Positions 1-64,000 of a stretch of DNA of 64,000 nt are shown one piece after another. Source of the stretch: an uncultured Candidatus Saccharibacteria bacterium (GTDB lineage Bacteria > Patescibacteriota > Saccharimonadia > UBA4664 > CAZJNH01); NCBI GenBank assembly GCA_964478595.1, contig CAYZIN010000003.1, positions 1,357 to 65,356 of the forward strand. The letters are read 5' to 3'. A model generated the notes under the pieces. That model was not told the DNA's origin, did no database searches, and worked only from the letters and a program-made list of their open reading frames with translations. The stretch's first letter is position 1; every line of letters starts with the position of its first letter. The translations under genes were made by a program, and so were the position numbers.

Positions 1-60
1 AAAGGTGGCATGCAGAGCCGCCGCAGCAAAGCTGCTTAAGTAGTCACTAGAACTCACTCT

Positions 61-86
61 AAAAAACTCCCATCCGGGAGTTTTTT
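61..86. terminator. Bidirectional intrinsic terminator candidate (A6-stem-loop-T6)
   Basis: The sequence aaaaaa ctccc atcc gggag tttttt forms a short GC hairpin flanked by an A-run and a T-run. It lies downstream of the minus-strand gene ending at 212. Confidence 0.5.
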
Positions 87-211
87 AGTTGTCAGCTCGG
101 GGTCCTGCCGCCTGCGGATCCCGCGTGCGTGCTCGTAAATTGCTCGTGTAATTTCCTGCGCGCGGCAGCGGGATCCCTCCGGCGTCACCCCTCGCCTTTG
201 ATCTCCTGGCA

Positions 212-679
212 CTAAACAAAGGAGGGGTGGACCCAGCGTTCGATGACGCGGCGGGTTACTCGGCGATCCTTGCGCCAATTGACCGCCCAAATCGAGCCGC
301 AGGCAAAGCATTTATAGGTGTCGCGATCTTTCTGCAGACTAAAGTTTTGGCAGTCTGGGCAAGTGGCGCGTTTACTGAGCCACTCGTCGTAGGTTTCAAT
401 ACATTGGGCGATATGCTCTTCGTCGATCTGCAGTCCAAACTGGGGAGCCAGTTCTCGCACCACATCCCAGGCGTCCATCTCCATCTTGATCAGCTCCATA
501 TCATACTTGTAATTACGGTGGCCGAGGCGAGCGTGCCCAATTTCGTGGATTAAGGCAATTTTCCCGTCGTCGCGCTTCAACCGGCGAGAATCGTAGGTAA
601 CTGTGCCGGTAGCGGGCGACCACATAAAATACCGCCCGGGAACAAAATTAATATCTGGAAAATGTTTGAGTAAATCCAA
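212..679 (-). CDS. ImmA/IrrE-family HEXXH zinc metallopeptidase-like protein with C-terminal zinc ribbon
   Basis: The protein carries an HEIGH motif (IALIHEIGHARLGH) and a C-terminal CPDC...CFACG zinc ribbon. No adjacent XRE-type partner is visible. Confidence 0.5.
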   Translation of the reverse strand: MDLLKHFPDINFVPGRYFMWSPATGTVTYDSRRLKRDDGKIALIHEIGHARLGHRNYKYDMELIKMEMDAWDVVRELAPQFGLQIDEEHIAQCIETYDEWLSKRATCPDCQNFSLQKDRDTYKCFACGSIWAVNWRKDRRVTRRVIERWVHPSFV

Positions 680-734
680 AGACCACCCTCGCTAAGAGTT
701 CAGTATACAGGTGTGCTACTAAAGCTATACAAGC

Positions 735-1583
735 TTAAGCGGATTTGTGATCTTGGGCAGATTTGGCTAGCAAGATAGCGCCAAAAACCGAAGCGGTTTC
801 GGGATACTTAGCGGCTTTAATCTCTGGGGTTGGATACAGGCGGTATTGCTCATCTAAGTATTTCTCGAGCGGTTGCTTGAAGCTATCAAGATGCGTGCCA
901 ACCCCGCCGCCGAGTACGATGACTCCCGGCGAAACGGCAGCGCAGAGATTTACAAGACCGTGAGCGAGGTCTTTAGCGTATTCGTCCCAAACCTTGGGGT
1001 CTTTAACCTCGGCTGGTTGCTGTCCGAACCGTTTATGAAAGGCTGGCCCACTGACGATGGTCTCCCAATGCCCAACCCCGCCGCAGCCACATTTTTCACC
1101 ATTTGGATCAATTATCATGTGGCCACCCTCTACATCAAAGGCTCCGCGGTAAATTTGCCCTTTGCTTACTAGGCCCGTGCCCACCCCGGTACCGATACCG
1201 ACGTAGAGGACTGGGTCAAAACCCGCTCCAGACCCCAGCCTGGCTTCGGCCAGAGCGGCCGTGTTGGCGTCGTTTTCTAAAACCACCGGCGCACGAAAGT
1301 GTTTTTCTAAAACTTTAATAATCTCTAGGTGACGCCAGGGGATGTTGGCGGCTTTGCCGATAGCGCCATTTTCCCAGTCGATCGGGCCGGGGGCTGCTAC
1401 GCCAATAGCTTTAATATCGCTATTGCGAGCCACGGCGTGAACGAGATCTACAATTGCTTCTTGGGCTATCTCAACTTTGCCGGGGGTGGCGATTTTTTGT
1501 TGAGAGACGATTTTGGCCTCTAAGTCGGCCGAAGCCACCAAAGTTTTGGTGCCGCCAATGTCGATTCCAATATACATACACAT
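735..1583 (-). CDS. ROK family sugar kinase (glucokinase-like)
   Basis: It has the N-terminal ATPase motif IGIDIGGTK, the ROK signature and a CGCGGVGHWE zinc motif. Confidence 0.8.
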   Translation of the reverse strand: MCMYIGIDIGGTKTLVASADLEAKIVSQQKIATPGKVEIAQEAIVDLVHAVARNSDIKAIGVAAPGPIDWENGAIGKAANIPWRHLEIIKVLEKHFRAPVVLENDANTAALAEARLGSGAGFDPVLYVGIGTGVGTGLVSKGQIYRGAFDVEGGHMIIDPNGEKCGCGGVGHWETIVSGPAFHKRFGQQPAEVKDPKVWDEYAKDLAHGLVNLCAAVSPGVIVLGGGVGTHLDSFKQPLEKYLDEQYRLYPTPEIKAAKYPETASVFGAILLAKSAQDHKSA

Positions 1584-1682
1584 ATAGTATAACGCTTATG
1601 CTTTTGGCTTTCTTAAGCCTTTTTTCTTGCTCTCATCATTGCTTTAGCGTATAAGAGAAATAATTAACCAAGTGAGGGAAAA

Positions 1683-2009
1683 GTGAATCTCAATCGCGAC
1701 TTTCTTAAAACCTTGGGCGGAATTTTAGTCATCGGTGCAATAGTTGTTGCTACCTTTTTGGTCGGCAACCAGCAAAGGCAAGATCAAATTAGAAAAGAAA
1801 ATCAAGCTCAGCAAAAAGCACCAGTACCAATTAAAAAGAACCAACCCGCTGCCAATTCCGGTAGTTCATCCAGTCCTGCTGCCGGTAAATCTACAGTTGG
1901 GGGAGGCAGCATTCCGCAAACCGGTCCTTCTGACATTGCTTGGCTGATCCTTCCAGCCGCAGCCACCGGGTTCTTTGTGGCTCGCCGCCGCAAAAGCTAC
2001 CAGTACTAG
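1683..2009 (+). CDS. Small cell-surface protein with LPXTG-like (IPQTG) sortase sorting signal
   Basis: The start is GTG with a GAGGG RBS. There is an N-terminal TM/signal helix and a Ser/Gly-rich linker. The C-terminus is IPQTG followed by a hydrophobic stretch and an RRRK tail. Confidence 0.5.
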   Translation: MNLNRDFLKTLGGILVIGAIVVATFLVGNQQRQDQIRKENQAQQKAPVPIKKNQPAANSGSSSSPAAGKSTVGGGSIPQTGPSDIAWLILPAAATGFFVARRRKSYQY

Positions 2010-2080
2010 TTTCAAAGCCAGCGGGCTATTCAGATATGGACAGGTAGGGGCAAAGCCGGTAAAATTAAGCAGTTAAATTT

Positions 2081-3229
2081 ATGGCAACCAAAACCCCTAT
2101 CAGTATGAAAGACTTGCTTGAAGGCACCGAGATCGAGGGTCTGAACGTCGGTGATGCAGTGGAAGGCAAGGTTATCGACATCGAACGCAACGGCGTTTGG
2201 TTAGACCTTGGCGCCCGTGGTACAGGTTTGGTTGTTGGCAAAGAACTCGATATGTCGGAGCCAATTAAGGTTGGTGACGTTTTGGGTGCGACCATTTTGG
2301 ACCCAGAAGCCGATGGTGGTTTTGCGGTGCTCTCACTTAAGCGAGTGGCTAAGGAAAAGGGCTGGGAAGCTCTTGAAGCGCGTTTTAGTGGCGGCGAAAT
2401 CTTTAATATCGAAGCATATGACGCCAACAAAGGCGGCCTTTTAGTCGAGTGCGAAGGCATTCGCGGCTTTTTACCGGTGTCGCAACTAGCAGCCGAGCAT
2501 TATCCGCGAGTAGCCGGAGCCGACAAAGATGAAATTTTGAACCGGTTATCTAGTTTGATTGGTAAACCTTTGCGCGTACGAATCCTAGACATCAACCGCC
2601 GCGAAAGTAAGCTGATCTTCTCTGAAAAAGAAGCACTTAGGGAAGATACTCAACAGCGGGTAGCCCAATTGAAGGTAGGTGATGTGGTTGAAGGTTTGGT
2701 AACGGGTGTAGTTGATTTTGGAATTTTCCTGAACATTGATGGCATAGAAGGCTTAGTCCATATTTCTGAAATTGCTTGGGATCGAGTGGATAACCCGTCG
2801 AGTTACGTCAAGGTTGGGGAGAAAATCAAAGCTAAAATTATCGCCATCGACAAGGACAAATTGAGCTTATCGATCAAGCAATTAAGCGACGATCCATGGC
2901 TGGCTGAGATAAAAAAATACAAAGTCGGTGACGTGGTAGAGGGGAAAGCCACCCGCATTACGCCCTTTGGCGCCTTCGTCCAAGTTACCCCCGTAATCGA
3001 AGCCCTAGTGCACGTTTCGGAGTTGGCCGATGAGGGCACCGAGGATCCGGCTAGTTTGGTGAAACTAGGTGAAACGATGCAGTTTAAGGTCATTGATATT
3101 GATACCGAATCGCACAAGCTTTCATTGTCACTAAAGCAGATGTCTGAAAAAAAGCCGGCGAAGGCTAAAGCCAAAACGCCTGCCAAGAAGACCACTAGAA
3201 AGAAGGATGAGGACGCCGATCAGTCCTAA
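2081..3229 (+). CDS. rpsA: 30S ribosomal protein S1
   Basis: It contains four S1 domains with repeated VGDVVEG/GKV motifs and a lysine-rich C-terminal tail. Confidence 0.9.
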   Translation: MATKTPISMKDLLEGTEIEGLNVGDAVEGKVIDIERNGVWLDLGARGTGLVVGKELDMSEPIKVGDVLGATILDPEADGGFAVLSLKRVAKEKGWEALEARFSGGEIFNIEAYDANKGGLLVECEGIRGFLPVSQLAAEHYPRVAGADKDEILNRLSSLIGKPLRVRILDINRRESKLIFSEKEALREDTQQRVAQLKVGDVVEGLVTGVVDFGIFLNIDGIEGLVHISEIAWDRVDNPSSYVKVGEKIKAKIIAIDKDKLSLSIKQLSDDPWLAEIKKYKVGDVVEGKATRITPFGAFVQVTPVIEALVHVSELADEGTEDPASLVKLGETMQFKVIDIDTESHKLSLSLKQMSEKKPAKAKAKTPAKKTTRKKDEDADQS

Positions 3230-3247
3230 CGCTGATCGCACCCAACC

Positions 3248-5005
3248 ATGAGCGATCAGCCAACCACAAAAATCCAAGTTCCCGAAGCTATTCGGGTCGG
3301 TGAATTTGCCGAAAAGCTTAACTTGCCCGTGACCAAAATTATTGGCGAGTTGATGAAAAACGGGGTAATGGCGACCATCAACGAAATGATCGATTACGAC
3401 ACGGCTGCCATTATCGCTAGCGATTTGGGAATTGAAGTTGAACCCGAAGTAATCGAAGAGGCTGTGGCGCCAGTGGTTGAGAAGGTCAAAGACGGCGAAA
3501 ACCGACCGCCAGTAGTGGCAGTCATGGGGCACGTCGACCACGGCAAGACCAAGTTACTCGATGCCATTCGTCAAAGCGATGTGGCCAGTGGTGAAGCCGG
3601 GGGAATTACTCAACACATTGGCGCCTACCAAGTTAAACGCAAAGATCGCTGGATTACTTTTCTTGATACCCCCGGCCATGAAGCCTTTTCAGCTCTGCGC
3701 GCTCACGGCGCTAAGATGACCGACGTGGCGGTGATTGTAATCGCCGCGGACGATGGTGTAAAACCCCAAACCAAAGAAGCCATCGATCACGCCAAAATGG
3801 CTGGCGTCAAAATCGTAATTGCAATTAATAAAATCGACAAAGAGGGTGCCGATGCCAATCGAGTCAAAACTCAATTGGCGGAATTAGGCCTAAACCCTGA
3901 AGAGTGGGGCGGCGATACAGTGGTGGCAGAGGTTTCAGCCAAAGCCGGCACCGGGATTGATGAGCTCCTAGACCTCGTTTTATTGGTAGCGGACATTGAG
4001 GAATTAAAGACCCGCAAAGAAGGTCCCAGCGAAGGCATGGTGGTGGAATCCCACCTTGAAAGCGGGCGAGGTCCGGTGGCGACGCTACTGGTTAACAATG
4101 GCACGCTGAAGGTTAGTGACTATATCGTGGCCGGCAACACCTATGCCAAAGTGCGCAGCTTGGAAAATGACCGCGGTAAAAAGATTAAAGAGGCGACTGG
4201 CGGCATGCCGGCGGTGGTTAGCGGTTTTAAGGAGGCACCAGCCTTTGGTCAAATCTTTTATGGGGTCGAAGCCGAGCAGCAGGCGCGGGAAAAGTCGACG
4301 GCCGGTAAGCGTTCGGCTCAAGCTAAAAGTATGGTTAGGGTCAAAAAAATTGAGGCCCAAGACATCGCCAACGCTATTACGGCTGGCAAAGTCAAAGAAC
4401 TTAATGTGGTGATTAAAGCCGACGTTCAGGGATCACTAGAAGCGTTGCTAGATTCGTTGAAAGACCTTCGCAACGAAGAGGTTGGTGTAAAGGTAATTCA
4501 AGGCGGTCTTGGCGATATTTCGGAAAACGACGTAAATGCCGCCAAAACGGCGGGAGCTTTACTGATTGGCTTCAATGTCGGAGTGAACTCGCGGGTTAAA
4601 CAATTGGCCGGCCGTGAGCAGGTCCAAATCCAGCTCTACAAAGTTATTTATGAACTGCTCGATAATTTGCGCGATGTATTATCGGAAATGCTGGATCCTG
4701 AGGTAATTGAGCACGCCGTCGGGACGTTGGAAATTCTGGGAGTCTTTAAAGTCAAAAAGGGTTCAGTGATTTGCGGCGGTGAGGTTAAAGACGGTAAAGT
4801 CGAACCGAAGCTGCAACTTAAGATTTCTCATAGCGGCAAAGAGGTTGGTCGCGGCACCGTGATCAGTCTGCAACGGGAAAAGCAGGCAGCCAAAGAAGTT
4901 AATGCCGGCGAACAGTGCGGAATGGAAATCGCTACCTCCGCCACAATCGAAGTTGGCGATAAACTCGAATTTTTCACTACGGAGACTAAAGCCCGGAGGC
5001 TGTAA
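3248..5005 (+). CDS. infB: Translation initiation factor IF-2 (short form)
   Basis: The G-domain carries GHVDHGKT, DTPGH and NKID motifs. Its C-terminal domains are typical of IF-2. Confidence 0.95.
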   Translation: MSDQPTTKIQVPEAIRVGEFAEKLNLPVTKIIGELMKNGVMATINEMIDYDTAAIIASDLGIEVEPEVIEEAVAPVVEKVKDGENRPPVVAVMGHVDHGKTKLLDAIRQSDVASGEAGGITQHIGAYQVKRKDRWITFLDTPGHEAFSALRAHGAKMTDVAVIVIAADDGVKPQTKEAIDHAKMAGVKIVIAINKIDKEGADANRVKTQLAELGLNPEEWGGDTVVAEVSAKAGTGIDELLDLVLLVADIEELKTRKEGPSEGMVVESHLESGRGPVATLLVNNGTLKVSDYIVAGNTYAKVRSLENDRGKKIKEATGGMPAVVSGFKEAPAFGQIFYGVEAEQQAREKSTAGKRSAQAKSMVRVKKIEAQDIANAITAGKVKELNVVIKADVQGSLEALLDSLKDLRNEEVGVKVIQGGLGDISENDVNAAKTAGALLIGFNVGVNSRVKQLAGREQVQIQLYKVIYELLDNLRDVLSEMLDPEVIEHAVGTLEILGVFKVKKGSVICGGEVKDGKVEPKLQLKISHSGKEVGRGTVISLQREKQAAKEVNAGEQCGMEIATSATIEVGDKLEFFTTETKARRL

Positions 5006-5325
5006 TGTCGCTACGGACCGAAAAAATTGAAAGCACGGTGCATCATGAGGTGGCCCAAGCGTTGGCCGAATTGTTGCCCCACGACTCGATCATTACAGTA
5101 ACGGGTGTGGAAGTGGCGCCGGATTTAAAAAAGGCAACTGTGTGGATTGGCGTGCTTGGAAAAGACGAACAGGACGTGATGAGTCAAATCGAGCAGGTTC
5201 GGCGAGACGTGCAAAAAGTGGTGAATAAACGTTTGACCACTAAGTTTGTGCCGAGGCTGACTTTTAAGAGCGATCATGGCGGAGCTTATGCCGACCGAAT
5301 CAACCGCGTTTTAAAGAATCTTTAA
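5005..5325 (+). CDS. rbfA: Ribosome-binding factor A
   Basis: It has RbfA-like length and sequence. Its start is coupled to the infB stop. Confidence 0.85.
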   Translation: MSLRTEKIESTVHHEVAQALAELLPHDSIITVTGVEVAPDLKKATVWIGVLGKDEQDVMSQIEQVRRDVQKVVNKRLTTKFVPRLTFKSDHGGAYADRINRVLKNL

Positions 5326-5363
5326 GTTGCCAGATCTTAGCGAAAAGCTTATGCTCTTATCAT

Positions 5364-5678
5364 ATGGACGGTCAACAGCCGCAAGATATTGAACAGTTTG
5401 TGGACTGGATTTTAGCTCAGAAGGGTGAGCTAAAAGACACACCAGAAGATGTTAAAGTTCAACTCAAGAAAGATTTAGTCGAAAGCCTTGAAGATCAAAT
5501 CAACGCTGCGCTTTTAAGTTCGATTCCGCAAAAAGATTTGCCAGAAATGGATCAGCTGATTCAAAACCAGGCATCTCAGGAAGAGATCGTGAAGTTTTGC
5601 GAGACTAAAATTCCCGATATGAAGAACCTGGTTGCCGGAGTTTTAGCGCGTTTTAAAACTGATTTTTTGGGAGCTTAA
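5364..5678 (+). CDS. Hypothetical small acidic protein, first gene of the giant-protein operon
   Basis: This is an acidic 104-aa ORF. Its stop overlaps the start of the next gene (TAAATG). Confidence 0.4.
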   Translation: MDGQQPQDIEQFVDWILAQKGELKDTPEDVKVQLKKDLVESLEDQINAALLSSIPQKDLPEMDQLIQNQASQEEIVKFCETKIPDMKNLVAGVLARFKTDFLGA

Positions 5679-8600
5679 ATGTCCGGAGAGGGAATTAGTC
5701 CGGACGCAGGGGGTGAAGTAACAGGGGCTTTTTCGAGTCCAGATTTGGCGACGCCAGCCCCCGACGCACCGCACAGAAATCCCGAGCCGGGTACAGTAAT
5801 TCACCCTAATGGGCTGGAGGTACATCTGGTCGGCGCCGATGCTAATGCCCGCGCGCGGGACGAAGCTGATCGCCGAGTAGATAGTGAAGTAGCCGAAAAA
5901 GGTCTTTTGACTAGAATCTGGAAGGGCAACCTTGCCAAAGATTATTACTCGATGAAGTACGAGAGGGAAGAGCGCGCCAAGATAGAAGCGGCCGGCACGC
6001 CGTTTCTAAATGAAGAGGAAGCCACTAAAACCATCGAACGCTTTGCCAGCGAAGCCGAAAGCATGGTCGACACCGAAGCCGGCGAGAGTAAGGTTGAATT
6101 GTCTGAATTGCCCGGCGGCAATGAATTAAAGGATCAGTTTAAGGCTCTTATCAGGGAAGTGGCCGAAAAAGACATGTCCCGGCCAGCGTTTGAACAAGAA
6201 AAAACTAGGCTTATTAACGAAGTAGCCTCCAAGAATCCGGAGTTAGCCAAAGCCGGACTCCAATACGCCGATAACATCGAAAAGATTGCCGAACAAGTCG
6301 AAGCTAGGGTCGAGGCCGGCGAGGTTCTGGATAATTTATTGGCGGAGACGAAGATTTATCTAGACCGCGCTCGTGCCGGTGTTCGGACCGAGGCTCAGTA
6401 TGGCGCGATCGACCGCGTGTTCGAAAAGATTCGCAGTCACGGCCTTAGCGCGGTGGCAAATGAAGGAGTTTTGGCTACCGCTATTTCAGTTGGCTACACA
6501 GCGGCTCGCTGGAGCGGCCGACGAGCAGTAGCAGTAGTAGGCAAAATGGCGATTCCTGGAATTTCCAGTGGAATTTTAGCCGGCATGCGTGAAAACAAAT
6601 TCATGAAAGATGAACGTCGTCGTCACAATCGTGAAATGGCCGAAGGTATGCAAACTACCGAAGCGGCGTCGCGGCGGCGGATCGAGCTTGAAAACGTTCG
6701 CTATGAAACAGCATCTAGTAAAGATTTAGTCGACGCCCTGAATTCATCGTTGTTTGAAACCGACCCCGAAGGTAAGAGGGTCGAAAGGGATCTTGGTGGA
6801 GACGAATTGGTTGATGCTATGCACTTGGTGGCAGAGATCGATGCTCGTCGCCAGTTATCTAACCGAATGAGAATTGATCTGATTACTTTTAGCGACAAGA
6901 CTACGGTCGAGCAGGAGCGGTTTGAGCTTTATAAATCGGTATCCGAGGCGAAGACTATCCTGGCCAAGCAATTTGAGGCTGGGGACGACACGTTTAAGGC
7001 TGAAACTTTGGGAGATAGTACTTTTGCAGATGCGCTGGCTAGTTTGAGATATATTGAGGTTTCTAATCTCGGAATACATATTGAGCAACAAGACCGAGCG
7101 TTTGATCATTTACGGCGGGTAGAGGTTGCTAAGGCCGCTGCCAAAGGAGTTTTGATCGGAGCGACGATCGGCCTGATCGCGCAAGAAGCAACCTCCTTCT
7201 TGCGGGCCGACCAGACTGGACTTCTCGAACACGCGCTTCATCACGGCGGAAATTCCGAGCGCGCTCATCAAACCCTGCTGCTTAGTATTTTTGGTCGTCA
7301 CGAAGTTGGCCACCTAAGTGCTCACGATGCGCTGCCTGGCGGCAAGGGTGAGGTACAAATGCCCAAAGGCGTGAGCTTAACTCATGACGCCAATGGCAGC
7401 TTTAGCCTGCACGACGGTGGTAAAGAAATTGCCCATGGTTTGAAGTTTAATAACGGTCAGATGGATCCGGGAACTAAGGCAGCCTTGACCCATGCTGGTT
7501 ACGTTATCCAATCGGAACACGTACAGTCCGGCACCGAGGCGGTCATGCGCACTCCGGATCAGTTAATTGCCCACCATTCGGGAGATTTTAAAACAGTTAA
7601 TCGGCAGCTGTGGTACGACAACAACACTCCGCAATTTGACCGCAATGAACTTGGGTTAGGATGGGCGGGAACGAACGGTCTGGACGCAAATGGCAACTAC
7701 ATTTACTCGGTGGCCCATATGACCGTTGGCGGTTCAACTCACGCCGGGCTTTCGGCTAATGCCCAACAATTGGTGTCCGAGGGCCGTATGAAACTGTTAA
7801 TTTCGGCGTCTCGAGAAACGCAAAACCGCGCGCTAGAGTTGCCGGTGCGTGCCGATGGTACTGTGCTGATTGCCAAAGATAGCTTGGCCGGAAGAGCCTT
7901 TTTCCAAAACTCCGGCTGTCACGCGGTATTTACTGGGAAATTTGCGGAAGTCGCCCAAACTACCAGCAGTAGTAATGGCGTGGATAATTTCCGTATTTTA
8001 GCTACCGAAGTTGGCCCAGGCCAACCGCGCTTTGTTGATCTTAATCCGAAGGACCTATTTATCACCCGTATTCAGTTGCCACCAACCATAGACGTACCGC
8101 CGATTATTCCAATTTTCGGGCGTGAAGCTTTGGGCGAAGCTGAAGCGCCGGAAGACCAAAACGCCAAAACGATTGAAATTCCGGCAGTGAAGATCGAAGA
8201 GACGCAGCCGGAAAAGGAAGCGCCGGAAAAACCGCTAAGTTTATTTGAACTAAAAGAGCGGGCTCGGGTGGCGGTGGGAGAACTCAAAAATAGTAGCGTG
8301 ATTACCCCGGCCGAACGCGAAGTGATCGCAGCCAATATTGGTCGAATTACTCAAAACATGCAGCGCCGAGAGGTAACGCAATCGGATCTGGCCAGTTTGT
8401 CGGCGATGTTTATTAACTTGAACCAAAAAGCTCCAGAGCAAATGCCGGGCAATTTATTGCCTCATTATGTTCAGTCCTTATTGGCGGTAGATAATCAACT
8501 GGCTCGTCAAAAAGAGGTTGGATGGGAGATTGGCGAGTCAGCCCGAACCGTTTATCCGGCTGCGAAACCTTTCGAAACTGGCGAAGCCGATGAGCGTCCG

Positions 8601-9305
8601 AGGCCACCGTCGTTAACTCTGTTTGAGCTTAAAGAACGGGCCCGGCAAGCGGTTGGCGAAATGAAAAATAAGGGCGGGATTACCCCTGCGGAACGAGAGG
8701 TCATCGCTTCAAACCTAGGTCGGATTACTCAACGGATGAACCGGCGCAACGTCACGCAATCGGATCTTTACAGCCTATTTTCAATTTTCACAAAATTGCA
8801 TCAGACCGAACCGGACTTAGTGCCAAGAGACGATTTAGAGTCGATCAACGCTTCGATTTTGGCGGCCGATGGAAAGCTGGGCAGTCAAAAAGATGAGGGT
8901 TGGGAGATAGGCGAGTCAGCGCCGACGGTTCACCCCTCGCCCAAACCCTTCGAGGTTACCGCCAAGCCGGTCTCGCCATCAGTCGATACCGACGCCCCTC
9001 CCAAGACGCCAGGCTATTTAAGCCGTGAAAATTTCCTCAACCGGGCCGAAGAGCGTGGTCGAATTCCAGTTGATGTTGATGCCTCACCCGAAGCCGCTCC
9101 ACCCACAGATGTTGATGCAACTCCTGCTTCGCCGGAGGAAGAGCCTGAAGTTAAAACCGGCCCGGCGATTTGGCGCAATAACGACGCCGACCTGCCGGTT
9201 GAAGTTGAGGGTTTCGCTGGAACGCGTGACGGGCGAGCGTACGTCAATGTCCTCGGTAGTGCCACGGCATTGCCACTTGATGAAATTGTCTACCCCGAGG
9301 GTTAG
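5679..9305 (+). CDS. Giant (1208 aa) membrane-anchored protein with coiled-coil N-region, two tandem 125-aa repeats and an acidic Pro-rich C-terminus
   Basis: The reading frame is long and uninterrupted. Hydrophobic helices lie around aa 265-310 and 490. There is an internal tandem repeat (PxSLxLFELKERAR...GWEIGESA) and a DVDASPEAAPPTDVDATP C-terminal tail. Confidence 0.7.
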   Translation: MSGEGISPDAGGEVTGAFSSPDLATPAPDAPHRNPEPGTVIHPNGLEVHLVGADANARARDEADRRVDSEVAEKGLLTRIWKGNLAKDYYSMKYEREERAKIEAAGTPFLNEEEATKTIERFASEAESMVDTEAGESKVELSELPGGNELKDQFKALIREVAEKDMSRPAFEQEKTRLINEVASKNPELAKAGLQYADNIEKIAEQVEARVEAGEVLDNLLAETKIYLDRARAGVRTEAQYGAIDRVFEKIRSHGLSAVANEGVLATAISVGYTAARWSGRRAVAVVGKMAIPGISSGILAGMRENKFMKDERRRHNREMAEGMQTTEAASRRRIELENVRYETASSKDLVDALNSSLFETDPEGKRVERDLGGDELVDAMHLVAEIDARRQLSNRMRIDLITFSDKTTVEQERFELYKSVSEAKTILAKQFEAGDDTFKAETLGDSTFADALASLRYIEVSNLGIHIEQQDRAFDHLRRVEVAKAAAKGVLIGATIGLIAQEATSFLRADQTGLLEHALHHGGNSERAHQTLLLSIFGRHEVGHLSAHDALPGGKGEVQMPKGVSLTHDANGSFSLHDGGKEIAHGLKFNNGQMDPGTKAALTHAGYVIQSEHVQSGTEAVMRTPDQLIAHHSGDFKTVNRQLWYDNNTPQFDRNELGLGWAGTNGLDANGNYIYSVAHMTVGGSTHAGLSANAQQLVSEGRMKLLISASRETQNRALELPVRADGTVLIAKDSLAGRAFFQNSGCHAVFTGKFAEVAQTTSSSNGVDNFRILATEVGPGQPRFVDLNPKDLFITRIQLPPTIDVPPIIPIFGREALGEAEAPEDQNAKTIEIPAVKIEETQPEKEAPEKPLSLFELKERARVAVGELKNSSVITPAEREVIAANIGRITQNMQRREVTQSDLASLSAMFINLNQKAPEQMPGNLLPHYVQSLLAVDNQLARQKEVGWEIGESARTVYPAAKPFETGEADERPRPPSLTLFELKERARQAVGEMKNKGGITPAEREVIASNLGRITQRMNRRNVTQSDLYSLFSIFTKLHQTEPDLVPRDDLESINASILAADGKLGSQKDEGWEIGESAPTVHPSPKPFEVTAKPVSPSVDTDAPPKTPGYLSRENFLNRAEERGRIPVDVDASPEAAPPTDVDATPASPEEEPEVKTGPAIWRNNDADLPVEVEGFAGTRDGRAYVNVLGSATALPLDEIVYPEG
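8232..8960 (+). repeat. Two tandem copies of a repeat of about 375 bp (125 aa) inside the giant gene
   Basis: Copy 1 begins PLSLFELKERARVAVGELKNSSVITPAEREVIAANIGRITQNMQRREVTQSDL. Copy 2 begins PSLTLFELKERARQAVGEMKNKGGITPAEREVIASNLGRITQRMNRRNVTQSDL. Both end in GWEIGESA. Confidence 0.8.
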
Positions 9306-9307
9306 TT

Positions 9308-10348
9308 GTGCCTGAGAAACAGGGACCAGCCGGCCAAGAACACGAATTTCACTCTAGCCTGACTGAGCTGGATATTGCCGAAACGATCGAGCGGATTCCT
9401 GACCAGGAACAAGCTAAAGCTATTGCCTTAAATACTCATACGGCGCTAGAACGTTTTAAAAAAGCCTGCCAGGAATCAGAGCCAGACTGGGCCAATTATC
9501 GCTGCGCGAATTATGACGCCAAATTGCTACCGAGCCTAACGACTTTATACGGTATTAAAGAAGCTGACATTGGTTCGTTGGGCCAGCATATCTACGGCGA
9601 ATTCACGAAGTTTGGCGAACACATGGATCGGCGGAAACAGGCTTTGCCGGCCACGGAGGGGATCGTTAAGCGAATTGAAGGTCAATATCCCTGGTTTTAC
9701 GTGGGTGTCAATGAGGTAGAACGGGTCCGAAGAGGTCTTCGGGAGCGCAATATTGGTCGAATCTACGTTAATCCGCAGCCCCAGAACGTGCCGCGGGTGT
9801 TTGCTGAAATAGTTAATCTTGGAGCAAAAACGCAGATTCCCTTTGAGCTAAAGGCGCGCGGAGTTATGCATTCGGGTTTAAATGAAATTTCCAAAAAATC
9901 GTATGAACGAAAAAACGGCGAGAGAACTATTTTGGCCCGCGACAGAATTGTGGTTTATTTCGACAATCGAGACGAGTCTGGGATGTTAAAAATAATAGAA
10001 GAGCTTGCTGGTTTGCACGGCAAAGAGATGTCTAACGATCGGCCAGATTTTACGATGCCTTTAGGAATTAAAGCTAACGGCCAAAAGGTTCCCGGATTTA
10101 GTTTTGGTGAAGAGCCGAATAAACGCGAAAAAGGTCGGACGGGCTCGTTCTCGAGCCGGCGGGAAGAAATCCTTAGCCTCATCGAACTCGGGGCTCAAAA
10201 GGCTGGACGGCGGGTTTACGAACCTAGTTTTAATATAGACGCTGCGTTCAATCAGGTTGCAAGGCGCGAAGGAATTGATCCAGATAATCCGGCATTTAAC
10301 TTGGGTAGCACTAATTTTCCAGAGATTCGAAAACTCGGTTTTAGGTAG
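9308..10348 (+). CDS. Hypothetical 346-aa protein translationally coupled to the giant protein
   Basis: A GTG start lies 3 nt after the giant-gene stop. No family was recognised. Conserved-looking blocks include RIYVNPQPQN and RIVVYFDNRDESGMLKIIEELAGLHG. Confidence 0.55.
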   Translation: MPEKQGPAGQEHEFHSSLTELDIAETIERIPDQEQAKAIALNTHTALERFKKACQESEPDWANYRCANYDAKLLPSLTTLYGIKEADIGSLGQHIYGEFTKFGEHMDRRKQALPATEGIVKRIEGQYPWFYVGVNEVERVRRGLRERNIGRIYVNPQPQNVPRVFAEIVNLGAKTQIPFELKARGVMHSGLNEISKKSYERKNGERTILARDRIVVYFDNRDESGMLKIIEELAGLHGKEMSNDRPDFTMPLGIKANGQKVPGFSFGEEPNKREKGRTGSFSSRREEILSLIELGAQKAGRRVYEPSFNIDAAFNQVARREGIDPDNPAFNLGSTNFPEIRKLGFR

Positions 10349-11198
10349 GGTGGCCGGCGAGGAACTCTTTTCCGGTCATTTCTTTTTTTCCGGCCGGTTT
10401 GAGCCGATCGATAATCAATGAACCTTTTGCTAAGTCCTTTGGCTCCGGTTCGCCGATGTGGGCGGCGGTGACGGTAACTTCGATGCCTCCAAGCTCAGTT
10501 TTGGATCCGGGCCAGCCGAGGTAAGCGCGAACTTGGCGTTCTATTTCAACTGCGGGTTTATTCCAATCGATCTGCCCGTCTTCTTTACTAATCATTGGAA
10601 TCACGGAAGCTTGTGATTCGTCTTGGGCTTTTGGTTTGAGCTTGCCGGACAAAATATCAGGCAGATGTTTGACTAGCATTTCTGAGCCAAGCTTCGATAG
10701 TTTTTCGTAGAGTTCTAGTCGAGTAGCGCCTTCAATGTTTATCGATTCGGCAACGTAGGTTGGGCCGGTGTCCATGCCGGCGTCGATTTGCATTAGCGTG
10801 ATGCCGGTTTCTTTATCGCCGTTTAAAATCGCGGCTTCGATTGGAGCGGGTCCGCGGTACTTTGGCAAAAGCGAGGCGTGAGTGTTTATCAGTCCTTTGG
10901 AGAATAAATCGATCACCGATTGCGGAATGATTTTACCGTAAGCCACCACCACCCCAGCATCGGGCTTTAGGGCTTCAAGTTCTTCTCGGATCTCCTTAAA
11001 TTTGAGCGGCTGAAAAACCTTGATGCCGTGAGCTTCGGCAATCTTTTTGACCGCCGGCACAATCAATTGCTGTCCGCGACCACCCGGTTTGTCGGGTTTG
11101 GTAATGACGGCTACGATATTAAATCCAGCGTCGATCAGCGCCTCGAGCGCTGGGGCGCTAAAGTCGGCCGTTCCAAAGAAAAACAATCGATCGGTCAT
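10341..11198 (-). CDS. fmt: Methionyl-tRNA formyltransferase
   Basis: It carries the N-terminal FFGTADFSAPALEAL motif and the SLLPKYRGPAPI formyltransferase motif. Confidence 0.9.
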   Translation of the reverse strand: MTDRLFFFGTADFSAPALEALIDAGFNIVAVITKPDKPGGRGQQLIVPAVKKIAEAHGIKVFQPLKFKEIREELEALKPDAGVVVAYGKIIPQSVIDLFSKGLINTHASLLPKYRGPAPIEAAILNGDKETGITLMQIDAGMDTGPTYVAESINIEGATRLELYEKLSKLGSEMLVKHLPDILSGKLKPKAQDESQASVIPMISKEDGQIDWNKPAVEIERQVRAYLGWPGSKTELGGIEVTVTAAHIGEPEPKDLAKGSLIIDRLKPAGKKEMTGKEFLAGHPT

Positions 11199-11257
11199 AA
11201 ATTTAGCATATCGAGATAGCCTGAAATTGACAGCATAAGCGGTTTGACTGATACTGG

Positions 11258-11917
11258 GTGGAGATGAATCCTAGTTTTTCTAATCCGCACCAACCCCACG
11301 ACGTTTTTCAGCCCAATGGGGAAGTGCATCATTCTCCTCCGCAGCAGCCAACTTCGCCGCCCCCGACAGTAACCCCCGTTCAAACGTTCGAACCGACTCT
11401 TCAACCAACCCCAGTTATCAAGTACTTGTCGACACACGCGACCGAGTTTTTTCTAATGTTGTTAGCGATGGCCCTGGCGGCTTTTTCTTTGGGTGCTATT
11501 TTGCATAGCGGAGTTGATCGTTTAACTGGCGTTGATAGCAGTTATTTTACCGACGCTTTTTCCATTTCCAGCGCGTCGCTGATTGTGTCGTTACCGATTT
11601 TCGCCTTACTCTTTTTGCGCATTAAGCGAGCAGAGCATCGCAACCCGGTTCTCTCTCAAGACATCTCGCGCCACCGATTAGTGCAGCTTACTCTGGTTGT
11701 TAGCTTTTTGGTGGGACTCAGTAAGTTGATTACGTATTTTTACGGCTTGCTAAACCATACCAGCTCCGATGGCGGTTTTAATATCTTTAGTTTTTTTGGA
11801 GCGGGAGACACCTCGACTACTTCGGGGTGGGGTAATTTCTTGCATATGGTTGTGACCATGGCGATCGCGGGCGGGATCTTTACTTATTTTTGGATCGACC
11901 ATCACCGAAGGGTCTAG
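11258..11917 (+). CDS. Hypothetical multi-pass membrane protein with Pro-rich N-terminus
   Basis: The N-terminus is Pro/Thr-rich (PPQQPTSPPPTVTP) and is followed by about four hydrophobic helices. Confidence 0.45.
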   Translation: MEMNPSFSNPHQPHDVFQPNGEVHHSPPQQPTSPPPTVTPVQTFEPTLQPTPVIKYLSTHATEFFLMLLAMALAAFSLGAILHSGVDRLTGVDSSYFTDAFSISSASLIVSLPIFALLFLRIKRAEHRNPVLSQDISRHRLVQLTLVVSFLVGLSKLITYFYGLLNHTSSDGGFNIFSFFGAGDTSTTSGWGNFLHMVVTMAIAGGIFTYFWIDHHRRV

Positions 11918-11918
11918 T

Positions 11919-12659
11919 TTGAAGAAATATTATGTCTTTATGGCGGTCTTAATGGTGATCGGCGCAGTGGCAGTAGTTGCGCAATATGGATTGGCGCAAG
12001 GCCCGAAAACCGACCAGCAACTAGCAACCGATATGTCCGAGATACAGGATAAAGTTGACGCCTTCGCCACCAAAAACAAGGCTCTCCCGGAGAAATTATC
12101 CGACGTTCAACTCACCGCCAAACTATCTAAAAGCGTAAAGCAAAACAATATCTCCTACCAAAAGGACGACTACAATGTTTTCGAGCTATGCGCGACCTTT
12201 AAAACCAGCACCATATCCAAAGCCGAGCAAGCCCGCCAAGTCAACGATAATGTCGATGGTTTCTTCTACGACACTCCCAGCTCTCACGACAAGGGCCACC
12301 AATGTTTTAAACGTACCGCTTACGGGGTAGATAACCCCATCGATCTAAAAACTAGTGCAGACAGTCTAAGCCTGCACTCTTCCTCGAGCGCCACTTCTTC
12401 TAGTCCTAGCACAATTCAGGCCACCGGCAGCAAACAAGAGGCTGGCACTGTCACGCAGATGGATCTCACCAATAAAAAGATTTACTACCAGATATTTAAC
12501 TCTGAGGAGCACAACGCTTCGTGGTCCACCAATCCAACGGTTGTAAATTACAAAGACTCATCTAAGACTAAGTTGAGCGATATCGCGGTTGGTGATTCTG
12601 TTAGGGTGACGCTTGGCCGAGATGGTTATGTTTCGGAAATCGAAGTTCTAAAAAGCTAG
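11919..12659 (+). CDS. Hypothetical secreted/membrane-anchored protein
   Basis: The start is TTG. There is an N-terminal hydrophobic anchor and a Ser-rich linker. No family was recognised. Confidence 0.45.
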   Translation: MKKYYVFMAVLMVIGAVAVVAQYGLAQGPKTDQQLATDMSEIQDKVDAFATKNKALPEKLSDVQLTAKLSKSVKQNNISYQKDDYNVFELCATFKTSTISKAEQARQVNDNVDGFFYDTPSSHDKGHQCFKRTAYGVDNPIDLKTSADSLSLHSSSSATSSSPSTIQATGSKQEAGTVTQMDLTNKKIYYQIFNSEEHNASWSTNPTVVNYKDSSKTKLSDIAVGDSVRVTLGRDGYVSEIEVLKS

Positions 12660-13129
12660 TTGATACTGTCGATTTCGTAAGTACCGTTGCTATCGGTGGC
12701 CGACTCGTCGTTCTTGTTTTCTAGGGTCGCTGTCAGTGCGAAAGATGTGCAATCATTCGTGCAGCCGTCAGGCGATGGCTTGTAAGAATATTTTCTAGGC
12801 GGTAGCGGATCTTGAGGCAAGCTGGGCAAGTACCCACTGACGAGAACTTTTGATAATCCCGAGTAGTCGCCGCTGGGGTAACTGCCGGGGTCTTGGTCAT
12901 TGTAGTAAGTTTCTAGCGCGTTTTTAACGCTTCGTAGGTCGGCCTTACGCTGAGCGTCACGAGCTCGAGAAGAACCGCTCGAGGAATAGCCGATCCCGCC
13001 GCCGGTGCTTGAGGATTTCGAATTGATATGGCCGATAATAGAGATTAACAAACCGGCCACAGCTAAAGCTCCGATGCTGCCGGTTACGTAGACTAGCCAA
13101 GCTGGTTTGTTTGCCGTTTGGGGAAGCAT
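12656..13129 (-). CDS. Pilin-like domain protein (non-canonical N-terminus)
   Basis: A single N-terminal TM helix is followed by ARDAQRKADLRSVKNALETYYND, which resembles the post-helix region of type IV pilins and pseudopilins. The canonical G/FTLIE prepilin cleavage motif is absent. Confidence 0.4.
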   Translation of the reverse strand: MLPQTANKPAWLVYVTGSIGALAVAGLLISIIGHINSKSSSTGGGIGYSSSGSSRARDAQRKADLRSVKNALETYYNDQDPGSYPSGDYSGLSKVLVSGYLPSLPQDPLPPRKYSYKPSPDGCTNDCTSFALTATLENKNDESATDSNGTYEIDSIN

Positions 13130-13136
13130 AAGCAGA

Positions 13137-13673
13137 TTATAGCGTAGTTGGTTTGAATTTGCCGGAAGGTTGAAGTTCGAAGAGCTTACTTTGATCGTCC
13201 ACGCGTTCTAGGAAAACCTTACCGTCAAGATGATCGAGCTCGTGTTGAAAGACGCGCGCTAAAAAGCCCTTGGCGGTGACTTTGACTTCTTTTCCTGCTA
13301 GGTTGAGAGCTTTCACTTTGACTGTTGGGTAACGAGGAACATTGCCGTAAATCGACTGCACGCTCAAACAGCCCTCTAAATCCTCTTCCGGTTCGCCTTC
13401 GTACTTAGTAATTTCGGGATTGATGTAAACATCGAAGTCGCGGCTTTTCTTGTTCTCCATTTTGCTGCGGACAATAACTACCCGGTAGGGTTGGCCAATT
13501 TGAATTGCAGCCAACGCTGCGGCCGACTCGTGCTCGCGATGATCTTCCCAATCCAAAGTCGCCTCGGTCATATCTTTAACCAGCTTTTTAATAGAAGAGT
13601 CGATGATGTTGATCCGCTTCGACTTTTGCTTCAGCCGTTTGTCCGGCAGGCTTACCAGATCTTTTTCGGTCAT
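13137..13673 (-). CDS. def: Peptide deformylase
   Basis: It carries the EGCLS and QHELDHLDG metal-binding motifs. Confidence 0.9.
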   Translation of the reverse strand: MTEKDLVSLPDKRLKQKSKRINIIDSSIKKLVKDMTEATLDWEDHREHESAAALAAIQIGQPYRVVIVRSKMENKKSRDFDVYINPEITKYEGEPEEDLEGCLSVQSIYGNVPRYPTVKVKALNLAGKEVKVTAKGFLARVFQHELDHLDGKVFLERVDDQSKLFELQPSGKFKPTTL

Positions 13674-13692
13674 GAAGTAATTTTACCTTAAT

Positions 13693-15627
13693 CTAAAGCA
13701 AATTGATGGGGTCGGGGTCGACTGTCCAAGCGGTGGGGACTTTTTTGGCTGCCTCAATGAGGATATGGCGAAAAGGTGATTTAGCGATTAATTGCCAATT
13801 ATACTTACCAGCCGATTGCTCGTGATAGGCGGGGGCGGGTCCGAGGATAGTGATGCCGGCAGTTTTGATCGCTTCGGCGATTTTTTTGGATTCGGCCTCG
13901 GCTTTTTCGGCACTTTTGGCGGATAGTTCAAGCTTCAGTAGATAAGAGTAGGGTGGGTATTTAAGAAGGTGACGTTGGGCCAACTCGGCTTTCGAAAATT
14001 CATCAAAGTTGCCCTTGGCGGCGGCAATTATTGCTGGATGGTCGGGCGAGTAAGTTTGAATAATCACTTTACCTGGTTCGTTGGCGCGGCCGGTTCGGCC
14101 GCTGACTTGGCTAATTAACTGGAAGGTGCGCTCGGCGGCGGTGAAGTCGGGGAGGTAAAGCAGGGAGTCGGCCAAAACGATTCCGACCGTGTCTACCAGC
14201 GGCAAATTCAGGCCTTTGGCGATCATTTGGGTGCCGATTAAAATGTCGATTTTTCCGGCATGCAAGTCGGCGTGAGTTTGGTTAATGAACTTTGGTGTGG
14301 CAGTGTCTTTGTCGAGCCGGGCAATTTTAGCGGTGGGGAAGAGGCTTTTAACTTCGGCTTCCACGCGCTGGGTGCCGCCGCCCAAGAATTTGAACTTGGT
14401 CTCGCCGCACTCGGGACATTTAGGGGGTGGGGGAGACACGTAGTTGCAGTGGTGGCAGACCAGCCGCAGCCGATCGGCGTGAAAGGTAAGTGGCAGTTGG
14501 CAACTAGGGCACAGCGATACGTAGCCGCAGCTGCCGCAAATATGGGTGGTTGCGCTGCCGCGGCGGTTTATGAACAGCAGCGATTGCCGATTAGCTTCTA
14601 ATGTTTCGGTTAACGCTTCTTTCAGCTCACTAGAGATTAACTGGCCGCTTTTACGTTGGCGCAAGTCGATGATTTGGCCGATCGGCAAACTTTGCCCGCC
14701 CGCGCGGCTCTTCATTTCTAGTAACTTCAACCGCCCCTGTGCAGCTAAAAACATTTGGTTAACGCTAGGCGTGGCGCTGCCGAGGATTAACTTGGCGCCG
14801 TGAAGCTTAGCCAATTTGGCGGCCACGGCGTCGGTTTGGTAACGCGGCGCTTGTTCGGACTTGTAGGTGGTTTCGTGACACTCATCGATAGCAATCAGTC
14901 CTAGGTTTTTGACCGGCAAAAAAAGGGCAGAGCGGGGACCAATTATGACCCGCGGCCGTTTATCGTTTAAGATTTCCTGCCAATTTAGGAATTTCTGCGC
15001 CGGCGTCATTCGTGAGTGGCGGGAAATGACCTTGTCGCCAAACACTTCGTGAAAACGGGCGATGATTTGGGGCGTTAAGGCAATTTCCGGTACCAGAATA
15101 ATGGCCGATTTGCCGGCCTCGATCGCATCTTTGGCCAGCTGAATGTAGATGTGGGTTTTGCCCGAGCCGGTCACGCCGTGGAGCAAAAAGGGGCCCGGCT
15201 CTTTTTTGGCTGCTGCCAAAGCCTTGATTTGACCCTGGCTTTCGGGTTGATCGGGCCAGTTGATTTTAGGAAAGTCCTGTTTGGTTCGCGTCGATTGAGG
15301 TGGCTTATCGAGGTTGGCCGGTAGGATGGTTTGCCAAACGGCGGCTGGGGAGGCGAGGTAGTACTCAAACAACCAATGCGCCAAGTCGATCAACTCAGCG
15401 GGCAATTGCCATTTGGTTTCCGGAATTGAGACGGCCTTAGTTTTAAATGAAGGCTTAGATTCGGTTCCGGTAACGACGCCCCAAACGGTGCGGCGCAGCA
15501 GGGGAATCTTTACCAATAAACCAATCGGCAAATTCTGGTCGGATTCATAAGTAAATTCAAATCGGTCGGTCGCTCCATAACCTGCGGGGGAGACGAGATA
15601 GTATTTCTTCTGTAGTGCCACGCTCAT
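13693..15627 (-). CDS. priA: Primosomal protein N' (PriA helicase)
   Basis: It has Walker A GVTGSGKT, a DECH box, Cys-rich zinc-binding inserts and a C-terminal PriA domain. Confidence 0.9.
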   Translation of the reverse strand: MSVALQKKYYLVSPAGYGATDRFEFTYESDQNLPIGLLVKIPLLRRTVWGVVTGTESKPSFKTKAVSIPETKWQLPAELIDLAHWLFEYYLASPAAVWQTILPANLDKPPQSTRTKQDFPKINWPDQPESQGQIKALAAAKKEPGPFLLHGVTGSGKTHIYIQLAKDAIEAGKSAIILVPEIALTPQIIARFHEVFGDKVISRHSRMTPAQKFLNWQEILNDKRPRVIIGPRSALFLPVKNLGLIAIDECHETTYKSEQAPRYQTDAVAAKLAKLHGAKLILGSATPSVNQMFLAAQGRLKLLEMKSRAGGQSLPIGQIIDLRQRKSGQLISSELKEALTETLEANRQSLLFINRRGSATTHICGSCGYVSLCPSCQLPLTFHADRLRLVCHHCNYVSPPPPKCPECGETKFKFLGGGTQRVEAEVKSLFPTAKIARLDKDTATPKFINQTHADLHAGKIDILIGTQMIAKGLNLPLVDTVGIVLADSLLYLPDFTAAERTFQLISQVSGRTGRANEPGKVIIQTYSPDHPAIIAAAKGNFDEFSKAELAQRHLLKYPPYSYLLKLELSAKSAEKAEAESKKIAEAIKTAGITILGPAPAYHEQSAGKYNWQLIAKSPFRHILIEAAKKVPTAWTVDPDPINLL

Positions 15628-15648
15628 AGTATATAATCCTTCAGGTAG

Positions 15649-16983
15649 ATGAAGCTGAAAACTAAGTTTTATTTAATTTTGGTCATGGCGGTGTTGGCGG
15701 CCATTGTGGCTTATCCGCGCGAGCATGACATCTTAAAATTCGTGGGTATTAAAACCAATCTGCAGGTTAAACGAGGCTTGGATTTGCAAGGTGGCACCCA
15801 CTTAGCCTATCAGGCCGATTTGAAGGGGATTGCGTCTGGCGATCGGGCGGGCGCGATGAGCAGTTTGGTTTCGGCCATCCAACGGCGGATTAATCCCAGC
15901 GGTACCAGCGAAGTTTTGGTCCAGACCGCCGGCTCCGACCGGGTAATTATTGAGTGTCCCGGTACTAACGCCAACTGTAGTCCGGATATTATTGGCCGGC
16001 AGGCGAATCTGCAATTTCTAGAAATTACTAATGATAATAAGGTAATCGACACTGGGGTTAGCGGTAAGGACGTTGATCGAGCGGATGCGGACTTTTCTTC
16101 GAACTCAACCGGCTCAACCGGCTTACCCATTGTGCGGCTGCGGATGAAATCTGGATCCTCAACCACCAAGTTCTCCAGCGTTACCTCTCACATCAACCAG
16201 GTTGGCGATAAGCTAGTGACACTGCTGGATAACCAAATAGTGTTCGGTCCTGCCACAGTCTCTTCGGCAATTACCGATGGAACCGCGCAGCTGCAGGGCA
16301 ACTTCGACGTTAAACAAGCCAAACAAATCGCGCTAGAGATTAACGCCGGAGCCTTACCGGTGCCAATTACACTCGGCGAGGAAGCGACCGTCGGTCCGAC
16401 TTTGGGCCAAGAGGCGGTCTCCAAAAGTCTGATCGCCGGGTTAATCGGACTGATAATTTTGGCAGCTTTTATGATTTGGTATTACCGTCTGGCGGGTCTA
16501 GTGGCAGTCTCGGCGCTGGCGATTTACACCGTTTTGATGCTGAGTTACTTTAAGCTAAGTACCTACATTCCCGGCGGGTGGTTTGTGTTTAGTCCGATCG
16601 TTTTGACTCTAGCCGGCATTGCGGCGTTTATTATTTCAATTGGGATGGCGGTGGATGCCAACATTTTGATTTTCGAACGCATGAAAGAAGAGCTGCGCCA
16701 TGGCAAAAGCTTTGTAGCGGCGGTAGAAGCCGGCTTTGACCGAGCTTGGCCGAGTATTCGCGACTCCAACGTTACTACTTTAATTTCGACCATTATTCTT
16801 TACTCGTTTAGCGGAGGCACTCCCCAAATCAAGGGCTTTGCAGTTACCCTGGCTATCGGTGTGCTGTTTAGTATGTTTACGGCGGTGGTGATTAGCAGAA
16901 CGTTTATGCGAATGCTAATTCGGACTCGGGCGGGGCGTAACCCCAAGCTTTATGGCTTGCAGGGAATGGAAGCGGAAGTATGA
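15649..16983 (+). CDS. secD: Protein translocase subunit SecD
   Basis: There is a periplasmic domain plus a C-terminal block of six TM helices. Its end overlaps the start of secF. Confidence 0.9.
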   Translation: MKLKTKFYLILVMAVLAAIVAYPREHDILKFVGIKTNLQVKRGLDLQGGTHLAYQADLKGIASGDRAGAMSSLVSAIQRRINPSGTSEVLVQTAGSDRVIIECPGTNANCSPDIIGRQANLQFLEITNDNKVIDTGVSGKDVDRADADFSSNSTGSTGLPIVRLRMKSGSSTTKFSSVTSHINQVGDKLVTLLDNQIVFGPATVSSAITDGTAQLQGNFDVKQAKQIALEINAGALPVPITLGEEATVGPTLGQEAVSKSLIAGLIGLIILAAFMIWYYRLAGLVAVSALAIYTVLMLSYFKLSTYIPGGWFVFSPIVLTLAGIAAFIISIGMAVDANILIFERMKEELRHGKSFVAAVEAGFDRAWPSIRDSNVTTLISTIILYSFSGGTPQIKGFAVTLAIGVLFSMFTAVVISRTFMRMLIRTRAGRNPKLYGLQGMEAEV

Positions 16984-17891
16984 AAATTATCGGCCGTCGC
17001 AAACTTTGGTACGCGATCTCAACCTTATTGATCTTGCCCGGTCTTATCTCTTTGGCGACTCACGGATTGCGATTAGGCATCGACTTTACGGGCGGTTCAA
17101 CCGAAGTCGTGCAGGGCAGTTTAAGCCGCGACAAATTCACCAAACTCTCAAGCGATCTAGGCTTTACCGATGTAGTCGTGACGCCAGAAAGTGGGAATCG
17201 CACCTCGGTTCGCTTTAGCGATAAGGCCAATGCCTCACTAGCCAATACTCACCACAACGCATTAAAGGCTCGGCTGGCTCAAGCCGGTTTTACCGAAATT
17301 CAGTTCAGCAATGTTGGGCCGGTGGTTTCCAAAGACATTACCCGTAACGCTATCGTTGCTATTGCCGTCGTTTCGCTAGCCATCGTTATCTACATTGGCT
17401 TTGCTTTCCGAAACGCGCCGCCGCCGGTCAAACCGGTTAGTTTTGGTATTGCGACTATCATTGCCTTGCTCCACGACGCCCTGTTTTTGATTGGACTGTT
17501 TTCGATCCTCGGTTGGCTGTTTAAGGTTGAGGTCGATGCGTTATTCGTGACGGCCGTTTTGACTGTCATCGGATTTTCGGTGCACGATACGATTGTGGTG
17601 TTTGACCGGGTCCGCGAAAACCTCCGCCGTGAGCGCAAACCGTTTGATGAGATCGTCAATGACAGTGTTAATCAAACTTTTGCCAGGTCGCTTAATACTT
17701 CAATGACTGTACTGCTAGTTTTGCTCGCACTGTACTTATTTGGGGGAGAGTCGATCAAGCTGTTCGTCTTGGCACTACTCGCCGGAATCGCGTCGGGAAC
17801 TTATTCTTCGATCTTCAACGCCTCGCCGCTGCTGGTGACCTACCACAACTGGCAAACCAAACGTAAAAGGATTAAGCTGCTTTCACTTTGA
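16980..17891 (+). CDS. secF: Protein translocase subunit SecF
   Basis: It has SecF topology and the conserved TM block, and is coupled to secD. Confidence 0.9.
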   Translation: MKIIGRRKLWYAISTLLILPGLISLATHGLRLGIDFTGGSTEVVQGSLSRDKFTKLSSDLGFTDVVVTPESGNRTSVRFSDKANASLANTHHNALKARLAQAGFTEIQFSNVGPVVSKDITRNAIVAIAVVSLAIVIYIGFAFRNAPPPVKPVSFGIATIIALLHDALFLIGLFSILGWLFKVEVDALFVTAVLTVIGFSVHDTIVVFDRVRENLRRERKPFDEIVNDSVNQTFARSLNTSMTVLLVLLALYLFGGESIKLFVLALLAGIASGTYSSIFNASPLLVTYHNWQTKRKRIKLLSL

Positions 17892-18108
17892 TCTTGAGGG
17901 AGGCTTTTTCGATTTTAGCTTTGGCGTGTTTTTGGGGTGGCTGATGATTGATCTCGATATTCATAAACTTTCCGATCGGTTCTTCCGCAATCTGTGATGG
18001 TTTCCGATCGGGTAGCCGTTTGTTATTTAAGTGCCCGCAATTCAAACAGAAGTTGCCGTGGGCGGTTTCGATTAGGTTTTTGTGCTCACAATCATTAAGC
18101 ATAAGCAT
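17872..18108 (-). CDS. Small zinc-ribbon-like hypothetical protein
   Basis: The 78-aa protein has CEH...CLNCGH cysteines. It overlaps secF convergently by 20 nt. A TACAAT -10 lies immediately upstream. Confidence 0.35.
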   Translation of the reverse strand: MLMLNDCEHKNLIETAHGNFCLNCGHLNNKRLPDRKPSQIAEEPIGKFMNIEINHQPPQKHAKAKIEKASLKIKVKAA

Positions 18109-18220
18109 ATTGTACTATTGAGCACACTTTTTTGAACAACAAAAATAACGAAAAATAAGCATTTGCATTATGAAAAGTAATGTTGTAAATTATTCACAGA
18201 TAGAGAGGAGGGGTGCGAGC

Positions 18221-18511
18221 GTGATATTAGATCTGTTTATTACGTCAAAAACACGGCGCAAAATCGTTGCTGTTTACACCAAACACCCCGATTTCCGGAT
18301 TCACGTCCGCGGTTTGGCCAAGATGATTAAAGAGGACCCGGGTAATGTGCAGCGGGAACTAAGTCGGTTGGAAAAAGCCGGTTTTGTAACTAGCTCGCGC
18401 GACGGCAACTCCAAAGTCTACGGTGCCAACCAGAGCTTCTATCTATTCAGAGACCTACAGAGCATGGTCCTGAAGGCGTCGCAAATGCAAGGGAGAGGCG
18501 CCAAAGCATAA
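18221..18511 (+). CDS. Winged-helix transcriptional regulator (ArsR/MarR-like fold)
   Basis: A GTG start is preceded by a GAGGAGGGG RBS. The ORF-track ATG at 18170 lies inside a candidate -35 (TTGCAT-17-TAAATT). The protein contains an HTH/wing-like stretch (VRGLAKMIKEDPGNVQRELSRLEKAGFV). Confidence 0.5.
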   Translation: MILDLFITSKTRRKIVAVYTKHPDFRIHVRGLAKMIKEDPGNVQRELSRLEKAGFVTSSRDGNSKVYGANQSFYLFRDLQSMVLKASQMQGRGAKA

Positions 18512-18746
18512 GTTCGGGTTCCGAAAATAATAAAAAACTAAAAGAAAGGTCCAAACAAAAATGTTCGCCAAAATGTTCAAAAAGCACAATATCAAAGTTA
18601 TGGGAGAATCGAGTATTTATAGGCCGACGATTCGCGTCAGCCAGCCACAGCGGCCGGTCAACTTCATTGCAAGAAGTGAACCGGTTTTTGCGTATCAGGA
18701 GCGAGCTCGCTAAAAAGTACGTTTTTTCTGTGGAAGAATAGCAAAA

Positions 18747-18765
18747 GCCCCCGCCTAACGGGGGC
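18747..18765. terminator. Intrinsic terminator hairpin downstream of the minus-strand GH1 gene
   Basis: The stem-loop is gcccccg-cctaa-cgggggc. A T-run follows on the minus strand. Confidence 0.6.
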
Positions 18766-18804
18766 CCTTGCTTTCCTTGTCGGGAAAGTGGTCCCTAGCG
18801 GGGG

Positions 18805-20139
18805 CTAGATCGCGTTGTTTGCGATGATTCTGGCGTAGGACCAGGCGCTGGGCCTGATCGTCCGTTCAAGCGAATTGCGATCCACATGGATTAGGCCAAA
18901 TTCTGGCCAGAATCCCTTATCCCATTCGAAGTTATCGAGAAGGGACCAGTGGAAATATCCGCGCAGGTCGACGCCGTCTTGAATCGCCTTCAGGCACCAT
19001 TGCAGCGACTCGCGGAGGTAACGTTCGCGGTGAACGTCCCGGAAATCGGCCAGGCCGTGTTCCGTGATAATCACCGGCTTCCCGCGTGTCGCTTTGTGAT
19101 TCCGAAGTTGGATCAGCACTCGGTACAACCCTTCGGGGTACAACTCCCAGCCCAGGTCCGACCGCCACGCGTCCGGCTTTTGGCCGGCGAATGGCTGGCT
19201 CAGTTTGTAAACCTGGTGCATATAGTAATTCAGTCCGACAAAGTCTTGCCGATCCGAGGTTGCGCGGTGGAACGCCCACATACTGTGGTCCACAAACGCC
19301 TTGATGCCTTTGCTGATCGGATCACGGGCTGAGTCGTTGCAGCTTAGGTTGACCGCCGAGCTAACGACTGCGCCGGGCACGAGTTCGTGAATGATCTCGT
19401 AACTCCGGCGGTGGCACTCAACCAAGTTCCGGCTTACCTTGCGGAAGTTCCGGTAGCTGCCATTCTGCGGCGGCCACGGCGGAGTACCGATCGCGAACTT
19501 CGGGCCGTAGCTGAGCAGGGAGTAAACCTCTGGCTCATTCAGAACCAGCCAGTAGGTAACTCCCTCGCCCGCCAATGCCTGAACGGTGGTCCGTACATAC
19601 TCCTCGAACCGCCGCGCGGCGTTGTCGCCGAGCCAGGCGCCTTCCTGCTCAAACCAGAGCGGGTGACACCAGTGCCAGAGGCAAACGACCGGCTCGATAC
19701 CGCGAGCCTTGCACGCCCGGATGACCCTGCGATAATGCTCGATCTCGTCGGGCTCGATTAGGCCCGACACCGGCTCGATTCGCGACCATTCGATCGAGAA
19801 GCGGTAGGCCTTGAGACCCAGTTGCTTCGCGAGATCGAGATCGTCTTCGAACCGCTGGTAGTGCTCGCAGGCTCCCAAGGAGAGATAGTTGCCCGGGTCC
19901 TTGGCTTGCCGTTTGATCATAGGCCAGATCTCGGGCGGAACGCCACGGCCGTTGCCGTAGTCTTTGTTCTCGTCCGCGTCGTCTGCCAGTTGGTAGTTCT
20001 TCTCGAACTCATAAGCCGACCATTGATCGTTGCTGCCGCCCTCGACCTGATGGCCCGAGGTTGAAGCGCCCCAGAGGAAACCTTTGGTGAAACCGCCGGT
20101 GACCGGCTGCATTGCGAATCCTTTCGCTCGTAGGAACAA
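18805..20139 (-). CDS. Glycoside hydrolase family 1 beta-glucosidase
   Basis: It has the N-terminal FLWGASTSGHQVEGG motif, LVLNEP (acid/base) and ITEHG (nucleophile, a variant of ITENG). GC is markedly higher than in neighbouring genes. Confidence 0.85.
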   Translation of the reverse strand: MFLRAKGFAMQPVTGGFTKGFLWGASTSGHQVEGGSNDQWSAYEFEKNYQLADDADENKDYGNGRGVPPEIWPMIKRQAKDPGNYLSLGACEHYQRFEDDLDLAKQLGLKAYRFSIEWSRIEPVSGLIEPDEIEHYRRVIRACKARGIEPVVCLWHWCHPLWFEQEGAWLGDNAARRFEEYVRTTVQALAGEGVTYWLVLNEPEVYSLLSYGPKFAIGTPPWPPQNGSYRNFRKVSRNLVECHRRSYEIIHELVPGAVVSSAVNLSCNDSARDPISKGIKAFVDHSMWAFHRATSDRQDFVGLNYYMHQVYKLSQPFAGQKPDAWRSDLGWELYPEGLYRVLIQLRNHKATRGKPVIITEHGLADFRDVHRERYLRESLQWCLKAIQDGVDLRGYFHWSLLDNFEWDKGFWPEFGLIHVDRNSLERTIRPSAWSYARIIANNAI

Positions 20140-20247
20140 TCAAGGCTTCCCGGAACAGCCGGAAAGCCGAAATAGGGCGTAATTATACCTTAAGCGGCTT
20201 GGTTTGTCAATCTGTTGGGAGGAGGCCGGGAATTATGCTAATCTGGG

Positions 20248-21525
20248 TTGCAGATGAGCTCGAAGTACCAAAGCGTGAGGGGGATGAACGATATTTTGCC
20301 TGGGGAGCAGGCAAAATTTGATCTGGTTTCGGCCACCTTCGAGAGTCTAGTTAACGCAGCCGGCTACGGCAAAATTGCCACCCCTATGCTAGAAGCCGCC
20401 GAATTATTCCATCGGACCGTTGGTGAAGAAACTGACATCATCTCGAAAGAGTTATACGAGTTTGAGGATAAATCGGGGAACAAAGTGGCTTTACGGCCCG
20501 AATCCACCGCTCCGGTAATGAGGGCATATCTGGAGCATGGGATGGGAAGCCTCCCTAAGCCGGTTAAGCTCTATTATATTGGGCCGATGTTTCGCTACGA
20601 ACGCCCACAGGCTGGCCGCAATCGACAACATTACCAGGTTGGCATTGAAGCGATTGGATATGACGCGCCGAGCCTGGACGCTCAGGTGATTATGTTGGCA
20701 CTACGGTTTTACCGACGTTTGGGCGTTGCCGGGGTTAGCCTTCAGATTAACAGCGTTGGAGATGAAAATTGCCGGCCAAAATACATCAAAACGTTGACCG
20801 AGTATCTGGAAGGCCACCGCAAGCAGCTGTGTGAAAATTGTAATAATCGACTAAAAACCAATCCGTTGAGGGTCTTAGACTGCAAGGATGAAGGTTGCCA
20901 GAAGATTCTAGACGGCGCGCCGCAAATGCTTAATTCGCTGTGCAAAGCTTGTCACGCTCACTTCAGGGGAGTTTTGGAGTATCTGGACGAGCTAAACGTA
21001 CCCTATGAGCTAAATCATCGCTTGGTGAGAGGGTTAGATTACTACAACCGCACCGTATTCGAGTTCTACGGGGCTCGCGAGGGGGCCCAAAGTAGCATTG
21101 GGGCGGGTGGCCGCTACGATGGGCTAGCTGAGCAGCTAGGAGGGCCGAAAACGCCCGGAATTGGCTTTGGGATAGGTATAGAAAGAGTTCTTCTGGAGCT
21201 TGAGGGTTCAGGAGCGGAACTGCCCGAAGCCGACCCACCCCAGGTTTATGTGGCATCGTTAGGGGAACCGGCCAGGATCGATGCCTTCAGGTTAATTGAA
21301 CAGCTTTTAGATAACGATATTTCGGCCGTTGGATCGGTCGAAAAAGATGGAATTGCCTCGCAACTCTCGAAAGCGAATAAGACCAAGGCCCCTTACGCAG
21401 TAATCATTGGCCAGAAGGAGGTTTTTGATAAGGTGGTGATAATTCGAGATATGAAAAACGGTGCCCAGGAGAGCGTTCCCAGAGCCAAAGTCCTATCTGA
21501 AATACAGGCTCGCCTCGATAGATAA
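20248..21525 (+). CDS. hisS: Histidyl-tRNA synthetase
   Basis: It shows class II aaRS motifs, an HisRS-type GAGGRYDGL motif and a C-terminal anticodon-binding domain. Confidence 0.9.
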   Translation: MQMSSKYQSVRGMNDILPGEQAKFDLVSATFESLVNAAGYGKIATPMLEAAELFHRTVGEETDIISKELYEFEDKSGNKVALRPESTAPVMRAYLEHGMGSLPKPVKLYYIGPMFRYERPQAGRNRQHYQVGIEAIGYDAPSLDAQVIMLALRFYRRLGVAGVSLQINSVGDENCRPKYIKTLTEYLEGHRKQLCENCNNRLKTNPLRVLDCKDEGCQKILDGAPQMLNSLCKACHAHFRGVLEYLDELNVPYELNHRLVRGLDYYNRTVFEFYGAREGAQSSIGAGGRYDGLAEQLGGPKTPGIGFGIGIERVLLELEGSGAELPEADPPQVYVASLGEPARIDAFRLIEQLLDNDISAVGSVEKDGIASQLSKANKTKAPYAVIIGQKEVFDKVVIIRDMKNGAQESVPRAKVLSEIQARLDR

Positions 21526-21564
21526 AGAGACCCCCGCAGGGGTCCCTTCTGGGACGTACGAGGG

Positions 21565-21900
21565 TCAAAACTGGCGGCCCGGTGGGCCAACCAGGAAAAC
21601 CAGTTTCTGATCTGGTGTGATCTGGATATAGAGTGTTGTGTCGTCTGGCGTTCTGATGTTGGTCTCGATCGTGTTTGGGCGGAGCTTGAACATCGGCATG
21701 AACCTGGCTACATCGCTCATCTGTACCCCAAACCACTCGGTTAGAACTTCCAGTAGTTTCATCCCGTCGCCGTGTCTCCATTCGATCGACTCATAAAGAC
21801 CTAGGTCGCTAGGAGTAAGGGCTGTCAACTCGTCGTGAAGTTGCGAGATCAAGATAGCTGATTCGACCAGCTCGGTGAGTTCTTGCTTGTCAACGGGCAC
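21565..21900 (-). CDS. Hypothetical protein (GC-rich island)
   Basis: The start is GTG with an AAGGAG RBS. No family was recognised. Confidence 0.4.
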   Translation of the reverse strand: MPVDKQELTELVESAILISQLHDELTALTPSDLGLYESIEWRHGDGMKLLEVLTEWFGVQMSDVARFMPMFKLRPNTIETNIRTPDDTTLYIQITPDQKLVFLVGPPGRQF

Positions 21901-21952
21901 AAATACTCCTTTTCTCGAAGGCCAGAGGATTATACCTGAAATATAAGATACG

Positions 21953-21973
21953 AAAAAGCCCCCGAGAGGGGGC
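21953..21973 (-). terminator. Intrinsic terminator after the Rpf-like gene
   Basis: The hairpin is gccccc-gaga-gggggc, followed by T5 on the minus strand. Confidence 0.65.
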
Positions 21974-21986
21974 TAATTCGTTAGGG

Positions 21987-22553
21987 TTAGATCAACCCTA
22001 GTTTGCGAGCACAAGCAGGCCATGGGTACCAACCGCGAGCGGCTTGGGTAGCCTGGGCTTTGGCGTCCTGCACGGCAGGAGGAGCCTGGTCGGCGGTGGC
22101 ATAACCACCGTAACCACCCCAAGTACCGTAGTCGAACTGGTAGGCACCGTAAAAGCCGTTACCCGAGTTACGGGTATAGTCGCCGCCAGCCTCACAGAAG
22201 CGAAGCTGGGCCCAAACGTCGCCAGTATTGACGACAATCGGGGTTTTACGGGCAGTCTGGGCAGCCAAAGCGGCGGCCCGAGCAGCCTGTTCAGCGGCGG
22301 CTTTTTCGGCAGCTTGTTCCGCGCGCAAAGGCTTAACGACATCGTTTTCGAAGTCGGGTGCCTTGGTGTCGACGTGGAACGGGTCGGCCTGCTTAATGTC
22401 AAAGTTTATTTTCGGGACAGTAACTTGCTGATCGGCCTGAGCCTGAGCCGGCGTCACAGCGCTGATGGCTACCGGGACGGCAGCCAGGGGCGAGATCCCT
22501 GTCGGGTTGGCGAACGAAAGAATCGTTGCACCAACGGCTAGGAAACTACGCAT
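21987..22553 (-). CDS. Secreted Rpf-like (resuscitation-promoting factor) transglycosylase-like domain protein
   Basis: It has a signal peptide, an Ala/Gln-rich linker and a C-terminal WAQLRFCEAGGDYTRNSGNGFYGAYQFDYGTWGGYGG...GWYPWPAC block. That block matches the Rpf/transglycosylase-like domain consensus (W..L..CESGG...NTGNGYYGGLQF..TW...GG). The gene is GC-rich. Confidence 0.7.
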   Translation of the reverse strand: MRSFLAVGATILSFANPTGISPLAAVPVAISAVTPAQAQADQQVTVPKINFDIKQADPFHVDTKAPDFENDVVKPLRAEQAAEKAAAEQAARAAALAAQTARKTPIVVNTGDVWAQLRFCEAGGDYTRNSGNGFYGAYQFDYGTWGGYGGYATADQAPPAVQDAKAQATQAARGWYPWPACARKLGLI

Positions 22554-22740
22554 TGTGAAAGATTCTCTCCTTCACCCTCTCGACATCTCTCTGGGCGGTT
22601 TTTGGGCCCACCCGTTTAAGTGAGAGAGGCAACAAAAAAGACCTGCCAGATGACAGACCTTCTAGTTACAAGGAGGTATTCTAGCAGCATAAGCACTATT
22701 TGTCAACCCCTAAAAGTAAAAAACCACTCCTGTTGGATGA

Positions 22741-22769
22741 TTGACAAAGCTGTCAGAACGGCTTAGAAT
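22741..22769 (+). promoter_or_regulatory. Consensus sigma70 promoter TTGACA-17-TAGAAT
   Basis: The -35 TTGACA is at 22741-22746. A 17-nt spacer follows, then TAGAAT at 22764-22769. Confidence 0.6.
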
Positions 22770-22797
22770 GTCGCAATCCCCGAGCGAAGGAGGAGGT

Positions 22798-23022
22798 ATG
22801 CAGTCTCCCCAGGAGCTGGAGGCCCAGCGCCTGTCGCAGTCTCGACACCCAACCAACGGCCCGCTGATGAGGCTTGTTTCACCACCCCACCCGTTGATGT
22901 TCGATCCGCTGCTCGATCTCTCCGAGGAGGAATCGCAGCCGATCTCGCGTCAGCTAGACGAAGCGCATCGTTTGGCGGGGCCGGCTAGTGGTGGCTGGAG
23001 GTGGTGGCTACGGGAAAGGTAA
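22798..23022 (+). CDS. Small hypothetical protein (74 aa), first of a three-ORF cassette
   Basis: A strong GAAGGAGGAGG RBS precedes an ATG at 22798. The ORF-track start at 22741 would sit on the promoter. The C-terminus is Trp-rich (GGWRWWLRER). Confidence 0.4.
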   Translation: MQSPQELEAQRLSQSRHPTNGPLMRLVSPPHPLMFDPLLDLSEEESQPISRQLDEAHRLAGPASGGWRWWLRER

Positions 23023-23234
23023 TCAAGCACCCTCGGCGGCGTCACCCTGCAGCCAACCGGCTGACAGAGCGGGAGATCGAGCTTCTTAGCGAAAAGGAGC
23101 TAAAGGATCGACTGGCTCGGCATCTTCGATCCAGCGGCGTCGAAGAGCACGAGATTCAGATTGTCCTGGGTTCGGGCAAGGAATATTGCCAGGGCGTTCT
23201 GAAATCGATCATTCGTAAAGCGTCCGACGACTAG
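23001..23234 (+). CDS. Small basic hypothetical protein (77 aa)
   Basis: It starts at a GTG overlapping the preceding ORF. The protein is helical and Leu/Arg-rich (LTEREIELLSEKELKDRLARHL). Confidence 0.35.
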   Translation: MVATGKVIKHPRRRHPAANRLTEREIELLSEKELKDRLARHLRSSGVEEHEIQIVLGSGKEYCQGVLKSIIRKASDD

Positions 23235-23244
23235 GAGGGCAGGA

Positions 23245-23427
23245 TTGGCCAGGCCAGTTGACCTGACGAAGTTCTCGGAGCAGGACATCGCGCGGTTGAA
23301 CCGCAAAACGATGCTTAAGATGCTCCACAGCCTCGGGCAGCGGCGCAGTCTGCAGCGGCCTATCAAGCATCTTCGCCGCGACATCATGTTTCATCGCAGC
23401 CAACAGATAAACGGCAACGGCGCATAG
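23245..23427 (+). CDS. Small basic hypothetical protein (60 aa)
   Basis: The start is TTG with an AGGAGG RBS 6 nt upstream. Confidence 0.35.
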   Translation: MARPVDLTKFSEQDIARLNRKTMLKMLHSLGQRRSLQRPIKHLRRDIMFHRSQQINGNGA

Positions 23428-23497
23428 CGCCAATAGCATTAAAGGGTCCGTCGGGAAACCGGCGGGCCCTGAAGTTTTTTGTGGGATAATTTCTGAT

Positions 23498-23836
23498 ATG
23501 GAAGATTGCTTATTTTGTAAAATCGCTAACCACCAGAAGGAGTCGCTCATCTGGGAAAACGACGATATTGCCGCGTTTTACGACCTTCATCCTCGGGCAC
23601 CGGTGCACGTTTTGATTGTGCCGAAACGGCATATTGAGCGGCTCTCTATGCTCGAGGATGAGAGGCTGGCAGGCAAGTTGTTGATGGCGGTTAAAGATGT
23701 GGCTAAGAAGCTGGACTTGGGGCCGTTCTATCGAGTAGGCATTGTCGGAAAAGATGTTCCTCACTTGCATATTCATCTGCTGGGTAAGGAAACGACCGAT
23801 GTAGCTCCAGAGGGCCCGCTGCCTGAGGGGCTGTGA
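23498..23836 (+). CDS. HIT family protein (histidine triad nucleotide-binding)
   Basis: It carries the HLHIHLLG histidine triad. Confidence 0.8.
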   Translation: MEDCLFCKIANHQKESLIWENDDIAAFYDLHPRAPVHVLIVPKRHIERLSMLEDERLAGKLLMAVKDVAKKLDLGPFYRVGIVGKDVPHLHIHLLGKETTDVAPEGPLPEGL

Positions 23837-23839
23837 GAC

Positions 23840-23868
23840 TTGAACCCAGGTTGGCTATCCTGTAAAAT
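23840..23868 (+). promoter_or_regulatory. Promoter TTGAAC-17-TAAAAT for rpsU
   Basis: The -10 ends 9 nt before the rpsU ATG and there is no SD. This makes rpsU a possible leaderless or near-leaderless transcript. Confidence 0.45.
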
Positions 23869-23877
23869 GGTCAAGTT

Positions 23878-24087
23878 ATGCTTCAAGTAACTCGTAAAGA
23901 CGACAAAGAATCACTCGAGAACCTGCTGCGCCGCTTTAACAAAAAAGTGCAGCTGGCGGGAGTTTTGGGTGTGGCTCGTCGGAAGCAATATTTTGAGAAG
24001 CCGCTTTCAAAGCGTGAAGCCCGTGAAATTGCCATTCGTAAAAAGATCCGCAAAGACGCTCGCGCCAAACAATTTATCTACAAATAA
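23878..24087 (+). CDS. rpsU: 30S ribosomal protein S21
   Basis: The S21 signature is LENLLRRFNKKVQLAGVLGVARRKQYFEKPSKREA. Confidence 0.9.
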   Translation: MLQVTRKDDKESLENLLRRFNKKVQLAGVLGVARRKQYFEKPLSKREAREIAIRKKIRKDARAKQFIYK

Positions 24088-24527
24088 TGATTGAAAAGAT
24101 CGAAGCCGATCTGAAAGCTGCCATGCAAGCCGGTGAAACGGACAAAGTGGCTGTTTTGCGTTTGCTTAAGAGCGCGCTACATAATCAGAAAATCAACTTA
24201 GGGCATGATTTGAGTGATGCGGAAGCAATCGCTGCCCTGGAAAAAGAAGCCAAACAGCGCAAAGACTCGATTGAAGCTTATGAAAAAGCCAACCGACAGG
24301 ATTTGGCTGACCCTGAAAAGGCTGAGTTGAAAGTAATTGAAGATTATTTACCAGAAAAGATGAGCGAGGGTGACTTGAGTAAAATTATTGACGAGGTGAT
24401 TGCCGAAACGGGAGCCGACTCGGCCGCTCAAATGGGCCAGGTGATCGGCAAAGTTCGTGAAAAAACGGCTGGTCAGGCTGATGGTGCAATGATCGCCAGT
24501 TTAGTGCGGCAAAAACTAAATGCTTAA
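24087..24527 (+). CDS. GatB/YqeY domain protein
   Basis: It has YqeY-like sequence and length. It is commonly linked to rpsU. Confidence 0.8.
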   Translation: MIEKIEADLKAAMQAGETDKVAVLRLLKSALHNQKINLGHDLSDAEAIAALEKEAKQRKDSIEAYEKANRQDLADPEKAELKVIEDYLPEKMSEGDLSKIIDEVIAETGADSAAQMGQVIGKVREKTAGQADGAMIASLVRQKLNA

Positions 24528-24548
24528 GGCTTCAGCCAATTTAGCCTA

Positions 24549-25004
24549 ATGCCTGAAATTAAAGTTAATCCGTTTGGGGGAGACTTTCCGGAGGGCTTTA
24601 ATTTGACCGTTATCGACCGAGTGACGGTTTTTTTGAATGAAATGAAGGATTTACCGAGCAAAAAGGGCAGTGTTAATTTAAAGCTGGTTTCTGACACCGA
24701 AATTAGAGAGCTAAACAAGGAATTTGCCAACATAGACGCCCCGACCGATGTTTTGAGTTTTCCCTATAGCGGGCATGGTGAGGAGATGGGCGATGTTGCC
24801 ATTAGCGTTGAAACGGCGCAGCGGCAGGCGGAGGCGGCGGGGGTAAGCTTGACCGACGAACTAGCGACACTGCTGGTTCACGGATTGTTGCATATTTTAG
24901 GGCTTGATCATAAAACACCCAAGGAGCAAGCTTTAATGGAGCAGTATCAGGCTAAAATCCTAAAGGACGCCGGACTGACTTACCGGAAGTTTAAATGGCA
25001 GTAA
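24549..25004 (+). CDS. ybeY: Endoribonuclease YbeY
   Basis: It carries the HGLLHILGLDH metal-binding motif. Confidence 0.9.
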   Translation: MPEIKVNPFGGDFPEGFNLTVIDRVTVFLNEMKDLPSKKGSVNLKLVSDTEIRELNKEFANIDAPTDVLSFPYSGHGEEMGDVAISVETAQRQAEAAGVSLTDELATLLVHGLLHILGLDHKTPKEQALMEQYQAKILKDAGLTYRKFKWQ

Positions 25005-25378
25005 AAAAGGAACATTACAGTTTAATTCGAGCGGTTCGCTATGCCCTGGCCGGTTTGCGCTATATTTTGGGGCACGAGCTAAACGCGCGTATTCATTTAG
25101 CGGTAGCGATTTTGGTGCTACTGGCTGGAGTTTTGCTGGGCCTGACCAACACCGAACTGGCGGCAATTTTCTTTGCAGTGCTACTGGTGTTTTTAGCCGA
25201 AATTTTGAACAGTGCAATCGAGAAGATTTTGGATTTGGTTAAACCAGAACATTCACCCGAGGTGAAGTTGGTGAAGGATATGGCGGCCGGAGCGGTGCTG
25301 GTGGCGTCGGTAGGATCGTTTCTTTTGGGGGTAGCGATTTTCTTCCCGGTAATTTTGGAGAAGTTATGGGCCCGGTAA
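24995..25378 (+). CDS. dgkA: Diacylglycerol/undecaprenol kinase
   Basis: It has a three-TM DgkA-like architecture and conserved N-terminal motifs. Confidence 0.75.
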   Translation: MAVKKEHYSLIRAVRYALAGLRYILGHELNARIHLAVAILVLLAGVLLGLTNTELAAIFFAVLLVFLAEILNSAIEKILDLVKPEHSPEVKLVKDMAAGAVLVASVGSFLLGVAIFFPVILEKLWAR

Positions 25379-25902
25379 TAATTCTGATGGGGCCACCAGG
25401 TGCCGGCAAGGGGACGCAGTCGGACATTTTAGCTAAGCGGATTGGTGGCGTTCACCTTTCAAGCGGTGACCTATTGCGTTCGACTAGAGACGAACGACTA
25501 AGGCACATCATGGTAACCGGTGGCCTAGTGCCGTCGGAGGATGTTTGTCGATTGGTGGGTGAGGCCATAAAAGAAGTGCCAAGCGACAAACCGATTGTGC
25601 TCGATGCGTTTACTCGGATGAAGCCGGAAGCAGAGTGGTTACAGGATTATTTGCTAAAGGTGAATCGCAAATTGAAAAAAGTCATTTTGCTTGATGTTGG
25701 GATCGATGAGGCGGTTAACCGTAATAGCCTGCGTAAGCGGGAGGATGATGACATTGAGGCTCAGAAAAAACGCTGGCGTCTTTACAGCCAAGAAACCGGG
25801 CCGGTGTTTGATTATTATCGTAACCTTGGGATTTTAACCGAAATTGATGGAGTTGGCTCCGTTGAAGAAGTGTCTAAACGGATCGAGGCCGCTCTTGAAT
25901 AA
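25366..25902 (+). CDS. adk: Adenylate kinase
   Basis: It has a GPPGAGKGTQ P-loop and an SSGDLLR motif. Confidence 0.9.
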   Translation: MGPVIILMGPPGAGKGTQSDILAKRIGGVHLSSGDLLRSTRDERLRHIMVTGGLVPSEDVCRLVGEAIKEVPSDKPIVLDAFTRMKPEAEWLQDYLLKVNRKLKKVILLDVGIDEAVNRNSLRKREDDDIEAQKKRWRLYSQETGPVFDYYRNLGILTEIDGVGSVEEVSKRIEAALE

Positions 25903-26641
25903 TCTGGTTAAAACGCCGGCTGAAATCGAGAATATGAGAAAATCAGGCAAGATTTTGGGCGAGATTTTACGGGTGCTTTCAAAAGCGATCAAAGCGGGTA
26001 TGAAGACAAAGGAACTGGATGATTTGGCTAGTTCGGAACTAAAAAAACACGATGCCGAGGCAGCATTTTTGGGTTACCAGGGTTTTCCAGCGTCACTGTG
26101 CGTTTCGATCAATGAGGAAATCGTCCACGGGATTCCCGGGGAACGAGTTTTGGGGGAAGGCGATATTGTTGGGCTGGATTTTGGGGTGAAATATAAGGGA
26201 ATGATTACCGACGGAGCGGTGACGGTGGGGGTGGGTGAAGTTTCGCATCCTGCCAGGCAGCTGCTAGAAGATACTCACGATGCGCTGTATGACGCAATTG
26301 CAGTGATCAAACCAGGGATAATGATTGGTGATGTTTCTTACGCCATCGAAGAAACCCTAACCTCTACTGGGCTTAGTGTGGTGGAAGGTCTTAGCGGGCA
26401 CGGTGTTGGCCGCGAGCTGCATGAAGACCCAGAGGTGCCAAACTTTGGCCGGCCAGGCACTGGACCGAAGCTCCAAGCTGGCATGACAATTGCAGTAGAG
26501 CCGATGGCCTCAACCGGTAAAGGGAAAATTAAAATTGCCGATGATGGCTGGACCGTTGAGACCGCGGACGGTTCGTTGGCGGCTCAATTTGAGCACACGG
26601 TGCTGGTGACGGAGTCTGGCTGCGAAATCCTGACCAACTGA
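25895..26641 (+). CDS. map: Methionine aminopeptidase type I
   Basis: The MAP fold carries conserved metal ligands (D..D..H..E..E). The start is probably TTG at 25895, preceded by GAGG. The longer ORF-track start at 25844 lies inside adk. Confidence 0.8.
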   Translation: MNNLVKTPAEIENMRKSGKILGEILRVLSKAIKAGMKTKELDDLASSELKKHDAEAAFLGYQGFPASLCVSINEEIVHGIPGERVLGEGDIVGLDFGVKYKGMITDGAVTVGVGEVSHPARQLLEDTHDALYDAIAVIKPGIMIGDVSYAIEETLTSTGLSVVEGLSGHGVGRELHEDPEVPNFGRPGTGPKLQAGMTIAVEPMASTGKGKIKIADDGWTVETADGSLAAQFEHTVLVTESGCEILTN

Positions 26642-26660
26642 TATATACTAAGCTGCAGAT

Positions 26661-27890
26661 ATGGCAAAGACACAAACTCAAGTTAACTACATTGGACTAG
26701 ATATCGGCTCGAGCAAAGTGGCTTGCGTGGTTGGCGTTTCAGAAGAGGGCGCAGCTACCCCTAGTATAATCGGGGTTGGTGTGGCGCCTAGCGTGGGGAT
26801 GAGAAAAGGGATTGTGGTTGATGTTGAGGAAACGGTTAGCGCCATAACCGCGGCGGTTGATGAAGCCGAGAGGATTTCGGGTGTGGTTATCGACCGCGCT
26901 ACGATTAGTGTGGACGGCGCTCATATTACCAGCCAAAACTCTAAGGGGGTGATTGCGGTGGGGCGGGCAGATCAGGAAATTAGCCTTGATGACCTGCGGC
27001 GGGCTGAAGAGGCCGCTACGGCTGTAAACTTGCCTCAAAATCGGGAGATTTTACAGGTTTTTCCCCGCAGTTACACCGTTGATGACCAAACCGGTATTCA
27101 CGATCCCGTTGGGATGCGAGGGGTTCGTCTAGAAGTAGATACCCATATTGTAACGGGCTCGACTCCAGCCATGAAAAATCTACACCGAGCCGTTTATCAG
27201 GCGGGAATCGATATTGCCGGCCAAACACTCGTTCCGATTGCCTCGGCCAAGGCGGTTCTTTCCAAGCGGCAGCGTGAAATTGGCGTTGCACTGGTAGACA
27301 TCGGTGGCGGCACCACGGGGGTAGCGGTATTTGAAGAAGGAGATATTGCCAGCTCAGTCATTTTACCGGTCGGAGCCGGACACATTACCTCCGATATTGC
27401 TATCGGTTTAAGAACCTCAATCGAAACCGCCGAAAAAATTAAGATCAAATACGCCGATGCCACCAAGACTTCTGATAAAGAAAAAATTCGAGTGGAAGAA
27501 CTAGACGGTGAAGATTCAATCCTGACTCGCAGGGAGTTGTCCAACATTGTAAATGCACGGTTGGGTGAGATCTTTGATTTGGTTAGGGCGGAGCTGAAAA
27601 AGATCGGTAAGGATGCCCTCTTGCCGGGCGGAATGGTTCTGACTGGGGGCGGTGCGAAGCTAAAGGGTATTGAAGAATTCGCTAAAGACGCACTGAAATT
27701 GCCGGTTACAATCGGCAAAGTCGATGGTCTTTCGGGCATTGCCGAAAAAGTCAGCGGCCCGGGCTATACGGCGGTGATTGGGCTGATGCTTGAAAACATG
27801 ACGGCCACGACGATTTCGGGTGCACCGGCCGCTAAAATTAGCCACACCGTTGACCGTATAAAACAGACTTTACGTAACTTGCTTCCCTGA
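26661..27890 (+). CDS. ftsA: Cell division protein FtsA
   Basis: It has actin-like ATPase motifs (IGLDIGSSK, VDIGGGTT) and lies immediately upstream of ftsZ. Confidence 0.9.
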   Translation: MAKTQTQVNYIGLDIGSSKVACVVGVSEEGAATPSIIGVGVAPSVGMRKGIVVDVEETVSAITAAVDEAERISGVVIDRATISVDGAHITSQNSKGVIAVGRADQEISLDDLRRAEEAATAVNLPQNREILQVFPRSYTVDDQTGIHDPVGMRGVRLEVDTHIVTGSTPAMKNLHRAVYQAGIDIAGQTLVPIASAKAVLSKRQREIGVALVDIGGGTTGVAVFEEGDIASSVILPVGAGHITSDIAIGLRTSIETAEKIKIKYADATKTSDKEKIRVEELDGEDSILTRRELSNIVNARLGEIFDLVRAELKKIGKDALLPGGMVLTGGGAKLKGIEEFAKDALKLPVTIGKVDGLSGIAEKVSGPGYTAVIGLMLENMTATTISGAPAAKISHTVDRIKQTLRNLLP

Positions 27891-27957
27891 TACAAATCAT
27901 CGTTTTAGAACAAATTATTTGTTCGGAATTTCTCCCACTTTCAGCCGAGTAAAAAAT

Positions 27958-27986
27958 TTGCATTAAAAAATTTGTATGCCTATACT
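27958..27986 (+). promoter_or_regulatory. Promoter TTGCAT-17-TATACT upstream of ftsZ
   Basis: It sits in the 143-nt ftsA-ftsZ spacer, followed by an AAGGAG RBS. Confidence 0.5.
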
Positions 27987-28033
27987 GCAGGTTGTATCCG
28001 TAATTCGGATTTGCTAAGGAGATTACAGGTTAT

Positions 28034-29296
28034 ATGGCAGAGATTCTGCCCGAGATCGAAACATTTGCCAGAATTAAAGTAGTCGGCGTCGGCGGAGGTG
28101 GCGGATCGGCGGTCAACCGCATGATTAAAGCCAAACTGCAGGGTGTCGAATTTGTGGCGGTTAACACCGACGCGCAGGCTCTTCATAATTCTCACGCTCC
28201 GCGCAAGGTTCACATTGGTAAACAAACCACTCGTGGTTTGGGGGCTGGTGCTGACCCAGAAGTTGGTCGCCGAGCAGCCGAGGAAAGCGAAGCTGAAATT
28301 TTTGAGGCGCTAAAGGGCGCCGACATGGTCTTTATGACCGCCGGTGAAGGTGGCGGAACCGGTTCCGGCGCGAGTCCGCTAATTGCTCAGGCAGCTAAAG
28401 AAAGCGGCTCCTTAGTGGTTGCGATTGTGACTCGTCCATTTACGTTTGAGGGTGAACGCCGCAAGCGGGTGGCTGAAAAGGCTATTCAGGAGCTCAAGGA
28501 TAAAACCGACGCGCTTATTACCATTCCAAACGATCGGCTACTGTCGATGATTGACCGCAAAACTTCTTTAATTGACGCTTTTGGTATTGTCGATGATGTC
28601 TTGCGTCAAGGTGTCCAGGGTATTTCCGATTTAATTACCATTCAAGGATTAATCAACCTCGACTTTGCTGACGTGAAGGCGATTATGCAAGGTGCTGGTA
28701 CTGCGTTGATGGGTATTGGGCGAGCCAGCGGCGAGAACCGGGCGATCGAAGCGGCGCAACAGGCTATTGATTCGCCTTTGCTTGAGATTTCTGTTAACGG
28801 CGCCAAGGGTGTGCTGTTTAATGTGACCGGCGGACGCAATATGGGCATGCACGAAATCGACCAAGCCGCCAAAACCATTACCGATGCCGTTGATCCCGAA
28901 GCCAACATTATTTTTGGTGCAGTGCTTGATGAAACTCTGGATGACGAAATTAAAATCACCGTCGTGGCGACCGGATTTGAACCGAAGAAAACGCAACAAC
29001 AGCAGCAACAGCAACCTTACAGCTTTTCTTCTTATGTCTCCGGGACTCGCGGACCTTTCATTAATGAAAGGCCAGCAGAGGTGATTGAAGAAGAGGTGAC
29101 CGAAACCGTGGAGGTGATAGAGCCGGTGGCCAGTATTGAGCCTGAGCCGCTGTTTAATCGCGACATTGAGCCCGAGGCGGAAATAGTTGAACCGGCTAGA
29201 GCCGAGAAGGTTGAGACGGCGGCCGACTGGACCGAAGTCTCTCTCGACGACGATGATTTAGATGTGCCAGCTTTTATAAGAAAGAAGATAGACTAA
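28034..29296 (+). CDS. ftsZ: Cell division protein FtsZ
   Basis: It has the tubulin signature GGGTGSG. A Q7 linker lies ahead of the conserved C-terminal peptide ([13 protein letters not shown]). Confidence 0.95.
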
Positions 29297-29308
29297 GCAC
29301 AAAAAGTA

Positions 29309-29339
29309 TTGACACGCCCTCTACCATTAGCGTTATGAT
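29309..29339 (+). promoter_or_regulatory. Candidate nrdR promoter (TTGACA ... TATGAT)
   Basis: The -35 TTGACA is at 29309-29314. TATGAT lies 18-19 nt downstream. Confidence 0.4.
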
Positions 29340-29373
29340 GTAATTCGCTTACGCTAAATGTAGGGGGTATGTT

Positions 29374-29829
29374 ATTAAGTGTCACGAATGTGACTATCTA
29401 GACTCCAAGGTTATCGAATCGCGGGATGCCGACGGATTGTCGATTCGCCGCCGCCGCCAGTGTTTACGCTGCGGCTTTCGATTTACCACCTACGAACGAG
29501 CAGAGTCAGCCAAACTATCGGTCGTTAAAAAAGATGGGCGACGGGAATTATTTGATCGCGAAAAAGTGTCGGGCGGAATTTATCGGGCTTGTGAGAAACG
29601 GCCGGTGGCAGTGGCTTTAATTGAAGAAGTTGTCGACCAAATCGAGCGGGATTTGAGGGCAAGGGGGGAGGCTGAAATCGTTTCCAGCGAAATCGGTGAG
29701 CTTGTGATGCAAAAATTAATAACGCTAGATGACGTGGCTTACGTTCGATTTGCCAGTGTGTATCGCAGTTTTGCCGACTTGGCCAGTTTTGAGGCGGAGG
29801 TTGCGCGGCTTAAAAACCGGCCGGCTTGA
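29374..29829 (+). CDS. nrdR: Transcriptional repressor NrdR, apparently initiating at a non-canonical ATT codon
   Basis: The conserved N-terminal zinc ribbon (KCHEC ... RRRRQCLRCGFRFTTYE) and the ATP-cone lie in one frame. The first CxxC at 29380 is upstream of every ATG/GTG/TTG. An in-frame stop is at 29341. ATT at 29374 is preceded by an AGGGGG RBS with a 6-nt spacing, giving M-K-C-H-E-C like canonical NrdR. Confidence 0.75.
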   Translation: MKCHECDYLDSKVIESRDADGLSIRRRRQCLRCGFRFTTYERAESAKLSVVKKDGRRELFDREKVSGGIYRACEKRPVAVALIEEVVDQIERDLRARGEAEIVSSEIGELVMQKLITLDDVAYVRFASVYRSFADLASFEAEVARLKNRPA

Positions 29830-29892
29830 CGTTGACCCCGCACCTTTGACCTTAAAAGGTGCCGGGCTAGCGCCAAAACCGCTAGGGGGACT

Positions 29893-29911
29893 TTGACAAC
29901 TAGATTCTAGT
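29893..29911 (+). promoter_or_regulatory. TTGACA -35 hexamer abutting a 13-bp palindrome (ACTAGAtTCTAGT), a candidate NrdR box upstream of the RNR gene
   Basis: The palindrome directly overlaps the putative promoter of nrdJ. NrdR boxes are palindromic operators at nrd promoters. Confidence 0.35.
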
Positions 29912-30000
29912 TTATTTCTTCGAACTGTCTGGGGGGCGGAGCATCTGTGAGGGTGCAGTTGCTTCGCTGCCTGGACGGTCTACGAAAGAAAGGAACGCAA

Positions 30001-32754
30001 GTGACAGTTACGGAAATCAAGCCGTACGAAGAGCTGAAGGCTCGATTGGCGGAGGAGTTCGAGTTGGAGAAGGCGCGCAAGCCTTCATTCACCGAGAACT
30101 CGCGTACTACCTTCGACCTTCGATACTCAGTGAAGAACGAGGCCGGCGAACTGTCGGAGGATCCCCGCGAGGCGATCTGGCGGGTAAACTCCAACGTCTC
30201 CAGCATCACCCCGCTTTACTCGGGCTACCAAGGAACGACGGAGCCGGCGGAGGTTGATCGCGACACGGTGCCGTTCCCGCTGAAGCAGGCAGTTCGTCAG
30301 TACAACTGGTTGCTGAAGCAGGATCGGGTGCATTGCTCGTTCGAGGAACTGATGACCCACGGGGTCGACCAGTGGATCGAGCGGGCTCATACGTACCAGG
30401 AGATGGCGACGAGTTGGGACCACGTGTTCAATTCGCCGACTTGGACCGGAGCGGGGACTGGCCTGATGCAGTTGGCCGCTTGTTTCGTCCTGCCGATCTC
30501 CGACGACCTCGGCCGCGGCCGCTCGAGCATCTTCGAGACGCTCAAGGTGGCGGCGCTGATCCAGCAGACCGGCGGGGGCAATGGCTTCTCCTTCTCGGCG
30601 CTGCGCCCCAGCGGATCGCTGGTCCGGCGCAGCATGGGCAAGGCGACTGGGCCGATGGGCTTCCTCGAGGTCTACAACGCGGCCTTCGGCGTGATCGCTC
30701 AGGGTGGTTCGCGCCGGGGTGCCAACATGGGTGTGCTGCGAGTCAGCCACCCGGACATCCGGCCGTTCATCCAGTCGAAGGTTGTCGAGGGAGAGATCGG
30801 CAACTTCAACCTGAGCGTGGCGATCGAAGACGCGTTCATGGACGCCGTCGAACGCGACGGCGACTGGGTCTTGCAGTGGAAGCTCAACTCGCCGACGGAC
30901 GATCCGGTTGACTACCAGTTGACCGAGACCATCCGGGCGCGGGAGCTCTACGACGAGATCGTCAAGAACGCTTGGGTGATCGGAGACCCCGGCAACCTGT
31001 TCATCGATCGAGCCAACCGGGACAACCCGGTGCCGAAGCTCTACGTTCTGGAAGCCACCAATCCCTGCGGGGAACAGTGGCTGCCGCCGTATTCGAACTG
31101 CTGCCTCGGCTCGATCGCGGTCGTCAACTTCGTCGAATGGGACGAAGCGCGCGGTTGTTACGTCATGAACTGGGAGCGGCTGCGTCAAACGATCGTCCTG
31201 GCAACCGAAGCGCTCGACGACGTCATCGACGCCAACGCCTACGTTCCGGAAGTTCCGGAGCTGGAGGCGGCGGCGCAGGGCGAGCGGCGAATCGGGTTGG
31301 GCCAGATGGGCCAAGCGGATGCCATGATCAAACTCGGCATTCGTTACGGCGCTGCGGACGGTCTCGACTTCGCCAGCCAGCTGACGGAGTTCGTGCGTTA
31401 CCACAGCATGCTGACGTCGATTCGGCGGGCCAAAGAGCGCGGACCGTTCGAGTGGATCGAAGATTCGATCTACGATCCGAAGTTGCTGCGTGAACTCGGT
31501 CCCGGGGCGGAGATCTCAGGCGAAATGACCGATGGCAGCGGGCGGATGTACTCGTCGCGGCTATGGCAGCCGCCAACGCCGCTGGTCAAACACGAACGCG
31601 ACTTCGGCCGGCCGGACTGCGACTGGATCGTCGTGACCGAAGGCATCATGGAGCACGGCATCCGCAACGCCTGTCAGCTGACCATCGCCCCGACCGGCAC
31701 CATTGGTACTGTGTCGGCGATGGAGGGCTACGGCTGCGAACCGCTGTTCGCGCTGATCTACGAGCGGACGGTGATGCAGGAAGGCAAGGACATCAAGCTC
31801 TACTACCTGTCACCGCTGTTCGTTGAGGCTCTGCAGCGCGCCGGTATCGACGACGCGACGCAGAAGAAGATCCTGGACAAGGTCAAGGAAACGGGGTCGT
31901 GCCAGGGGATCGAAGAGGTGCCGGCCGAGATCCAGAATGTGTTCGTGGTGTCGGCCGATGTGACCGGCGATGAGCACGTTTGGACGCAGGCTGTCATCCA
32001 GCGGTTCGTCGACAACTCGATTTCCAAGACCATCAACCTCCCCAAAGAGGCGACGGTTGAGGACGTGTCGGCTGCCTACAAGCTGGCTTACCAGCTCGGT
32101 TGCAAGGGCATCACGGTTTACCGGCAGGGTAGTCGGGAACGTGAGGTTCTGGCAACGGGCAAGGGCGACCAGACGATCGATCCGGATCACTGGCCGTTCA
32201 TCGAGCCGATGCCGCTGCCCGGCTACGTCGAGACGGTGGGTCTACCGACGCGGACACTGCGGATGCCGACGCCGTTCGGTAAGCTTCACGGGTATCTGAC
32301 GGAGCTGGTCGAACACCCGGGGCGTCCGTTTGACACACGGCTGCAGTTCGGTAAGGCCGGCAACGACAAGGCGGCCGACATCGAAGCCATCGGTCGGTTG
32401 ATCTCGCTGTGCTTCCGGGCGGGAATCAACGTCAAGGATGTGGTTGACCAGCTCGAAGGCATTGGCGGTCAGAGTCAAATCGGGTTCCGCGACCGGAAGG
32501 TGCGGTCTTCGCCCGACGCGATCGCCAAGACCTTGAAGCGGCTTTACATGCCTGAAGAGTGGGCAGCCGACTACGCTCTTGACACCCCAACCAACGGCTC
32601 AGCGCCCACGGTTGTGGCGGAGCCGGCGGCTGTGAGCAAGCCGCGCGGTGATTTGTGCCCGGAGTGCAAGAACTACTCGGTAGTTCACATTCAGGGTTGC
32701 AAGTACTGCAAGCGGGAGCTGGGGGGCTGCGGCAAGCAGCTCAACTGCGACTAG
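30001..32754 (+). CDS. nrdJ: Class II (adenosylcobalamin-dependent) ribonucleotide reductase with C-terminal zinc ribbon
   Basis: It has the TNPCGEQWL active-site motif and class II-like domains. The C-terminus is CPECKN...[19 protein letters not shown] is about 63%. The start is proposed as GTG 30001 with an AAAGGA RBS. The ORF-track GTG at 29947 is also possible. Confidence 0.9.
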
Positions 32755-32843
32755 CAACAACGGTTTGATCGCTTATTTAGTGATCGGACGCGAGAGAGGG
32801 TGGGTCCAACCGGACCTGCCCTCTTTTCGTTTATAATAAGAAT

Positions 32844-33104
32844 ATGACCGCATACGTTTTTTATAGCGCCGACAACGGGCCAGAGGTTCGCAAATGCAAA
32901 GAATTTATCGACCAGTTGACTCGGCAGAAAGTCGACTGCAGCCCCACCGAATTTAATAGCCGGCAAGCAATTGTGCTGCGCGAGACATATGACATTATGG
33001 ATCACCCCGCAGTGGTACTCACACGCTTGGATGGTAGCTTAGTGAATAAGTGGCAAGGTGACTGGCCGCTCGTTTCAGAACTAACTTACTTTGCTCATAT
33101 CTAA
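32844..33104 (+). CDS. Small thioredoxin/glutaredoxin-fold-like protein lacking the CxxC motif
   Basis: The secondary-structure pattern resembles NrdH/Grx (β-strand VFYSA, cis-Pro-like HPAVVL). The redox-active CxxC is replaced by DNGP. It lies immediately after the RNR gene. Confidence 0.3.
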   Translation: MTAYVFYSADNGPEVRKCKEFIDQLTRQKVDCSPTEFNSRQAIVLRETYDIMDHPAVVLTRLDGSLVNKWQGDWPLVSELTYFAHI

Positions 33105-33125
33105 ATTCTCGATAGAATTAAGAGA

Positions 33126-35957
33126 ATGAAAAAAGCCGCGCGACCAGATTTACCGGCCTTTGAAGCCGAAATGCTAAAGGTCTGGGATGCCGAGAAGGCG
33201 TTCCAAAAGTCCTTGGAGTTACGCAAAAGCGGCAAACGTTTCCGGTTCTTCGACGGCCCGCCCTTTGCCAACGGCGAGCCTCATTACGGCCATATCGAAC
33301 AGGCAGCCATTAAAGATGCCATCGCCCGCTATAAAACCATGCGGGGCTACTACGTGCCCAGACGGCTCGGTTACGACACTCATGGTTTGCCGGTCGAGTT
33401 CGCAGTCGAAAAAGAGCTGGGCTTTAAGAACAAGCAAGACATTATCGATCACGGTGTCGACAAATTTATCGAGGCTTGTCGGGCGGTGGTATTTAAGCAC
33501 CGAGGCGACTTTGAACGGATGCATCACCGGATTGGCCGTTGGGCAGGTTTTGACGACACCTACGCCACACTCGACCAAGATTATATGGAAAGCGTTTGGT
33601 GGGTGTTCGGCGAAATTTATAAGAAAGGCCTGGTTTATCAAGGCTTTAAATCGCTGCCATACTGCCCGCGCTGCGCCACTCCACTTTCCAACTTTGAAAT
33701 GAACGACGGCTATAAAGACGACGTGATGGACCCGAGTTTTTACGTGAAGTTTAAGTTAAGAGACGAAGATGCTTACATGCTCGCTTGGACCACAACGCCC
33801 TGGAGTTTACCGGGTAATGTCGCGTTAGCGGTTCAGGCTGAGGCTGACTACGCCACGGTGGAAGTTAAGGGCCACGGTAGATTGATTTTAGCCAAGGACC
33901 GATTAGAAGTTCTCGATCTCAAAGGCCACGAATTTAATATCGAATCGACCCGCAAGGGCAGGGCTTTAGTCGGGCTACATTACGAGCCGCTGTACGAAGT
34001 TTCCGACGAGCCGAAAGCTTACGCAATTTACGACTCTAAAGAGGTGAGCTTAGAAGATGGAACCGGTATTTTGCACGTTGCGCCGGCGTTTGGTGAAGTA
34101 GACTTAGCCTTTGGGCAAGAACATGGCTTACCAGTCCTTTCAACCCTTGATCCGAACGGCAAAGTGATTGAGGGGCCCGACGAAGCTAAGGGGCGGTTCT
34201 TTAAGGATGCCGACAAACCGATAATTGCCGATTTAACCAAACGGGGACTGGACTTCGCGGCCGAATACGAACCCCACACTTATCCGTTTTGCTGGCGCTG
34301 CGAGACGCCGTTATTTTATTACGCTATCTCAACTTGGTTTGTTGAGGTTACCAAAATCCGCGAACAGTTAGTGGAGGCCGGAAAGGAAACTACTTGGACG
34401 CCGGGCCATGTTAAGACCGGCCGGTTTGTGAAATGGCTGGAGGGAGCTCGAGATTGGGCGATTTCCCGCAACCGGTTTTGGGGGACGCCAATTCCAATTT
34501 GGCGATGCGGCGAAGGCCACGACACCGTACTTAGTAGCGTGGAGCAATTAGAAAAACTCTCGGGCCGATCGGTTAAAGAACTGCACAAACCCTACATCGA
34601 TGAAGTCAAAATTAAATGTGGTGAATGCGGCAAAGAGGCGACCCGTATCGAGGAGGTGTTTGATTGTTGGTTTGAGTCGGGCTCAATGCCGTACGGCCAA
34701 GACCATTATCCGTTTGAGAATAAAGTCGAGTTTGATGCCTCGTTTCCGGCCGACTTTATTGTCGAGGCAATTGAACAGGTCCATCTGTGGTTTTATACCC
34801 TTCACGTTTTGGGCGTAGCGTTGTTTGATAAGCCCGCTTACACCAACGTCGTCGCTACTGGTTTAATTTTGGCAGCTGATGGTCGGAAATTGTCTAAACG
34901 ACTTAAGAACTTCCCACCGGTCGAGGAATTGTTCGAAAAATATGGCGCCGACAGCGTGCGCTTTTTCTTGCTTTCGAGCCCACTCATGTACGCAGAGGCT
35001 ACCCGGCTAGATCAGGACGCTATTCGCGACGTCGAGCGCAATGTTTTTCTGACCCTTTGGAATACCCATAGCTTCCTTACGACTTACGCCGAGATCGACA
35101 AATGGGAACCACCAACGGAAATCGCAGAGCCCAAGAGCGATAACCTCCTCGACCAATGGATTGTTAGTCGGCTTAATCAAACGATCAGTGAGGTTACCAA
35201 ACAAGCCGAGGAGTATCAAATTGCGGCAGCCTTACGGCCAATCCAGGAGTTGATCGACGATTTGTCGAATTGGTATGTCAGACGATCGCGTCGACGGTTT
35301 TGGAAAAGTGAAAGTGACAGCGATAAAAACCAAGCGTACGCCACGCTGCATTTTGTTTTGGCGCAAGTTTGCCAAATAATGGCGCCTTGGTCGCCGTTCG
35401 TAACCGACCAGATTTTTCGCAATCTGACAAATGAAAGTGTGCATTTTTCCAACTGGCCGGAGGCTGGAAGAATCGATGATGCAGTTATTGAACAAATGGA
35501 TTTGGCCCGAAAAATCGTACAAGAAGGTCTGGCTCAACGCGGCGAAGCCAAAATTAAAGTTCGCCAGCCGTTAGCTAAATTGGAGATTATCGACGAGCTG
35601 CCCGAGCCACTACGGGTGATCATCGCCGAAGAGGTGAATGTCAAAGAGGTGATAACGGGAAAAGCCCTCAAGCTTGATACCGAACTGACCGATGAGCTTA
35701 AAGCCGAAGGTTTGGCGCGTGAAGTGATTCGGCACATTCAACAACTCCGCAAAGAGCTCGACCTAAAAGTGGACGACCGCATCAATCTAAGCCTTTCGAC
35801 TAAGGATGGTGAACTTAAGGTTGCAATTAATTCCCACTTAGATCTGATAAAATCCGAGACATTGGCAGCCGAGTTGTCGGACCAAAGCACCGATGGTCCA
35901 AGACCAGTGGCAATCGATGGTAAAGAGCTGGAGGTAGGAGTTGAGCGAGCGAGTTAG
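33126..35957 (+). CDS. ileS: Isoleucyl-tRNA synthetase (type 2, about 940 aa)
   Basis: It has the HIGH motif PHYGH, the KMSKS variant KLSKR and CxxC pairs in the editing region. Confidence 0.95.
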   Translation: MKKAARPDLPAFEAEMLKVWDAEKAFQKSLELRKSGKRFRFFDGPPFANGEPHYGHIEQAAIKDAIARYKTMRGYYVPRRLGYDTHGLPVEFAVEKELGFKNKQDIIDHGVDKFIEACRAVVFKHRGDFERMHHRIGRWAGFDDTYATLDQDYMESVWWVFGEIYKKGLVYQGFKSLPYCPRCATPLSNFEMNDGYKDDVMDPSFYVKFKLRDEDAYMLAWTTTPWSLPGNVALAVQAEADYATVEVKGHGRLILAKDRLEVLDLKGHEFNIESTRKGRALVGLHYEPLYEVSDEPKAYAIYDSKEVSLEDGTGILHVAPAFGEVDLAFGQEHGLPVLSTLDPNGKVIEGPDEAKGRFFKDADKPIIADLTKRGLDFAAEYEPHTYPFCWRCETPLFYYAISTWFVEVTKIREQLVEAGKETTWTPGHVKTGRFVKWLEGARDWAISRNRFWGTPIPIWRCGEGHDTVLSSVEQLEKLSGRSVKELHKPYIDEVKIKCGECGKEATRIEEVFDCWFESGSMPYGQDHYPFENKVEFDASFPADFIVEAIEQVHLWFYTLHVLGVALFDKPAYTNVVATGLILAADGRKLSKRLKNFPPVEELFEKYGADSVRFFLLSSPLMYAEATRLDQDAIRDVERNVFLTLWNTHSFLTTYAEIDKWEPPTEIAEPKSDNLLDQWIVSRLNQTISEVTKQAEEYQIAAALRPIQELIDDLSNWYVRRSRRRFWKSESDSDKNQAYATLHFVLAQVCQIMAPWSPFVTDQIFRNLTNESVHFSNWPEAGRIDDAVIEQMDLARKIVQEGLAQRGEAKIKVRQPLAKLEIIDELPEPLRVIIAEEVNVKEVITGKALKLDTELTDELKAEGLAREVIRHIQQLRKELDLKVDDRINLSLSTKDGELKVAINSHLDLIKSETLAAELSDQSTDGPRPVAIDGKELEVGVERAS

Positions 35958-36411
35958 TGGTTGCGATGTCTGCCCATTCATAGACAACCCCGACGCATTG
36001 GTGCTTCGCAGCAAGTATTGGATGGTGAATGTAGCGCCGGAGCAGAATTACCTGGGTCGCTGCTACGTCAGTCTGCTTGAGCACAAAGGGGACTTGGCGG
36101 AGCTTTCGAGTGAGGAGTGGCTTGATTTCGCCGCAGTGCTAAAGCAGCTTGAGTTGGCGATTCGCCAGGCCTTTGGGGCTGAGCTGTTTAACTGGGCATG
36201 TTTGATGAATAACGCCTACAAAGTCCATCCTTCCCACCCCCACGTTCACTGGCACGTCCGGCCGCGTTACAGCCTCGTCCATGTCCCTAGCTTTCGGGGC
36301 ACGCAGTATCACGACCAGAAGTTTGGTCACAACTACGACCGCGAGGCCAAGAAGCCGGTTGGACCAGAACTCCAACAAGCCATCGCCACCGAACTCAAGA
36401 AATACGTTTAG
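35941..36411 (+). CDS. HIT-like (histidine triad) family protein
   Basis: It carries an HVHWHV triad. The start is TTG, overlapping the end of ileS. Confidence 0.6.
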   Translation: MSERVSGCDVCPFIDNPDALVLRSKYWMVNVAPEQNYLGRCYVSLLEHKGDLAELSSEEWLDFAAVLKQLELAIRQAFGAELFNWACLMNNAYKVHPSHPHVHWHVRPRYSLVHVPSFRGTQYHDQKFGHNYDREAKKPVGPELQQAIATELKKYV

Positions 36412-36455
36412 TCCGCAGGGCAAGAAGTCTGCGGGCTTCTTGTATACTGACAAAT

Positions 36456-37565
36456 ATGTTTAACGCGAGGGTTTGGCGAAGTTTCGACTGGTGGTTGTTT
36501 GCGCTAGCCGCCCTTTTAACTTCGATCGGACTTATAGTTTTATATTCACTTGGTTTTAAAGCCGAGGGCGTCAGTGTGCCGGTCGATGCTCGTAATCAGG
36601 TAGCATTCGCGATTTTGGGAGCAGCGTTGTTGGTAGGGACCGCGTTAACAGATTATCGGCTGTGGGCTAAATACAGTCGCTGGTTGTACGGTTTAATGCT
36701 GCTGTTGCTCGGCTGGGTCGCGATCAACGGCCACTCAGCGCTCGGCGCGACTCGCTGGATCAACCTGGGCTTTTTCCAATTTCAGCCTTCGGAGCTGTCG
36801 AAATTAATCGTCATTATCGTATTGGCTAAGTTTTTGGCCGACCACTACGAGGAAATGAACCGAATTAAAAACGTCGCGCTATCGTTGGTTTATGTCCTAA
36901 TTCCAGCGGTTTTGGTATTAATTCAGCCCGACCTTGGTACGGCCATAGTTTACGCGTTTATTTGGACGGTCATGGTTTTGTCTAGCCGAGTCAAATTATC
37001 ACATTTCGCGGCTTTGTTTGCGCTAGCTGGCGCAATGGTACCGGTGGCAATTAAGCTAATGAAGCCCTATCAACGAGCCCGATTGGCGACGTTTTTGCAT
37101 CCAACGGCCGACCCATTGCGCGGCGGCTATAACGTTTTGCAGGCCACCATTGCTGTCGGTAGCGGCCAACTAAGGGGAAGAGGATTGGGCGCCGGTACGC
37201 AAAGCCAGCTGAACTTTTTGCCCTCTCAGCACACCGATTTTATCTTCGCGGTGGTGGGGGAGAAACTCGGTTTTATAGGGGGCATGCTGATAATCATCCT
37301 GTTTGTTTTACTGCTTTTGAGGGCTCTTGCCATTGCCGCCAAAGCCCAAGACCGCTTCGGGATGCTAATCGCTGTTGGGATTGCGACCATGCTTTTGGTG
37401 CATGTATTTATTAATGTCGGAATGAATTTGGGTTTGCTCCCGGTCACCGGAATTCCGCTGCCGTTTGTGTCTTATGGCGGCACCAGTTTAATCGTCGGAC
37501 TGATTGCGATCGGTTTGCTCGAATCAATTGCTATACGCCACAAAAAAATCTCCTTCGGCCGCTAG
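36456..37565 (+). CDS. SEDS family peptidoglycan glycosyltransferase (RodA/FtsW)
   Basis: It has about 10 TM helices and conserved SEDS loops (GAGTQSQLNFLPSQHTDFIFA). mreBCD-mrdA lies elsewhere in the window. Confidence 0.85.
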   Translation: MFNARVWRSFDWWLFALAALLTSIGLIVLYSLGFKAEGVSVPVDARNQVAFAILGAALLVGTALTDYRLWAKYSRWLYGLMLLLLGWVAINGHSALGATRWINLGFFQFQPSELSKLIVIIVLAKFLADHYEEMNRIKNVALSLVYVLIPAVLVLIQPDLGTAIVYAFIWTVMVLSSRVKLSHFAALFALAGAMVPVAIKLMKPYQRARLATFLHPTADPLRGGYNVLQATIAVGSGQLRGRGLGAGTQSQLNFLPSQHTDFIFAVVGEKLGFIGGMLIIILFVLLLLRALAIAAKAQDRFGMLIAVGIATMLLVHVFINVGMNLGLLPVTGIPLPFVSYGGTSLIVGLIAIGLLESIAIRHKKISFGR

Positions 37566-37642
37566 TATTGCCATAAGCGTTAAATCGGCGTAATATTCTC
37601 GCCATTCGCAGTGGGGCGAAGCACCAAGACATGGGGGAGAGG

Positions 37643-38071
37643 ATGACTAGGCTAAAGCAGTTTGGGGAAGTGGAGTTTCCGGTATCCCGGGAGGACCTAG
37701 CCAAGATCGCTGTCCAGGCAGGGCTGACTGCAGCCGACGGACGCAGAGTTCATACCATTGCGTACCGGCGCCTGCGCAAACTCAAGTACCAATTGGCGAG
37801 GAAGTCGAAGCCAATTTACGTCTACCTCTATTGCCCGAAGGGGTTTTGTGGTGGGGACGCTTGTGAGCGGATTAATGAGCACCTCATCGATGAGAGCTCG
37901 ATGCAGTGGGTGCCTGATCATCCGTCGCAAGGGCCGGTGATGAGCGCCGTGCTGGCTCAATTCCGTCGCTCGGAAGCTGCTAAACGCGGTTGGGAAACTC
38001 GCCGAAGCGTGAAAGCTCGTCGCTCAATCGCCGCCAAGCGAGGCTGGAAGAAGCGCCGGAGGGCGGCATGA
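37643..38071 (+). CDS. Hypothetical basic protein with duplicated AAKRGW(E/K) motif (GC-rich)
   Basis: An ATG is preceded by a GGGAGAGG RBS; the ORF-track start at 37631 is 12 nt upstream. The C-terminal tail is Arg/Lys-rich with an AAKRGWETRR...AAKRGWKKRRR repeat. Confidence 0.4.
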   Translation: MTRLKQFGEVEFPVSREDLAKIAVQAGLTAADGRRVHTIAYRRLRKLKYQLARKSKPIYVYLYCPKGFCGGDACERINEHLIDESSMQWVPDHPSQGPVMSAVLAQFRRSEAAKRGWETRRSVKARRSIAAKRGWKKRRRAA

Positions 38072-38361
38072 AGGCACTATTTCCGGTCGACGAAGCCGAA
38101 CAGATGATGACCATCTACGTTTGGCGCTATCAAACGCCGACCGACAGTTCGCTCGATCCGAGCTTTTGGTGGTACCGCGCGCTGCGTCAACTCTGGCACA
38201 GCCGCAAATGGAGTCGCGACTACGAGCGGATCATTAAACGGGCCGTTGAGCGCAACTACGTTGAGTTCAATCGCCCGTTGGTCAAACCCGAGTTGTTCGA
38301 CCTACTGACCGATGAACTCTGGGCAGACCTGGTCGGCTTTTTCGGCCAAGAGGCTGCGTGA
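38068..38361 (+). CDS. Hypothetical protein, translationally coupled (ATGA) to the preceding ORF
   Basis: An ATG at 38068 with a CCGGAGGG RBS overlaps the upstream stop. The protein is Trp-rich. The ORF-track start at 37990 lies inside the previous gene. Confidence 0.4.
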   Translation: MKALFPVDEAEQMMTIYVWRYQTPTDSSLDPSFWWYRALRQLWHSRKWSRDYERIIKRAVERNYVEFNRPLVKPELFDLLTDELWADLVGFFGQEAA

Positions 38362-38423
38362 ACACCATTCACGTAGCCTCGTTGTTTACAGATCAAAGTT
38401 GGTCTGGTAACATCCTTTGAGTC

Positions 38424-38729
38424 ATGAAAGCAGTTATACAAACAGGCGGAAAACAGTATCTGGTCGAAAAGGGCCAGACTTTAAACGTGGAATTATTGAA
38501 CACGGCCAAAGACAAGGCCGAGTTTGCGCCGCTTTTAGTAATTGACGGCGACAAAACTCAAATCGGCAAACCGACGGTTGAGGGTGTGAAGGTTAAGGCC
38601 GATGTTTTGGGCGAAGCCAAGGGAGATAAGATTAAAGTAATGAAATTCCGTAATAAAAAGCGGATCAAGAAATTGACCGGCCACCGCCAACGCTACTCCC
38701 AAATCAAAATCACCGCCATCGGCAAGTAA
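38424..38729 (+). CDS. rplU: 50S ribosomal protein L21
   Basis: It has L21 sequence (MKAVIQTGGKQY...) and an AAGGAG-like RBS. No rpmA follows. Confidence 0.9.
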   Translation: MKAVIQTGGKQYLVEKGQTLNVELLNTAKDKAEFAPLLVIDGDKTQIGKPTVEGVKVKADVLGEAKGDKIKVMKFRNKKRIKKLTGHRQRYSQIKITAIGK

Positions 38730-38744
38730 CACTGTCCGCAAATC

Positions 38745-38771
38745 AGCGCCTTGAAAAGGCGCTTTTGGTTT
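38745..38771 (+). terminator. Intrinsic terminator after rplU
   Basis: The hairpin is agcgcctt-gaa-aaggcgct, followed by tttggttt. Confidence 0.65.
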
Positions 38772-39331
38772 GCTAAGATTCTGGCCTGTTCTGCTGAAAC
38801 TTGATAGCTGAATTGGTTTGAGTTGACTAAGTTGGCGGATACCTTGAATCGTCATCGCCTCGCAGGAGGTGTGTGACGTTTGTAGGGCAGCGCCCGCTGG
38901 GGGCGGATTTGGCGAATAATCATCGTGGCCATCGCGGTGGTTACATTCGACCCAGTCTCTGTGGAGGACAACGATTGGTTGTCTCGCCGATGTTGATCGC
39001 TTTAGCTTCCTAGCTTGGGTCTGGCTGGCAAGCTTCCACACCGGAAGCCACACGCCCGCAGTAGCCGGCCAGATCCATTTTTTGAGTGAGACGCGCGCCT
39101 CCTTGGTGAATCTCGGGGGAGAGCGCATCATCATGGCCGCGTCTCACTCAATTTTTCGGACCGGCTCTGGCACGGTCCACTGGCTCGGTGCCGAAGAAAT
39201 TGCGGCGGAGCCTTACGCCGCAGGGCCTTCTTGCGGGCACCGAGCCCAGTTTCCCGGCAGCTTTGGGACTTCCCTTTTCCAGGGATCTCCCTGAAGCTGC
39301 CGGAGTTTCACCGGAATAGATACCCGGCCAA

Positions 39332-39364
39332 CCCCCGACCTCACGGTCGGGGGTTTCCTTTTTG
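39332..39364 (+). terminator. Strong intrinsic terminator inside the ORF-free region
   Basis: The hairpin is cccccgacc-tcac-ggtcggggg, followed by tttcctttttg. Confidence 0.65.
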
Positions 39365-39373
39365 ACCGCCCCG

Positions 39374-39402
39374 TTGACAAGCACTTTGGCTGGGAGTAGT
39401 AT
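39374..39402 (+). promoter_or_regulatory. Consensus promoter TTGACA-17-TAGTAT
   Basis: The -35 is at 39374-39379 and the -10 at 39397-39402. No ORF with an RBS follows it. Confidence 0.55.
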
Positions 39403-39408
39403 CTCGTC

Positions 39409-39769
39409 TTGGTGTTGACATTGTGGCCGATGCTCACGGCAGCACTCTCGAGGGATTCGAAAAGCCGCTATTTCGCCCTGCATCTGCGGGTGTCGTGCGA
39501 GATAGTGGGTTCGTTTCTATCACGGGAGAGGGCTTTCGGGCCCGGGTTCGACTCCCAACGGCCACGCTGCAGTAGTTTCCGGCCCAAAGGGGGACGGAAA
39601 AAGGGCGGCAATGCCCACGAGTTTTCCGAAAGGAGTGATAGGTACGATGACCTCTGGTCGCACTCTGTCTGAGGATTTCTATGGGATCAACATCGACGCG
39701 ATCGACGCGACGACGGCGTAGTACACGCCACTTGCAGTCGGAGACCCCGGGGCTATACGCCCCGGGGTC
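39409..39769 (+). ncRNA. Candidate structured ncRNA of about 360 nt with a tRNA/tmRNA-like T-arm motif; identity unresolved (tmRNA-like or tRNA-like Y-RNA-like)
   Basis: The segment is bounded by a consensus promoter and a strong terminator. It contains UUUCGGGCCCGGGUUCGACUCCC (compare the E. coli ssrA 3' region UUUCGGACGCGGGUUCAACUCCC). A 7-bp GUGGCCG/CGGCCAC pair at 39423 and 39560 encloses about 137 nt. A short tag-like frame reads ...INIDAIDATTA*. No convincing protein ORF is present. Confidence 0.3.
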
Positions 39770-39780
39770 ATCCTTTTTAT
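39743..39780 (+). terminator. Intrinsic terminator (11-bp GC stem + T-run) ending the ncRNA unit upstream of parB
   Basis: The hairpin is gaccccggggc-tatac-gccccggggtc, followed by atcctttttat. Confidence 0.7.
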
Positions 39781-39820
39781 AACGCGGTAATGCTAAAATA
39801 CGCTTTAGTAGGAGGTTGTT

Positions 39821-40702
39821 TTGCCAAAAGGGCAGAGTTTTCAGTCTTTAATTCCCACCGATCTAGTCGAGTTGCAGTATGACATAACTGCTTCTGGTGA
39901 CGAGGTTGCTCAAATTGACCCCGAAATTATCGATCCCAATCCTCATCAGCCGCGAAACAATTTTGACGAAAAAGAACTCTTTGCGCTAGCGGACTCAATT
40001 AAACTTCACGGTATTTTGCAGCCGCTAGTTTTAACACCGGCCGGTAACCGTTTTCATTTAGTGGCAGGTGAAAGAAGATTACGAGCGGCCAAAAGCTTAA
40101 GTCTAACGGCGGTACCAGCTATTGTCCGCGACTTTAATGAACAACAAAAGGTTGAGCTGGCCCTAATCGAAAATTTGCAGCGGGCGGAACTTAATCCAAT
40201 CGAAACGGCAACGGCCTACCAAAAATTAATCAGCCAATTTAATCTTTCCCACGCGGAGGTGGCCAGGCGGATTGGGCGAGATAAATCAACTGTGACCAAT
40301 ACCTTACGGCTTTTGGGTTTGCCAGAGCGAGCCAAGGAAGCGCTAGTTAACGGCGAAATTAGTGAAGGGCACGGCCGGGCGATTTTAACTTTGCACGATC
40401 CCGAAAAAAGAGCCGAGCTAGTCGATTTGGTGATCAAAAATCATTACAGCGTCCGCCAAACCGAAGAGTTTGCCAGAAGCTACGGCCGGCACGAACAAGG
40501 CCGGGAGCGAGCCTTTAAACGAGTGGCTGGCTTTAGCGGCGGGGATGAAATCTCCAAGAAATTAACCAAACTGTTGGGCAAAAAAGTCCAAACCCTACCT
40601 ACGGCTGTAGGCGGCCGGTTGGTGATTTATTTTAACGACGAATCAGAACTTGAGGTTTTGGCCGAGGCGATTGAGCGCGGCTGGAAGGGGAAGATTAAGT
40701 AG
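39821..40702 (+). CDS. parB: Chromosome partitioning protein ParB/Spo0J
   Basis: The start is TTG with a GGAGG RBS. It has the ParB box GERRLRAAK and an HTH region. Confidence 0.85.
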   Translation: MPKGQSFQSLIPTDLVELQYDITASGDEVAQIDPEIIDPNPHQPRNNFDEKELFALADSIKLHGILQPLVLTPAGNRFHLVAGERRLRAAKSLSLTAVPAIVRDFNEQQKVELALIENLQRAELNPIETATAYQKLISQFNLSHAEVARRIGRDKSTVTNTLRLLGLPERAKEALVNGEISEGHGRAILTLHDPEKRAELVDLVIKNHYSVRQTEEFARSYGRHEQGRERAFKRVAGFSGGDEISKKLTKLLGKKVQTLPTAVGGRLVIYFNDESELEVLAEAIERGWKGKIK

Positions 40703-41419
40703 GCGAATTTCGTTAACCGGCAATAGCCGCAAGATAGCGACGCCGATGATATTTTCGCTAGGCAAAAAACCCCATTCACGGGAGTCGTAAGACCCGCCGG
40801 GGGTGCGGTTATCACCCATCACAAAGACGTTCCCCGGAGGCACCACTTCATCGATATCACCTTGCGTAACAGCATCCCTTTCAACTGGATTATTGGCGTC
40901 CGGGTCAAAGCCCTCTGGGTGCTGTGAGTTGTAGATTGTAACCCTGCCGTCTTTGACAACTACGCGATCACCCGGCAAACCCGCTACGCGCTTGACGAAG
41001 GTTTGGGTTGGACTGGGTGGGGCGATAAAGACGACAACCTGCTCGCGGTGAGGGATGTAATAAACGTGCTTAGCTGACCCGCCGCGCAGCTTAGTAAAGC
41101 TAGCTCCGACCTTAGAAATGATTAAGTAGTTAGAATCTTGCAGAGTGGAAAACATGCTTGAACCGACTACTTGATAGGCTTGAAAGACGAAAAAGTGCAA
41201 AACGATAACGATTGCAAAAGGAGTAATTAACCAATTAAAAATCGTCCGGACGGTAGCCCAGACTATCCCTAATGCAGCGCCGGAGTTGTCATCTTCGTCT
41301 TCGTCGGTTTGATCGGGCTTAGTAGGGTGCTCCAGTTCGGCGAGCAGTGCGTCGGCTTCTTGCTTGGCGGTTTTAGGGGTAGCTTGCGGCGCTTCGTCTT
41401 CGGTCGATTTTTTTGGCAT
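40643..41419 (-). CDS. lepB: Signal peptidase I
   Basis: It has the catalytic Ser box VVGSSM, the Lys box KRVAGLPGD and the GDNRTPGGSYDSREWG motif. The start is set at MPKKST (41419). The ORF-track extension to 41533 overlaps the divergent LCP gene. Confidence 0.85.
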   Translation of the reverse strand: MPKKSTEDEAPQATPKTAKQEADALLAELEHPTKPDQTDEDEDDNSGAALGIVWATVRTIFNWLITPFAIVIVLHFFVFQAYQVVGSSMFSTLQDSNYLIISKVGASFTKLRGGSAKHVYYIPHREQVVVFIAPPSPTQTFVKRVAGLPGDRVVVKDGRVTIYNSQHPEGFDPDANNPVERDAVTQGDIDEVVPPGNVFVMGDNRTPGGSYDSREWGFLPSENIIGVAILRLLPVNEIRLLNLPLPAALNRLGQNLKF

Positions 41420-41532
41420 AGTCAAAAGTATACAGGCCAAAGCGCCCCTCCGGCTACCCTTGCACCTGAAAGGCCGAAACGCTAAACTGGTCGTCTGGAT
41501 CGAGTTCAACGTATGAGTTAAACTTAAGCGCA

Positions 41533-42924
41533 ATGACTGAGCACGACGAGCAGGCTGAAACCTTAATTATCGAAGACGCAGAAGAGGTTTTGGTTAAACA
41601 AAAGCGAAAATTTTGGAGAAAGTTGAAGAATCTGAAACGCTGGCAAAAAGCTTTACTGGTGGTGGCCGCTGTAGTGTTGGCGGTTATCGTTGTATTGGGC
41701 GTCAAGACGTTGCTCGCCACCAAGCGGATTTTGACCGCAACTGGCAGCGCGCCGGTTTTGTCTGGAGACATTAGCCCCGACAAGCTCCGTAAAGAAGGCG
41801 ACAGCCGGGTCAATATTTTGCTATTGGGCATTGGCGGCGCCGGCCACGACGGACCGGATCTTTCCGATTCAATCATGATTATTTCGATCGATCCAAAGAC
41901 CAAAACGGCGGCGGCCTTGTCGATCCCACGGGACTTATATGTCCCGATTGGCCCAAACAACAAATATGGTCACGCCAAAATTAACGCCGCTCACGCCTAC
42001 GGAGAGCAAGAGGATTATCCGGGCGGCGGGCCGGCGCTGGCGAAACAAACGGTTGAGAATCTGCTCGATTTGCCGATTCATTATTACGTTAGGACCGACT
42101 TTAACGGTTTTAAGACTGCGGTTGATGCTGTAGGGGGAGTCGACGTCTGTGTCGACAAGCGGCTGTACGATCCCTACTTCCCGCTCGGCGAAACCGGCGA
42201 TTACACGGTGGTTAATATTGCGGCGGGCTGCCAGCACATGAACGGCCAGCTAGCCTTGGAGTATGCCCGGTCGCGGGAAACTACGAGTGACTTCGATCGC
42301 GCCGCTAGGCAACAAAAAATTATTCTTGGCCTTAAAGACAAGGTGTTTTCGGCTGGGACCTTGGCCAATCCGGCTAAGGTATCCAAACTAATCGATACCG
42401 TTGGCACTCACGTTAAAACCGACCTGTCTTTATCGGACCTTATGAAGCTGATTAAGCTGACAAAGCTAATCAATAACAATACCGTGCAGAAAAAGGTTCT
42501 GGACACCTCCGACGCCGGACTGTTGAAATTTGGTTTTACGCAAGACGCTGGTTCTATCGAAGTGCCGCAGGCGGGGATCGACAATTTTCTCGACATTCAG
42601 ATCCTGACTCATACTTTATTCCCAGACCCTTACATAGCCGAAGAACATTCAGCGGTTGAAGTGCAAAACGGCACCTACCGTAGCGGGTTGGCAACCACGG
42701 TTACCAAGCTGCTAAAGGGGTATGGGTACAACGTCGTCAATACCACCACGGCTCCGCAGCAAAACTACACCAAGTCGGTTCTTTATGACTACTCTGGCGG
42801 CAAAAAACCCTACACCATCAACTATCTCGAGCGCCGATTTGGGGTAAAAGCGGTTAAAGCGGCCCGTCCCACCGGTTCTAGTACCGACATTACCTTGATC
42901 GTCGGATCAGACTACGAACCTTAA
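41533..42924 (+). CDS. LytR-CpsA-Psr (LCP) family cell-envelope transferase with LytR_C domain
   Basis: An N-terminal TM helix is followed by an LCP core (NILLLGIGG...DSIMIISID, RDLYVPI) and a C-terminal LytR_C-like domain. Confidence 0.85.
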   Translation: MTEHDEQAETLIIEDAEEVLVKQKRKFWRKLKNLKRWQKALLVVAAVVLAVIVVLGVKTLLATKRILTATGSAPVLSGDISPDKLRKEGDSRVNILLLGIGGAGHDGPDLSDSIMIISIDPKTKTAAALSIPRDLYVPIGPNNKYGHAKINAAHAYGEQEDYPGGGPALAKQTVENLLDLPIHYYVRTDFNGFKTAVDAVGGVDVCVDKRLYDPYFPLGETGDYTVVNIAAGCQHMNGQLALEYARSRETTSDFDRAARQQKIILGLKDKVFSAGTLANPAKVSKLIDTVGTHVKTDLSLSDLMKLIKLTKLINNNTVQKKVLDTSDAGLLKFGFTQDAGSIEVPQAGIDNFLDIQILTHTLFPDPYIAEEHSAVEVQNGTYRSGLATTVTKLLKGYGYNVVNTTTAPQQNYTKSVLYDYSGGKKPYTINYLERRFGVKAVKAARPTGSSTDITLIVGSDYEP

Positions 42925-42925
42925 G

Positions 42926-43696
42926 ATGAGACTAAGGCTATTCAAACTACCAAGGCTGGCGGCGGCGTTTGTGGTGGCGGCTATTTTGAGCGGAGCGGTT
43001 TTTTGGTTGGCCCATTTGGGTTGGGCAGCGCCCGATCACGCCGTAGATAGTAGCTGGGGGATCGCCGCTTTCGCCCTGGTGTTAATTAGCAGTTTGTATT
43101 GGCATGCCAGAAGCGGGCGGCGGCTGACCCTAGCCTCCCGGCTGTTACTTGGTTTTAGCTTTAGTTTATTGATATTACTATCCGGAAACTGGTACCTCGC
43201 AGCGGTTTTTGGCTTCGCCTTTACGGCGCTGCTAGTCGGTATAGTCCAGCGCCATCTAACGCCACCGGTGAGATTGGCCGTTGCTGGCGCAATGCAGTTT
43301 GCGGCGTTGTGGGCGATTTATTTGGCCGGCGCGGTGTGGAAGTGGCCAATGTTTTGGTTGTTGGTTTTAACCTACGCCAGCGCCTACATTTCGGCCAGCT
43401 GGCTACTTGATGGTTATGAAGAGCGGGCTCGCCGACTGTTAGCCACAGCTTGGGGTTTGATCGCCGGCGAATTTGCCTTCGTGTTTTCGATCTGGTTGGT
43501 TAACTACATAATTAAAGTCGTAGTGTTGCCCCAGGCTGCCCTGGTTATTTCGGCGATTGGTTACGTTTTTGCCGGGATTTATTTGGCGCACAAAGATTCA
43601 AAACTGGGCCGTTTTCGTCTGGCGGAGTATTTATTGATCGGGCTGCTTCTAATTGTGATTGTGGCGGTTGGCACAAAATGGAGCGGTAGCCTGTAG
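42926..43696 (+). CDS. Hypothetical polytopic membrane protein
   Basis: It has about 7-8 hydrophobic helices. No family was recognised. Confidence 0.45.
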   Translation: MRLRLFKLPRLAAAFVVAAILSGAVFWLAHLGWAAPDHAVDSSWGIAAFALVLISSLYWHARSGRRLTLASRLLLGFSFSLLILLSGNWYLAAVFGFAFTALLVGIVQRHLTPPVRLAVAGAMQFAALWAIYLAGAVWKWPMFWLLVLTYASAYISASWLLDGYEERARRLLATAWGLIAGEFAFVFSIWLVNYIIKVVVLPQAALVISAIGYVFAGIYLAHKDSKLGRFRLAEYLLIGLLLIVIVAVGTKWSGSL

Positions 43697-43726
43697 CCTT
43701 AAGCGATTTGATATAATTTAATTTAA

Positions 43727-44848
43727 ATGGCAGCCGAAGACCAAGAATCATTAATACCCCGAGCAATTGTCGAAAAGCTTCTGGTTTTGGCGCTGCTGGC
43801 CGGTTTGGTTGGCGGCGTAGTTGGCGGTTGGGGCTGGCAAAAGCTGGAAACTCTTAGTCCAACGGCCGGAAAAGAGCTGGTTTTGCAGGAAAATTCGGCG
43901 GTAATCGACGTTGCCAAAAAGGTTTCACCGAGTGTGGTCAGCATTACTACCGTGGCTACAGTAAATAACGTGTTTGGCTTTGGCCAAACCGAAGAAGGGG
44001 CCGGCACTGGCATGGTGGTCAGCTCCGACGGCCTGATTTTAACCAACAAACACGTTGTACCGGTAGGGACGGCGTCGGTCAAGGTTTTTACCAACGATGG
44101 CAAAGAGCTTGACGGTACGGTAGTGGCTCGTGACCCAAGTAATGACCTGGCGTTCGTGAAAGTTAACGCCAATTTACCGGCGGTCCAGTTGGGTGATTCG
44201 TCTAAAGCCGAAGTAGGGCAAAGGGTGATCGCGATTGGTAACGCGTTGGGTCAGTTCCAGAATAGTGTGACCTACGGGGTCATCTCTGGGGTTGGTCGGC
44301 CGATCCAGGCGGGGGACGAAACCGGTGGATCAAGTGAGTCGTTGCAAGACTTGTTCCAAACCGATGCAGCGATTAACCCCGGTAACTCCGGCGGCCCGAT
44401 GGTGAATTTGGCCGGGCAGGTGATTGGCATTAATACGGCTATCGCCGGTGACGCTCAGAACATTGGCTTTGCAATCCCGATCAACGAAGCCAAAGGAGAT
44501 ATTTCTAGCTACGAGAAAAACAAAAAAATCGTTAAGCCATTTTTGGGTGTGCGGTTTATTCAAATCACGAAAGAGTTTGCCGCCAGCCGAAATTTGCCGG
44601 TTTCAGACGGTGCCTACGTCGATGCCGATGGTGCAAACCCGATTGTCGATGGCAGTCCGGCCGCCAAAGCTGGGATCAAGGCCGGTGACATTATAACTAA
44701 GGTCGGTAATGAAGCGGTCGATTCGAAAAGTTCGTTAACTGCTCTAATTTCCGAACATCAGCCCGGCGATAGGGTGGCTCTGACAATTCTGCGCAACGGT
44801 AAAACCCAAGTCGTAAACGTCACCCTTACCGAAGCCCCCAGCCAATGA
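43727..44848 (+). CDS. htrA: HtrA/DegP-family serine protease with PDZ domain
   Basis: It has a trypsin-like catalytic triad including GNSGGPMVN, plus a C-terminal PDZ domain. Confidence 0.9.
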   Translation: MAAEDQESLIPRAIVEKLLVLALLAGLVGGVVGGWGWQKLETLSPTAGKELVLQENSAVIDVAKKVSPSVVSITTVATVNNVFGFGQTEEGAGTGMVVSSDGLILTNKHVVPVGTASVKVFTNDGKELDGTVVARDPSNDLAFVKVNANLPAVQLGDSSKAEVGQRVIAIGNALGQFQNSVTYGVISGVGRPIQAGDETGGSSESLQDLFQTDAAINPGNSGGPMVNLAGQVIGINTAIAGDAQNIGFAIPINEAKGDISSYEKNKKIVKPFLGVRFIQITKEFAASRNLPVSDGAYVDADGANPIVDGSPAAKAGIKAGDIITKVGNEAVDSKSSLTALISEHQPGDRVALTILRNGKTQVVNVTLTEAPSQ

Positions 44849-45192
44849 TGGCTTTAATAGTTATTTTGATCGTAGTAGTCATAATCGCCGTCAAGCGAAC
44901 GGCTCACTTTTTGGTTTCCCAACTTGGCAATACGCCAACCTCTAAAACTTTAAACATCGACATTACTCGGCGGTTTTTGAAATTTCTCTGTCTAACCGCG
45001 CTAGTAATTCTTGTCTGGTCGATTTTCCGGCTCGCCGTTTCTTCTTCTTGGTTACCATTTCAGCAGTTTTGTTCGATCCATTGCTTGTCGCCGGTTGGGG
45101 TTTACGCGCTGTATTTGAGTGCAGCCATCGGCTCTTTTGAGGTGCTACTAATAGCCATGCCCTACGCTAGGCAAAACCCTAAAACGAAGTAG
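44845..45192 (+). CDS. Small hypothetical membrane protein
   Basis: It has two or three TM helices. It overlaps the 3' end of the convergent prmC by 30 nt. Confidence 0.35.
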   Translation: MMALIVILIVVVIIAVKRTAHFLVSQLGNTPTSKTLNIDITRRFLKFLCLTALVILVWSIFRLAVSSSWLPFQQFCSIHCLSPVGVYALYLSAAIGSFEVLLIAMPYARQNPKTK

Positions 45193-45938
45193 GATTGGTC
45201 GCGGAGTTTGAGGCCGGCGTTGCCGGCTATTTTAATTAGTTCGGGTTGCTGCCAGGGATCGGATTCGATAAAGACGTGCCCAGCTTTGGCTAAATGTTTT
45301 GGCAGCTGCTCGAAAAATTTACGATAAAGATCCAAACCATCTTTACCTCCAAGTAGAGCAACTTTTGGTTCGTTTTTAACTTCGGGGAGCAGATCGGAAT
45401 CATTTTTGAGGTAGGGGAGATTAGCGACAACGGTTTCGAACTGGCCGGCGACTTTAGAGAAAAGGTCAGATTCAACGAGCTTAATTTTGACATCGTTTAG
45501 CTTCGCATTTTCTTGGGCGACCTTGAGGGCGGAAGAGGAAACATCGGTGGCTGTGACGGTTAGGTCGGGACGGTTAACTGCGATTGAGATAGCTAGGGCG
45601 CCGCAGCCAGTGCCGATATCGATTAGTTTAGAGTCTTTGGGTGCGCCTTTAATGGCTAAATCGACGATGGTTTCCGATTCCGGGCGGGGCTGCAAAACGT
45701 CGGGGGTGATTATGAGTTCCAGGCCGTAAAAGTCTTTACTGCCCACCAAATGAGCGATCGGGACCCGCTTTGCCCTCTTAGCGATTAGTTCTTCAAGACC
45801 CTCAATTTGCCTTTCCGGGTAGGCTAGAAGAGTTGATTTATCGGTGCCGGAAACGTATTCGGCTAGCACTAAGGCATCGAGCTCCGGCGAAGAAACGCCG
45901 GCCTTGGCTAGTACGGTTTCAGCCTGTTTGATCGTCAT
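45162..45938 (-). CDS. prmC: Release factor glutamine N5-methyltransferase PrmC/HemK
   Basis: It has the SAM-binding motif [12 protein letters not shown] and NLPY (the NPPY family). It is coupled to prfA. Confidence 0.85.
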
Positions 45939-46968
45939 GAATGGCGCCGGCTTTCATTAGTTCGGTCATGACATCGTCGATATCGCCGTCCATAAACTTT
46001 TCGAGGTTGTGACGAGTCAGGTTAATACGATGGTCGGTCACGCGATCTTGGGGGAAGTTGTAGGTGCGGATCTTTTCGCTGCGATCGCCGGTACCGATTT
46101 GCCCTTTGCGGGCGGCGGAGGTGGCGGCGCGTTCCTCTTCTAGCTTTTTGGCGAGAAGGCGAGATCGCAAGACGCCCATAGCTTTCATTTTGTTCTTAAG
46201 CTGGGAACGTTCATCCTGGCAAACAACCACTATCCCGGATGGTTTGTGGGTTATTCGGACAGCCGAGTCTGTGGTGTTAACCGACTGGCCGCCATGGCCG
46301 CCGGATCGAAAAACGTCGATTTGCAAGTCGTCGGTATTAATTTCGACATCGGTTTCTTCGGCTTCGGGCAAAACGGCAACGGTGGCAGTCGAAGTATGAA
46401 TACGACCCTGCGATTCAGTTACTGGTACTCGTTGAACTCGATGCACACCGGACTCAAATTTCAGTCGGCCATAGGCGCCGCTGCCGCGTAAAGCAAAAAC
46501 GATTTCTTTAAACCCGCCAGTGTCGTTTGAGCTTTGGCTGATCAGCTCGGCTTTCCAGCCCTGGCGTTCGCCGTAGCGAATGTACATACGGTAAATCTCT
46601 CCGGCAAAAAGGGAGGACTCATCTCCGCCTGCACCAGCCCGAATTTCGATAATGGAGTCTTTTTGGTCGTTCGGGTCCTTGGGCTCTAGCGCTTCGGCTA
46701 GTTGCTCGTTCACTTGGGCTATTTCGGATTCAATCCTGGGCAAATCCTCCAGTGCTAAGGCTGCCAGTTCGGGATCGGTTAAGGCCTCTTTTGAATCAAT
46801 CAGCTCCTTTTCCAGTTGATGCTGCCGGTCAAACAGCGCGATAGTTGCTTGAAGATCGGAGATTTGCTTAGAAGTCTTACCATAATCGGGCGAGCTGTAA
46901 GAAGTCTCCGTCAATTTCTGACTGAGTGATTCGTAGTCGGATCGGATTTTTTGCTCTTGTGGGTTCAT
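45919..46968 (-). CDS. prfA: Peptide chain release factor 1
   Basis: It carries the GGQ motif ([10 protein letters not shown]) and an RF1-type PVT tripeptide. Confidence 0.9.
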
Positions 46969-47082
46969 AATTGAATGTAATGAGAAGCAATGCTGGCATA
47001 TGCTTCGAGTGGAATGAAATTATACATAGTATACTTTTAGCCTAACAAAAAGACGCCTAAGTGGCGCCAGATTGTAATTAAG

Positions 47083-47400
47083 TTATTTAGTTTCAGATTC
47101 AGGTAAATCGACGGTTTCGGCTTCAAGTTTTTCTTCGATCTTTTCAACTACGGCCTCTTCAATCTTTTCGGACTTCGAGTTTTTGGCTTGGGATTTCTGC
47201 GCGGCAGCACGGCGGGCGTTGAATTTATCAACCCGACCAGCGGTGTCGACCAGCTTTTGTTTGCCGGTGTAGAAAGGATGGCAATTCGAACAGATCTCCA
47301 CCTCGATAGAAGGAATAGTGGAGTGGGTTTCAAAGTCCGTGCCGCAACCGTTGCAGTGGACTTTAGTGACCATATATTCGGGGTGGATGCCCTGTTTCAT
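47083..47400 (-). CDS. rpmE: 50S ribosomal protein L31 (with acidic C-terminal extension)
   Basis: It has CxxC...CxxC L31 zinc motifs (CNGCG...CSNCH). Confidence 0.9.
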
Positions 47401-47461
47401 AACTGAATCAGTTTAAGGGAAAACCCCGAGGTAATCAAGAGGCTAGAGAGTAGGGAATAGG

Positions 47462-47490
47462 TTGACAAAACGTAAGCTTTATGCTAATGT
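47462..47490 (+). promoter_or_regulatory. Promoter TTGACA-17-TAATGT
   Basis: It lies about 155 nt upstream of the 47650 ORF, implying a long leader. Confidence 0.45.
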
Positions 47491-47649
47491 TGCTCGGTTC
47501 ATTCGGACTTGTTCTGGATGAGCGCTCCTTACAAAGATCCCTTTAACGGGATTTTGCAGTCACAACCCCTCTGTGGTTTGTGGCTGCTTATCTGGTTGCA
47601 ATCACCCTCATGCAGCCAGTTAAGCAGCTCACGAACAGAGGAGGAAACG

Positions 47650-47862
47650 ATGAAATTGTGGCGGACTCTCTTGGTCGCTGCAACGGCTTTCTGTCTGACC
47701 TGGCTCTACATTCTGACGTTCCCTCAGCAATTGTCCTGGAAGCTCGTCGGGGTTTTCTCCGCGATCACTCTCGCGGTGAACACCTTCGCCTGGCTGATCG
47801 AGCGCATTGTCGAGGAGCACTCCGATGAGCTGAAGCGCGAGATCAGCCGTCAGCTTAGCTAG
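47650..47862 (+). CDS. Small two-TM membrane protein (70 aa), GC-rich island
   Basis: A strong AGAGGAGGA RBS precedes the ATG at 47650. The upstream part of the ORF-track frame lacks an RBS. Confidence 0.45.
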   Translation: MKLWRTLLVAATAFCLTWLYILTFPQQLSWKLVGVFSAITLAVNTFAWLIERIVEEHSDELKREISRQLS

Positions 47863-47937
47863 GGTTTCCCGGGGGCGACTCCTACGCAGCCCGTCCGGCT
47901 CTAACGAGCGCCCCCGGGCTGAATTACCGCGTCGGAT

Positions 47938-47996
47938 GTCCCCGGGCGGGTCGTAAGCAGCCTGCCCGCAGCCCGCAGCCCGTCCGGGGACTTTTT
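47938..47996 (+). terminator. Long GC-rich hairpin + T5, a terminator candidate
   Basis: The outer stem is gtccccgg...ccggggac, followed by ttttt. Confidence 0.5.
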
Positions 47997-48007
47997 AAGG
48001 GGGTGAC

Positions 48008-48133
48008 ATGCAAGATTTTGTGCGGAAGCACAAGAAGCTGGTGATCGGATTTTTCACCTCCTTGGCGCTCGTCGCCTTGGCCGTGAAAGATTTCAAGCAC
48101 CAGCAGCAGAAGCGCATCAACAGCGGCAAGTAG
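48008..48133 (+). CDS. Candidate small membrane ORF (41 aa), not in the ORF track
   Basis: An AAGGGGG RBS lies 4 nt before the ATG. The protein MQDFVRKHKKLVIGFFTSLALVALAVKDFKHQQQKRINSGK has a single TM helix. Confidence 0.3.
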   Translation: MQDFVRKHKKLVIGFFTSLALVALAVKDFKHQQQKRINSGK

Positions 48134-48376
48134 CCGCTGTCACTCGAGAGGGAAACGAGTGAAAGAACATAGTTAGCCGCGTTTAATTTGGCTCGCGGGA
48201 TACAAAAAAGCCAATGCGGCTTCGGGGATGGATTCGGATGATTCCGAGTCCTATCAACCTCGAAGCCGTAATACTTTGTCCTTACTTCACGATCAGAGTA
48301 CAATCGCGAGCTAAGGAGAGGGTACATTAAAAACGGCTGGCATTAAGCTGGCCGAAAAAAGACGAGGGGTGCGACG

Positions 48377-48682
48377 ATGGACGAGCTGTGGGAATATAAG
48401 CCCGATTGGGATCATTCCGTCGGCAGAAGCCTACGGACGCGCATCACCATCACCGGTCAGGGCATTGCGCCAGACGATCCGATTCGGATCACCCTAACGC
48501 GCACTGCAATCAAAGTCCATTGGCCGGAAGGCATCGAGATGCCGACCGACGAAGGGCACCGTTTCATCGGGGCTCTCAACGATCTTCTCCGCGACCAGCT
48601 GAGCTGGTTGTCGGCCGGAGTCGACCCACCGGAACCGAAACCATCACTCAAGGTGGTCGACCCGCACAACGCAGCGTCGTGA
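48377..48682 (+). CDS. Hypothetical protein (GC-rich island)
   Basis: It has a GAGGGG RBS. No family was recognised. Confidence 0.4.
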   Translation: MDELWEYKPDWDHSVGRSLRTRITITGQGIAPDDPIRITLTRTAIKVHWPEGIEMPTDEGHRFIGALNDLLRDQLSWLSAGVDPPEPKPSLKVVDPHNAAS

Positions 48683-48708
48683 CGCCACGCGCGGCGAAGG
48701 AGCGGCTG

Positions 48709-48745
48709 GATGTTTTCAGCCGCTCCTTTCTTGTTGTCAAAAACC
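48709..48745 (+). terminator. Intrinsic terminator upstream of rpsB
   Basis: The hairpin is ggagcggctg-gatgtttt-cagccgctcc, followed by tttcttgtt. Confidence 0.6.
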
Positions 48746-48845
48746 AGATTAGCTGCTAGTCTATATGAGTCATTTTTAACGAAACAGTCTCGTTACTTAA
48801 TCCTCCGCTTAGCGGATCGACGAGACAAAGGAAAGGATTTTAAAA

Positions 48846-49577
48846 TTGCCTGAATTAAAAGAGTTACTGGAAGCCGGAGCGCATTTTGGTCACCAAACGC
48901 GCCGCTGGAACCCTAAAATGGAGCGCTTTATTTATGGTGCCCGCGGCGGCGTACATATTATTGATCTGACTAAAACCGCTGATTTTATCAAAACGGCCGC
49001 TAAATTCGCCGAAGACACTGCTGCCAGCGGCAAACCGGTTCTGTTTGTTGGCACTAAGAGACAGGCGAGGGGAATCATCGAAGCTGCGGCCAAAAAAGCT
49101 GGCATGCCCTATATTATCGAGCGCTGGCTCGGCGGCACGCTAACTAACTGGCAAACCATTAAGCGCCAGATTGATCGGCTAAAGAAGCTCGAGGCAGACC
49201 TAGAAAGCGGGGATACCGAATCCAAATACAGCAAGAAAGAAGTGTCGGAGTTTAAGGAAGAAATTCGGAAGTTAAACCTGGTACTTGGCGGTGTTAAAGA
49301 CATGACCGAACTGCCGGGTGCCATTTACATAGTTGACTCGGTAAGGGAGCAAATTCCGATCGCCGAAGCCAAAAAACTGGGCATTCCGGTAATTGCGATC
49401 GCCGATACCAATTCCGACCCCGACCAAATCGACTTTCCGATTCCAGCTAACGACGACGCTATTAAATCGATCGCCATAATTACCGATGAAATTGCTAAAG
49501 CCGCTTTGGACGGGCGGGAAAAGCACCTAAAACAGGTGGCAAAAGCCGAGGCCCAGGCGGAGGTGGCCAGTGTCTAG
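48846..49577 (+). CDS. rpsB: 30S ribosomal protein S2
   Basis: The start is TTG with an AAGGAAAGGA RBS. It has S2 motifs (GAHFGHQTRRWNPKM). Confidence 0.95.
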   Translation: MPELKELLEAGAHFGHQTRRWNPKMERFIYGARGGVHIIDLTKTADFIKTAAKFAEDTAASGKPVLFVGTKRQARGIIEAAAKKAGMPYIIERWLGGTLTNWQTIKRQIDRLKKLEADLESGDTESKYSKKEVSEFKEEIRKLNLVLGGVKDMTELPGAIYIVDSVREQIPIAEAKKLGIPVIAIADTNSDPDQIDFPIPANDDAIKSIAIITDEIAKAALDGREKHLKQVAKAEAQAEVASV

Positions 49578-50163
49578 CGTTGAGGATATTAAAAAACTCC
49601 GAGACATGACCGGCGCTGGTTTTTCGAGCGCCAAGGAGGCTTACGAAGAAGCCGAAGGTAATTTAGAAAAGGCGGTAGAAATACTGCGCAAGAAGGGTCT
49701 GGCCGGGGCTGCCAAGAAGGCCGGTCGGGAAGCCAAGCAGGGTTTGATTGAAGCCTATACGCATGGCGGCCGAATTGGCGCGATGGTTGAAATTAACTGC
49801 GAAACCGACTTTGTGGCTCGAACCGATGACTTCAAAAACTTTGTTCACGATATTGCCATGCATGTGGCTGCCTCAAATCCACTTTACGTCTCGGTTGACG
49901 ATATTCCAGAAGAGGTAATCGAAAAAGAAAAAGAGATTTACGGCGAAGAGGTTGCTGGAAAACCGGCCGATGTAGTTGAGAAAATCGTTTCCGGCAAGCT
50001 GGCCAAGTACTACTCAGACGTTTGTTTGCTAAACCAAGCCTTCGTTAAAGATCCCGACCAAACGATCGAAGATTTACGTACCGCTTTGGTCGCCAAAATT
50101 GGTGAGAATGTGGTAATTCGCCGGATCGCACGGTGGGAATTGGGCGAAGCTAGTGACAACTAG
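49570..50163 (+). CDS. tsf: Elongation factor Ts (short form)
   Basis: It has the UBA-like N-terminus (IKKLRDMTGAGFSSAKEA). The start is GTG, coupled to rpsB. Confidence 0.9.
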   Translation: MSSVEDIKKLRDMTGAGFSSAKEAYEEAEGNLEKAVEILRKKGLAGAAKKAGREAKQGLIEAYTHGGRIGAMVEINCETDFVARTDDFKNFVHDIAMHVAASNPLYVSVDDIPEEVIEKEKEIYGEEVAGKPADVVEKIVSGKLAKYYSDVCLLNQAFVKDPDQTIEDLRTALVAKIGENVVIRRIARWELGEASDN

Positions 50164-50716
50164 AGAAATTGTCGATCAAGCACCCGACAAAATGGACAAA
50201 GCCCTCGAGTTTTTGGCTGAGGAGCTGAAAGGTCTTCGAACTGGCCGAGCCTCAACCGCGCTGGTTGAGGGAATTACGGTTGAGCAGTATGGGCAAAATA
50301 TGGCAATCAAGCAGGTGGCAACTCTTTCGGTGCCAGATCCGCGCACGATTCAGATCACGCCCTGGGACCCGACGATGGTAGCTGTGATCGAAAAAGCGAT
50401 TCGAGAGAGTCAAAGTTTGGGTTTGAATCCCAACAACGACGGCCACGCGATTCGGCTTAATCTTCCGCCGCTCAATGAAGAAACCCGCAAAAATCTGGTC
50501 AAGGTTTTGGGTGAGAAGATCGAGGCATGCCACATTAGCCTGCGCGGCATCCGCCACGAGCTTCTCGATGAAGTAAAGAAGCTGGAGAAGCAAAAGCAGG
50601 CCACTCAAGACGATGTGAAGTTTGCTGAAACTAAGCTCAACGAAAAGATCGATGAATACCGCGGCAAAATCAAGCAAATTGAGGAAGCCAAAACCAAAGA
50701 AATAATGGAAGTTTAA
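50153..50716 (+). CDS. frr: Ribosome recycling factor
   Basis: It has RRF length and motifs. It follows tsf directly, with no pyrH between them. Confidence 0.9.
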   Translation: MTTREIVDQAPDKMDKALEFLAEELKGLRTGRASTALVEGITVEQYGQNMAIKQVATLSVPDPRTIQITPWDPTMVAVIEKAIRESQSLGLNPNNDGHAIRLNLPPLNEETRKNLVKVLGEKIEACHISLRGIRHELLDEVKKLEKQKQATQDDVKFAETKLNEKIDEYRGKIKQIEEAKTKEIMEV

Positions 50717-50733
50717 GGATATACTTAAGCGCA

Positions 50734-51465
50734 ATGACACCTCAATCGAACCCCCAACCAATCTCTACCGACACCGAAACCATTGTTCCGACTCACCTCG
50801 GTTTAATTCTCGATGGTAATCGCCGCTGGGCCAAAGAAAACGGATTGCCTCAAATGGAGGGGCATCGGCGGGGCTACGAGAAAGTCAAAAAAGTGGCAGA
50901 AGAGGCGTTTAATCGCGGCGTAAAATACGTCTCGGTTTATGCTTTATCGGCGGAAAATCTCAACCGCAGCAAAGAGGAGGTAAACTACCTCATGAAGTTG
51001 CTGTATTGGGTGGCCACTCACGAAGTTGATGAGCTGGACGGCAAAAACATCAAAATCATCTGGATGGGCGAGGCGGATGGATTAGTGCCAAAGGTCGTTA
51101 AGGCGATTAAGGCCGCCGAGGTCAAGACGGCTAAAAATACTGGCGGGGTACTGGTGCTTTGCGTTAATTACAGCGGGCAACAGGAGATCGCGACAGCTGC
51201 GGCCAAGATGATTCAGGCCGGAGTCAAACAGGAAGAGGTCACGCTACAAAAAGTTGCCGATTATTTATATGCTCCCGAGGTACCGTCTTGCGACCTGATC
51301 GTTCGGACTTCGGGGGAACAGCGATTGTCGAATTTCCAGCTCTGGCGAGCAAATTATGCGGAGCTGCTATTTATTGATGAGTATTGGCCAGGGATCGATG
51401 CGAACGAGTTTCTCGACACCTGTCTGGCTCATTTCACGGCTCGGGCTCGCCGCTTCGGCAAATAA
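50734..51465 (+). CDS. uppS: Undecaprenyl diphosphate synthase
   Basis: It has cis-prenyltransferase motifs (GLILDGNRRWA, RTSGEQRLSNFQLWR). Confidence 0.9.
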   Translation: MTPQSNPQPISTDTETIVPTHLGLILDGNRRWAKENGLPQMEGHRRGYEKVKKVAEEAFNRGVKYVSVYALSAENLNRSKEEVNYLMKLLYWVATHEVDELDGKNIKIIWMGEADGLVPKVVKAIKAAEVKTAKNTGGVLVLCVNYSGQQEIATAAAKMIQAGVKQEEVTLQKVADYLYAPEVPSCDLIVRTSGEQRLSNFQLWRANYAELLFIDEYWPGIDANEFLDTCLAHFTARARRFGK

Positions 51466-51486
51466 TTTCTGGTAAGCTAAGAGGGT

Positions 51487-52575
51487 ATGATCATAAGCAT
51501 TTTAATTGTGGCTGCGACGCTGTCCCTGCTCGTTTTCATTCACGAGCTGGGGCATTTTATTGCCGCCAAACGATCGGGAGTAGAGGTAAGGGAGTTTGGT
51601 TTTGGTTTTCCGCCGCGGCTATTTGGGGTTAAGCGAGGCGGGACAATTTTTTCGATTAATCTGATTCCGCTTGGCGGCTTCGTAAAGCTAAAGGGCGATC
51701 TGGAAAACGAAGGCGGTTCGGGTAATTTTACCCAAGCCAGTTATGGCAGGAAGTCGAAAATTCTACTGGCGGGCGTGGCCATGAACTTGCTGGTGGGGTA
51801 TTTACTGCTGGTGTTTTTGGCAATTACCGGTTTACCGCCGGTGCCAGGCGTTAACCCGAATCAACGAGGCGTAACCTATGTCCAACCACCCCAAGTGATC
51901 GTTTCGGAGGTCTTAAATGGTTCGGCGGCCCAGCGCGCGGGATTTAAGAAAGGCGACGTAGTTTTGAGCGCAAACGATGAAGTCATAACCGGCCCCAAGC
52001 AGCTGCAACAATTTACCTCTCACCACGCCGGCGATTTAGTGAATTTTAAGATCAAAAGGGGAAATCATACGTTCGATCAAGCAGCAACTCTCTCCGGCAC
52101 CGGGCAATTGGGCATCGGTTTGCAATCAGCCTATTTAATAAAATATTCGCCCCTGCCAGCTCTGTTGGTTTCGGCCAAACTGGTCGTCCAGATTATTGCT
52201 TCTACTATTGGTGGGTTTTTCAAAGCGATCTTTAATTTACCCAAGATTATCGGCGGCAGTTTCGGTAAAAATCGTCCGGCGGCGGCCAACGGCGTGATCG
52301 GTCCGGTAGGGATAGTGTCGATTGTGAGCGGTATTTTGTATCTTGGCTTCCGCTACATCCTAATCCTTGTAACCTTAATTTCAATTTCCCTTGCGGTAAT
52401 TAACACGCTGCCAATTCCAGTACTGGATGGCGGCCGCTGGCTGCTGATTACGATTAACAAACTCGCACGCAGGGATTTGACCAAACCGATCGAAAGTTTT
52501 TTGTTTGGTCTAAGCTACGCTTTCTTGATTGTACTGATTGTGACGGTCACTTATTTGGATATTAGGTTCCATTGA
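51487..52575 (+). CDS. rseP: RIP site-2 metalloprotease RseP
   Basis: It has an HELGH motif in TM1, a PDZ domain and a C-terminal LDGG motif. Confidence 0.85.
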   Translation: MIISILIVAATLSLLVFIHELGHFIAAKRSGVEVREFGFGFPPRLFGVKRGGTIFSINLIPLGGFVKLKGDLENEGGSGNFTQASYGRKSKILLAGVAMNLLVGYLLLVFLAITGLPPVPGVNPNQRGVTYVQPPQVIVSEVLNGSAAQRAGFKKGDVVLSANDEVITGPKQLQQFTSHHAGDLVNFKIKRGNHTFDQAATLSGTGQLGIGLQSAYLIKYSPLPALLVSAKLVVQIIASTIGGFFKAIFNLPKIIGGSFGKNRPAAANGVIGPVGIVSIVSGILYLGFRYILILVTLISISLAVINTLPIPVLDGGRWLLITINKLARRDLTKPIESFLFGLSYAFLIVLIVTVTYLDIRFH

Positions 52576-53294
52576 AGCTAAACGCTAAATTCGACGTTCC
52601 ATGGGGTTGGCGGGAGGCGATGTTTGTTTACATGGCGTCTTGGATCGGCTTGCCAATTTTGCTAGTACTGCTTTTAAGGTTCGTTGGCGTTTTTAAGCTC
52701 GTTTCAGCCCTCGCACACGGTGTGGCTAAAGGCGAAATAACTTCGGCTTTTGTTTTTTTATTAATAAATGGGGTCGCGGCGCTGCTTTTGGTGCGTTATT
52801 TTCTTAAAAAACACAAGGTTGGTTGGGACAAAGTTGGGTGGCGTCCGTTTAATTTATTTAAGGCAGCGTTACTAATTTTGATTGGCCTGGGCGTTTTTTT
52901 GGTGGCGGCGCATTTAATTTTTATCCTAATTGCTCACTTATTCCCGCACTTTAACGCCAGTCAACCTCAGGTCAACGATTTCACAACCGGCGCAAAAGCT
53001 TCGCCCAAGTTGAGTTTGATTGCTCTGGTTTTGATCCCACCGATCATTGAAGAAACGGTTTTTCGCGGCTTTATTTTTCCGGCGATTTCCGACCAGTTTG
53101 GCATGATTACTGGAGTAATCGGTTCGAGTTTATTGTTTGCGGTAGCTCATTTGCAGCTTAACGTTTCGGTCTACACCTTTGTGCTGGGCTGCTTGCTTGC
53201 TATGATGTATGCGAAAACTAGAAGTATTTGGCCGGGCATATTCTTGCACATGTTAAATAACTATTTGGCCTATACGGTCATCCTTGGGAAATAA
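52572..53294 (+). CDS. CPBP (CAAX protease/Abi) family intramembrane metalloprotease
   Basis: It has the EETVFRG and FAVAH motifs and a C-terminal HMLNN motif within a multi-TM body. Confidence 0.7.
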   Translation: MKLNAKFDVPWGWREAMFVYMASWIGLPILLVLLLRFVGVFKLVSALAHGVAKGEITSAFVFLLINGVAALLLVRYFLKKHKVGWDKVGWRPFNLFKAALLILIGLGVFLVAAHLIFILIAHLFPHFNASQPQVNDFTTGAKASPKLSLIALVLIPPIIEETVFRGFIFPAISDQFGMITGVIGSSLLFAVAHLQLNVSVYTFVLGCLLAMMYAKTRSIWPGIFLHMLNNYLAYTVILGK

Positions 53295-54532
53295 TGAGAC
53301 TATCTGAAACGTTCGCTAAAACCACCAAAACCATCGCCGAGAACGAGTCGGTCCATTATAAGTTGTTGGTTCGGGCTGGGTTTATCGACCAGCTGGCGGC
53401 CGGCATTTACAGCTACTTGCCGCTGGGCTTGCGAGTGCTGCGCAAGATCGAAAACGTGGTCCGGGAAGAAATGAACGGGATTGGAGGAGAAGAGATTCTA
53501 ATGCCAATTTTGCACCCGGCAGCCAACTGGAAAACGACCGGTGGGTGGAATCAAATCGACATTTTGTTTAAGCTCAAAAGCCGGACCGGCCAGGAGTACG
53601 CCTTGGGCCAAAGCGAAGAAGAGGTGGTAACGCCGCTGGTGATGCAGAGGCTTAAATCCTACAAGGATCTGCCCAAAAGCGTTTATCAGATTCACTGGAA
53701 GTATCGCGACGAGCTGCGAGCCAAATCTGGTATATTACGCGGCCGCGAATTTTATATGAAAGATATGTATAGCTTTCATACCGATCAGGGTGATTTTGAT
53801 AATTACTACGAGACGGTAAAACAAGCGTACTTGCGAATTTACGACCGTTTAGGGTTGCAGGCTAAGGTGACCGAGGCGTCCGGTGGATTGTTTAGCGAAA
53901 AGATCTCCTACGAATTTGAGGTTTTAACGGATGCCGGGGAAGACGACATTTTGTACTGTGAGGATTGCGACTACTGCATTAACACCGAAATAGCCAAAAC
54001 CAAAGCCGGGGATAAGTGCCCGAGTTGCGGTAAAGGCAAATTGAAAAAAGCGAAGGCGTCTGAAGTTGGTAATGTTTTTGATCTCGGCCAGAAATACACC
54101 AAAGCCTTTGATTTGTCGGTTAGCGACCCTTCGGATAAGCCAATTTATCCGATTATGGGTTGCTTTGGTCTGGGGATTAGCCGGGTTATGGGCGTAATTG
54201 CCGAAAAGTTTAACGACGAGCATGGCCTGATTTGGCCCAAAAGCGTAGCCCCAGCTGATGTTCATATCGTAACGATCAGTGAAGATACGGCGGTTAAAGA
54301 GGCGGGCGATAAGTTGCACCAGTTGCTGGAAGATTCCGGCAAAGTGGTCATTTTAGATGACCGAGACGTATCGGCTGGCGCAAAGTTTGCCGATGCTGAT
54401 TTGATAGGTGTGCCGCTGCGCGTGACGATTAGTCCGAAAACCCTCGAGAAAAACTCCGTCGAACTCAAGGTTCGCTCCGAAAAAGACTCTAAACTCGTTG
54501 AGCTCTCCAAACTCCAGTCGACTCTCGAATGA
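53294..54532 (+). CDS. proS: Prolyl-tRNA synthetase (bacterial type lacking INS editing domain, with Cys4 insertion)
   Basis: It has class II motifs and a bacterial-type N-terminus (LLVRAGFI). An insert carries CEDCDYC...CPSCG. Its 412-aa length implies no INS domain. Confidence 0.9.
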   Translation: MRLSETFAKTTKTIAENESVHYKLLVRAGFIDQLAAGIYSYLPLGLRVLRKIENVVREEMNGIGGEEILMPILHPAANWKTTGGWNQIDILFKLKSRTGQEYALGQSEEEVVTPLVMQRLKSYKDLPKSVYQIHWKYRDELRAKSGILRGREFYMKDMYSFHTDQGDFDNYYETVKQAYLRIYDRLGLQAKVTEASGGLFSEKISYEFEVLTDAGEDDILYCEDCDYCINTEIAKTKAGDKCPSCGKGKLKKAKASEVGNVFDLGQKYTKAFDLSVSDPSDKPIYPIMGCFGLGISRVMGVIAEKFNDEHGLIWPKSVAPADVHIVTISEDTAVKEAGDKLHQLLEDSGKVVILDDRDVSAGAKFADADLIGVPLRVTISPKTLEKNSVELKVRSEKDSKLVELSKLQSTLE

Positions 54533-54993
54533 TCAACTTGCGCCAGGCCAAGCCGGATGAGGTTCGGGGGATTCAAGACCTTAACGACTTAGTTTTTGCC
54601 GATAACGTTAAGTATGATCCAGACCTTGATCCAGGTTGGGCTCAGTCGGATAAGGGTCGCAAGTACTTTACCGACCGTCTCAGTGACCCGACTGCTTATT
54701 TTGTGGTGGCAGAGGAGGGTGGTCGTCTAGTTGGCTACGCTAACGCTCAACCGATTAAAGAGTTTGAATACCGCGAGCATAAATATGTGGAGATCGACAA
54801 TTTGGGGGTCATTCCGGAGTATCGCCGGCAGGGCATCGCATCGAAGCTACTGGATGAATGTCTGTCTTGGGCGAAAGGCGAAGGCTACGAAAAAGTTTAT
54901 CTTCAAAGCTACGCCAAAAACACCGGCGCCCGAGAATTCTACAAAAAGTTGGGTTACCACGAGATCGATATCGGGCTCGAAAAAGACCTTTAG
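54529..54993 (+). CDS. GNAT family N-acetyltransferase
   Basis: It has an acetyl-CoA binding motif (RRQGIASKLL). Confidence 0.75.
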   Translation: MINLRQAKPDEVRGIQDLNDLVFADNVKYDPDLDPGWAQSDKGRKYFTDRLSDPTAYFVVAEEGGRLVGYANAQPIKEFEYREHKYVEIDNLGVIPEYRRQGIASKLLDECLSWAKGEGYEKVYLQSYAKNTGAREFYKKLGYHEIDIGLEKDL

Positions 54994-55129
54994 TTGAGCA
55001 CAAAAGTTGTACAACTGATCAAGTAAACCCCTGGTCCGTTTTGGTGTTCAATAAAAAGGTTCAAAACCGCTTGAGCTAATCTGTAAACGTAGGTTAAACT
55101 GGAATGAATGATTGTGGGAGAGGGCGAGT

Positions 55130-56188
55130 TTGATTAAACGTGTTTTGGGTAGATTTTCGCACGATGTTGGCATCGACTTAGGAACAGCCAACACGCTTGT
55201 TTATGTCCGCGGCAAGGGGATCGTTATCAACGAACCCAGCGTTGTGGCCATTAACAAGCACAACAACCAGATACTGGCCATCGGCGACGAAGCCAAACAA
55301 ATGGTCGGCAAAACTCCGGCTTCGATTGTTGCAACCCGGCCGCTGGTAGACGGCGTAGTTAGTGACTTCGAAGTGACCGAGCAGATGCTGCGCTATTTTA
55401 TCGATAAAGTTCACAAAGAAAGCTTTACGGTAGTGCCAAGGCCGCGGGTGGTGATTGGAATTCCCTCTGGCGTGACCGAGGTAGAGAAGCGGGCGGTAGA
55501 AGATGCGGCTACTAACGCCGGAGCCCGCCAAACTTTCCTGGTTGAAGAGCCGATGGCGGCGGCAATTGGCAGCCGGCTGCCAATTCACGATGCGGCCGGT
55601 TCGATGATCGTCGATATTGGCGGTGGTACGACCGAGGTGGCAATTATTTCGCTGGGTGGGATCGTGACTTCTCGTTCCCTACGGATTGCCGGCGACGAGC
55701 TAAACGAAGACGTCATGCACTACGCTCGTGATGAATTTAACCTCCAAATCGGGGAGAGAACCGCCGAGGCTATTAAGATTGGTATCGGGTCGGCTTATCA
55801 AATGAGCGGCGACGACAAGAAAACTATGCCAATGCGAGGACGGGATTTGGTTACTGGTTTACCTCGAGAGATAAAGGTGTCGTCTGAGCAAATTCGCTTA
55901 GCGTTGATGCGCAGCGTGGCCGAAATCGTCGACGCCATTAAAATTACCATTGAAGAGACTCCTCCGGAGCTTGTAGCCGACATTATGGGCCGCGGGATTT
56001 ATTTGGCTGGCGGCGGCGCATTACTTAACGGGCTGGCTCTGCTGGTTCACCGTGAGACTCGGATGCCGGTTAAAATTACCGATGACCCATTAACTACCGT
56101 TGTCCGGGGCACCGGCCTAGTTTTGGAAGACTTGGATAAACTGAAAGACATTATTGTGCCGACTCAGTTCGGCAAAATTCCCAGGTAG
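55130..56188 (+). CDS. mreB: Rod shape-determining protein MreB
   Basis: It has actin-fold motifs (GIDLGTANT). The start is probably TTG at 55130 after a GGGAGAGGG RBS; the ORF-track start is 55112. Confidence 0.9.
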   Translation: MIKRVLGRFSHDVGIDLGTANTLVYVRGKGIVINEPSVVAINKHNNQILAIGDEAKQMVGKTPASIVATRPLVDGVVSDFEVTEQMLRYFIDKVHKESFTVVPRPRVVIGIPSGVTEVEKRAVEDAATNAGARQTFLVEEPMAAAIGSRLPIHDAAGSMIVDIGGGTTEVAIISLGGIVTSRSLRIAGDELNEDVMHYARDEFNLQIGERTAEAIKIGIGSAYQMSGDDKKTMPMRGRDLVTGLPREIKVSSEQIRLALMRSVAEIVDAIKITIEETPPELVADIMGRGIYLAGGGALLNGLALLVHRETRMPVKITDDPLTTVVRGTGLVLEDLDKLKDIIVPTQFGKIPR

Positions 56189-57007
56189 ATGAAGGTTGGA
56201 GGCAGACAATTTAATCGGCCGGTTGGGCGGCGCATTTTAGGATTGATTTTGCTGGGTGCTCTTCTAGTTGGATTGGGAAGATTTGGCTGGACGAAGCCGC
56301 TGAATGTGGTTGCTGACTACACCGTAAATCCGATCGGCTCTTGGTTTGCCGGTCTTGGCCGAGGCAGCAACGGTTTTTTTGGCACTATTGGCAAAGCTAG
56401 CCGACTGGCCGCTAACAACGCCGAGCTAACAGGCGACAACGCCGATTTACGCCAGAGAGTTAGCCAGGATGCCGAGCTAAAGGTTGAAAACGCGGAACTG
56501 CGAAGGGTGTTGAATTTTAGCGAAAGCCACGATTTTAATCTGGTGGTGGCTCGGGTGGTGGCTTACCAGCCCGACAACTTTCGCCAGTTTTTAACTATTA
56601 ACCGAGGCAGTCGGGATGGGATCAAAGTCGGTCAGGCGGTGGTCGGTGAGGGAATTTTGGTCGGTAATATTTCAGAGGTTGCACCAACATCCGCCAAGGT
56701 TTTTTTGGTCAGTGACCCTGACTTTCGAGTAGCGGGCTTAAGTCAAGAAAGCCGGGCCACCGGAATTGTGAGCGGGCAACTGGGGGGTGGACTTTTGATG
56801 GACCAAATCGCCCAAAGTGACACGATCACTCCTGGCGATACGATTATTACCAGCGGATTGGGTGGAGAGTTTCCGCAGGGGTTGATTATCGGTAAAGTTG
56901 ATAGCATTTCAACTGCAAAGGGCGCGGTTTTCCAATCGGCCAAACTCTCAAACGGCTTGGTAATGTCTAAACTCGATTTAGTGTCGGTGATTACGGGAGC
57001 CAAATGA
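56189..57007 (+). CDS. mreC: Rod shape-determining protein MreC
   Basis: It has an N-terminal TM helix, a coiled-coil and a β-rich C-domain. It lies immediately after mreB. Confidence 0.8.
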   Translation: MKVGGRQFNRPVGRRILGLILLGALLVGLGRFGWTKPLNVVADYTVNPIGSWFAGLGRGSNGFFGTIGKASRLAANNAELTGDNADLRQRVSQDAELKVENAELRRVLNFSESHDFNLVVARVVAYQPDNFRQFLTINRGSRDGIKVGQAVVGEGILVGNISEVAPTSAKVFLVSDPDFRVAGLSQESRATGIVSGQLGGGLLMDQIAQSDTITPGDTIITSGLGGEFPQGLIIGKVDSISTAKGAVFQSAKLSNGLVMSKLDLVSVITGAK

Positions 57008-57498
57008 AGCGCATCATCTTGACCGGCTTAATGCTTCTGGTTGTGCTCTGTCTGCAAGTTGGTTTTCTGGGCGGTTGGCGGCCGCTGGGGGTATTACCTA
57101 ATCTGCTTTTGATCGCTCTTACCTATTGGGGTCTTAATCGACCAGCTAGCGAAACTTTGGCGGCGGCGCTAACTGGCGGATTGATCTTGGATTTGGCTTC
57201 TGGTGCCGATTTTGGTCTGCGATTGGCGTTTTATAGTTTTTACGCTTTGGGGGTGATTTATTTGAAGCAACGCGGGGCTGGGCAGTCGATTCTAGTTGTT
57301 GGCGGGACGTTAATTGCCGGCACGATTTTATATAATCTGGTAGTTTTGTCGACGCTGGTCGCCGGTCACGTCGGTTTCAGGGTCATAATCGCTGCTAAGC
57401 TAATTGCCCTGGAGCTGATTTTGAATTTGTTAATTGCCTTTCTACCTCGCAAAATCTGGAGCTGGAGCTTGAAGCCTCCCCGTGGGTCATTGGCGTGA
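57004..57498 (+). CDS. mreD: Rod shape-determining protein MreD
   Basis: It is a small polytopic membrane protein placed between mreC and PBP2. Confidence 0.6.
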   Translation: MKRIILTGLMLLVVLCLQVGFLGGWRPLGVLPNLLLIALTYWGLNRPASETLAAALTGGLILDLASGADFGLRLAFYSFYALGVIYLKQRGAGQSILVVGGTLIAGTILYNLVVLSTLVAGHVGFRVIIAAKLIALELILNLLIAFLPRKIWSWSLKPPRGSLA

Positions 57499-59468
57499 AA
57501 AAACGGTTTGCCCCCAAGTTTAGTCTCGACCACGACCAAATGCCGGGTGGTGGCCGACTGAAACTCAAGCGCGGGGCGGCTCAGCGCGAGATCGGTGCCG
57601 ACGTGATCTCGGCCAAAGAGTCTGGCGGTGGCAAGATTGAGCAGCAATTTAAACGCCGATCAATTGTTGTCATGTCACTAGTCTCGGTGGTGTTGATGAG
57701 TATTTTGTCGGTGCGGTTGTTTGGCTTGCAAATCGCTGAGGGGGCCAGGAATTTGGATTTGGCGGAGGGGAACCGAATTCGGGAAAAAATCGAGCGGGCG
57801 CCGCGCGGCGCGATCTACGACCGGAACGGGGTGCTTTTAGTGCGTAACATTGCTGGTTTTGACGTATCGGTCACTCCTTCGCTACTGCCGAAAAAGGCCA
57901 ATGATCGGCAGGCCGCTTATATACGAGTTGGGCAGCTGCTTAGCATGAGCGCAGAAGACGTAAAGAAAAAAAGTGAGAATCTGAATCAAAACCCCTTAGT
58001 GCCTCAGCTGATCGCCAGCGGCATCGATCGCAACCAGGCGTTGCTTTTAGAACAGGATTTGCCGAAGTTGCCGGGTTTTCACCTAGACGTTAATCCGACA
58101 CGGCAGTATTTGGATAACGGGCTACTGAGCCATTTTCTCGGCTACATTGGCCGGATCGATCCCGCCGAGCTGAAGGCCGACAATACCTATTTGCCGACCG
58201 ACTACATTGGCAAACTGGGCATCGAGCAGCAGTACGAATCGATTTTGCGGGGCCGGAGCGGCAGTGAGCAGATTGAAGTTGATGCCGCCGGCAATCCGGT
58301 AAAAGTGTTGGCCTCGGTTCAGCCGCAAATTGGCCACGACATTCACCTGACCATCGATTTTGCACTAGAACAAAAGCTCGCAGGAGAGTTGCAGGCGCAA
58401 ATGAAGGGTGCCAACGCCACCCAAGCCGCGGCGGTGGCTATCAACCCCCAGGACGGCGAAGTCTTGGCCGCAGTTAGTTTGCCAACGTATGACGGCAATT
58501 TGTTTGCCAACGGCATTTCGAGCTCGGACTATCAAAAACTTGTCAACGACAAAGCTCAGCCCCTATTTAACAAAGCCATCGGCGGTGCATATCCTACCGG
58601 TTCGATTATCAAACCGATTGTAGCTTCCGCGGTTTTGCAAGAGCACGTAGTAACACCCGATACCACCGTTGACGACACCGGTTCGGGGCTTGAAATTCCC
58701 AACCGCTACGACCCCAGTATTAAATACGTCTTTCATAGTTATGACCCCGGCGGTCTGGGGATCGTCAATATCACCTCGGCGATCGAAAAATCCTCCAACA
58801 TTTTTTTCTACACGGTGGCCGGTGGATTTGGACCGATCAAAGGCATTGGCGCGACGAAGTTGGGCGAGTACATGCACAAATTCGGGCTAGGTGATCCTAC
58901 CGGTATCGATGTGCCGGGCGAAACGGCTGGCCGGGTGCCAACCCCAGACTGGAAAAAGCAGGCGACGGGAGAGACGTGGTATTTGGGTGACACCTATAAC
59001 TTAGGGGTGGGGCAGGGTGACTTTTTAGCCTCACCGCTACAAATGGCGGTGGCCGAAGCTGCTGTGGCTAACGGCGGCAAAGTATTTCAACCGAAGCTGC
59101 TAGAGCAGGTTTATAACGGCGGCAAAGTAGCTCAGAGTTTTCAGCCAAAGCTGGTGAGGCAGAATTTCATCGACCAAAGCAATTTGGATATCGTTCGTAA
59201 CGCGATGCATCTAGTGACGACCGGCGGGACCGCTCACTTCTTATTCGGCGATAATTTTCCAGTTGCCGTCGGCGCCAAAACCGGCACCGCCGAAACCGAT
59301 CCGAACGGCCACCGCCAACCCCACGCTTGGTTTACTGCTTTTGCACCCTATGACAACCCCCAAATCGAAATCGTGGCTCTAATTGAAAACGCCGGCCAAG
59401 GTTCGACGGTTGCCGGTCCAGCCGTCAAAAACACCCTCCAATGGTACTTCACCCAGCACCCGCACTAG
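57495..59468 (+). CDS. mrdA: Penicillin-binding protein 2 (elongasome transpeptidase)
   Basis: The start is GTG. It has a dimerisation domain plus transpeptidase motifs SIIKP (SxxK), SSN and KTGTAE. Confidence 0.9.
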   Translation: MKKRFAPKFSLDHDQMPGGGRLKLKRGAAQREIGADVISAKESGGGKIEQQFKRRSIVVMSLVSVVLMSILSVRLFGLQIAEGARNLDLAEGNRIREKIERAPRGAIYDRNGVLLVRNIAGFDVSVTPSLLPKKANDRQAAYIRVGQLLSMSAEDVKKKSENLNQNPLVPQLIASGIDRNQALLLEQDLPKLPGFHLDVNPTRQYLDNGLLSHFLGYIGRIDPAELKADNTYLPTDYIGKLGIEQQYESILRGRSGSEQIEVDAAGNPVKVLASVQPQIGHDIHLTIDFALEQKLAGELQAQMKGANATQAAAVAINPQDGEVLAAVSLPTYDGNLFANGISSSDYQKLVNDKAQPLFNKAIGGAYPTGSIIKPIVASAVLQEHVVTPDTTVDDTGSGLEIPNRYDPSIKYVFHSYDPGGLGIVNITSAIEKSSNIFFYTVAGGFGPIKGIGATKLGEYMHKFGLGDPTGIDVPGETAGRVPTPDWKKQATGETWYLGDTYNLGVGQGDFLASPLQMAVAEAAVANGGKVFQPKLLEQVYNGGKVAQSFQPKLVRQNFIDQSNLDIVRNAMHLVTTGGTAHFLFGDNFPVAVGAKTGTAETDPNGHRQPHAWFTAFAPYDNPQIEIVALIENAGQGSTVAGPAVKNTLQWYFTQHPH

Positions 59469-59503
59469 GAGTAAACAAGCATAAGGTTTAATTATAATTT
59501 TGT

Positions 59504-59532
59504 TTGACAATAGTAACTATTGACATAAATTG
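59504..59532 (+). promoter_or_regulatory. Promoter TTGACA-16-TAAATT upstream of greA
   Basis: The hexamers are in the mrdA-greA spacer. Confidence 0.4.
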
Positions 59533-59643
59533 CGGTCGGTCACACAATCAATTAGCAAAACTTAAAAAAGGCTATCTCAGGTTTCGGTGCCGCCGGGGCT
59601 TTTTTACTTCCAGGCACTGAAAGTAAGGAGGATTTGCAAGAAA

Positions 59644-60120
59644 ATGAACAACACTAACAGTAAAAAAGAATATTTCCTAACCAAGGATGGAATCGACAAG
59701 CTCAAAGAAGAGCTGGAAGATTTAACCGGTAATCAGCGGCAAAAAATTGCCGTCAAACTTCGCGAAGCCAAAGAGTACGGCGACCTGTCTGAAAACATTC
59801 AGTGGGATGACGCCAAGGATCAACAGGCATTCGTGGAGGGCAGGATTGCCGAAATCGAGCACATTTTAAAACACGCCCAAGTTATTGAATCACCACGCAA
59901 AAAAGACTCCGTCGATTTGGGTACCACCGTTCATGTCGAGCTAGAAGAAGGCAAGCAGGTTTATATGATCGTCGGTTCGACCGAAGCCAACCCGGAAGAA
60001 GGTAAGATTTCGAATGAATCTCCGATTGGCATGGCGCTGATGGGCAAAAAAGCCGGCGAACAAGTCGAAGTGGCCGTTCCGTCCGGCAGCATGACCTTTA
60101 AGATCCTCAAAATCGAGTAA
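59644..60120 (+). CDS. greA: Transcription elongation factor GreA
   Basis: The start is an ATG after an AAGGAGG RBS; the ORF-track start at 59587 lacks an RBS. It has a GreA coiled-coil plus an FKBP-like C-domain. Confidence 0.9.
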   Translation: MNNTNSKKEYFLTKDGIDKLKEELEDLTGNQRQKIAVKLREAKEYGDLSENIQWDDAKDQQAFVEGRIAEIEHILKHAQVIESPRKKDSVDLGTTVHVELEEGKQVYMIVGSTEANPEEGKISNESPIGMALMGKKAGEQVEVAVPSGSMTFKILKIE

Positions 60121-60156
60121 CTTTAATTCCAACAGGTAGCATTTGGGCTTTGTCTC

Positions 60157-60185
60157 TTGACAAAGTCCTTATGTTTTTGTATACT
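60157..60185 (+). promoter_or_regulatory. Consensus promoter TTGACA-17-TATACT (extended signature CTCTTGACAAA...G-TATACTTGCGCG)
   Basis: The hexamers are perfect with optimal spacing. The same extended signature recurs at 63931. Confidence 0.6.
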
Positions 60186-60229
60186 TGCGCGGTCTTTTGA
60201 CAGCCAAATACTTGTTGAAAGGAGCGGGC

Positions 60230-60478
60230 ATGGGACCTTTACGCATAATCGGCCTCGGCCTCGGAAGTACCGTCTTGTACTTTTTCCTGAAGTTCTGCAC
60301 GATCGGCACGCCAGTTGCGATCTTCTTCGCGGTCGGAGCGTTTGTCGTCGGTCTGATTCTCTACAATGAGAATCCCAGTTGGTCAGGACCTCGCCGGCTC
60401 GAAGAAGACGTCGAGCGCGAGAAGCGCCGCAGGCTGGAACACCCGGAGGACTTCTATCCTCCGTCGACACTCCCGTAG
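60230..60478 (+). CDS. Small two-TM membrane protein (82 aa), GC-rich cassette
   Basis: An AAAGGAG RBS precedes the ATG at 60230. The protein has two hydrophobic helices and a charged C-tail. Confidence 0.4.
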   Translation: MGPLRIIGLGLGSTVLYFFLKFCTIGTPVAIFFAVGAFVVGLILYNENPSWSGPRRLEEDVEREKRRRLEHPEDFYPPSTLP

Positions 60479-60497
60479 CCAACCGAAAGGAGCAAGC

Positions 60498-60722
60498 ATG
60501 TGCAATAGTTGCGGTGCCGAAGGGTACTCGAGTGGTCACTCGAACCACAGAGCCGGTTGTCCAAGTGACTGGGGCTTCGTAGGGACCGACAATGGTCGGC
60601 AAGTTCGAGCCTTCCACGAAGGCCAAGCCGACGCCCAAGCCGGTCGCCCGGAACTGCCGTCCGACTCGCTCTCGTCCACTTCGTACCGTCTGGGCTTCCG
60701 ACGCAGGAAGTCCGGCCACTAG
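60498..60722 (+). CDS. Small Cys-containing hypothetical protein (74 aa)
   Basis: An AAAGGAG RBS precedes the ATG at 60498. It has a CNSCG...GCPSDWG motif. Confidence 0.35.
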   Translation: MCNSCGAEGYSSGHSNHRAGCPSDWGFVGTDNGRQVRAFHEGQADAQAGRPELPSDSLSSTSYRLGFRRRKSGH

Positions 60723-60796
60723 CTCGACAGCAACAAGATTTAGGCGCAGCCCGTCACGAAAAGTGGCGGGCTGTTTGCTTTTGATAGAATACCTTT

Positions 60797-62329
60797 ATGC
60801 CTGAATCGAAATATTGGCTAGATATTGTCGTCGCGGACATTCTCAAACAGCATCCGAAGGGGGAGGTGACTGTGGCGAGCGGTATTTCCCCATCGGCTTC
60901 CTACCACATAGGCCATTTTCGCGAGGCCTTAACGGCCGACGCGATTGCTCGCCAAATCCGAGACTCCGGTCGAAAAGCTAAGCACGTACATTTTTCCGAC
61001 AACTTCGATCCGTTGCGCCGCCGGTACGAGTTTTTGCCGAAGAAGTTCGAGCAGTTTGTCGGTCAACCGATCTGTCACATACCCGATCCCGATCCGAAGG
61101 GTTGCCACAGTAATTACGCCAAACATTTTTATGCCGAATTTGAGAAGTCCGCCAAGAAGATGGGGGTTGAGATGGAGGTGGTATTTAGCTTTGAAGACCA
61201 GTACAAAGCCGGCAAAATGACTCCCTATATCGAAAAAACGCTAGAGAATATTGATCAAATTAGGGAAATCTTCGAACGCGTTTCAGGGCGCAAGCTTCCG
61301 CCCGACTGGACCCCGATTCAAGTCATTAACCCCAAGACCCAGCAGTTTTTTAACGCTAGCCTGGCGACTTGGGTAAAGGGTGACCAGACCATCGAAGGAG
61401 TCGACTATACCGGGGGTGACGTCAAGCTCAACTGGCGCCTGGACTGGCCGGCTCGTTGGGCGCTATGGAGAGTCGACGTTGAACCGTTCGGCCGGGAGCT
61501 TGCAACCAAAGGTTCTAGCTACGACACCGGCAAGGAATTCGTGAAGTTATTTGGCGGCGAAGCGCCCTACCCCGTGCCCTACGACACTATCAATCTCAAG
61601 GGCGATACCAAGAAAATGAGCAGCTCCTTGGGTAATTTAATTACTCCCGACGAAGCACTGGAAATTATGTCGGCAGAGGTTTTGCGGTTTTTTGTGCTGC
61701 GCAGCAAGCCGGATCGGATTTTGTATTTTGACTCTGGTTTGGGCTTGTTTAACCTGATTGAAGAGTACTCGAAGATCGAGCTGGCTTTGGAGCAGGGGGA
61801 AGTTCATGAATTTGCTGAGGCTTACAGGTTGGCCGTAGCCGGTACCAAACAACGAACGATCGCTAGTGTGCCGTTTAGTCATTTAGTGGCGTCTTATCAG
61901 GCGGGCTTAACCCAGGAGAAGCTGGTGTTGGAGATTTTGGATCGTACCGGATATGAGAAGGCGGTTAAGGATGAGCGCGAGATTTTGAACCGAGAGCTGA
62001 AGTTTGTGAAGAATTGGTTGGCCAAATATGCTCCTGAAGAGGTGAAGTTCGAGGTTCAACCTAAGCTGCCTAAGGTCGAGCTATCTGGCGATCAGAAAGC
62101 ATATCTAAAGGATTTGGCCGATTCTCTCGAGAAGGAGCCGAAACTGAACGGGCAGGGGATACACGATCTGGTTTACGCTTGTGCTTTAAAAGCCGATTTG
62201 AAGCCAATCCAGGCCTTCCAGGCCACTTATTTGGTCCTGCTGGGCAAAGATAGCGGCCCTCGGGCTGGGTGGTTCCTGGAGACCCTAGACCGCAAATTCC
62301 TCCTAAAGCGCCTCCGTCTCGAAGGATAA
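60797..62329 (+). CDS. lysK: Class I lysyl-tRNA synthetase
   Basis: It has a class I Rossmann fold with HIGH (SYHIGH) and KMSKS (KMSSS) motifs, in the LysRS-I architecture. Confidence 0.9.
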   Translation: MPESKYWLDIVVADILKQHPKGEVTVASGISPSASYHIGHFREALTADAIARQIRDSGRKAKHVHFSDNFDPLRRRYEFLPKKFEQFVGQPICHIPDPDPKGCHSNYAKHFYAEFEKSAKKMGVEMEVVFSFEDQYKAGKMTPYIEKTLENIDQIREIFERVSGRKLPPDWTPIQVINPKTQQFFNASLATWVKGDQTIEGVDYTGGDVKLNWRLDWPARWALWRVDVEPFGRELATKGSSYDTGKEFVKLFGGEAPYPVPYDTINLKGDTKKMSSSLGNLITPDEALEIMSAEVLRFFVLRSKPDRILYFDSGLGLFNLIEEYSKIELALEQGEVHEFAEAYRLAVAGTKQRTIASVPFSHLVASYQAGLTQEKLVLEILDRTGYEKAVKDEREILNRELKFVKNWLAKYAPEEVKFEVQPKLPKVELSGDQKAYLKDLADSLEKEPKLNGQGIHDLVYACALKADLKPIQAFQATYLVLLGKDSGPRAGWFLETLDRKFLLKRLRLEG

Positions 62330-62346
62330 GGTATACTTAATCTGAA

Positions 62347-63564
62347 ATGATTGATCTGAAAAAATTTCGGGAAGATCCGCAGGAATACGAAAAATCGGCC
62401 GAGTTGCGGGGAGTGAAAGTTGATTTTGCCCGCATTCGTGAGCTCGATGAGCAGCGATTGAAATTGACTAAGGAAGTTGATGGTCTGCGTTCGGAATTGA
62501 ACGTGACTGGCCGCCCAGACGAAAAAGAACTTGAGAATCTGAAGAAATCCAAGCTTGAGCTGGCCGAAAAAGAAAAGGAGCAGACCAAAGTCTCGGAGGA
62601 ACTCGACGAATTACTGTCGCAAGTCCCGAACTTGATGGCCAAAGATACACCCGAAGGCGGGGAAGAGGCGAGTCGGGTGGTTAGGGAGCATGGCAAAGCC
62701 GAAAAATCCGGCGCCAAAGATCATGCCGATTTTTTGGAGGAACACGGTTGGTTGGATTTTGAACGCGGAGCTAGGGTAGCGGGGAGCAAGTTTTATTATT
62801 TGACTGGACCGCTAGTCAACCTCGAGCGAGCAATTTTACAGTTGGCGATGGATAGGGCGACCGAAGCCGGTTTTACACCAATAAGCGTGCCGCATTTGGT
62901 TAATTCGAAGGTGGCGGCCGGCACTGGGTTTTTGCCGAGAGGGGAAGAAAAGCAGGTTTATTCGGTTGAAGGCGAAGATTTGCACTTGATTGCCACCGCC
63001 GAAATTCCGCTGGCTGGATTTCATGCGGAGGAAATTATTCCCGAAGCCGAACTGCCCAAAAGTTATGTGGCACTTTCCCCGGCCTACAGGAGGGAAGCGG
63101 GCGCTTACGGCAAACATTCCAAGGGGCTTTATAGGGTGCACCAGTTTAATAAATTGGAGTTTTTCGTCTTTTGCGCGCCAAAAGACAGCCCCGCTTGGCT
63201 GGATAAATTAGTGAAATTAGAAGAAGACATCGCGGCCGCTTTGGGTATACCATACCGAGTGACGCGCACAGCGGCGGGCGACATGAGCGCGCCGGCTTAC
63301 GAAAAGTACGATTTAGAGTACTGGAGCCCTGTTGATGGGCAGTATCGTGAGCTGACTTCGGCGTCTAATTGCACCGATTTCCAGGCCCGCCGGCTAAATA
63401 TTCGAATGAAGGGGAGTGAAGGTAATGAACCTTTGCACACCTTAAATGCCACCGCTATTGCGACTAGCCGCGCCCTGATTGCGGTAATCGAAAATCATCA
63501 GAAAGAAGGTAAAATAGAGTTGCCTGACCAATTGGCCGATTATTTTGGAGCCAAAAATTTATGA
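62347..63564 (+). CDS. serS: Seryl-tRNA synthetase
   Basis: It has an N-terminal coiled-coil arm plus class II core motifs. Confidence 0.95.
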   Translation: MIDLKKFREDPQEYEKSAELRGVKVDFARIRELDEQRLKLTKEVDGLRSELNVTGRPDEKELENLKKSKLELAEKEKEQTKVSEELDELLSQVPNLMAKDTPEGGEEASRVVREHGKAEKSGAKDHADFLEEHGWLDFERGARVAGSKFYYLTGPLVNLERAILQLAMDRATEAGFTPISVPHLVNSKVAAGTGFLPRGEEKQVYSVEGEDLHLIATAEIPLAGFHAEEIIPEAELPKSYVALSPAYRREAGAYGKHSKGLYRVHQFNKLEFFVFCAPKDSPAWLDKLVKLEEDIAAALGIPYRVTRTAAGDMSAPAYEKYDLEYWSPVDGQYRELTSASNCTDFQARRLNIRMKGSEGNEPLHTLNATAIATSRALIAVIENHQKEGKIELPDQLADYFGAKNL

Positions 63565-63920
63565 TTAAGCTGCATATTTCCGGGAAAAATTATGAACTCG
63601 ACGAGGCGATTAAGCGCTACGTTAATAAAAAGCTAGGTGGTCTTGAGAAATATTTGCCGCGCCAGGCCAAGGAGTGCAGCGGCAGTGTGGTTTTAATTGA
63701 GGATCCGAGCGGCAGGGAAGATAACCGCTACGTTTGCGAATTTTCACTTAAACTGCCCGGGCATGTTATTACGGCTCAAGAGGCTACCGTGAGCATTTAT
63801 GCCGCTGTTGATATTGTGGAAGCTAAGGCCAAAATTCAGGTTTTGAAGTATAAAGACAAGCACCAGGGCGAAAAGCGTCGGTTTCGCCGCACAGCCCGCG
63901 CCTTATTTGGTCGAGAGTAG
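63561..63920 (+). CDS. hpf: Ribosome hibernation promoting factor (short HPF/RaiA)
   Basis: It has the RaiA/HPF fold signature and is coupled to serS. Confidence 0.8.
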   Translation: MIKLHISGKNYELDEAIKRYVNKKLGGLEKYLPRQAKECSGSVVLIEDPSGREDNRYVCEFSLKLPGHVITAQEATVSIYAAVDIVEAKAKIQVLKYKDKHQGEKRRFRRTARALFGRE

Positions 63921-63930
63921 CCTACTACTC

Positions 63931-63959
63931 TTGACAAAAGGGTAATGCTTTGGTATACT
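63931..63959 (+). promoter_or_regulatory. Second copy of the extended consensus promoter (CTCTTGACAAA-N-GGTATACTTGTGCGC)
   Basis: The -35 TTGACA is at 63931-63936, followed by a 17-nt spacer and TATACT at 63954-63959. The downstream gene is outside the window. Confidence 0.55.
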
Positions 63960-64000
63960 TGTGCGCATCGTTCTTTGAGTTGCTAGCCTAAGTGGCTGCA

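Follow-up and report, generated by a model that had tools for sequence, protein, structure and literature searches.

The spacer between the genes for ribosomal protein L21 (rplU) and ParB in the window, i.e. the whole stretch of 64,000 nucleotides analysed here, raises the question which kind of RNA is specified by a segment in which a T-arm-like motif, a perfect 7-bp pair of strands and a short reading frame are found close together. From these elements, the initial annotation had considered a divergent or circularly permuted tmRNA and, as a fallback, a tRNA-like module as in bacterial Y RNAs. The window represents a housekeeping region of a Saccharimonadia (CPR/TM7) chromosome, the homologs of its ParB being assigned to Saccharimonadia by their sources. 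Around the segment, the gene order is IleRS, HIT, FtsW, two small ORFs, L21 (38424-38729), a spacer of 1.1 kb, ParB (39821-40702), signal peptidase and LytR. The spacer itself is devoid of a credible protein-coding gene. In this housekeeping context, among the approximately 55 ORFs of the window, no integrase, reverse transcriptase, SmpB or Ro60 gene was detected, and tblastn revealed no parA gene anywhere in the 64-kb window. Here, parB follows straight after the noncoding spacer (38729-39820) without a parA or glycosyltransferase gene, an arrangement that is also present in L040 and probably in L043, the loci for comparison being L003, L077 and L080; in more distant relatives, genes for a glycosyltransferase and ParA are located between those for L21 and ParB. 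A degraded parA or glycosyltransferase gene as the source of the spacer was considered and rejected, the best tblastn value obtained with the ParA and glycosyltransferase sequences of L003 and L006 being E = 0.1. A phage or other mobile origin of the spacer was rejected as well: blastn against phage genomes yielded no match, and neither an integrase nor a reverse transcriptase gene is located nearby.

In the second half of the spacer, a promoter is followed by sequences that can be arranged like the arms of a tRNA. The parts of this unit are listed below; L043 and L057 are related contigs harboring a homolog, and transcription is inferred to start near 39409.

39374-39402, + strand: sigma-70-type promoter TTGACA-17 nt-TAGTAT, 10 of 12 positions in a consensus scan; hexamers and spacing identical in L043
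39409-39422, + strand: putative 5' leader UUGGUGUUGACAUU of 14 nt, 100% identical in L043; its role is judged from the position of the acceptor stem
39423-39429, + strand: 5' strand of the acceptor stem, GUGGCCG, tRNA-His type; perfect 7-bp pairing with 39559-39565, identical in L043/L057
39431-39444, + strand: D-arm-like hairpin UGCU-CACGGC-AGCA with GG in the loop, from the MFE fold; the L043 counterpart is GCUC-AUAGG-GAGC
39445-39528, + strand: long irregular hairpin in the anticodon-arm position (about 84 nt, about 30 bp, UGCG tetraloop), from the MFE fold
39530-39543, + strand: UUCG-tetraloop hairpin GGGCU-UUCG-GGCCC in the variable-arm position, specific to the window, within a 12-nt insertion relative to L043
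39544-39556, + strand: T arm core GGG-UUCGACU-CCC, the sole GGTTCGANTCC in the window; L043 has a full 5-bp arm
39559-39566, + strand: 3' strand of the acceptor stem, CGGCCAC, and discriminator G, without encoded CCA; pairs with 39423-39429

The T-arm-like motif GGGUUCGACUCCC noted in the initial annotation is indeed present at 39544-39556 and is conserved in L043, with only three clean stem pairs in the window, GGG/CCC, enclosed by two C.A mismatches. On its own it is not significant, because its T-loop GGTTCGACTCC, matched once in the window (39545-39555), is expected about 0.21 times by chance and at least one match was obtained in 20 of 100 shuffled sequences. The 7-bp pair GUGGCCG (39423)/CGGCCAC is perfect as described there, its 3' strand starting at 39559 and not at 39560. 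GTGGCCG occurs 13 times in the window, and the chance of a copy within about 200 nt upstream of a given partner can be estimated at about 0.04. Counted from the 7-nt T-loop, the acceptor 3' strand begins exactly 5 nt later, and next to the 5' strand comes a hairpin containing GG; this spacing of acceptor strands, T-loop and GG hairpin is tRNA geometry. A 7-bp acceptor stem is found in both the window and L043, and a T arm with a UUCRANY loop abuts its 3' strand, the order of the arms being acceptor 5' strand, D, long arm, T, and acceptor 3' strand. The + strand folds more stably than shuffled sequences, with z = -4.3 (371 nt) and z = -3.9 (146-nt module). The third acceptor pair is G3-C70, and the discriminator G is followed by CUG in the window and by CAA in L043. 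The caveats recorded earlier, three clean T-stem pairs, no G3-U70 and no encoded CCA, are all confirmed.

To place these features in context, syntenic contigs were fetched through relatives of L21. In L043, whose L21 is 90% identical to that of the window, a homolog of 39368-39568 is located at 1128-1320, directly after the L21 gene (nhmmer, E = 1.3e-17; 153 bits with a covariance model made from the window and L043). L057, a JGI soil contig, does not differ from L043 in the 132-nt module and the sequence immediately flanking it, leaving two distinct sequences of the element. These two do not differ in the promoter hexamers, the distance between them or the 14-nt leader; identity drops to about 80% in the body, and the flanks are unalignable. 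Homology ends at the discriminator, so that promoter, leader and module are shared and nothing further. The T arm of L043 is a canonical 5-bp arm, GCGGG-UUCGAUU-CCCGU, abutting CGGCCAC; relative to it, both outer pairs of the T stem are C.A mismatches in the window, which also carries the 12-nt insertion with the UUCG hairpin in the variable-arm position; the final two C's of this hairpin (39530-39543) occupy the place of these outer pairs. Since the promoter and the leader of the homolog are identical to those of the window and its 5-bp T arm is canonical, a genuine tRNA-like module is present; we regard this homolog as decisive evidence against a chance arrangement, and the fallback part of the initial annotation, a tRNA-like module, is supported by it.

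Conservation of base pairs was evaluated in a curated comparison of the two sequences. Of 46 pairs, 34 are unchanged, six show changes on one side but are still paired, one is compensatory, and five are broken, three of them in the window. The 30 pairs of the long arm are distributed similarly, with 22 unchanged, five changed on one side and still paired, one compensatory (A-U to G-C), and two broken in L043. In the D stem, three of the four homologous pairs of L043 are retained in the window. In an RNAalifold consensus, derived from the same manual alignment and not from the curated model, 37 of 43 differing columns are unpaired. With two sequences, this pattern is suggestive, constituting weak covariation support for a conserved structure. 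Compensatory changes, which had been named in advance as a check on the proposed stems, were accordingly seen at one pair in favor of them, with the five broken pairs against.

Relative to another hairpin element, module X (see below), the tRNA-like unit is placed upstream in L043 but downstream in the window; it was thus retained through a rearrangement. The long arm has no further copy in the window or the related loci, an argument against its being a mobile insertion. At the rplU-parB locus of the nearest other lineages, L040, L044, and L075, the element is absent. A scan of the genome contigs anchored on ParB yielded only distant ParBs of at most 48% identity and no homolog of the RNA. A metagenome scan with the pattern of acceptor stem and T-loop was set aside as a source of further members: it returned mostly tRNA-His genes behind a chance upstream GTGGCCG, L057 being the sole true homolog. 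In viral sequences, the pattern GGATTCGAAA..GGGTTCGANTCCC retrieved two ordinary tRNAs, and a three-anchor pattern of the long rod had no match.

Could the RNA act as a decoding tRNA? A 5-bp anticodon stem with a 7-nt loop (U33, anticodon, R37) is absent from the module. Because the irregular hairpin of about 84 nt takes the place of the anticodon arm, the RNA is unable to read a codon. A8 is present in the module at the position of U8, which is near-universal in tRNAs, and a true L-shape is therefore not assured. The Rfam tRNA model gave no match at E <= 10 in 38500-40000 and none at E <= 1 in L043, and the gathering score of the family was not reached. ARAGORN detected no tRNA or tmRNA in the whole window, also when introns of up to 150 nt were allowed (-i0,150, default thresholds). 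A decoding tRNA with an unusual insertion, either containing an intron or acting as amber suppressor through UUCGU-UUCUAnn-AnGGG with the anticodon CUA, is nevertheless conceivable: UUCUA is conserved in the window and L043, and a weak 'tRNA-Pyl (cta)' was called by ARAGORN on the 3' half of L043/L057, in the window only at the 80% threshold. This call, however, relies on a poor acceptor stem and a poor D arm, leaving the perfect GUGGCCG strand unused, the CUA loop would contain U37 and C38 in the window according to our own reading of the sequence, and the CUA hairpin competes with the better-supported long arm. In addition, rplU of L043 ends in TAG, and this codon is therefore not reassigned in the lineage. 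The insertion required would fall between D and anticodon arms, and we know of no bacterial intron type at this position. A tRNA-His with a spliceable intron was rejected by manual inspection, since no exon junction restores a GUG anticodon loop, and ARAGORN with the -i option gave nothing. Altogether, a decoding function is considered unlikely.

A protein-coding function did not hold either. The 87-codon ORF starting with TTG at 39409-39672 was rejected on account of frame-shifting indels and a stop in L043, and three-frame translations revealed no reading frame inside the module common to the window and L043, and no common stop. Insertions and deletions of 1 nt and unshared stops in all frames exclude both a protein-coding reading and a shared internal tag.

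The last point bears directly on the proposed tmRNA, either a divergent one-piece molecule or a circularly permuted two-piece version with DAIDATTA as tag. There are similarities. The T-loop GGUUCGACUCC is adjoined by an acceptor strand as in the tRNA-like domain of tmRNA; in tmRNA (RF00023, including the mRNA-less jakobid mitochondrial RF02544) acceptor stem and T arm likewise close a middle part that is not an anticodon arm, and a long helix likewise emerges at the position of the anticodon stem. The only Rfam match in L043 is one of 15 nt to the T arm of tmRNA, with 13.6 bits compared to a gathering score of 47. The short frame ending in DAIDATTA-stop, and thus in Ala-stop, exists at 39647-39721. 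Its surroundings, located downstream of the module, are the following.

39567-39742, + strand: 3' extension specific to the window, with two hairpin domains and a 24-codon frame; absent from L043
39647-39721, + strand: 24-codon frame MTSGRTLSEDFYGINIDAIDATTA, M..DAIDATTA-stop, with AUG start and upstream AGGAG
39743-39779, + strand: intrinsic terminator, an 11-bp GC stem (hairpin 39743-39769) with a loop of five, and a U-run

In L043 the module is followed by a different sequence, the 3' 200 nt or so of the window being missing. Outside the window, the extension was detected only in L001, a short contig matching 39624-39779 with E = 6e-44, and no Pfam match was obtained for it. The candidate tag frame opens with AUG behind a Shine-Dalgarno sequence and is missing from L043/L057; it is not part of the conserved unit. 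A 13-nt stretch of the 3' strand of the long arm (39511-39523) is 85% complementary to the region from the Shine-Dalgarno sequence to the AUG of this frame (39635-39647). Through such pairing, translation of the mini-frame could be linked to the folding of the module; the complementarity could also be due to chance.

The defining features of tmRNA are not displayed by the element. It has G3-C70 instead of G3:U70, discriminator G instead of A, and no internal frame common to the window and L043, and it possesses a D-like stem; the tmRNAs we know of lack a D stem. With ARAGORN, no tmRNA was called in the region at default or -ps thresholds, permuted models included, and lowering the threshold to 80% gave only two unrelated permuted calls with other 'tags'. 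Infernal searches with the Rfam models for tmRNA, its alpha, beta, and cyanobacterial versions and mt-tmRNA had no hit at E <= 10 in 38500-40000 and none at gathering cut-offs in the window; the two-piece models RF01849-RF01851 (alpha, beta, cyano) are among those without a match. As to permutation, the module is closed locally by a 5' acceptor strand (39423) that is located upstream of the T arm, and a second GTGGCCG-like strand with up to one mismatch is absent from 39566-39800. No smpB gene was detected nearby, i.e. among the ORFs of the window. The tmRNA readings are contradicted on defining features, and we consider them extremely improbable.

A bacterial Y RNA of the YrlA type, in which a tRNA-like module is placed on a Ro60-binding stem, was the other suggestion. 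Both RNAs are non-decoding, about 100-150 nt long, and have D and T arms resembling those of a tRNA. A terminal stem is formed in the 371-nt MFE fold by the leader UUGGUGUUGA and by UCAACAUCGA near 39690, and in L043 a 6-bp equivalent, UGUUGA/UCAACA, can be read 7 nt past the acceptor stem. YrlA, however, is organized differently, with the T arm followed by a closed acceptor stem-loop and then the D arm, all inside the terminal Ro60-binding stem (PMC4201824). In the element, D precedes T and the acceptor stem is open, which amounts to a circularly different topology. Moreover, the conserved YrlA motif GNCGAAN0-1G is absent, no TROVE/Ro60 or RtcB gene is present among the ORFs of the 64-kb window, and no Rfam model of the Y RNA type matched in 38500-40000 at E <= 10. 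This assignment is therefore very improbable, with wrong arm order, motif and partner gene lacking in the window. Similarity would extend to processing, since YrlA of M. smegmatis is cleaved by RNase P and has CCA added to it (PMC4201824), the same route as proposed below for the element.

A relationship to tRNA-His emerged from the acceptor stem. A pattern of this acceptor and, after a long gap, the T-loop with CGGCCAC was matched at 26 metagenome loci, and in 22 of these the 3' match was located inside a tRNA gene called by ARAGORN. Twenty of the 22 genes specify tRNA-His(GUG), the remaining two tRNA-Gly, and the acceptor stem was therefore classified as tRNA-His type. Beyond GUGGCCG/CGGCCAC, the D stem GCUC/GAGC with its GG loop matches the recovered tRNA-His genes (family RF00005), and the T arm of L043 is one loop base off their GCGGG-UUCGAGU-CCCGU; T arms like that of L043 are, however, also present in other Saccharimonadia tRNAs. 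Like tRNA-His, the element has its own promoter with a short leader. The missing CCA is uninformative by itself, because bona fide Saccharimonadia tRNA genes in L003 do not encode it either. In contrast to tRNA-His, the element has neither anticodon arm nor GUG anticodon and carries the 84-nt hairpin instead. U-1 and G73 are found in place of G-1/C73, the identity pair of bacterial tRNA-His, and A8 in place of U8. The gap between acceptor and D stem is 1 nt in L043 and 2 nt in the window, and the element stays under the Rfam tRNA threshold and is invisible to ARAGORN. It is thus read as derived from a tRNA-His gene, not as a tRNA-His itself.

The main and serious rival is a decaying pseudogene. 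According to this reading, a tRNA-His gene was duplicated and lost its anticodon arm to an insertion of a hairpin of about 80 nt, the product being transcribed from a tRNA promoter and functionless. The window copy does show a weakened T stem of 3 bp with two C.A mismatches, the 12-nt insertion, and loss of one pair of the D stem. His identity elements, G-1/C73 as well as the anticodon, are gone, five of 46 pairs are broken, the distribution is very narrow with L040, L044, and L075 lacking the element, and other malformed tRNA-like genes are present in the corresponding spacer of relatives. On the other hand, two lineages with unalignable flanks, and with the unit at different positions of the spacer, share an identical promoter and leader and a module of about 80% identity. 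Substitutions are mostly outside helices or preserve pairing, and there is no other copy of the arm in the window or related loci. Decay to a pseudogene is possible, but in our view less probable than function. We lean slightly towards a functional gene at 39374-39566, specifying a tRNA-derived, non-decoding tRNA-like RNA which would be processed in the manner of a tRNA and would function either as a module for processing or stability or as a mimic. The element is contained in no curated family and would be a kind of tRNA mimic, and we infer that it does not serve as an adaptor, be it in translation or in trans-translation.

For such a functional RNA, the following pathway can be envisaged. 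RNA polymerase would start near 39409, and the minihelix of acceptor stem and T arm together with the D/T elbow would render the transcript a substrate of tRNA-processing enzymes. Processing by RNase P is probable; the predicted cut is at 39422/39423. A 3' nuclease and the CCA-adding enzyme would act after G39566, and a stable tRNA mimic of about 144 nt would be released, in this genome detached from the 3' 200 nt or so that carry the mini-frame and the terminator. The RNA could serve noncoding transcripts of the rplU-parB spacer as a tRNA-shaped module for processing or stability, or as a tRNA mimic. Signals of the mascRNA type on MALAT1 are eukaryotic and are located at the 3' end of the partner RNA. 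Common to both is a non-decoding tRNA shape which, by recruiting RNase P and RNase Z, would set the ends of a co-transcribed noncoding RNA. The element differs from those signals by its location at the 5' end and by a promoter of its own, and its processing is a prediction here.

Additional RNA elements are found in the same spacer of relatives. Module X consists of a conserved 14-bp stem, CUGGCUYGGYGCC...GGCRCCRAGCC(C)AG, followed by a U-run; its apex is variable and two pairs covary. It was detected at the following positions.

39179-39257 of the window: module X
L040 10556-10634: module X
L044 1657-1735: module X
L075 1546-1600: module X
L076 1864-1925: module X

It is always located in the rplU-parA/parB spacer of this Saccharimonadia clade and matches no Rfam family. 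In the window, it is part of a second promoter-to-terminator unit upstream of the tRNA-like gene (38751-39362), with TTGAAA-17-TAAGAT at 38751-38779 and a terminator at 39330-39362. This unit of about 580 nt contains several modules consisting of a hairpin and a U-run, and it is without an Rfam match.

Two of the related spacers also harbor tRNA-like genes. The gene at 1717-1787 of L076 scores 42 bits on the Rfam tRNA model and has a bulged acceptor and a loop CCGGAUG; the one at 4521-4590 of L077 scores 51 bits, has G3.U70, and its anticodon arm is 4 nt short. Both exceed the Rfam tRNA threshold, and both anticodon arms are non-functional. Like the element, they are located downstream of rplU among hairpin modules and have kept acceptor, D, and T arms, but they are of normal length (about 70 nt) and differ in acceptor sequence. 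With the model made from the window and L043, they reach only about 15 bits each, and common descent with the element is therefore not supported. The recurrence of non-decoding tRNA shapes in the rplU spacer is notable all the same. As a tentative extension, which we would not yet rate as probable, the element could be the first member of a so far undescribed class: tRNA-like RNAs of Saccharimonadia that are transcribed from a promoter of their own, do not decode, and combine a tRNA-His-type acceptor/D/T core with a long rod in place of the anticodon arm. Together with the L076 and L077 genes and the covarying module X, it would characterize the rplU-parB spacer of this clade as a site of conserved noncoding RNA, and the tRNA shape would serve RNase P/CCA processing or act as mimic or decoy.

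If functional, the RNA would add a new member to the tRNA mimics, in a CPR bacterium from a minimal-genome group, and would exemplify a tRNA acceptor/T/D core kept under selection with the anticodon arm freely replaced. To our knowledge, no tRNA-like regulatory RNA has been described in CPR bacteria. A full-text search of the literature for 'tRNA-like' together with 'Patescibacteria' retrieved no paper, and searches for tmRNA and tRNA-like RNAs in Saccharibacteria, Patescibacteria or CPR yielded nothing relevant. Genes of such a kind are missed by tRNA and tmRNA finders as well as by Rfam. For the annotation of this genome, a false tmRNA candidate is removed.

Three long tRNA-like RNAs of 130 to 138 nt with the same tRNA-His-type acceptor were encountered elsewhere, at L047 471-606 (+), L048 6404-6541 (-), and L070 6439-6568 (+). 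Two of them are located in viral contigs, and none is called by standard ARAGORN. The L047 RNA has an encoded ACCA end, and in the L048 RNA seven hairpins, three of them T-arm-like, are enclosed by one acceptor stem (fold z = -4.5). Their assignment, together with L055, to a common family with the element was rejected: the scores are only 18-28 bits and come from the acceptor stem and T arm by which the sequences had been selected, and the inserts are unrelated.

Some further observations concern the remainder of the window. The 1208-codon ORF at 5679-9305 has no Pfam match. Relative to the GC content of about 50% in the window, the ribonucleotide reductase gene (29947-32754) is high with 59-63% in 1-kb windows, as is the gene for a glycoside hydrolase of family 1 (18805-20139) with about 60% at 19-20 kb; both may have been acquired horizontally. 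The histidyl-tRNA synthetase gene (20248-21525) is located 18 kb from the tRNA-His-type element, with no evident link between the two.
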